IMG/VR virus record: IMGVR_UViG_3300027804_000021
Coordinates: 1 to 28,265 of that record
From: a virus
Taxonomy: Duplodnaviria > Caudoviricetes
Strand: one strand, 5' to 3'
Length of the DNA stretch: 28,265 nt
Both the position numbers and the translations under genes were made by a program. Below the pieces are notes generated by a model, which was not told where the DNA came from, did not search any database, and saw only the letters and a program-made list of their open reading frames with translations. Shown here in pieces: positions 1-28,265 of the stretch. Within the stretch, counting starts at the first letter, position 1, and each line of letters starts with the position of its first letter.

Positions 1-810
1 ATGACTTTAAGTGGTAACTTAACTGGTGATTCTCAAGCAACTTATGCTCCGAACCCAGCTATCCAACCTTCTCAATCTTTAAACTTTAGAGATTTAATCC
101 CTACTGTTAGAAGTGAGACTGGATTGTATGTTTACTATCGTGAGAACGCTGGTTTGACTAACAACATTGCTGCACAAACTGAAGGTTCTGATAAAGGCGA
201 GAACAACTACTCTTTAACTGAAGTTAAAGTTGTAAACGATTACTTAGCTGGTTTCTCTACTTTCTCTAAGCAAATGTTAAAGTCTTTACCATTTATGACA
301 CAGACTTTACCAAGAATGTTACAAAGAGATTTCTTTAAGGCTGAGAATGCTGCGTTCTTCTCTACTGTATCTGCTGCTGCAACTGGTTCAACTACAACTG
401 CTGAAACAAATGATTTGTTACAATTAGTAGACTACATCGGTAACCAAAAGGCTGCAAACTTTGTACCTTCTTACGCTTTAGTTTCTCAACAACAAATGGG
501 AAAATTATTGAAAGCAACTATTGCTGCTGGTTACTATGCTGGTGCTGGTTCAGTTATTGTAAACCCTAATGGCGGTATGACAATCTGGGGAGTTCCTGTA
601 ATTTCTGCATCTTGGGTAACTAATGACAAAGTATTAATCTTTGATTCAAGCTACTTAGAGAGAGTTGAAGTTGAAGGTTTAGCTATTGAATTCTCTTACG
701 AGAATGGCGAAAACTTCCAGAAGAACTTGGTAACTGCTCGTATTGAGTGTTACGAAGACATCAACTTAATGTTGACTACTTCTGCTATCTATGCTTCAAT
801 TAACGCATAG
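1..810 (+). CDS. Major capsid protein, HK97 fold (C-terminal part; gene starts at 27860)
   Basis: In frame with the ATG at 27860 across the overlap. Follows the prohead protease. Has capsid-like segments (EGSDK, TIWGVPV, ENFQKNLVTARIE) and is followed by a terminator. Confidence 0.92.
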   Translation: MTLSGNLTGDSQATYAPNPAIQPSQSLNFRDLIPTVRSETGLYVYYRENAGLTNNIAAQTEGSDKGENNYSLTEVKVVNDYLAGFSTFSKQMLKSLPFMTQTLPRMLQRDFFKAENAAFFSTVSAAATGSTTTAETNDLLQLVDYIGNQKAANFVPSYALVSQQQMGKLLKATIAAGYYAGAGSVIVNPNGGMTIWGVPVISASWVTNDKVLIFDSSYLERVEVEGLAIEFSYENGENFQKNLVTARIECYEDINLMLTTSAIYASINA

Positions 811-832
811 TTCTAAGGTTTAGTAAATAAAT

Positions 833-861
833 GACCCCTACCAATTCGGTGGGGGTTTTTT
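833..861 (+). terminator. Rho-independent terminator after the capsid gene
   Basis: GACCCCTACC-AATTC-GGTGGGGGTT stem-loop running into a T-run. Confidence 0.9.
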
Positions 862-877
862 ATTGGAATAAATTAAG

Positions 878-885
878 TAATTTTG
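878..885 (+). promoter_or_regulatory. Bacteroidota-type -7 promoter box TAATTTTG
   Basis: Matches TAnnTTTG, lies just after the terminator and 12 nt before the ATG at 898. Confidence 0.7.
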
Positions 886-897
886 TAAAAAAAGGAT

Positions 898-1440
898 ATG
901 TCTTATTCTAATTATATTAATGACTTTAGTGCCGTTCCTATCGCACCAATAGTTGAGCCAGTTACTTTAGCCGAAGCAAAATTATACTGCCGTGTTACAA
1001 CAAGTGCAGAAGATACCTTAATCACTTTGATGATTACACAAGCAAGAGAAGCTATCGAAGTGGCAACAGGATTAAGTTTAATACCAAAAGACATTACTAC
1101 TTATTTCAACAATGTAAGTGGCAATTTTGATATTCCATTCGGACCAATTGACATTGATACTTTTGAGTTGTTTGATATGGAGCAAAACGAATTAGAGATC
1201 ACAGGAACAAACCTACAATTAATAGGTAATGAGTTCCCTAAGTTAGTATTTCCAAGATATGCCAACTTAAAGGCTACTTATGAGGCTGGTTATACAACTA
1301 TCCCTAAAGACCTTAAATTAGCCATATTAGATCAAATCTCTTATGACTACGAGAATAGAGGATTGGATGGTGATTCTGGTATTTGTGAGAAGTCTTGGAA
1401 AGCGTGTCAAAGATGGACAAGATTATCCCCAATTTTATAA
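898..1440 (+). CDS. Head-tail connector/adaptor (gp6-like)
   Basis: EPVTLAEAKLYCRV...LITQAREAIE and AGY..IPKDLKLAIL...YENR motifs; located after the capsid gene. Confidence 0.88.
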   Translation: MSYSNYINDFSAVPIAPIVEPVTLAEAKLYCRVTTSAEDTLITLMITQAREAIEVATGLSLIPKDITTYFNNVSGNFDIPFGPIDIDTFELFDMEQNELEITGTNLQLIGNEFPKLVFPRYANLKATYEAGYTTIPKDLKLAILDQISYDYENRGLDGDSGICEKSWKACQRWTRLSPIL

Positions 1441-1441
1441 T

Positions 1442-1783
1442 ATGAAGTTAGGAAAAGCGAAAGCAAACTACGTTGATGCCAACACGATGACTCGTGAGGT
1501 CTTAATTTATGCTCCAACAAGGACAAGTGATGGTCAAGGTGGATTCACTACCACATTTGCCCTACAAAGCACAGTTTGGGGTGATTTAAGACCAGATAAT
1601 CAAGTTCGTGAGATAGATCAGTCGGAATTACAATTCGACCAAAGGAACAGGCTTTATATTCGTTTTGGGGTTACTATATTAGATTCCTACGAGGTAGAGG
1701 TTGAAGGCGATAGATACACAATACATTCCATTAAGAACGTAGAGAACCAAAATAGGTTCTTGGAGTTAATAATTTACAAGTAA
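1442..1783 (+). CDS. Head closure/stopper protein (SPP1 gp16-like)
   Basis: SDGQGG..T.F...TVWG and Y.IHSI.N motifs. The ATG at 1442, right after the upstream stop, is preferred to 1343. Confidence 0.82.
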   Translation: MKLGKAKANYVDANTMTREVLIYAPTRTSDGQGGFTTTFALQSTVWGDLRPDNQVREIDQSELQFDQRNRLYIRFGVTILDSYEVEVEGDRYTIHSIKNVENQNRFLELIIYK

Positions 1784-2205
1784 TGGCATTTGGTATTAAC
1801 TTAACAGGAATAAAGGAAGTTGAGAATGCTTTAAAAACAATGGATAAACATTTAAGGCAAGATGTAGGCGATGAAATTAATTCATCTGCTTTAAAGATTA
1901 TGAGTGATGCAAAGCGACTTGCACCTATTGATTTAGGCTTTTTAAGAGGTCAAATATCTATTGAACCTGTAAATGATTTGACATACGAGGTAGAGGCAAA
2001 GGCTAAATATTCGGCTTATATAGAGTTTGGAACAGGTGGGGAAGTTAGGATTCCAGCAGGATATGAAGATTTGGCAAAGATATTTAAGGGTAGAGGGGTA
2101 AGAACTGTAAACATAAGACCACAACCTTTTTTGATACCTTCGTATGAAATGGAAAAGCCAAAATTAATTGATAGACTAAAAAAAATGTTAAATGCTAAAT
2201 CCTAA
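1783..2205 (+). CDS. HK97 gp10-like neck/tail completion protein
   Basis: AKRLAPIDLGFLR, YSAYIEFGTG and PQPFLIP motifs. Confidence 0.88.
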   Translation: MAFGINLTGIKEVENALKTMDKHLRQDVGDEINSSALKIMSDAKRLAPIDLGFLRGQISIEPVNDLTYEVEAKAKYSAYIEFGTGGEVRIPAGYEDLAKIFKGRGVRTVNIRPQPFLIPSYEMEKPKLIDRLKKMLNAKS

Positions 2206-2599
2206 TATTGAAATAAAAAAGTGGTTTTATACTAACTTGACAAGTGCGAGTGGATTAGCCGTTTACGATGGTTTTGCTCCAGAAGGTGCAGGTGATGAGT
2301 ATATTGTAATGACAGGCAGAACATCAAGCCAAGATCAAGGTAAAGCTGGATATACAAATAGTATTTCAATCGTAGTTGATATTATTACAAAAAATGCTAA
2401 CTTTGGTTATAAACGTGCTGAAGCTATAAGCGATTTGATATTAGAAGATATAAACTCGGATACAACAATAACCTTATCAAATGGGTTTAGTGCATCAAGT
2501 TTAAGTGTAGAGAGTATTAGGAATTTAGATGGCTTAAACCCTTTAGATAACGTTTTTAGAGTATTGATAACTTATAACATTATAATAACACAAATTTAA
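2192..2599 (+). CDS. Tail terminator (DUF3168-like)
   Basis: VYD..P......YIV pattern, size, and position before the tail tube gene. Confidence 0.72.
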   Translation: MLNPNIEIKKWFYTNLTSASGLAVYDGFAPEGAGDEYIVMTGRTSSQDQGKAGYTNSISIVVDIITKNANFGYKRAEAISDLILEDINSDTTITLSNGFSASSLSVESIRNLDGLNPLDNVFRVLITYNIIITQI

Positions 2600-2610
2600 A
2601 ATTAAATAAA

Positions 2611-3060
2611 ATGCCAGAAACAAAAGTAAGCGCAAGAGATTATATTCTTTTAGCTGACATAAACAATGATGGAACATTCAAGCCAGTTGCTTGTTTGACT
2701 ACCAACTCATTAACATCGACTAATGACACAATAGATGCAACTTCTAAATGTGGTAATGAGTTCACTCCAGCACCTTCTTTCTCTCAATCTTTTGATTGTG
2801 AAGGTTTTGCTATTGATGAAACAGGAACTCCATCTAAAGATAGTTACCAACAATTGTATGCTGCTCACGCTGCTAAAACTTTATTCGCAATTAAGATGGG
2901 TAAAGCAACTCCAACATCTGGTGATATCACTTATGGTGGTGCTGGTTCTTTAGTATTTATTAGCGATTTCGGTGTAACTGCAGACGATAAAGATGATGTT
3001 AAATTTACTGCAACTTTCGTAGTAAGTGTTCCTCCTATTGCACAAACTGAAACTGTATAA
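2611..3060 (+). CDS. Major tail tube protein (TP901-1-like)
   Basis: ACLTTNSLTSTNDTIDATSKC...FDCEGF pattern; directly upstream of the chaperone and tape measure genes. Confidence 0.85.
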   Translation: MPETKVSARDYILLADINNDGTFKPVACLTTNSLTSTNDTIDATSKCGNEFTPAPSFSQSFDCEGFAIDETGTPSKDSYQQLYAAHAAKTLFAIKMGKATPTSGDITYGGAGSLVFISDFGVTADDKDDVKFTATFVVSVPPIAQTETV

Positions 3061-3073
3061 TAAATAAAAAACT

Positions 3074-3427
3074 ATGTACGAATTAAAGACTGACAACAAC
3101 ACAATCCACTTAAAGTGGGGAACTTGGGCTATGAAAAGGTTTTGCGAATTAGAGAATAAAAATCTAATGCAGCTAATTGAGGTTTTATCTGGAGGGGTTT
3201 ATGACTTAGATACAATCGTTCATATAGTACAAGCCGCAGCAGAAAGTGGATGCAAGAGCCTTAAAAAGCCTATTGACTTTGATGAGTTTGATGTGTGCGA
3301 ATGGATAGACCAAGTTGGTGGGTTATCGGCAAAAGATGGACAATTAGTTGAGTTTATGAGATATATGCAAGACTCAATGACTCCAGATTTAAAGCCAGAT
3401 AAAGGCACGGATGAAAAAAAAAATTAG
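3074..3427 (+). CDS. Tail assembly chaperone (gpG-like)
   Basis: Between tail tube and tape measure; ends in the slippery G-A10 run (3413-3423). Confidence 0.85.
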   Translation: MYELKTDNNTIHLKWGTWAMKRFCELENKNLMQLIEVLSGGVYDLDTIVHIVQAAAESGCKSLKKPIDFDEFDVCEWIDQVGGLSAKDGQLVEFMRYMQDSMTPDLKPDKGTDEKKN

Positions 3428-3732
3428 GGTTTTATAGTTGGGACTCAATAATTATTCTCGCTATTGAAGTTGGCTTAACGATTAACGAGTTTTGGCAATT
3501 GACGTGGCGAGAATTTTTGTTATATAAAAAGGCTTATGATAATAAACAGGTAAAGGAATGGGAACGTACAAGGATGATTAGTTATTTGATTTATAAGGCA
3601 AATACAACCGATAAAAGTCCAAAAAGTATTAAATCATTCTTTCCTTTACCAAGTGATCAAGTTGAAGAAGATAAGCCAAAGTTGACACAAGAACAATTGG
3701 CAAGGACATTAAAGTTGTATGGAGTAAAATAA
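3421..3732 (+). CDS. Tail assembly chaperone gpT-like extension reached by -1 frameshift
   Basis: The -1 frame is open from the A-run (KLGFYSWDS...EFWQLTWREF...) through the 3499-3732 ORF. Confidence 0.8.
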   Translation, partial: KLGFYSWDSIIILAIEVGLTINEFWQLTWREFLLYKKAYDNKQVKEWERTRMISYLIYKANTTDKSPKSIKSFFPLPSDQVEEDKPKLTQEQLARTLKLYGVK

Positions 3733-3736
3733 TAAA

Positions 3737-5266
3737 ATGGCACAAGAAACGTTAAAAATTACGATAACCGCAGACAATCAACAAGCGGTAAAAAATATAC
3801 AAGAAACAGTTACCGCAACAACAAAGTTAGGTACTGCGTTTAAAACGTTGCCAAGTACAAGCAATCAAGCTACAAATGCTTTAACAAATTTATCAAGGGT
3901 TGCGCAAGATGCTCCTTATGGATTTATAGGTATTGCGAATAACTTAAACCCATTATTAGAATCATTCCAAAGATTAAGTAAAGATGCTGGAGGTGCAGGT
4001 GGTGCTTTAAAAGCAATGGCAAGTGGCTTAATGGGTCCAGCAGGTATTGGTTTAGCATTGGGTGCGGTTTCATCTATTATAGTTGCATTTGGTCCAAAAA
4101 TAGCCGATTTCATAAATGGTACAAATGAAGCCACAAAAGCAGAAGAAAAGTTTGCACAAAGTTTAAGTGATGCAAGGGCAGAGGCAAGTGAAACAGGAAT
4201 AAGATTACAAGCATATTTAACAATTACTCAAGATGCAAGTGTAAGTGATGAAAGAAGGGCGGAGGCATTAAAAGCGGTTAAAAACGAATTAGGTAAAGTA
4301 AATAGTGCTTATGCTTCAACAATTACAAATGTTGACCAAGCAAGAGCAGCGGTTGATTTATATACACAAGCATTGGTTGCACAAGCTATAACATCAAGAT
4401 ATATTGATGAAATTGCTAACAAAACAATTGCTTTAGCAGATGCAAATAAAAAGATAGTTCAAACAGGTAGAGAGTATTACAAGACGTTAGAGATGACAAC
4501 TAAAATGTCTAATGGATATTCCGACGCTTCAATTGTTCAAGCTGGTTCAATAGCTAAAGCAAAGGATGCTAACATAGATGCTCGTAATGCTGCATTATCT
4601 TTAAGAAGCGGAATAATTAGTTTAAATACAGAGTTAACTAATACTATAACTTTAGCTTTAGATAATCCATTCTTTCAATTAGATAAAGGTGCAAAGCAAT
4701 TAGCAAAATCAACAAAGGAAGTAGCTGATAATATTCAAAGAATAGGTGGGGAAGCAAGAGGTATAACTCAAGAAATGACTGCTCCAATATTAATGGAAAG
4801 AGGAGCAGCACCATCAATAACAAATCCAACTGGAAATGCACCTTTAGGTGGTAGAACGAGTGGATATGATGCTATTAAAATAACAAATGATATTAATGAG
4901 CAAACTAAAGCTCAAGAGTTATTTAACTTTCAGTTACAACAAACACAAGCCATTACAAATTTACTTGCACCTGCATTTGATAGTGTTGTTCAAGCAATGG
5001 TTATGGGTGAAGATATTGGCAAGGCTTTGGAAGCAGCATTTAAGCAAATTGTTATTCAGTTGATTTCTATGGTTGCACAAGCATTATTGTTCAAAGCTAT
5101 TATGGCAGCAATTACAGGTGGAACAAGTGAAATTGGTGGTGCTTTAGGTGGAGGTATGGGAATGGGTGGTAATAATTTCTTAGGCGAGTTCTTATTAAAA
5201 GGGTCGGATTTGGTTTTGGCAACTCAAAGAGCAAACAACAACTTAAATATTAGACGAGGCAACTAA
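3737..5266 (+). CDS. Tape measure protein (short, 509 aa)
   Basis: Ala/Gly-rich, helical, with hydrophobic stretches; follows the chaperone pair. Confidence 0.9.
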   Translation: MAQETLKITITADNQQAVKNIQETVTATTKLGTAFKTLPSTSNQATNALTNLSRVAQDAPYGFIGIANNLNPLLESFQRLSKDAGGAGGALKAMASGLMGPAGIGLALGAVSSIIVAFGPKIADFINGTNEATKAEEKFAQSLSDARAEASETGIRLQAYLTITQDASVSDERRAEALKAVKNELGKVNSAYASTITNVDQARAAVDLYTQALVAQAITSRYIDEIANKTIALADANKKIVQTGREYYKTLEMTTKMSNGYSDASIVQAGSIAKAKDANIDARNAALSLRSGIISLNTELTNTITLALDNPFFQLDKGAKQLAKSTKEVADNIQRIGGEARGITQEMTAPILMERGAAPSITNPTGNAPLGGRTSGYDAIKITNDINEQTKAQELFNFQLQQTQAITNLLAPAFDSVVQAMVMGEDIGKALEAAFKQIVIQLISMVAQALLFKAIMAAITGGTSEIGGALGGGMGMGGNNFLGEFLLKGSDLVLATQRANNNLNIRRGN

Positions 5267-7473
5267 TGGCATACCAAATAAAATATAGAATTACGGCAGC
5301 AACTAAATCGGATGTTACAAGTATAGTTAATATTTATGAGGATGGCTACGCTGGTTCAATAATAGAATATCCTTGTATAAGTTTACAAATACAATACATT
5401 CCAAGAAGTGATGATACATTTGAGCCTATTTATGTAAGTCAATTAAATCTTTCAATAGATGTAACAGATAATGTGGCTAATATGCCAGACTTTACAACAT
5501 TGGATGACAGAAAGTATTTTGTAAGAGTTTTAAGTGGTGCTAATTTAGATTGGCAAGGATGGGTATTAAGTGATAATGTTCAGTATATTTTTTCAACAGG
5601 TAGAAAAGAATTAGCTTTTAATGCTCTTGATGGATTAGGTATGTTAGAAAGAATACCTTTTTTTATTGCTGATGATACAACTTTAGTTGACCTTTTTACG
5701 GCTATTTTTTATGTAAAGACTGCTTTGTTAAACTTAGAATATCCTTTAGATTATGATATTGTAAGTGGAGTAAGTTTTTATTCGGATGGAATGGATAACA
5801 GAACGGATGACCCAGCTGCGGACACATTAGGTCAATCATATATAAATTATGCAACATTTATTAATGATAATCAAGTTGCAACAAATTGTCTTGAAGTATT
5901 AACTAAAATAGTTAGGTCGGTTGGTTCAAGATTATTTCAAGCAAAGGGAAACTTTTACATAGTTCCTTTAACTCAATTTGCACAAGATTCTTATTACGCA
6001 ACTATTTACAATAGTGATGGAAGTGTATTTGATGATGCAATATATAATACAACAGGAAACATTGAAGGATTTACCTCAAACACAAGTGGTTTATACTTTG
6101 TAGACAATAGCCAATTTAAGCTAATAAGAAAAGGGTATAATAAGATTAGATTTGATAAAGTAATTGAATATCCAAGTAACTATATTACAAACTGGGATTT
6201 AAAGAATTACACAGTTGTAAGTCCAACAGTAGGAAATGCTTTTTCTTGGGATGAGGAAAGATTTGTTGATGGAATAATATATGTAAAGTCATATCCAGAA
6301 AGAAGATATAATTCTTTTATTATGGAGTATTCGCTTTCAAATCCTTATACTGCATTAGTTAGACCTATTAATTTACCTAAAGTAAACACAAGTGATGTGT
6401 TAAATATAAGTATGGATGTCGCTGGATTAGGAGTTCCTGCAAGTGGACCAGATGCTTTATTTATACTTAAAATAGTAGTTGATGATGGAATTAGTTCAGT
6501 ATTTTTAGATGAAAATAAACAATGGGTAAGTACAACATTTAGTAGCGATTATTATTTTTATCCATTTGATTCAACAAGACCAACAGTTAACTTAGATTTA
6601 GTTACTGCATTATTGCCAATTGGTGGTGATTTAACTATTGAGTTAATATTATGTGATGCTTCTGCTCCTTATTGGAAATCAACTGTTGGTTCAATTGAAG
6701 CAAGTAACTTTCAATTAACTGTTGAAACATACTTTAAGCAAGTAACAACAGAAAGTTTTATAACTGATTCAAATGAATATGTTTTAGATATTGACCTTCC
6801 TTTGGGATTTAATGATATCAACGATGGTTTTTTCAGTTATAGAGGGTTTTTAAGCGATGTAAATGGTTTAAACTTAAAGAATTGGTACAGACAAGAATAT
6901 CCTTTAGATATTTATAGGAGTTTAAGTGAATTAGTAGTTAAGCAATATTCAAACTGCTTAAATAAAAACATTATTAATTTGGATGCTTCTTTTATGGGTA
7001 TGGAAACAACTGATGGAAGATTTAGCGGTGCGATGAGAATAACGGCTTCCGATACTGACCCAGCACAAATAACTGTTGAAAATAAAAGTTACATAATAGG
7101 TAATTCAACAATAGATTTACCTAATGATGTTATTTCAGCTACTTTATTAGATATTAACCCAGATAATGTAGAAACCACAATGAGAACTATTTACGATAGT
7201 AATAACTTGCCAACAGAGGTTACAGGTTATTCTCACTTTAGGTCTACTGCTTATTTGACTAAGGAAGCTGCTCTTGCTGCTCCTTTAACAAGTAATGTTG
7301 TTTACTTAGCAGATATTGGAGTTCCTTCGGTGGGAGATTTCTTCTATCAAAATGAGTTGTTAATTGTTGGATTTAATGGTGCAAATCTTTGGTGGAAGGT
7401 TTTGGTTACAGATACTTATGCACAGGCTTATAAAATTAGTGGAGCAGGGGAAATATTAGAAACATTCGGATAA
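5266..7473 (+). CDS. Tail tip/baseplate hub-like structural protein
   Basis: 735 aa, acidic and aromatic-rich, TAATG-coupled to the tape measure gene; positional call. Confidence 0.6.
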   Translation: MAYQIKYRITAATKSDVTSIVNIYEDGYAGSIIEYPCISLQIQYIPRSDDTFEPIYVSQLNLSIDVTDNVANMPDFTTLDDRKYFVRVLSGANLDWQGWVLSDNVQYIFSTGRKELAFNALDGLGMLERIPFFIADDTTLVDLFTAIFYVKTALLNLEYPLDYDIVSGVSFYSDGMDNRTDDPAADTLGQSYINYATFINDNQVATNCLEVLTKIVRSVGSRLFQAKGNFYIVPLTQFAQDSYYATIYNSDGSVFDDAIYNTTGNIEGFTSNTSGLYFVDNSQFKLIRKGYNKIRFDKVIEYPSNYITNWDLKNYTVVSPTVGNAFSWDEERFVDGIIYVKSYPERRYNSFIMEYSLSNPYTALVRPINLPKVNTSDVLNISMDVAGLGVPASGPDALFILKIVVDDGISSVFLDENKQWVSTTFSSDYYFYPFDSTRPTVNLDLVTALLPIGGDLTIELILCDASAPYWKSTVGSIEASNFQLTVETYFKQVTTESFITDSNEYVLDIDLPLGFNDINDGFFSYRGFLSDVNGLNLKNWYRQEYPLDIYRSLSELVVKQYSNCLNKNIINLDASFMGMETTDGRFSGAMRITASDTDPAQITVENKSYIIGNSTIDLPNDVISATLLDINPDNVETTMRTIYDSNNLPTEVTGYSHFRSTAYLTKEAALAAPLTSNVVYLADIGVPSVGDFFYQNELLIVGFNGANLWWKVLVTDTYAQAYKISGAGEILETFG

Positions 7474-7478
7474 TTGAT

Positions 7479-7486
7479 TAAATTTG
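7479..7486 (+). promoter_or_regulatory. -7 promoter box TAAATTTG, 4 nt before ATG 7491
   Basis: TAnnTTTG in a 17-nt intergenic gap. Confidence 0.65.
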
Positions 7487-7490
7487 TAAT

Positions 7491-8183
7491 ATGGCAGCAG
7501 TAATAGGAAATAATGTGATGCTTTATTGGCATAGAACAGATGTTGACCCAGAGGTTGATGTCGCTTTTGCGTGTAGTACAAATTGTACGTTTAATGTAAA
7601 CGTAGATCAAAAAGAGGTAACAAGTCAATCAAGTGCTTGGTTTCGTGAATATAAGAACGATGTAGCTACTTGGAGTGTAACTTGTGATGGGTTAATTACT
7701 TTGAGTGGTTTTTCTTATTTGTTTATGTTAGACAAGCAATTAGCAAGAGAGCCAATAGAAATTAAGTTTGTTGTGGATAATGGAGTTGATGGTTTGGTTG
7801 TTATAGCTGGAATTTGTAATATATCAAGTTTAGCAATAAACGCACCTCAAAAGGATGTGGCTACTTATAATATTAGCCTACAAGGTAGCGGAGCATACAA
7901 TACAACAGGAACAAGCGTAGACCCTGAAGGAGTTATCATAGTAGGTGCAAATCCAGTTAAGACAAAAGGTTACACGGCAGCTGGTGGAGAAACTTCAATT
8001 ACTTGGACTGACACTATTGGTTACAATTGTCTTTACGTTTCAAGAGGTGGTATTGATGTGCAAGATATTATTGCAACAGGTACTCCAATTGATGAGGAAG
8101 TTAAATTTGTTTCTGCAACTGGTATTTTAACATTTAGCAGAGCATTGGTAAGTGGTGAATTTGTAAGGGCTTTACTACAATAA
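7491..8183 (+). CDS. Second tail-tube-like protein with C-terminal extension
   Basis: FACSTNCTFNVNVDQKEVTS..S.WFREY....WSVTCDGL and ATYNISLQGSG motifs resemble the TP901-1-type tube fold. Confidence 0.7.
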   Translation: MAAVIGNNVMLYWHRTDVDPEVDVAFACSTNCTFNVNVDQKEVTSQSSAWFREYKNDVATWSVTCDGLITLSGFSYLFMLDKQLAREPIEIKFVVDNGVDGLVVIAGICNISSLAINAPQKDVATYNISLQGSGAYNTTGTSVDPEGVIIVGANPVKTKGYTAAGGETSITWTDTIGYNCLYVSRGGIDVQDIIATGTPIDEEVKFVSATGILTFSRALVSGEFVRALLQ

Positions 8184-8193
8184 AATAATAAAG

Positions 8194-11100
8194 ATGAGCA
8201 ATCAAATAGTAATATCAAGCGGAGCAAAAGTTAGAAATTTAGATGGAGTATTAACAGGTACAAGTGGGATTGTTAATTCAGTTCCATTGGGTGCTGCTAA
8301 TGGTGTAGCTACTTTGGATAGTGGGGGTAAAGTTCCAGTTAGCCAATTACCTTCAAGTGTAGTAACTTATTTAGGTACTTGGAACGCTGCAACAAATACT
8401 CCTACTTTAGTTAATGGAACAGGTGATGCTGGGGATATGTACATTTGTAACGTAGCTGGAACTGTAAACTTTGGTGCTGGTCCTGTAACCTTTGCGGTTG
8501 GGGATTGGGTGTTATACGGAAGTGGAACTTGGCAAAAGTCAAATGGTCAAAACGGAACTGTTACAAGTGTAGGTGTTTCAAGAGATGGTGATGCTTTATC
8601 AATCACAGGTTCACCAATTACAACCGCTGGAACAATTAATATAGGATTTACAGGATCAAACGCTCAATATATAAATGGAGAAGGAGATTTAGTAACTTTC
8701 CCTTCTTTGAGTGGATTTGTAACTGATGTAACTGGTACTGCACCAATAGTTTCAAGTGGTGGGACAACTCCAGCTATTTCTATTCCTGCTGCTTCAAGCA
8801 CAGTGGATGGATATTTAGATAATGCAGATTGGACAACTTTTAACAATAAGCAAAATGCAATAACGCTAACTACAACAGGTACTTCTGGTGTTTCAACTCT
8901 TATTGGTAGCACTTTAAATATTCCTAATTATTCAACGGATTTAAGTGGTTATGTACCATATACAGGTGCAACCGCAAACGTAAACTTAGGAACATTTGAT
9001 TTAACGGCTGATGTTATTACAGGTGCAACAGGTTCTTTTGCATCAAATGGAGGTAGTAATACATTTGCTATTAATCATTCAAGCGGTAGCGGAATAGCTT
9101 TAAACATAACAAAAGGTGGCAATGGCGAAGGTTTATATATAAACAAAACAAGTGGTAGTGGTAACGCTGCAACTATTATAGGTACTTTAAACGCAACTAC
9201 TTTAGTAAAAAGTGGTGGAACTTCAAGTCAGTTCTTAAAGGCAGATGGTTCGGTTGATGCAAGTGCTTATATTACTTTAGCTTCTTTAAGTGCAGGTGCA
9301 GGAATAAGCTACAACAATACAACGGGTGTAATTGCTTCAACGATTACTCAATATACGGATGCTTTAGCAAGAGCAGCAATTAGCTTAACAACAACAGGTA
9401 CAAGCGGTGCTGCAACTTATAATAACACAACAGGTGTTTTAAATATACCTAACTATGCACCTGATTTAAGTGGGTATGTTACTTTAGGTACTGCTCAAAC
9501 AATTAGTGGTGCAAAGACTTTTACAAGTAATATCCAATTAGGAGCAATCGGGACAGGAACTTCTACTGCAACGCCATTAACAATAAATTTAGGGGATACC
9601 TTTTCCGATACTGCAGGCGCTAATTTAAAATTAAGATTATGGGCATCTTCTTCAGGTGTAGTTTATGGATTTGGTGTTTCTAGTGACCAAATGGATTTTA
9701 ATATACCTGTTGGAGCGCAATATAAATTTTGGACAGGTAACGCTATTTTTACAAATAATGTTACTGCTGCTTCATTAATTAAAAGCGGAGGTACTGCAAG
9801 TCAATTTCTAAAAGCAGATGGTTCAGTAGATAGCAATAGTTACGCTTTAGCTTCTGCGTTAGGGGATTATTTACCTTTAACTGCAGGAAGTACTAAGCCA
9901 TTAACAGGAGATTTATATATAAATAGAAATGCAGGTGGTATATTTTTAACAAGGGATGCAATTACTGATTATAATGGTATAATATATAAAACAGGTACTG
10001 ATTTTAAATGGTACGCAGGAATGAGGGAAGTAGCAGGTGCAGGTAATGATTATTTTATTTTTAATAGTGCAACTAATGTTAATGCTTTAAGAATTAATAC
10101 AACATCAAGTATTGTTTCTGTTGCAAATAGTTTTGGAGTAGGTACTACTTCTCCTGAAACTTTTGGAAGCTATAACACAATAGAAGTTTCGGCAGCATCA
10201 GGAGGTGTAATATTTGCAAAATCTACTACTGGTTCTGTTACGACTCAATTAGTAGCAGATAATGGAACTTCTAGCGGTTATGTAGGTACAAGAACAAATC
10301 ATCCTTTTACTATTAGAACTAATAATGTAGATAGGTTTGAAATGTCAAGTACGGGTAATGGTGTTTTTATTAACGGGTTACAATCTAAGACTTTTGATGT
10401 AATATCAGGTACAATAGACTCTTTTTCTTTTGGTGTAAATGCTAATTCTACTTTTGCTTTTGGTTCTACAAATGGCAGAAGATTAGCAATTTTTCAAGAT
10501 GGAACGCAAGCAGATAATGGTTTGCAATTTGGTTTTGATGCAACCGCTAAAACAGGTATTATAGCGGGTAGTGCTACAAGTGCAGGAACAGGAATAGACT
10601 TTTATACTTATAATGGCAGTACTTGGGCTAATAGAATGAGGCTTACAAAAGACGGATTAGTAGGGATAGGTTTAGGGACAAATAATCCTACTACTATTTT
10701 GCAAATTTCCCAAGCAGCCGATACAAGAGTAAATATTATATCTTCTAATAATTTAAGTTCGGGATTATACTTACAAACTTTTAATGGAGCAACTCAAACA
10801 GGAGGCGCTACTATAAGAATAACTAATACAGGTTCTTTAGAATTTTATAACGGAGGCGCAAGCGATGCTTTAGGATTAATGATTAATTCTTCATTAAATG
10901 TAGGAATCGGCACTAATACCCCTTTATTTAAGTTACACGTTAATAAAGCGGGGGGTAATGGTATTTTTGTAAGTAATACTACAAATAATACAGGAGCTTA
11001 TATTTATGCGGGTACAAATATAGAATTTCAAGGGGTAAATTCAAATAATACTGCAAGTCTACCAATATGTATGCAGCCTTATGGTAGCACTGTACTTATA

Positions 11101-12033
11101 GGCACTTCAACTGCAATTACAGGAGGCGGAGCTTTACAAGTAAACGGAAATGTAAATATTAACGGGGTATTCCAAATTAACGGGGTAACTATTGGAGGCG
11201 GTGGAGGAAGTGGTGTAACAGGAAGTGGTACTACAAGTTATGTTCCTAAATGGACAGGAAGTACAAGTTTAGGAAATTCTATTATGTATGATAGTGGAAC
11301 TAGAATAGGATTCGGTACTACTAACCCTAGAGTTAAAGTGGAAATTTTAAATAGTCCTTCTTCTGACCCTGTTTTAGGTACTGCATCAGGTAATTTAATG
11401 CTTAGTGATAACAACCTTTGGGGTATGTTATTTGGCTTAAATGGTACAACAGGACACGGATGGATTCAACAAATGAGAATTGATAGTGCTGTTTCTTATC
11501 CTTTAATGCTTCAACCTGTTGGTAATAATGTATTAATAGGTACTACAACGGATAACGGATATAGAGTAAATCTTAATGGTAGTATATCTTTTGCTTTTGG
11601 TTTCTTAAGTAATTTTAGAGGCTCAGGAGTTGGCAGTGATGTTTTAGTAGGTAATGATGGTTCAAGATTTTATATTGGTGGCAATACTTATGTAGCAGGG
11701 ACATTTACTACAACAAGTAATATAAGCGTAACAGGTTCGGTTACAGCAACAGGAGGCTTCTTTGATACTTCGGATAGTAAATTAAAAATTCTTGTAAAAG
11801 ATTATGAACAACCAAAAGGTATAGAAAATGTTGCTGCAAGAATGTATGTTAAAAATAGTAGAAAAGAATTAGGTTACTTTGCGCAAGATTTACAAGAAAT
11901 ATTACCAAGTGCAGTTATCAAAGGAGAAGATGGTTTCTTAACTCTATCTTATACTCAAGTACATACCGCAAAGATTGCTTACTTAGAAGATAAGATTGCA
12001 CAATTAGAAGAACTTATTAAAACTTTATTATAA
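8194..12033 (+). CDS. Tail fibre/receptor-binding protein with C-terminal peptidase S74 intramolecular chaperone
   Basis: Gly/Thr-rich; ANGVATLDSGGKVP motif; repeated GIGT..P units; C-terminal TSDSKLK...LGYFAQDLQEILP followed by a coiled coil. Confidence 0.9.
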   Translation: MSNQIVISSGAKVRNLDGVLTGTSGIVNSVPLGAANGVATLDSGGKVPVSQLPSSVVTYLGTWNAATNTPTLVNGTGDAGDMYICNVAGTVNFGAGPVTFAVGDWVLYGSGTWQKSNGQNGTVTSVGVSRDGDALSITGSPITTAGTINIGFTGSNAQYINGEGDLVTFPSLSGFVTDVTGTAPIVSSGGTTPAISIPAASSTVDGYLDNADWTTFNNKQNAITLTTTGTSGVSTLIGSTLNIPNYSTDLSGYVPYTGATANVNLGTFDLTADVITGATGSFASNGGSNTFAINHSSGSGIALNITKGGNGEGLYINKTSGSGNAATIIGTLNATTLVKSGGTSSQFLKADGSVDASAYITLASLSAGAGISYNNTTGVIASTITQYTDALARAAISLTTTGTSGAATYNNTTGVLNIPNYAPDLSGYVTLGTAQTISGAKTFTSNIQLGAIGTGTSTATPLTINLGDTFSDTAGANLKLRLWASSSGVVYGFGVSSDQMDFNIPVGAQYKFWTGNAIFTNNVTAASLIKSGGTASQFLKADGSVDSNSYALASALGDYLPLTAGSTKPLTGDLYINRNAGGIFLTRDAITDYNGIIYKTGTDFKWYAGMREVAGAGNDYFIFNSATNVNALRINTTSSIVSVANSFGVGTTSPETFGSYNTIEVSAASGGVIFAKSTTGSVTTQLVADNGTSSGYVGTRTNHPFTIRTNNVDRFEMSSTGNGVFINGLQSKTFDVISGTIDSFSFGVNANSTFAFGSTNGRRLAIFQDGTQADNGLQFGFDATAKTGIIAGSATSAGTGIDFYTYNGSTWANRMRLTKDGLVGIGLGTNNPTTILQISQAADTRVNIISSNNLSSGLYLQTFNGATQTGGATIRITNTGSLEFYNGGASDALGLMINSSLNVGIGTNTPLFKLHVNKAGGNGIFVSNTTNNTGAYIYAGTNIEFQGVNSNNTASLPICMQPYGSTVLIGTSTAITGGGALQVNGNVNINGVFQINGVTIGGGGGSGVTGSGTTSYVPKWTGSTSLGNSIMYDSGTRIGFGTTNPRVKVEILNSPSSDPVLGTASGNLMLSDNNLWGMLFGLNGTTGHGWIQQMRIDSAVSYPLMLQPVGNNVLIGTTTDNGYRVNLNGSISFAFGFLSNFRGSGVGSDVLVGNDGSRFYIGGNTYVAGTFTTTSNISVTGSVTATGGFFDTSDSKLKILVKDYEQPKGIENVAARMYVKNSRKELGYFAQDLQEILPSAVIKGEDGFLTLSYTQVHTAKIAYLEDKIAQLEELIKTLL

Positions 12034-12638
12034 TGCCTTGGGTAAGTTTAGCAAATAATCAAGCAGTTACTTTTAACAATCTTTGGGATGCGGTTAATAT
12101 AGGTGTTTTTATTCAAAAGCAACCTATACCAACTTCTAATGAATGTATTACAAAAGCAGACGCAAATGATTATGTATATATAAATACCTCATATGCTTCT
12201 TACGCTTCTAAGGCATCTAATCAATTAGTAGTTAAACAAGATTTACAAGCTGCAACTCCAAGTAATGTTATTGTATATACTCCTTCAACTGGAGTTTATC
12301 CTTTAAGTGGTAGCACATCTGTTTCTACATCTGGAACAATCACAAGCTATTATAGTTTTGATGTTTACTTGTATGTTGGGTTTAATAGTGCAGGTTTAAA
12401 TAGTGGTACTGTAAATAATGATTCAATGTTAATTGTACCTCAACCTGCTAAAAGTATTAGTGGTGCAACAATTACTTCTTTTGGTCAAGTAATAACTTCT
12501 GGAATTGCACAACGATACATACTTACTCCAAGCACAACATATAATATAACCTTAACTAAAGGAGATTTATTAGGTGGTGGTAGTACAGTTAGATTCTATT
12601 ATTCATTATGTGATTTATGCGTACAATTCCCTTTATAA
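12033..12638 (+). CDS. Putative tail-fibre-associated protein
   Basis: TAATG-coupled to the fibre gene, Ser/Thr-rich; positional call. Confidence 0.5.
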   Translation: MPWVSLANNQAVTFNNLWDAVNIGVFIQKQPIPTSNECITKADANDYVYINTSYASYASKASNQLVVKQDLQAATPSNVIVYTPSTGVYPLSGSTSVSTSGTITSYYSFDVYLYVGFNSAGLNSGTVNNDSMLIVPQPAKSISGATITSFGQVITSGIAQRYILTPSTTYNITLTKGDLLGGGSTVRFYYSLCDLCVQFPL

Positions 12639-12656
12639 AATAAAAATAAAATAAAA

Positions 12657-13001
12657 ATGAAAACAATTCAACCAGTATCAATTTGGGACAATGGACAAAA
12701 CCTACAAGCAACATTATTAAATGCTTATGCAGTTAATGTATCTTTAGGAACAAGTGCAGTATTTTACTACTGCTTAATGCAACAAAATATAGATGGTTTA
12801 CAAAGTAGCCAAGTTGCACAAGGTAATTTAACAATGTCAGGAGAAGCCTACACTCAATGGACTGTGGATTCTTATGCTTGGGATTGGGTAGCTGAACAAC
12901 TTAACCTAACAATAACAGGTGATTATGTACCTCCAGTACCTCCACAACCAGAGCCTACTCCAGAGCCAATTATTGAAGAAGATATTGAAGAAGCAATTTA
13001 A
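12657..13001 (+). CDS. Hypothetical protein, possibly fibre assembly, with Pro/Glu-rich tail
   Basis: A-rich start region; C-terminal PPVPPQPEPTPEP. Confidence 0.6.
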   Translation: MKTIQPVSIWDNGQNLQATLLNAYAVNVSLGTSAVFYYCLMQQNIDGLQSSQVAQGNLTMSGEAYTQWTVDSYAWDWVAEQLNLTITGDYVPPVPPQPEPTPEPIIEEDIEEAI

Positions 13002-13014
13002 TTGAATATTTAAC

Positions 13015-13022
13015 TATATTTG
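13015..13022 (+). promoter_or_regulatory. -7 promoter box TATATTTG for the lysis cassette
   Basis: Intergenic TAnnTTTG upstream of ATG 13040. Confidence 0.65.
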
Positions 13023-13039
13023 TATATAAAATAAAAACT

Positions 13040-13183
13040 ATGATAACATTAAACGAAACACAAATCAAGGAATTAGAAGCGTTCATTAACACTATCCCAA
13101 CTGCGTATGGTTTACCATTATTGCAGTTCTTAGGTAAATTAAATGCTGAACAAAATCCACCAACAGAATCAACTGAAGCGTAA
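13040..13183 (+). CDS. Small hypothetical protein (47 aa, not in the ORF track)
   Basis: MITLNETQIKELEAFINTIPTAYGLPLLQFLGKLNAEQNPPTESTEA; AAAACTATG start context and TAATG coupling to the next gene. Confidence 0.75.
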   Translation: MITLNETQIKELEAFINTIPTAYGLPLLQFLGKLNAEQNPPTESTEA

Positions 13184-13401
13184 TGGAAAGTATTGCAATT
13201 TTCTTGGCTGGACAGGCTCTTGCTATAATAATTGGTTTAATTAGCATCTATGTAAAAGTAAGTTTAAAACTGAAAGAATTAGAGGTGCGAGTTAATATGG
13301 TTGAAAAGCAAGAGGATGTGATAGCCAAGAAACTTGACAATATTCAACTTAGCTTGAATAAGATTTTTGTTGCATTAGAAAAAAAACAAGATAGAGAATA
13401 A
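13183..13401 (+). CDS. Membrane protein (N-terminal TM plus coiled coil), lysis accessory or holin-like
   Basis: Hydrophobic residues 4-26, then heptad pattern; inside the lysis cassette. Confidence 0.55.
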   Translation: MESIAIFLAGQALAIIIGLISIYVKVSLKLKELEVRVNMVEKQEDVIAKKLDNIQLSLNKIFVALEKKQDRE

Positions 13402-13940
13402 TGAAAGAGGTAGTAATCGTTCTATTAGTGGCGGTTCTAATCTTTTTTATCGGAAGTGAGGCACGATACACCAAAAGTGAACCTATAATTGTAAGCGACA
13501 CAGTTTACCAACAGAAAACTTTTACTAAGTTTATAAAGGGAAATTCAATCCCTTTTGTCATTTTAGACACCATTTACCTAATAGACACAATCAAGGACAC
13601 AATTACAATCGTTAAGGATTACAACCAAGTAAAGGTTTATTCCGATACTATGCGCATAGATTCTATTGGATACGCATACATACAAGACACAATCAGTCAA
13701 AACAAGATACAAGGCAGAGGTTTTAGTGCCAATTTTAACTTACCTACAATAACAATTACCAAGTTAATAGAGCCAAAGTTAAAAAACCAGCTTTATTTGG
13801 GATTTATAGGCGATTTAAAGCACTCTAACGGACAAATTGGTATTGGTGGTTCAATTGCCCTTAAAACGGCTAAAAACACCTTATATACGGCAACGGCTAC
13901 AATGAACGGATATTCTTTTGGATACTATAAAAAATTCTAA
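13401..13940 (+). CDS. Membrane-anchored lysis accessory protein (spanin-like candidate)
   Basis: N-terminal TM, DTVY/DTIY repeats, C-terminal amphipathic beta-strands ending in F. Confidence 0.5.
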   Translation: MKEVVIVLLVAVLIFFIGSEARYTKSEPIIVSDTVYQQKTFTKFIKGNSIPFVILDTIYLIDTIKDTITIVKDYNQVKVYSDTMRIDSIGYAYIQDTISQNKIQGRGFSANFNLPTITITKLIEPKLKNQLYLGFIGDLKHSNGQIGIGGSIALKTAKNTLYTATATMNGYSFGYYKKF

Positions 13941-14143
13941 TGAAGTTTAAGCAGTTTATAATATCAATGTTTAGTGATGAGGTTGGCTCAATGAGTCATA
14001 AAAGGGTATTGGCAACCATTGGTGCTTTGTGCTTATTTACAACATTTGTTATAACTAAAAGCGACCATTTAGGCGATTTAGTATTTTATATGACTATGGC
14101 TTTTGCTGGATTAACAACAATAGATAAATTTACCAACAAATGA
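13940..14143 (+). CDS. Putative holin (2 TM)
   Basis: 67 aa with two hydrophobic segments; ATGA overlap with the endolysin gene. Confidence 0.65.
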   Translation: MKFKQFIISMFSDEVGSMSHKRVLATIGALCLFTTFVITKSDHLGDLVFYMTMAFAGLTTIDKFTNK

Positions 14144-14742
14144 TCTCCAAGAAAGCAATTGAGATGATTATTAAGCACGAAGTAGGTGGCAGAGCCGTTT
14201 ACGAGAAGCGTTATCAAAAGCCTATTTGGGCTGGTGGCGATTCAGGAGTAACAATTGGATTAGGGTATGATTGCGGTTATGTAACCGAAAAGCAGTTCTT
14301 TAGCGATTGGGATGGCTTAAATTTAAACTTTCTCAATGCGTTAAGGAAAGTAGTAGGGATAAAAGGTGAGGCGGTTAAAACGATGCTTAGAGGCGAAATT
14401 CTACAAGTTAGGATTCCATACAATTTTGCATACGATGTATTCGTTAATAAGTCGCTACCTAAATATTACGCATTAACTAAAAGTATTTATCCAGAGATTG
14501 ATACTTTAAACGAGGATACAAGAGGTGCTTTGGTTTCAATGATTTATAACAGAGGGAACAAATTAGAAGGCGAAAGGAGAAAAGAAATGAGGGCAATAGT
14601 TGACCTTGTTGCTAAAGCTGACTATGAAGGAATTGCTGACCAAATAGAGCGAAGCAAAAGACTTTGGGAGAATGTCGGCTTGGATGGATTGGTCAAACGT
14701 AGAGAGGAGGAGGCGGATTTAATTCTAAATTCACTAACCTAA
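14140..14742 (+). CDS. Endolysin, lysozyme-fold (pesticin-like/GH24-related) muramidase
   Basis: HE...GGDSGVTIGLGYD, ALVSMIYNRG and GLVKRREEEA motifs. Confidence 0.88.
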   Translation: MISKKAIEMIIKHEVGGRAVYEKRYQKPIWAGGDSGVTIGLGYDCGYVTEKQFFSDWDGLNLNFLNALRKVVGIKGEAVKTMLRGEILQVRIPYNFAYDVFVNKSLPKYYALTKSIYPEIDTLNEDTRGALVSMIYNRGNKLEGERRKEMRAIVDLVAKADYEGIADQIERSKRLWENVGLDGLVKRREEEADLILNSLT

Positions 14743-14751
14743 AATAAACCA

Positions 14752-15792
14752 ATGCCAACAACAAAAAACAAAGGTGGAAGCAAAACCACTATGAGCGGTC
14801 AGATAGTCTTAGACTATTTAGCCAAGTATCCTCAATGGATGCCCTCAAACACTTTAGCTTCTTTGATTATGAAGGAGCAATCTGCACACTTTGACAATCA
14901 AGAAAACGTTAGATACTTGATAAGATATTACAGAGGTAAAGTCGGAGAGGATAGAGCATCAAGAGGAAAGAACACACAATTTTTAGAAGATTTTAAGCGT
15001 ACAGGTTCACACTTTGTTCAGCCACCTACTTGGGTAGAGGAGAAAGTAGTTTATTGTTTGCCAATAGGAATTAAGAAGATGGGATTTATAAGTGATTTGC
15101 AAGTTCCTTTCCACGACCCAAAAGCGATTGATGTTTGCTTTAAATACTTAAACGAACAAAAGATTGATTCATTATTTATCAATGGTGATTTGGTTGATTT
15201 CTATCAGTTAAGCGACTTCCAGAAAGACCCAAGAGTTAGAAAGTTTGATGAGGAGTACGAGGCTATTATTGAGATGCTTGGATTTATAAGAGCAAGTTTT
15301 CCTCAAATACCTATTTACTACAACTTAGATGCGAATCACGAATTTAGGTATGAAAGGTATATGCGAACCAAAGCACCTGAATTATTAGGGTTAAACGGAA
15401 AGTTTGACATTGAGGAAATCTTAATGCTAAATACTTTTAACATCATTCCGATTAAAAACATAGATCACGTTAAGTTCGGAAAATTACCTATCATTCACGG
15501 AGATACAACATTTAGAAGGGGTAGCGGTGTAAACCCAGCTAAAACCCTTTACGATAGAGTTAAGCAGTCGGCAATAGCTTCTCACGTTCATCAAGTGCAA
15601 TCTTACACAACCAAGAATCAATTTGATGAAGAAGTATTTACTTGCTGGACCACAGGACATTTGATGCATCCAAACGTAGAATATTGTAAGCACGTTGATA
15701 ATTATTCACAAGGGTTTGCCATATTAGAAAAGGATGTAGAGGGTTATTATTCAGTTCAAAATAAAAGAATCTATAAAAACAAAATATTCTAA
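14752..15792 (+). CDS. Calcineurin-like metallophosphoesterase with N-terminal extension
   Basis: ISDLQ, NGDLVD, ANHE, HGD and SHVH motifs in the canonical order. Confidence 0.85.
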   Translation: MPTTKNKGGSKTTMSGQIVLDYLAKYPQWMPSNTLASLIMKEQSAHFDNQENVRYLIRYYRGKVGEDRASRGKNTQFLEDFKRTGSHFVQPPTWVEEKVVYCLPIGIKKMGFISDLQVPFHDPKAIDVCFKYLNEQKIDSLFINGDLVDFYQLSDFQKDPRVRKFDEEYEAIIEMLGFIRASFPQIPIYYNLDANHEFRYERYMRTKAPELLGLNGKFDIEEILMLNTFNIIPIKNIDHVKFGKLPIIHGDTTFRRGSGVNPAKTLYDRVKQSAIASHVHQVQSYTTKNQFDEEVFTCWTTGHLMHPNVEYCKHVDNYSQGFAILEKDVEGYYSVQNKRIYKNKIF

Positions 15793-15793
15793 T

Positions 15794-15985
15794 ATGAGAT
15801 ACCCAAAAAACTTCGCAAAATTGAACGCACTACAACAAGAGCAATGGTTGGTTTCTAAGTTACAAGAAATACACCAATTAGAACAAGAGATTAAGATTAC
15901 ATTAGGCAAGATAAGAGGTGGCGAAACTTTAATATTTAAAGAAATAGACAGACCAGATTTAGCACTAATGAAAGATGAAAATTAA
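15794..15985 (+). CDS. Hypothetical protein
   Basis: Tightly packed ORF between neighbours. Confidence 0.65.
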   Translation: MRYPKNFAKLNALQQEQWLVSKLQEIHQLEQEIKITLGKIRGGETLIFKEIDRPDLALMKDEN

Positions 15986-16244
15986 AGTAATACATAAGAA
16001 ACTTGGAAGGGAACAAGCACACGGCATTGCTGAAAGCGATGGTATTGTGTATATTGACTCACGGCTAAAGGGTAAAAAGCATCTGGAGATATTACTTCAC
16101 GAATGTATGCACTTGCTCAATCCAATAGATGAGGAGGAATCAATTGTAGACAAAAGTGTAACTTTATGTAATATTTTGTGGCAACAAGGTTACAGAAGGG
16201 TTGATAATTCAAACGATGTGCCATTGCAAGATGGTTCTAAATAG
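15975..16244 (+). CDS. Small HEXXH zincin-like metallopeptidase
   Basis: G.VYIDSRL....LEILLHECMH with a downstream acidic EEE. Confidence 0.7.
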   Translation: MKIKVIHKKLGREQAHGIAESDGIVYIDSRLKGKKHLEILLHECMHLLNPIDEEESIVDKSVTLCNILWQQGYRRVDNSNDVPLQDGSK

Positions 16245-16260
16245 TTGTTGGTTCATAGTT

Positions 16261-16287
16261 CCCCACCCCGCAAAGGTGGGGTTTTTT
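16261..16287 (+). terminator. Rho-independent terminator ending the lysis/accessory block
   Basis: CCCCACC-CCGCAAA-GGTGGGG followed by T6. Confidence 0.9.
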
Positions 16288-16290
16288 ATA

Positions 16291-16298
16291 TATATTTG
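16291..16298 (+). promoter_or_regulatory. -7 promoter box TATATTTG for a short non-coding unit
   Basis: TAnnTTTG located between two terminators. Confidence 0.6.
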
Positions 16299-16301
16299 TG
16301 A

Positions 16302-16359
16302 TTCATATTGGTTTAACTTAGGTTTAGCCACCCTTTTAGTCTTATTAGGGTGGTTTTTT
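16302..16359 (+). ncRNA. Putative ~57-nt small antisense RNA
   Basis: Bounded by a -7 box and a terminator, has no ORF, and its 5' part is complementary to the start regions at 14752, 16761 and 18112. Confidence 0.55.
16326..16359 (+). terminator. Rho-independent terminator
   Basis: AGCCACCCT...AGGGTGGTT stem running into a T-run. Confidence 0.85.
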
Positions 16360-16370
16360 ATATAATGGAC

Positions 16371-16622
16371 AAAGTAAACCTATTATTTTACTTTAAGGCT
16401 TTAAAAGTAAATATATAACTTGACTTTTACCAAAATTATAAACTCTTGCTGTACCTAAATTATAATAATCTGCATGAAATTTTCTAATAATTCATGCAAA
16501 ATAGATGCAATTGAATATAAATAAGCGCAAAAGTGCAATATTATACTCTTTTAGATATAATTGTAACATAAATGCACTCAATATGTTACATAATGTGTCA
16601 TAAAACGCACTATTTGACACAT
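16371..16622. repeat. Array of distinct 24-30 bp inverted repeats
   Basis: Inverted repeats at 16371-16394, 16402-16429, 16471-16498, 16562-16590 and 16593-16622, plus a direct repeat at 16428/16452. Confidence 0.85.
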
Positions 16623-16702
16623 ATTTATCCCATATAAGTCAAATTATACCATTTATCCTTATTATTTGCCGTTCATCACATTTATTTAAAATACTTGCTT
16701 TG

Positions 16703-16736
16703 TTTGATAAAGTTATAAGTTTATACCCTATCTTTG
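16703..16736 (+). promoter_or_regulatory. Early promoter (TTTG ... TATCTTTG)
   Basis: TTTG at 16703-16706 and TATCTTTG at 16729-16736, upstream of the early gene block; spacer 22 nt. Confidence 0.7.
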
Positions 16737-16760
16737 ATTTCATAAACCAAAACAACCAAT

Positions 16761-16889
16761 ATGAACAGACTAAAAACTCCACAAGAGAAAGCAAACGAAC
16801 GCTATCAAGCTGAAAGCATCAAACCGATTTACGCATTTATTATTTTATGCGTGGCATTTATTATTACCGCAATCCTTCAAAACATTTAA
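16761..16889 (+). CDS. Small membrane protein (42 aa, not in the ORF track)
   Basis: MNRLKTPQEKANERYQAESIKPIYAFIILCVAFIITAILQNI; C-terminal TM; first ORF after the promoter. Confidence 0.75.
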   Translation: MNRLKTPQEKANERYQAESIKPIYAFIILCVAFIITAILQNI

Positions 16890-16891
16890 CT

Positions 16892-17062
16892 ATGAGCGCA
16901 ATTGATCTTTACATCAACACTTTAGAAACTAAATTATTAATTATGCCTAACGATGGCTATGTAAAAGAAACACTACAAGCGTGTTTAGACTTAGCAAAAG
17001 GCATTAAAGAAATCTATGAAAACCCTAATAACAACGTTAGTCAGTCAACAGATCAAGACTAA
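16892..17062 (+). CDS. Hypothetical protein (56 aa)
   Basis: ATG 16892 (AACTATG), just after the upstream stop, is preferred to 16847. Confidence 0.65.
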   Translation: MSAIDLYINTLETKLLIMPNDGYVKETLQACLDLAKGIKEIYENPNNNVSQSTDQD

Positions 17063-17234
17063 TTTACAAACCGAAGCCGACTCAAAAGGAGTAACCTTAA
17101 GTAAGTTGGTTTATAAAATCTTAAAACAATATGAGCAAACTAATCTATCAGGAGAAACAACTAAAGTTGCACAAAAGAGCAACAATGCTACTGGAACTCC
17201 TAAAACAAGCACAAGGAAGGCAAAATCTATTTGA
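17016..17234 (+). CDS. Ribbon-helix-helix-like DNA-binding protein
   Basis: Beta-strand followed by IKTNLQTEADSKGVTLSKLVYKILKQY, an Arc/CopG-like pattern. Confidence 0.55.
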   Translation: MKTLITTLVSQQIKTNLQTEADSKGVTLSKLVYKILKQYEQTNLSGETTKVAQKSNNATGTPKTSTRKAKSI

Positions 17235-17427
17235 GGCTGATTTATCGGAATGGAGGCGAGGATTGGATGATACAAGAACAATGATTAGCGAGGAGGACTT
17301 GTTAATTAAAATCGCAAGAATGAACGATTTACAAAAGAGAATCCTTAAAAGCTATCATTTTCTAATCTTAGACCTTTATACATTAACGGAGGAGTTTATG
17401 CTCCCAATAAACCTTTTACATTTTTAA
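17131..17427 (+). CDS. Hypothetical helical protein
   Basis: ACAATATG start context; fills the gap up to 17429. Confidence 0.6.
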   Translation: MSKLIYQEKQLKLHKRATMLLELLKQAQGRQNLFEADLSEWRRGLDDTRTMISEEDLLIKIARMNDLQKRILKSYHFLILDLYTLTEEFMLPINLLHF

Positions 17428-17428
17428 T

Positions 17429-17626
17429 ATGACACCAAAAGAAAAAGCAACAGAATTATATAATAAAATGTATGATTTTTCAATTTTTGATGAATCAGCT
17501 AAACAATGTGCATTAATAGCAGTAGAAGAAATATTAGACGAAATTCAAACATTTGAACTTGCTTGGGAATATCAATCTAAAATTGAATTTTGGAATAATG
17601 TTAAAAAAGAAATAGAAGAATTATGA
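17429..17626 (+). CDS. Hypothetical phage protein (MTPKEKA.EL type)
   Basis: Coupled ORF with AKQCALIAVEEI...FWNNVKKEI, a pattern I recall from Bacteroidota phages. Confidence 0.7.
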   Translation: MTPKEKATELYNKMYDFSIFDESAKQCALIAVEEILDEIQTFELAWEYQSKIEFWNNVKKEIEEL

Positions 17627-18060
17627 GAGAAGTACACAAAACATATATGGCAGAACTTGAAATCGAGGTTTTGCGAGATAAAAACAAAGAACTAAAAAAA
17701 GAGATAAATCAACTAAAGGATTTATTAGATAAACAATTTAACATTAAAATAACAAAAATGGACAAAGAACAACAGAAAGAGTATGCGGTCAATATTGCCG
17801 AGAAAGTATGCAATTATTACCAAATAAAATATGGACAAATGATGTCCAAATATAGAGGCGAGGAAGTTACATTGGCAAGACAAATGACTATGTACTTAAC
17901 TAAGGAAAAAACGGCTTTAAGTGGTGAGGAGATAGCTAAATTGTTCAATAGAGATAGAACCACAGTTTTACACTCAATTTCCAAGATTAAAGGTCAACTC
18001 TCAAATAAGTTCGATGATACCATAAAAAATGACATTTTCAACTTAAATGTGCTTGTTTAA
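17623..18060 (+). CDS. Stand-alone DnaA domain IV (Bac_DnaA_C-like) HTH protein with N-terminal coiled coil
   Basis: ARQMTMYL..E.T.LS.EEIAKLFNRDRTTVLHSISKI matches the DnaA C-terminal signature. Confidence 0.85.
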   Translation: MREVHKTYMAELEIEVLRDKNKELKKEINQLKDLLDKQFNIKITKMDKEQQKEYAVNIAEKVCNYYQIKYGQMMSKYRGEEVTLARQMTMYLTKEKTALSGEEIAKLFNRDRTTVLHSISKIKGQLSNKFDDTIKNDIFNLNVLV

Positions 18061-18092
18061 TTTGGTTATTAACACTAAACTAGTTAATTTTA
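18061..18092 (+). promoter_or_regulatory. Putative promoter TTTG-N20-TAATTTTA
   Basis: Good -33 box and spacing, with a one-mismatch -7 box; intergenic before bet. Confidence 0.5.
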
Positions 18093-18111
18093 AACTCTAA
18101 AACCAACCAAT

Positions 18112-18846
18112 ATGAGCGAACAACAACTGGCTAATAAGCCACAACTTTCGTACACGAAAGATCAAGTAGAGTTAGTAAAATCACAGATTGCTCCAGAAGC
18201 AACAGTTGACGAACTTAAACTCTTTCTTTATCAAGCCCAAAGAACAGGACTTGATGCTTTATCAAGGCAGATTTATTGCATCCACAGGAACGTTAAAACA
18301 CCAAACGGATGGGGTAAAAAAATGACAATCCAAACAAGTATTGATGGCTTCCGAGTTATCGCTGAAAGAAGCGGAAACTATGGTGGACAAAGCGAACCAA
18401 TTATTACCTACAAAGAAAATGGCGAAATCGAATCTTGCAAACTAACTGTATATAAGTTTAGAGGCGATATAAGATACGATGCAGCTACATCAGTAGTTTA
18501 TTGGGATGAATATGTTCAAAGAGATAAAGAAGGAAAGCCAATGGGTTTATGGTCCAAAATGGGCAGAGTTATGATACAGAAAGTATGCGAAGCAGTTTGC
18601 CTTCGTAAAGCATTCCCACAAGACCTTAGTGGACTTTACACAGGAGATGAGATGGCACAATCAACAGAGGAAACACCAGCTTACTTAAAGGCTCACGATA
18701 ACGTGGATGACTTAGAGTTAGCGATTGACCTATGTGTAAATACAACCGAATTGAGCCAACTTTACGCATTAAACAATGATATTGTAGAAAGAGAAGTAGC
18801 TAAGGAGATAACTAAATTATTTACCAAGAAAAAACAAACTCTATGA
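18112..18846 (+). CDS. bet: Single-strand annealing protein, Bet/RecT family
   Basis: ELKLFLYQAQRTGLD..SRQIY, IQTSIDGFRVIAERSG.Y.G and LRKAFP..LSGLY..DEM motifs. Confidence 0.92.
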   Translation: MSEQQLANKPQLSYTKDQVELVKSQIAPEATVDELKLFLYQAQRTGLDALSRQIYCIHRNVKTPNGWGKKMTIQTSIDGFRVIAERSGNYGGQSEPIITYKENGEIESCKLTVYKFRGDIRYDAATSVVYWDEYVQRDKEGKPMGLWSKMGRVMIQKVCEAVCLRKAFPQDLSGLYTGDEMAQSTEETPAYLKAHDNVDDLELAIDLCVNTTELSQLYALNNDIVEREVAKEITKLFTKKKQTL

Positions 18847-19088
18847 CACCTTTAAGCAGACTATGGGATTTAAGAGAGGAAGTTAAGTTTTGGAATTACA
18901 AGTTTGACACAAGCTACACTAACAATGCAAGAGAAATATTAGTTAAGTTAAATATAGCTAAAGAGGAACTTAAAAATCATAAACTAAAATACTTTCCAGA
19001 GTTATTAGATCAACCTAAAAGGGATTACATTCCTTACGAAATGATTGCTGATAAATTTGAAGTATTTGAAAACTACTCAAACGATTAA
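18843..19088 (+). CDS. Hypothetical protein
   Basis: ATGA-coupled to bet. Confidence 0.65.
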   Translation: MTPLSRLWDLREEVKFWNYKFDTSYTNNAREILVKLNIAKEELKNHKLKYFPELLDQPKRDYIPYEMIADKFEVFENYSND

Positions 19089-19090
19089 TT

Positions 19091-19261
19091 ATGCCATACT
19101 CAACTTGCTGCGGAGCAGAAACCGATATGGAAGAAGTAGGAATTTGTCCTGATTGTTTAGAACATTGCGATTGGGAAGAAGAAGACGAGGAAGAATTAGA
19201 ACAAGATAGACAAAATGAAATAGCATTAGAACAACAACAAATTAATAAACACGAAAACTAA
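19091..19261 (+). CDS. Small acidic Cys-rich (zinc-binding) protein (56 aa, not in the ORF track)
   Basis: MPYSTCCGAE...ICPDCLEHCDWEEEDEEELEQ...; fills the intergenic gap. Confidence 0.75.
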   Translation: MPYSTCCGAETDMEEVGICPDCLEHCDWEEEDEEELEQDRQNEIALEQQQINKHEN

Positions 19262-19266
19262 AAACA

Positions 19267-19539
19267 ATGATTGTACTAAACATTTGCAAAGAGGAAATTA
19301 ACTGGAAAGAAGCTAAGAACGGCAAAAACTACGCAAACGTAGCTACCGACTTCTTAAAAGAGCCAGATGACAAAGGAAACACTCACACAGTATGGAACAA
19401 CCAAAGCCCAGAGGAAAGAGCAGAAAAGGCTAAGAAAAACTATTGTGGCAGAGGTAAGCAAATTGGATTTAACCCTCCAACTGCTAAAAAGGAATTTGCC
19501 GTAAACCAACAAGAAAGCGAAGACGATTTACCATTCTAA
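19267..19539 (+). CDS. SSB-like protein
   Basis: Acidic C-terminal EDDLPF tail; located near bet. Confidence 0.65.
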   Translation: MIVLNICKEEINWKEAKNGKNYANVATDFLKEPDDKGNTHTVWNNQSPEERAEKAKKNYCGRGKQIGFNPPTAKKEFAVNQQESEDDLPF

Positions 19540-19591
19540 AACAACCCCCCGTTGGGCGATAACGTAAAGCGCAAATTTAAAACCTACAACT

Positions 19592-19786
19592 ATGAGCCAA
19601 ACAACACAAATCGCAAACTACCTAAATAAAGGTAAAAAGTTAACCCCAATTGATGCTTTAAACAAGTTCGGATGCTTTAGATTAGCAGCACGAATAGCTG
19701 ATCTTAGAAATGATGGTATGAACATAAAAACAACCATTATTAAGCTAAAAAATAAGAAGCAAGTTGCACAGTATTCGATTAATTAG
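19592..19786 (+). CDS. Small winged-HTH protein
   Basis: LTPIDAL..FGCFRLAARIADLR..G.NI motif. Confidence 0.8.
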   Translation: MSQTTQIANYLNKGKKLTPIDALNKFGCFRLAARIADLRNDGMNIKTTIIKLKNKKQVAQYSIN

Positions 19787-19788
19787 GT

Positions 19789-19796
19789 TATCTTCG
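19789..19796 (+). promoter_or_regulatory. -7 promoter box variant TATCTTCG
   Basis: One mismatch to TAnnTTTG; directly before the structured leader. Confidence 0.55.
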
Positions 19797-19800
19797 TACA

Positions 19801-19885
19801 AAGGATGTAGGATATCCTAACTCAAACTTATTGGCTCAAAGCTGAAACCCTAATCCTACTGGGGTGGATGCCGAGAGCCTTTTTT
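19801..19885 (+). ncRNA. Structured leader RNA with complementary 7-nt loops and a U-tract
   Basis: Hairpin loops GTAGGAT (19807-19813) and ATCCTAC (19853-19859). Confidence 0.6.
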
Positions 19886-19890
19886 ATTTT

Positions 19891-20541
19891 ATGGCTAAAG
19901 ACCCAGCAGTGTTATTTTACACAAGCGATTTTCTTAGTGGCACTTTTACAATGGATAATGAACAGGTCGGCAAATACATTCGACTTTTGTGCTTACAACA
20001 TCAAAAAGGCAAATTAAGTGAAAAGGATATGTTAAGCATATGTAAAGCATATGATAGTGAGATTTGGGATAAATTTAAAGTTGAAGATGGTTTATACTAC
20101 AATGATAGAATGTATAATGAAACCATTAGAAGGCAAAAATTTAGTGAAAGTAGAAGAAATAATGCTAAATCACTAAAAAAAGAAAGCACTAGCGAAGCAT
20201 ATGCTCAGCATATGGAAACTGAAACTGAAAATAGAACTATAACTATAAATGAAAATATAAATATAGATTTTGAATGGTTTTGGAATGAATATGATAAAAA
20301 GATAGGAGATAAGCAAAAGCTAAAAAAGAAATGGAATAAATTAACCGATGAAGAAAGACAAAATGCAATGAATTATCTTGATCTTTACAAGCAATCAGTA
20401 CCAGACAAACAATTTCGTAAAAATCCAGAAACCTTTTTAAACAACAAATCTTGGAACGATGAAATTATTAACCGAAGTATTACCCCAATCCATAAACTCT
20501 CTTACGCAGAGCGAGAAGCTATTGCACTTAGAAATCTATAA
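19891..20541 (+). CDS. Replication initiator (DUF1376/YdaU-like N-terminus)
   Basis: MAKDPAVLFYTSDFL...GKYIRLLCLQ at the N-terminus, a low-complexity linker, and FEWFWNEY.KK...PETFLN...W at the C-terminus. ATG 19891 is preferred to GTG 19864. Confidence 0.8.
   Translation: MAKDPAVLFYTSDFLSGTFTMDNEQVGKYIRLLCLQHQKGKLSEKDMLSICKAYDSEIWDKFKVEDGLYYNDRMYNETIRRQKFSESRRNNAKSLKKESTSEAYAQHMETETENRTITINENINIDFEWFWNEYDKKIGDKQKLKKKWNKLTDEERQNAMNYLDLYKQSVPDKQFRKNPETFLNNKSWNDEIINRSITPIHKLSYAEREAIALRNL
20024..20214 (+). repeat. Iteron-like AGCATATG repeats (putative replication origin)
   Basis: Copies at 20024 (AGGATATG), 20035 and 20046, and at 20185 (AGCACTAG), 20196 and 20207; 11-bp period. Confidence 0.65.
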
Positions 20542-21193
20542 CAAACTTGAGCCTGATGAGTTAAAAGTTTATTCAGCATTAGAAACAATGAGCGTAGGTA
20601 GATGCTCACCGATTGAGGTAAAAGAACATCTAAAGACCTGTATTGCTTTAAGCGGATGCCAAACCCCTACAATAGAGTTGTTTCATTTTTTATGCGAATT
20701 TGTTATTAAGAACTATGGTAACTACAAATTAAAAGAATTTGGAGTTGCTTTTGAACTTTACGCAATGGGTAAACTTTCGGTTGACAAAGCGATTATGTTT
20801 ACTCCAAAATTCTTTGGGGATGTAATGGCAGCTTATAAGCCGATAGCTTTACAAGTAAGACAAAAGACCTATGTAGAACCACCAGCAATTGAGATACCAA
20901 AAATCAATGATGATGAAATAATTGAGGCATTGTACCAAAATTGGGAGAAGTCAACTAAAAAAGATTGGAAATTGCTAAACATTATGGCTTTTGACATTCT
21001 CTGGAAGCGTAAAGATTTAAACACAACTAATTTGTCAAAGGAGGTAGCTGAAAAGATAAAGGCTAAAGTTATTGCTTATTACAAGGTCAATGCCAAAACA
21101 GATCAAGAAATTGAAAGATTAACGGATGAATTATTTATAAAAAACGAGTGCAAAAGATATTCTTTGTACTTACACTTACAAAACCAGCTATAA
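20459..21193 (+). CDS. Replication accessory protein (helicase-loader-like position)
   Basis: Overlaps the 3' end of the initiator gene; positional call only. Confidence 0.45.
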   Translation: MKLLTEVLPQSINSLTQSEKLLHLEIYNKLEPDELKVYSALETMSVGRCSPIEVKEHLKTCIALSGCQTPTIELFHFLCEFVIKNYGNYKLKEFGVAFELYAMGKLSVDKAIMFTPKFFGDVMAAYKPIALQVRQKTYVEPPAIEIPKINDDEIIEALYQNWEKSTKKDWKLLNIMAFDILWKRKDLNTTNLSKEVAEKIKAKVIAYYKVNAKTDQEIERLTDELFIKNECKRYSLYLHLQNQL

Positions 21194-21267
21194 TGATTAA
21201 AATAATTATAACAATAATAGCTTGGGAATTATTAAAAACTTTATACTATAAACTTATAAACCGATGA
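21193..21267 (+). CDS. 24-aa hydrophobic peptide (not in the ORF track)
   Basis: MIKIIITIIAWELLKTLYYKLINR; TAATG and ATGA couplings at both ends. Confidence 0.6.
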   Translation: MIKIIITIIAWELLKTLYYKLINR

Positions 21268-21461
21268 CAGGATTAGACAACAACATTGAAGTAAGATTGA
21301 TTTACTTAGATACAAAAGAGGAGATTTGCTTTAGGTCAATAGCAAAGGCAACAAGGTTCTTACATACTGATTACAAAACGATTATGACCTATATGAACCC
21401 AATTAACAAGAAACGATACAAGCATAACAACCGACTTTGTGTTGTTAGATTGAAAAAGTAA
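21264..21461 (+). CDS. Small NUMOD1-like HTH protein
   Basis: FRSIAKATRFL....KTI pattern. Confidence 0.55.
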   Translation: MTGLDNNIEVRLIYLDTKEEICFRSIAKATRFLHTDYKTIMTYMNPINKKRYKHNNRLCVVRLKK

Positions 21462-21464
21462 CCC

Positions 21465-21472
21465 TAATTTTG
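21465..21472 (+). promoter_or_regulatory. -7 promoter box TAATTTTG, 4 nt before ATG 21477
   Basis: TAnnTTTG in a 15-nt intergenic gap. Confidence 0.65.
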
Positions 21473-21476
21473 CTAT

Positions 21477-21836
21477 ATGCCATTGATACCTTTACCCAAG
21501 TTGTTAGAAAAGACCCAAAAGGTAGTTAATGCGTACATAAGGAAACGAGATGAAGGTTTACCTTGTATTAGTTGCGGAAGCTACAATGGTAATCAAGCTG
21601 GACACTACTTTACTGTTAAAGGTTATTCAGCTTTAAGGTTCAACGAATGGAATATCCATTTGCAATGTGCTGGATGCAATATGTATAAGCACGGCAACCA
21701 AGCAATGTACCGAATTGGACTTGTAGAAAGGATTGGAGAAAAAGCGGTTAAAGAGTTAGAGTTTGAGGCGGTTAATAATAGGCTTAAAAAATGGCAAAGA
21801 GCAGAATTAATAGAACTAATTGAAAGATATAAGTAG
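21477..21836 (+). CDS. ninG: NinG/Rap-like junction endonuclease
   Basis: YIRKRD...PCISCG, AGHY, LRFNEWNIHLQCAGCN and YRIGLVERIG motifs. Confidence 0.92.
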   Translation: MPLIPLPKLLEKTQKVVNAYIRKRDEGLPCISCGSYNGNQAGHYFTVKGYSALRFNEWNIHLQCAGCNMYKHGNQAMYRIGLVERIGEKAVKELEFEAVNNRLKKWQRAELIELIERYK

Positions 21837-21987
21837 CATATACGCAACGTGCAAAGAGGAAATAATAGCTGGATATTCTTGCTATTCTTTTGTGATAGAT
21901 GGCACTACGCATTATATTTTTGGAGAAACTAAGGAGGAGGCATTTGATTATATGGCAGATTTAATAAATAAATATGGCGAAAGTTAG
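21820..21987 (+). CDS. Hypothetical protein (55 aa, TTG start, not in the ORF track)
   Basis: MKDISSIYATCKEEIIAGYSCYSFVIDGTTHYIFGETKEEAFDYMADLINKYGES fills the gap. Confidence 0.55.
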   Translation: MKDISSIYATCKEEIIAGYSCYSFVIDGTTHYIFGETKEEAFDYMADLINKYGES

Positions 21988-22093
21988 CAACGGAAACAAA
22001 GTAACATTTGGTAAAAGAAAGACAGGAAAGTACAAAAAGACATCTGGTCCTAAAGACAAACCATTTAAACCATATAAAAATCAAGGTAGATAA
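21974..22093 (+). CDS. Small highly basic peptide (39 aa, not in the ORF track)
   Basis: MAKVSNGNKVTFGKRKTGKYKKTSGPKDKPFKPYKNQGR; A-rich start region and TAATG coupling. Confidence 0.72.
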   Translation: MAKVSNGNKVTFGKRKTGKYKKTSGPKDKPFKPYKNQGR

Positions 22094-22527
22094 TGAACAT
22101 CAACGAAATCAAACCAAACCCAAACAATCCAAGAAAGATTGATGCTAATGACTTTGCTAAGTTGGTAAAGTCTATTCAAGAAGACCAAAAGTTACTTGAG
22201 GCAAAGCCTTTAATAATAGATGAAAACAATATAATCTTAGGAGGCAACCAAAGGTATCGTGCTTGTTTAGAATTAGGCATCCAAGATGTGCCTGTGATTA
22301 AAATGCCTAACTTAACCGAAAGAGAAAAGCAAAAGTTACTGGTTATTGATAACACTCACTATGGAATGTGGGATATGGATATGTTAGCAAATGATAATTG
22401 GGAACTTGGAGATTTAAGCGATTGGGGTGTTAATGTTGACTTCTTAGTACCAAGTAATGATGAACCAAAAGCAATAGACAATACTAAAAAAGGAAAGGTT
22501 TGCCCTAATTGTGGCTTATCTTTGTAA
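22093..22527 (+). CDS. ParB/Srx N-terminal-domain protein with C-terminal CPNCG
   Basis: IKPNPNNPRKI, PLIIDE...ILGGNQRYRA and DN....WD...L motifs. Confidence 0.85.
   Translation: MNINEIKPNPNNPRKIDANDFAKLVKSIQEDQKLLEAKPLIIDENNIILGGNQRYRACLELGIQDVPVIKMPNLTEREKQKLLVIDNTHYGMWDMDMLANDNWELGDLSDWGVNVDFLVPSNDEPKAIDNTKKGKVCPNCGLSL
22517..22524 (+). promoter_or_regulatory. -7 promoter box TATCTTTG upstream of terS
   Basis: TAnnTTTG 19 nt before ATG 22544. Confidence 0.55.
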
Positions 22528-22543
22528 AAACAATGGAAATACA

Positions 22544-22891
22544 ATGGCTGGAATAGATAACTTAGTACACTTTGAAAAAGGGCAATCTGGTAACCCAAAT
22601 GGTAGACCTAAAGGAGTTCAAAACTCAAAGACTCGTTTACTTAGATTACTTGAATTAGTACAAAAGAAACGCAACCCAATTACAGGCGAAGATGAAGATT
22701 TCACAGTTCTTGAATTGATGGATATGCAAATGATTAGTAAAGCATTAAGAGGAGACCAAAGAGCATACGAAGCAGTAGTCGATAGATTAGAAGGTAAACC
22801 TAAGCAAACAACCGACATAACCGCTGACATAAAGGGTAATGTGCAAATAACCATAGAACCAGATGCAGATTGTCAACCAATTAAAGATTAA
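22544..22891 (+). CDS. terS: Terminase small subunit (DUF5681-like)
   Basis: FEKGQSGNPNGRPKG and DRLEGKPKQ motifs; directly upstream of terL. Confidence 0.8.
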   Translation: MAGIDNLVHFEKGQSGNPNGRPKGVQNSKTRLLRLLELVQKKRNPITGEDEDFTVLELMDMQMISKALRGDQRAYEAVVDRLEGKPKQTTDITADIKGNVQITIEPDADCQPIKD

Positions 22892-24029
22892 GGCTACACC
22901 TGTATTTTATGCCAATAAAAAGGCATACGAGGAAGGTTATCCGATAATATGCAATGAAGGTGGGTCAAGATCAAGTAAAAGCTATTCAGTAGTTCAGTTG
23001 CTAATTCACATAGCTTTAAGCAAACCTAATACAAGGATTTCGTGCGTTTCTCATTCATTACCACATATCAAGCGTGGAGTTTATAGGGATTTCAAAAACA
23101 TACTTGAGCAATGGAATATTTGGGATGAAAAGGATTTCCGATATACCGATTTCATTTATACCTTTAAAAACGGCTCTTACATAGAGTTATTCGGATTAGA
23201 AGACCCAGACAAAGCAAAAGGACCAGCAAGGGATATTCTATTTGTAAACGAGGCAAACCTTATTAGTAAGGCTTTGTTTGACCAGCTTTTGATTCGTACA
23301 ACTGGACAATCATTCTTAGACTGGAATCCAGCCGACTTTATCTCTTGGGTTTACGAGGTAGCTGATAACCCAAAGAACAAGCGCATCCATTCTACCTACC
23401 TAAACAATATCACTAATCTTAGTGATAGTCAAATAAGAAACATTGAGCAATACAAGGATTTGCCAGATGACTTTATGTGGAAGGTTTACGGCTTAGGAGA
23501 ACGAGGCTCTGCAAAGGAAATCATATACACTCAATGGAAGCAATACGATGAAGCACCTGATGGGGATGTATTCTATGGTTTAGACTTTGGTTATGTCCAT
23601 CCAGCTGCACTTATCAAGGTTACTCACTATGAAGGACAAAACTACTTTGAGGAAATAGTTTATCAAAGTGGACTTACTCTTAGCGACCTATCAAGATTGA
23701 TTAAGGAAAAGCTACCAGAACGAGCAACAATCTATGCGGATGCAGCCGAGCCTAAGTCTATTGAGGAACTTTACCGACAAGGGTTTAACATTAAACCAGC
23801 ACAAAAGGATGTATGGGCGGGAATTGTAAAGATGAAGTCTTATCCAATAAACTTGCACTACAATAGCAAAAACCTAAGAAGGGAGTTTATGTCTTACAAA
23901 TGGAAAAAGGATAAAAACGATAACGTAATAGAAGAACCTGTAAAGGCAAACGATGACTTGATGGATGCTTGTAGGTATGCCGTGTTTACACATTTAACCA
24001 AGCCTAAATTTGAGGTGTCGGTATTTTAG
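22863..24029 (+). CDS. terL: Terminase large subunit, PBSX/SPP1-like
   Basis: Walker A GGSRSSKS, Walker B ILFVNEA, nuclease GLDFG and DDLMDACRY. Confidence 0.95.
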   Translation: MQIVNQLKIKATPVFYANKKAYEEGYPIICNEGGSRSSKSYSVVQLLIHIALSKPNTRISCVSHSLPHIKRGVYRDFKNILEQWNIWDEKDFRYTDFIYTFKNGSYIELFGLEDPDKAKGPARDILFVNEANLISKALFDQLLIRTTGQSFLDWNPADFISWVYEVADNPKNKRIHSTYLNNITNLSDSQIRNIEQYKDLPDDFMWKVYGLGERGSAKEIIYTQWKQYDEAPDGDVFYGLDFGYVHPAALIKVTHYEGQNYFEEIVYQSGLTLSDLSRLIKEKLPERATIYADAAEPKSIEELYRQGFNIKPAQKDVWAGIVKMKSYPINLHYNSKNLRREFMSYKWKKDKNDNVIEEPVKANDDLMDACRYAVFTHLTKPKFEVSVF

Positions 24030-24040
24030 GATAAATTGTC

Positions 24041-24048
24041 TAACTTTG
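24041..24048 (+). promoter_or_regulatory. -7 promoter box TAACTTTG upstream of the portal gene
   Basis: Intergenic TAnnTTTG. Confidence 0.65.
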
Positions 24049-24064
24049 TTAAAATTCATATATA

Positions 24065-25444
24065 ATGGGATTACTTGACTTTTTTAGTAAAAGACAAAAA
24101 CTATCAACAGTTTTACCACAGATACCTTTTAACGGACAAGTTGCGATACAACAAGGGATAATAACTTGGCAAGGTGGCGATAACATTAGTTTTGTTCGTG
24201 ATGGATATTCTGCAAATGACATAGTTTATTCTATCGTTAAATTAATTACGGATAAAGCAAAACTTGCTCCATTCCATGTTTACAAAGTAGTTGATGAAAC
24301 TTCAGCAAAGAAATACAAGGCTTTGATGAGCCAACCAGATAAGATTGAGAACTGGAAGGATGTAGAAAAATTACATAAGAAAGCATTTGAATTATACACA
24401 GGTGATGCAAGATTAAACGAGTTATTAAAATATCCAAACGAGGAAGATACTTTCGGTGATTTCGTAGAGGCTTGGTGTTCGTTTAAATTAATTACAGGTA
24501 ACTCTTTTGTTTACGCTAAAATGATTGAAGGCGGTAACAACGATGGTAAACCTTATGAGTTATACGTGCTTCCTTCTCAATATATGTACGTGTTAGCGAA
24601 CATTCAAAACTTCCCTCCAACTATTAGTGGTTACCAATTAAATTATGGTCCACTATGGAACTTTACTAAACAAGAAATATTACAAGATAAATACTTTAAT
24701 CCACAATGGAATACTACTGGGAATCAACTATATGGTCAATCACCATTGATGGCTGCTGCGAGAAACTTGACTCGTTCGAACGAAGCGAAGACAGCAGCAG
24801 TTGCTTCCTTCCAGAATGGTGGTCCAGCTGGAGTTCTTTTTATGAATGATGAACGCTTTGACCCTATTAGTGGAACACAACAAGCACAAGCACTTAAAAG
24901 AGCAGTAAGCGAGAAAGGTGGCTCTGCTAACTTTAATTCAATTGCGGTTAGTGGTTATAAAGTAGATTGGAAACAAATTGGTTTAAGTCCTGTTGAATTA
25001 GACATCATTGAGAGTGAAAAGTGGGATATGAAAGCACTTTGTAATATTTATGGAGTACCTTCTCAATTATTAAACGATGCTGATAACAAGACTTATAACA
25101 ATCAAAGAGAAGGAGAGAAAGCATTGACAGTTCGTTGTGCGATTCCTTTGTTAGTTGGTATTAGAGATAACTTGAATAGAAAACTACATTCTGATTGGGG
25201 ATATAGAAATAGTGATATTTATGTTGACTTTGACCCATCTATTTACGGAGAGTTAGAAGCAAACAAAGCCGAGCAAGTAGAATGGTTAGATAAGGCTTGG
25301 TGGATTGCACCTAAACAAAAGATGGATATTATGGGATTAGAGATTCCACCTTACATAGATCAAACTGAAATGGAGAAATTATACATCCCTTCAAGTTTAC
25401 AAAGTCCAGATGAGTTTCAACCATTAACCCTACCAAATGAATAG
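24065..25444 (+). CDS. Portal protein, HK97 family
   Basis: LITGNSF, YGQSPL.AA, FQNGG..G, LCNIYGVPSQLL and TYNN motifs. Confidence 0.95.
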   Translation: MGLLDFFSKRQKLSTVLPQIPFNGQVAIQQGIITWQGGDNISFVRDGYSANDIVYSIVKLITDKAKLAPFHVYKVVDETSAKKYKALMSQPDKIENWKDVEKLHKKAFELYTGDARLNELLKYPNEEDTFGDFVEAWCSFKLITGNSFVYAKMIEGGNNDGKPYELYVLPSQYMYVLANIQNFPPTISGYQLNYGPLWNFTKQEILQDKYFNPQWNTTGNQLYGQSPLMAAARNLTRSNEAKTAAVASFQNGGPAGVLFMNDERFDPISGTQQAQALKRAVSEKGGSANFNSIAVSGYKVDWKQIGLSPVELDIIESEKWDMKALCNIYGVPSQLLNDADNKTYNNQREGEKALTVRCAIPLLVGIRDNLNRKLHSDWGYRNSDIYVDFDPSIYGELEANKAEQVEWLDKAWWIAPKQKMDIMGLEIPPYIDQTEMEKLYIPSSLQSPDEFQPLTLPNE

Positions 25445-25811
25445 TCAAGACATCATAGATATGTTATTTGATTTAAAGGTTGACCTAAAAGCCGACCTTA
25501 GCGAGGTTATTGATGAAGTTTACGCAAAGTATCACGATACTGTGAATATGTCTTATAGCGAATTAGAGGCTTGGAGTAAGACCGAGTGTTCAAAGTTAGC
25601 ATCATTAGATAGAAGTCCAATAAACCGAAATTTGAGGCTCTTAAGCACCAAGAAAGGTGATTGGGGTGCAAGTGAGGTAAAGTCTGCTAACAGAACAATT
25701 AGCTTTGTTAGTAGAATGAAAAATATGGAGCAAGGACAACCTGTAAACAAAACTTGCCCATCTAAAAGGGATATTTCCTTAAAGAACTGGGCATATAATC
25801 CAAATAAATAA
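25437..25811 (+). CDS. DUF3140-like protein
   Basis: VNMSYSELEAW, RTISFVSR and ISLKNWAYNP resemble the DUF3140 VNM..EL..W / SLMNWGHDP pattern as I recall it. Confidence 0.65.
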   Translation: MNSQDIIDMLFDLKVDLKADLSEVIDEVYAKYHDTVNMSYSELEAWSKTECSKLASLDRSPINRNLRLLSTKKGDWGASEVKSANRTISFVSRMKNMEQGQPVNKTCPSKRDISLKNWAYNPNK

Positions 25812-25817
25812 ATATAT

Positions 25818-26210
25818 ATGAATTATGTACATAAATTCGTACAGTTAGCTAATGAGTTAATAAGCGAAATCAAGAAAACAACAGGCATCAATCGTAGTGG
25901 TATTACTCAAGCTGCTTCATTGATAAGTCAAGGAAAAGTAATTAGTTCAAGAAGTTGGAATCCACCATCTGCAAGTGAGGAGAACGCATACATTGAGGAA
26001 AACGGAATGGCTGCTTATGGTAAGTGGTTTTTAGCTATTGATGCTAATGCTGATATGGAAACTAAAGAACATTGGCACTACATTTATACAAGTGATTTTG
26101 TAAACGTTGATAGAGCGGGTCTTATTGCAATTAGACAAAGATCAGGTCAACAAGGTCAAACAGATGTATTTAATGCAGCTGGTAAGTTACTTGAAAAATT
26201 AGATGCATAA
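25818..26210 (+). CDS. Conserved-type hypothetical protein
   Basis: 130-aa ORF coupled to MuF; PSA..EN..IE..G...Y.KW.L.ID pattern. Confidence 0.7.
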   Translation: MNYVHKFVQLANELISEIKKTTGINRSGITQAASLISQGKVISSRSWNPPSASEENAYIEENGMAAYGKWFLAIDANADMETKEHWHYIYTSDFVNVDRAGLIAIRQRSGQQGQTDVFNAAGKLLEKLDA

Positions 26211-27091
26211 TGATTTGGCAAGATTATAGGAAACTATATTTAAACGCAATAAAAACCTACTCACCTAAGTTCAAGAAAGAACTACAAAGGCAAGTGGATA
26301 CATATTGCGATACCCAAGATTTAAACGCTATAAGCGATAAGAAGATAAAAAAGACCATCCAAAACGTTCATATTGCAATGGGCGTTAAGATGGCACAAAT
26401 TACCGAGAAAAACGTTTCTAAGTCAGTTAAAGGTTATTTCGGTCCAGAGGAGTTTAAAAGTAAGCAAACGGATTTGTTTACTTATGTAATGTTGACATAT
26501 TTAGAATTAAAAGGATTAGATAATATTGCAGCAGAGATAACTCAAACAACTAAAAACCAAATTCAACAATACTTAATGAAGTCAGTTGAGGAAGGTTTAA
26601 CTATGCAAGAAACAATAAAGCTATTGAGAACGGCTGGTATAACTGATTACAGAGCGGAGATGATAGCGAGAACGGAAACAGGCAGAGCAGCGAACATAGG
26701 CTCAATGGTAGGTACGGCTTCAACAGGTCTTGTTACTATGAAGGAGTGGATAGCAGCGAAAGATAACCGAACAAGGCGAGTTCCAAGAGATCAGTTTGAC
26801 CATTATCATATGGATGGAATAAAAGTAGCTTACGATGAAAAATTTAATGTTAAGACTAAGAACGGAGGTTTTGAGCAAATGTTACATCCTTGCGACCCAA
26901 GTGGAAGTGCTGGTGATGTTATCAATTGCCGTTGTACGTTAGGCTATGAAGCCGTGAGAGGCGAAGATGGAAAGCCAAAAAGGTTACAAGATAACCCACC
27001 AAGAGGAGATATGGGTTATGTTTGGAGTTTAATAAATAATGTGGCTTTGATGCAAATTTCTAATTTAATAAGAGATTTGTTAGCAGATTAA
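26210..27091 (+). CDS. MuF/SPP1 gp7-like minor head protein
   Basis: RAEMIARTE, KEW....D.RTR, H...DG and P.DPSG....VINCRC motifs. Confidence 0.9.
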   Translation: MIWQDYRKLYLNAIKTYSPKFKKELQRQVDTYCDTQDLNAISDKKIKKTIQNVHIAMGVKMAQITEKNVSKSVKGYFGPEEFKSKQTDLFTYVMLTYLELKGLDNIAAEITQTTKNQIQQYLMKSVEEGLTMQETIKLLRTAGITDYRAEMIARTETGRAANIGSMVGTASTGLVTMKEWIAAKDNRTRRVPRDQFDHYHMDGIKVAYDEKFNVKTKNGGFEQMLHPCDPSGSAGDVINCRCTLGYEAVRGEDGKPKRLQDNPPRGDMGYVWSLINNVALMQISNLIRDLLAD

Positions 27092-27101
27092 AAAAAATTA
27101 A

Positions 27102-27109
27102 TAACTTTG
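27102..27109 (+). promoter_or_regulatory. -7 promoter box TAACTTTG, 4 nt before ATG 27114
   Basis: TAnnTTTG with TTTG at 27076-27079. Confidence 0.7.
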
Positions 27110-27113
27110 TTAT

Positions 27114-27857
27114 ATGAGTAAGATTGAAAACAAAAGCTACAATGATATGATTTTGGATATAGAGCCAGAATCAAGAACAGTTAAAGCGTGTTGGTCAAGA
27201 ATTGGAAACGTTGATTTAGACAATGATATTATCGTTGCTGAAGCGTTTACCAAGACTATCAAAGAACGTGGACCAAAAGGCAAAAATATGATTTGGTCTT
27301 TAGTAGATCATAAAGCTGATATGGCACATACTTTAGGTAAACCTAAAGAGTTATACATAGAAGGCGATATGCTTGTTGCGGTTACTGACTTAATAGAAAC
27401 TGAATGTGGCGAAGATGCAATCAAGTTATATGAAGCTGGTTTAATCAATCAACACTCAATTGGTTTTAGTACATTAAAGTCTGATGTAAACCAAAAGACT
27501 GGTGTGCGTACAATTACCGAATTAAAACTATATGAAGGTTCTGCGGTTCTTTGGGGTGCTAATCCTGAAACTCCAACATTGGGTTTCAAGGGTGAGTTCA
27601 AAGAAACAAAAGAAAACTTATCAATGAGATTAGAAAACTTAATCAAGGCATTTAGAGGTGGCACATTCACAGATGACACCTTTGCTTTGATGGAGATTCA
27701 AATAAAACAAATACAAGCTGAATTATTGGCTTTGGAGATAACTGAAACAATCACTCAACCCGAGCCATCAGTTGAGCCGACACCAGAAGTTGAAGAAAAG
27801 AATAATGAAGAAGTATTGAAGGCAATTAAACAATTTAACAATCTATTTAAAAAGTAA
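27114..27857 (+). CDS. HK97-type prohead maturation protease
   Basis: VDLDNDII..AF.KTI, DH, SIGF and ELKLYEGSAV.WGANP.T motifs. Confidence 0.92.
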   Translation: MSKIENKSYNDMILDIEPESRTVKACWSRIGNVDLDNDIIVAEAFTKTIKERGPKGKNMIWSLVDHKADMAHTLGKPKELYIEGDMLVAVTDLIETECGEDAIKLYEAGLINQHSIGFSTLKSDVNQKTGVRTITELKLYEGSAVLWGANPETPTLGFKGEFKETKENLSMRLENLIKAFRGGTFTDDTFALMEIQIKQIQAELLALEITETITQPEPSVEPTPEVEEKNNEEVLKAIKQFNNLFKK

Positions 27858-27859
27858 AA

Positions 27860-28265
27860 ATGGAAAACGTAATTAACGAAATGGCTGAGAACCTTAAAGG
27901 TTTTCAAGCTAACGCAGAAGCACAAATCAAAGAGGTGTCTGCACAAATAACTGTCGTAAAAGATGAGTTACAAAAACAAATTGACGGACAATTAGCTGCA
28001 CAAAAGAAAGCTGCTAAAAGAGAAGTTAAATTTATGGATGAAGTTATCTTAGAAAAATTAGATGGCAAGTTTGACGAAATGGAGAAGTCTTTAAAGAATA
28101 GCGGTAAATTCCGTTTAGACTTAAGCGATGTTAAGACTATGACTTTAAGTGGTAACTTAACTGGTGATTCTCAAGCAACTTATGCTCCGAACCCAGCTAT
28201 CCAACCTTCTCAATCTTTAAACTTTAGAGATTTAATCCCTACTGTTAGAAGTGAGACTGGATTGT
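27860..28265 (+). CDS. Major capsid protein, N-terminal part (coiled-coil delta-like domain); continues at base 128 across the junction
   Basis: ATG 27860 (MENVINEMAENLKGFQANAEAQIKEV...) stays open for 93 codons into the repeat copy of ATG 1. Confidence 0.9.
   Translation, partial: MENVINEMAENLKGFQANAEAQIKEVSAQITVVKDELQKQIDGQLAAQKKAAKREVKFMDEVILEKLDGKFDEMEKSLKNSGKFRLDLSDVKTMTLSGNLTGDSQATYAPNPAIQPSQSLNFRDLIPTVRSETGL
28139..28265 (+). repeat. 127-bp exact terminal repeat of bases 1-127 (circular assembly overlap)
   Basis: ATGACTTTAAGTGG...GAGACTGGATTGT occurs at 1-127 and at 28139-28265. The repeat lies mid-gene, and 127 is a common assembler k-mer size. Confidence 0.97.

Follow-up and report, generated by a model that had tools for sequence, protein, structure and literature searches.

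Does a short cassette without an open reading frame, enclosed by two intrinsic terminators between the late and the early genes of a Bacteroidota phage, produce a small RNA directed against start codons of the phage itself? The question is raised by the DNA analysed here (the window), a whole virus record of 28,265 bp in which a single strand codes for all genes and whose genome is circularly permuted or carries terminal repeats. The cassette is placed after the last late gene, ORF89, which lies directly upstream of it, and before the early region. Nearly all phage regulatory RNAs known so far come from enterobacterial, staphylococcal or Pseudomonas systems. In a 2025 review of phage-derived sRNAs the strings "Bacteroid" and "Flavobacter" never occur (PMC12197685), and full-text literature searches on Flavobacterium or Bacteroidetes phages found no such RNA.

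Genomic setting and architecture of the cassette

Among cultured phages the best matches of the terminase are Bacteroides phages. Searches of 50,697 phage records (blastn of 15700-17300, tblastn of ORF89) returned no match to a cultured relative, and the only two genome matches of ORF89 are both Bacteroidota MAG contigs, one of which has the cassette. No integrase, recombinase, repressor, antirepressor or lysogeny gene was found among the window's genes, and no tRNA, tmRNA or attachment site within the window. According to a study on Bacteroidota sRNAs, the promoter -7 consensus of the phylum is TAnnTTTG, a -33 motif is not found in Flavobacterium, and start regions are A-rich and free of Shine-Dalgarno (SD) sequences (PMC7366714). 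Upstream regions in the window are A-rich, with an SD-like motif (judged by eye) at only one of 46 called starts. The following features, all on the + strand, were read from the window:

16245..16258, +: 3'UTR box of ORF89, directly before terminator 1; predicted second anti-start element
16261..16287, +: intrinsic terminator 1, end of the late operon; G+C-rich stem 16261-16281 with 6 GC pairs, then T-run
16291..16298, +: TATATTTG, predicted Bacteroidota sigma-A -7 box (TAnnTTTG) for the small RNA, read in the sequence
16301..16359, +: predicted small RNA of ~55-59 nt, putative start 16301 +/- 3; unpaired 5' part, then terminator hairpin
16302..16313, +: seed block 1, TTCATATTGGTT, antisense to -7..+5 of the target start codons
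16317..16326, +: seed block 2, CTTAGGTTTA, by cofolding a predicted partner of the leader ahead of the start codon
16326..16359, +: intrinsic terminator 2, end of the small RNA; hairpin 16326-16355, T-run to 16359
16729..16736, +: TATCTTTG, predicted early-promoter -7 box, which would leave a ~19-nt leader on the first early ORF
16754..16765, +: target site 1, start region of the 42-aa first early ORF (16761-16889); 12-nt exact complement
18091..18115, +: target site 2, RecT start codon with its leader (gene at 18112-18846); 11-nt exact complement plus leader block
14736..14753, +: metallophosphoesterase start region; 16/18 complement, not kept in relatives

As an earlier note on this DNA had described, the box at 16291-16298 sits between two terminators and opens a unit without an ORF. 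The only ORFs overlapping the cassette are mechanical (16201-16365 on the + strand, 16209-16331 on the - strand) and both cross hairpins; cassette lengths in relatives range from 59 to 75 nt and differ by non-multiples of 3. The cassette is without a conserved protein-coding frame. A minus-strand peptide seen by eye (ATG at 16306 plus 6 codons) was rejected, being too short and out of frame with the listed minus-strand ORF. The predicted RNA fold leaves the first 25 nt single-stranded, followed by a hairpin of -14.8 kcal/mol. The cassette looks like a Bacteroidota intergenic sRNA gene, with TAnnTTTG about 4-7 nt before the RNA start (promoter use is predicted) and a 3' intrinsic terminator. 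A -33 motif is absent from its promoter region. A scan for sigma-70-type promoters gave 28 sites against 27.4 expected, a kind of scan that is uninformative for Bacteroidota. Comparison of 15500-17500 with Rfam 15 (cmscan, E up to 10) matched no family; four sub-threshold matches belong to unrelated families, the best with E 0.39 and 26.6 bits, where the gathering score is 81.

Such an arrangement might mean nothing specific: the tandem terminators would act as an insulator, and a conserved T/G-rich spacer between them would match A/C-rich starts by composition. In line with this, TAnnTTTG alone is not enriched in the window (54 observed, 45 expected); the weight of the box comes from its conservation in relatives.

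Conservation in related loci

The viral collection holds at least 292 related viral loci, 80 of which were fetched via ORF89 and examined. In a test blind to the box (two terminators within 200 nt of the ORF89 stop codon), 57 of the 80 loci have two terminators downstream of ORF89, and TAnnTTTG lies between them in 56 of these 57; its background rate is 0.00105 per nt. Across 43 distinct cassettes the box columns T1, A2, T5, T6, T7 and G8 are invariant and both n positions vary. TCnTA within seed block 1 is likewise invariant across the 43, while seed block 2 is kept within clade A, the clade of the window, and has analogous ..GGTTT(T)A blocks in other clades. Terminator 2 is present in 43/43 as a hairpin of 8-13 bp with a T-run, built from 24 distinct 5' arms with compensatory stem variation and a mean energy of -13.9 kcal/mol versus -3.5 kcal/mol for shuffled sequences. 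These structural counts were tallied sequence by sequence and not through a covariance model, because MAFFT put the variable hairpins out of register. The hairpin of terminator 1 is also kept in relatives, with varying stems.

One locus (L024) carries an additional cassette with the same boundaries from box to T-run, which fits modular transcription units. A supposed second cassette in clade C (L033 and L036; antisense match ~100 nt past the box) was dismissed as palindrome-rich intergenic region with neither box nor terminator. In 15 of 28 representative loci, chosen as distinct 5' parts and with crude ORF calls (ATG only, >=35 aa), an early -7 box stands 20-30 nt upstream of the first early ATG. 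The RecT target sequence can also persist where the RNA is absent: in relative G001, 97% complete, the RecT start region is unchanged, yet ORF89 is missing and no sense copy of the seed turned up with <=2 mismatches allowed.

Pairing with early start regions

In the window, the claimed 12-nt exact complement to the start of the first early gene was recovered: 16302-16313 and 16754-16765 are exact reverse complements of each other, the latter spanning the ATG (16761) of the 42-aa ORF, with a cofold ddG of -18.2. An 11-nt match at the start of a gene that the earlier note took for bet is exact at 18105-18115, across the ATG (18112), but the gene belongs to the RecT family (Pfam PF03837). Both pairs were also found independently by a repeat search of the window. 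The counterpart of seed block 2 in the RecT leader is 18091-18100, with a 1-nt bulge in the cofold. CCAATATGA occurs 3x in the window against 0.18 expected, a count reached by 0/100 shuffles. Pairing with phage starts is also better than in shuffled controls, a comparison that the earlier note had suggested: the three best start-region duplex energies sum to -57.7 versus -40.3 +/- 4.0 for dinucleotide-shuffled RNA, a value reached by 0/400 shuffles.

Contiguous duplexes are short (9-13 nt) and lie in AT-rich sequence. Two observations would suit a purely compositional origin: shuffled seeds already have a mean longest complement of 8.7 nt, and the match at the metallophosphoesterase start is not kept in relatives. 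The latter 16/18 match, seen by eye, is present as the earlier note had it, yet it is not conserved: the duplex has -17.8 kcal/mol in the window versus -4.6 to -11.2 kcal/mol in relatives with a homologue. We have therefore rejected this start as a conserved third target, and its complement is probably fortuitous or lineage-specific.

The relatives speak against composition. Among the 28 representatives pairing reached z <= -2 relative to dinucleotide-preserving shuffles in 24, and in 23 the observed value was reached by at most 2/100 shuffles; excess pairing is absent from four (L022, L044, L065 and L051). In 20 of the 28, the start of the first downstream ORF ranks within the top three for pairing. 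Clades differ in their seed, and in every clade the seed is antisense to that clade's RecT start region. The matrix of mean duplex energies of seed on RecT start has a clear diagonal, with cognate values that average about -16.5 kcal/mol, namely -16.9 (A on A), -16.3 (C on C) and -16.9 kcal/mol (D on D) and non-cognate pairs at -7.2 to -10.7 kcal/mol, the exception being D on A at -14.6. In a blind search starting from the RecT start, conducted on 22 loci of 3.4-6.3 kb, the longest exact antisense match falls into the ~70-nt cassette (~1% of the locus) in 15, one of them in the T-run only; it falls into the 3'UTR box in 3 loci and elsewhere in 4. In a second set of 57 RecT-anchored loci the cassette takes 27 and the 3'UTR box 27, together 54/57, and 3 matches lie elsewhere. 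The compositional explanation is disfavoured by these comparisons, and we give it the least credence of all the readings considered.

The compensatory changes in related phages that the earlier note had envisaged are seen clade by clade, the seeds covarying with their own RecT start region. The change of seed between clades tracks the second codon of RecT (ATGAAC versus ATGCAA), and one locus compared with another (L044 versus L035) has a matching one-base insertion in the seed and in a target. This signal was counted without correction for phylogeny, and as the loci are related, it rests on ~3-5 independent clades and not on dozens of events. From the sequences, then, the architecture of the cassette, its conservation, its complementarity to early starts and the between-clade covariation can be read directly.

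Covariation as such would also be expected if two DNA sites were bound by one protein. The repeats could accordingly be inverted operator copies or recombination sites on either side of the early regulatory region. Indeed, a palindrome-rich regulatory region of 440 bp lies between the 12-nt arms at 16302-16313 and 16754-16765. Against this, exact matches >=9 nt number 67 antisense versus 23 direct, a called ATG start is overlapped by 37/67 of the former versus 0/23 of the latter, copies near the cassette are always antisense and the copies always span ATG codons. The pairing also consists of two blocks, with clade-dependent bulges of 1-7 nt, which suits an RNA duplex but neither a protein site nor a crossover site. 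In addition, the phage encodes no recombinase or integrase among the genes identified, and inversion between the arms would disrupt RecT. A role at the DNA level is thus very improbable.

A real sRNA might still have host mRNAs as its main targets, in the course of host takeover, the phage matches being secondary and due to a shared start consensus. The seed holds the complement of AUGAA after A/C-rich sequence, which is a common A-rich, SD-less start context, and phage sRNAs often target host genes, as stated in the review (PMC12197685). Against this, seeds shift between clades in step with the phage RecT start, including its second codon. Moreover, the RecT start is the best or near-best among the phage start regions: out of 7-17 start regions per locus it ranks first in 15/22 loci (1.7 expected) and within the top three in 22/22 (5.0 expected). 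We regard host mRNAs as the main targets as improbable.

The 3'UTR box of the late operon

A second antisense box, overlooked in the earlier note, is located in the 3'UTR of the late operon. Its sequence is complementary to the ATG and the opening codons of RecT, and its TTCATAG core is kept in all clades. In 27/57 RecT-anchored loci the seventh base is C and the box complements the RecT start perfectly over 13 nt. In the window, the duplex of box and RecT start has -17.4 kcal/mol, a value reached by 3/60 shuffles. A -7 box after the ORF89 stop codon is present in clades D and E and absent from the window's clade A and from clade C. By its sequence the 3'UTR box is predicted to be a second anti-start element, although its association with the RecT codons could be linkage.

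Proposed mechanism

We propose, with moderate confidence, that the cassette encodes a trans-acting anti-start sRNA which represses translation of early genes. The stand-alone RNA with a 5' part antisense to early starts, as put forward in the earlier note, finds strong comparative support in the conserved box, the unpaired seed, the variable terminator, the clade-specific covariation and the pairing in excess of shuffles. A Bacteroidota-type -7 box and an intrinsic terminator, both belonging to the cassette, would set the start and the end of the small RNA. Its unpaired 5' seed would then pair with the start regions of RecT and of the first early ORF and block their translation. As the start regions are A-rich and SD-less, a duplex that spans -7..+5, together with a leader block, should suffice to stop initiation. 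Since the 3'UTR box covers the RecT ATG and first codons, late transcription may add to the silencing of early proteins. In effect, RNA would here do the work of a translational repressor for early genes. That the box fires, where the RNA has its 5' end, that the effect is repression rather than activation, and the timing are points that we infer.

An alternative scenario has the pairing act in cis, with the cassette as a leader or attenuator, or with a read-through late 3' end folding back on the early starts. Late transcripts do head towards the early region, because all genes are on one strand of a circularly permuted or terminally repeated genome; in clades A and C no promoter box belongs to the 3'UTR box, which is complementary to the RecT start all the same; and the c4 RNA of phage P1 shares a transcript with its target. 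Contigs from RNA libraries bear on this scenario weakly. Related contigs occur in 24 runs, four of which are RNA libraries represented by assembled contigs only. The RNA-library contigs are from relatives (85-99% alike over 15500-17500), give no ends or strand, and may be DNA; late genes, cassette and early genes are covered at similar depth. One of them, which may equally be DNA, joins 16230-16336, a variant terminator and 16644-16877 while skipping 307 nt of intergenic sequence, and so runs from terminator 1 through cassette and terminator 2 into the first early ORF. The RNA-library contigs are without cover over 16371-16638, a gap that is not evidence. For or against a discrete small RNA we give these contigs no weight. 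Against action in cis, two strong terminators in series are conserved, the -7 box is kept exactly ahead of the seed, the early genes own a -7 box before their first ATG in about half of the representatives (see above), and the cassette boundaries are modular, as in the extra cassette of L024. Action in cis is therefore unlikely, and a trans-acting anti-start RNA is the reading we retain.

Taking this RNA one step further, virulent-type Bacteroidota phages may possess an RNA-only early shut-off, made of the 57-nt sRNA and the 3'UTR box, in which the non-cognate types A, C, D and others would behave like heteroimmunity groups in a shared cell; this extension is tentative and rather doubtful. The suggestions of the earlier note that the RNA substitutes for a repressor, gives superinfection immunity or targets host mRNAs are speculation.

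Comparison with known systems

The closest analogues are the c4 RNA of phages P1 and P7 and the sRNA GibS of Bacteroides. According to the review, c4 is a phage antisense RNA, not of the cis type, that blocks translation of a phage mRNA by pairing around its ribosome-binding region; it uses several short pairing blocks, and its specificity shifts between related phages via matched changes in RNA and target (PMC12197685), all of which resembles the cassette. There are differences: c4 controls an antirepressor in temperate enterobacterial phages at Shine-Dalgarno sites (PMC12197685). It is processed from its target's own operon transcript, whereas promoter and terminator are predicted within the cassette itself. 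The cassette is predicted to mask the start codon itself in an SD-less system, its targets are RecT and the 42-aa ORF, and it resides in a phage in which no lysogeny genes were found. Unlike the cassette, which has no Rfam match, the C4 family is listed in Rfam.

GibS, a host sRNA of B. thetaiotaomicron, shares predicted traits of the cassette, namely a TAnnTTTG -7 promoter, an intrinsic terminator and a 5' seed that is AT-rich and unstructured. By pairing over start codons this seed represses target mRNAs, with Hfq not involved (PMC7366714). GibS is, however, host-chromosomal and longer and has metabolic targets (PMC7366714). The cassette has no sequence relationship to it, is phage-borne and ~57 nt long, and is predicted to be aimed at the phage's own early genes.

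Other systems share single traits. RegA of phage T4 is a protein that shuts off several early mRNAs late by occupying their start-codon regions; the functional logic is the same, but the proposed effector here is an RNA plus an mRNA 3'UTR. CpxQ and DapZ are 3'UTR-derived sRNAs of enterobacteria with a seed just before the mRNA's terminator hairpin. The box at 16245-16258 is likewise placed just upstream of its mRNA's own terminator hairpin, but it is a predicted element, with a -7 box after the stop codon in clades D and E only. The sar RNA of P22 and the OOP RNA of lambda are transcribed opposite their target strand and are fully complementary to the target, in contrast to the cassette, which lies on the same strand as its targets, 0.45 and 1.8 kb upstream of them, and has partial complementarity in two blocks. 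All are small phage antisense RNAs that lower (or, for the cassette, would lower) expression of phage regulatory or early genes; according to the review sar interferes with initiation of ant translation, and its table enters OOP as a cis RNA and sar as a trans RNA (PMC12197685).

Significance

If our reading is true, the cassette would represent the first phage sRNA family for Bacteroidota phages; these phages are abundant in freshwater, as reflected by the related loci counted above. It would also be a clean natural case of start-codon masking within a phylum whose translation begins without Shine-Dalgarno pairing, and the orthogonal pairs of RNA and start region in clades A, C and D would be candidate programmable translational switches for Bacteroidota. 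Finally, the finding raises a testable question for the biology of these phages, namely how small, single-strand-oriented phages without an obvious repressor may time the passage from early to late expression.

Genome organization and likely host

The window carries terminal repeats, equals the entire virus record of 28,265 bp and has a GC content of 34%. PHROG and Pfam scans yielded the layout below, in which all credible genes lie on the + strand; neither an integrase nor a CI-type repressor was found in the window by these scans, and the window holds no tRNA or tmRNA.

Gene layout of the window
22863, +, terminase (late block)
after terminase, portal, protease and HK97-type capsid (late block, which continues past the record ends with connector and tail genes)
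14140, +, endolysin (late block)
14752, +, metallophosphoesterase (late block)
15975-16244, ORF89, second of two small ORFs closing the late block
16761, +, 42-aa ORF, opening the early block; several small ORFs follow
17623, +, DnaA-C-like HTH protein (early block)
18112, +, RecT (PF03837; early block)
early block, replication or primosomal protein, NinG/Rap, ParB-like nuclease

A Bacteroidota host is likely, because the best cultured-phage matches of the terminase are Bacteroides phages (39% identity), the prokaryote genome collection yielded just two relatives of ORF89, both on small contigs of Bacteroidota MAGs, and the genes are preceded by A-rich sequence, with a Shine-Dalgarno-like motif seen by eye at only 1 of 46 called starts.

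An HExxH motif is present in ORF89 (89 aa), which matches no family in Pfam or PHROG. Its relatives number at least 292 in the viral collection; 50,697 cultured-phage records contain none. It is nearly always the final late gene, with the cassette (16291-16359) immediately after it. The following ~370 bp (16360-16728) are AT-rich, non-coding and contain several palindromes (e.g. 16471-16498); their length is strongly variable among relatives (307 nt are skipped in one relative's contig), and they likely represent an origin or operator region. Further downstream, 16736-16750 (in the early mRNA's predicted 5' leader) and 17106-17120 (just upstream of an ORF starting at 17131) form a 15-nt pair (93% complementary) on one transcript.

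Architecture and conservation of the cassette

Direct reading of the sequence confirmed all coordinates of the earlier note, which had proposed an sRNA antisense to several start-codon regions.

Elements after ORF89
16245-16258, +, 3'UTR box, before terminator 1, antisense to the RecT ATG and first four codons
16261-16281 plus T-run, +, terminator 1, closing the late operon
16291-16298, +, TATATTTG box, after terminator 1
16326-16355, T-run to 16359, +, terminator 2 hairpin, ending the unit

The 25 nt following the TATATTTG box, which include the seed, are unpaired in the predicted fold. Judged from its sequence, the cassette is built like a small transcription unit: a -7 box of Bacteroidota type precedes a short unstructured RNA, which an intrinsic terminator closes. 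This agrees with validated Bacteroides intergenic sRNAs as described in the available text of PMC7366714, according to which the -33 motif was not recovered in Flavobacterium. The TAnnTTTG box alone is not significantly enriched across the window (54 matches vs 45 expected), and no Rfam family matches the cassette region.

Related loci were collected with ORF89 as anchor (80 loci returned of the at least 292 viral relatives, 66-100% identity). In 57 of the 80 loci, a terminator finder ignoring the box detected two terminators in the first 200 nt after the ORF89 stop, and TAnnTTTG lies between both in 56 of these 57; in the exception, L055, the box is visible by eye and the finder chose other hairpins. 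The remaining 23 loci show a different gene or arrangement following ORF89. A pattern-based set (52 loci plus the window) gave 43 distinct cassettes with 31 distinct unpaired 5' parts. The aligned cassettes all share the fixed box letters T, A, T, T, T, G and vary at the two middle positions; since the selection pattern itself demanded the box, the box-blind 56/57 is the fair count. A TCnTA core lies 2-7 nt downstream of the box, and all 43 cassettes end in a hairpin of 8-13 bp and a T-run, with 24 different hairpin 5' arms and a mean of -13.9 kcal/mol (vs -3.5 shuffled).

In one locus an additional ~80-nt cassette with the same boundaries (L024:3318-3397) is placed ahead of the canonical one, after terminator 1; it consists of TATATTTG, an unrelated ~60-nt body lacking the CAT anti-start core, a hairpin and a T-run. 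The terminator 2 loop (window 16334-16347) is conserved while stems vary, reading ..TTTAGTCTTATT.. in many cassettes of seed clades A and F and TTTCTA in C, D and E. The window's loop and codons 4-6 of the 42-aa ORF form an inverted repeat (73% over 26 nt), a complementarity not cleanly retained in relatives.

Predicted pairing with start regions

As the earlier note had observed, 16302-16313 is the exact reverse complement of 16754-16765, spanning the ATG of the 42-aa ORF, and 11 seed bases recur over the ATG of RecT ("bet" in that note; 18105-18115). The window contains three copies of CCAATATGA (0.18 expected; 0/100 shuffles reach three), namely at both these starts and on the minus strand of the seed (16303-16311). 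Added together, the three most stable start-region duplexes give -57.7 kcal/mol, a value reached by 0/400 dinucleotide-shuffled RNAs (-40.3 +/- 4.0). In cofolds of the window, 16302-16313 pairs with -7..+5 of each target and 16317-16326 with a leader block (18091-18100 for RecT), at a ddG of about -18 kcal/mol for RecT and the 42-aa ORF alike. The phosphoesterase start, also put forward as a target, was left out of the target count because it pairs well in the window only (-17.8 vs -4.6 to -11.2 in relatives).

In 28 representative loci, which differ in their 5' parts and have 1.4 kb or more of sequence downstream, we added the energies of the two strongest duplexes that the unpaired part forms with called start regions (-25..+15) and compared the sum with dinucleotide shuffles. 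The observed score was reached by at most 2/100 shuffles in 23 loci; four loci (L022, L044, L065, L051) showed no excess over these shuffles. Exact matches of at least 9 nt were antisense in 67 cases vs direct in 23, and 37 of the 67 vs none of the 23 overlap a called ATG. Among the 7-17 start regions per locus, that of RecT ranked first in 15 of 22 loci (1.7 expected at random) and within the top three in all 22 (5.0 expected), and the first ORF downstream of the unit was within the top three in 20 of 28. A role of the matches as DNA-level sites instead of an RNA duplex is disfavoured by their strict antisense orientation, their overlap with the ATG and the pairing in two blocks with bulges.

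A blind search for the longest exact antisense match to the RecT start region covered 22 loci, of each of which the cassette makes up ~1%. The match fell inside the cassette in 15 (in L076 in the T-run only) and in the 3'UTR box in three, plus L024, where the extra cassette displaced the search window; the rest lay elsewhere. In a RecT-anchored sample (80 loci returned, 75-100% RecT identity, partly shared with the ORF89 set), 57 loci had at least 3 kb upstream. Here 27 loci had their longest match in the cassette seed, between box and terminator, and 27 others had theirs, a perfect one of 13 nt, in the 3'UTR of ORF89 immediately ahead of terminator 1; in three (L089, L112, L091) it lay elsewhere. 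L089 and L112 possess a cassette. The third, L091, has none; neither ORF89 nor a sense copy of the seed (up to 2 mismatches) is present anywhere in its 33-kb record (97% complete). Its RecT start region is nevertheless identical, so that the RecT target sequence is not strictly dependent on the RNA. In this record (G001, 33,113 bp) RecT is 84% identical and minus-strand ORFs lie upstream. Since RecT and the same start region occur there without ORF89 or seed, the RecT module appears to move between phage backbones.

Covariation of seed and RecT start

Seed clades
A (the window's), TTCATATTGG..CTTAGGTTTA
C, TCATAGAC..TAATGGTTT
D, TTCATATTGCATAG..TAAGGTTTT
further clades, E and F (short form)

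The start region of the RecT orthologue differs by clade and fits its own clade's seed each time. In clade A, RecT CCAATATGAA pairs with the seed; in clade C, the leader block and TATGAA do so (L047: 12 + 6 nt, one bulge, -20.5 kcal/mol); in clade D, RecT starts with ATGCAA and the seed has TTGCATAG.

Mean duplex energies (kcal/mol) of sRNAs with RecT starts of clades A, C and D
clade A sRNA: A -16.9, C -10.2, D -9.2
clade C sRNA: A -9.8, C -16.3, D -7.2
clade D sRNA: A -14.6, C -10.7, D -16.9

The value of -14.6 arises because D RNAs keep the TTCATATTG head. L035 and L044 are distinguished by a one-base insertion (T) in the seed and another (A) in a target. Chance pairing driven by base composition is disfavoured by these cognate vs non-cognate energies, by scores at least 2 SD below shuffles in 24 of the 28 loci, and by blind RecT-start searches ending in the cassette (15/22) or in cassette or 3'UTR box (54/57).

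A natural seed variant with a shorter predicted duplex occurs in L120:2784-2875 (= L012), where TTACATATTGG replaces TTCATATTGG; the extra A in the TTCAT core faces the start and second codon.

A putative second anti-start box

The 3'UTR box exists in a C variant, a perfect 13-nt complement, and a G variant; it is also present at the same place in L005, L019, L020 and the 27 RecT-anchored loci. Box and RecT codon variants are strongly associated.

3'UTR-box variant by RecT start (67 loci)
ATGAACGAACAA: C 32, G 1
ATGAACGAGCAA: C 3, G 0
ATGAATGACCAA: C 5, G 11
ATGAGCGAACAA: C 0, G 15

Linkage may explain this association, as box and RecT start are only 1.5-2.5 kb apart. Pairing clearly exceeds shuffles for the C variant only (0/60 reach it); 3/60 reach that of the window, and clades C and D give a mixed picture. 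Some 10-18 nt beyond the ORF89 stop, loci of clades D and E (L056, L057, L070, L074, L076, L079) have a TATCTTTG box, so the stretch ending in terminator 1 may act in these clades as another small-RNA gene in tandem. This stretch also holds TTCATAG and ..GGTTT ahead of the hairpin.

Discussion

The closest functional analogues of the cassette appear to be c4 RNA of P1 and P7 and host sRNAs such as GibS. With c4 the proposed sRNA would share pairing in trans, several blocks at the ribosome-binding region and type specificity, and with GibS a 5' seed spanning start codons. It belongs to neither family, given no Rfam match, other targets and biogenesis, and no lysogeny context; nor is it a cis-antisense RNA like sar and OOP. 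Full-text literature searches, judged from listings and abstracts, turned up no sRNA described as encoded by phages of Bacteroidota or Flavobacterium, and the accessible part of a 2025 review (PMC12197685) mentions neither taxon.

Architecture, conservation, complementarity and clade-wise covariation are directly visible in the sequences compared. In the mechanism we propose, the TAnnTTTG box would be active as a promoter, the RNA would start at ~16301, a free ~57-nt RNA would accumulate, and its duplex over -7..+5 and the leader block would block 30S binding. The anti-start blocks could instead work in cis on read-through transcripts with no need for a free sRNA. We consider this improbable: the early genes seem to have their own putative -7 box 20-30 nt upstream of the first ATG (15/28 loci; window 16729-16736), which argues against the cassette as a mere early leader. 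That host mRNAs are the main targets of the sRNA is very unlikely.

The cassette is a real, conserved and, in the literature searched, previously undescribed small-RNA-type element, and comparative analysis supports the anti-start reading of the predicted sRNA well. Repression of the targets is the expected outcome of pairing, because start regions in SD-less systems need to be unstructured (PMC7366714, available text). All late transcripts would carry the 3'UTR box, and late transcription may thereby reinforce the shut-off of RecT.
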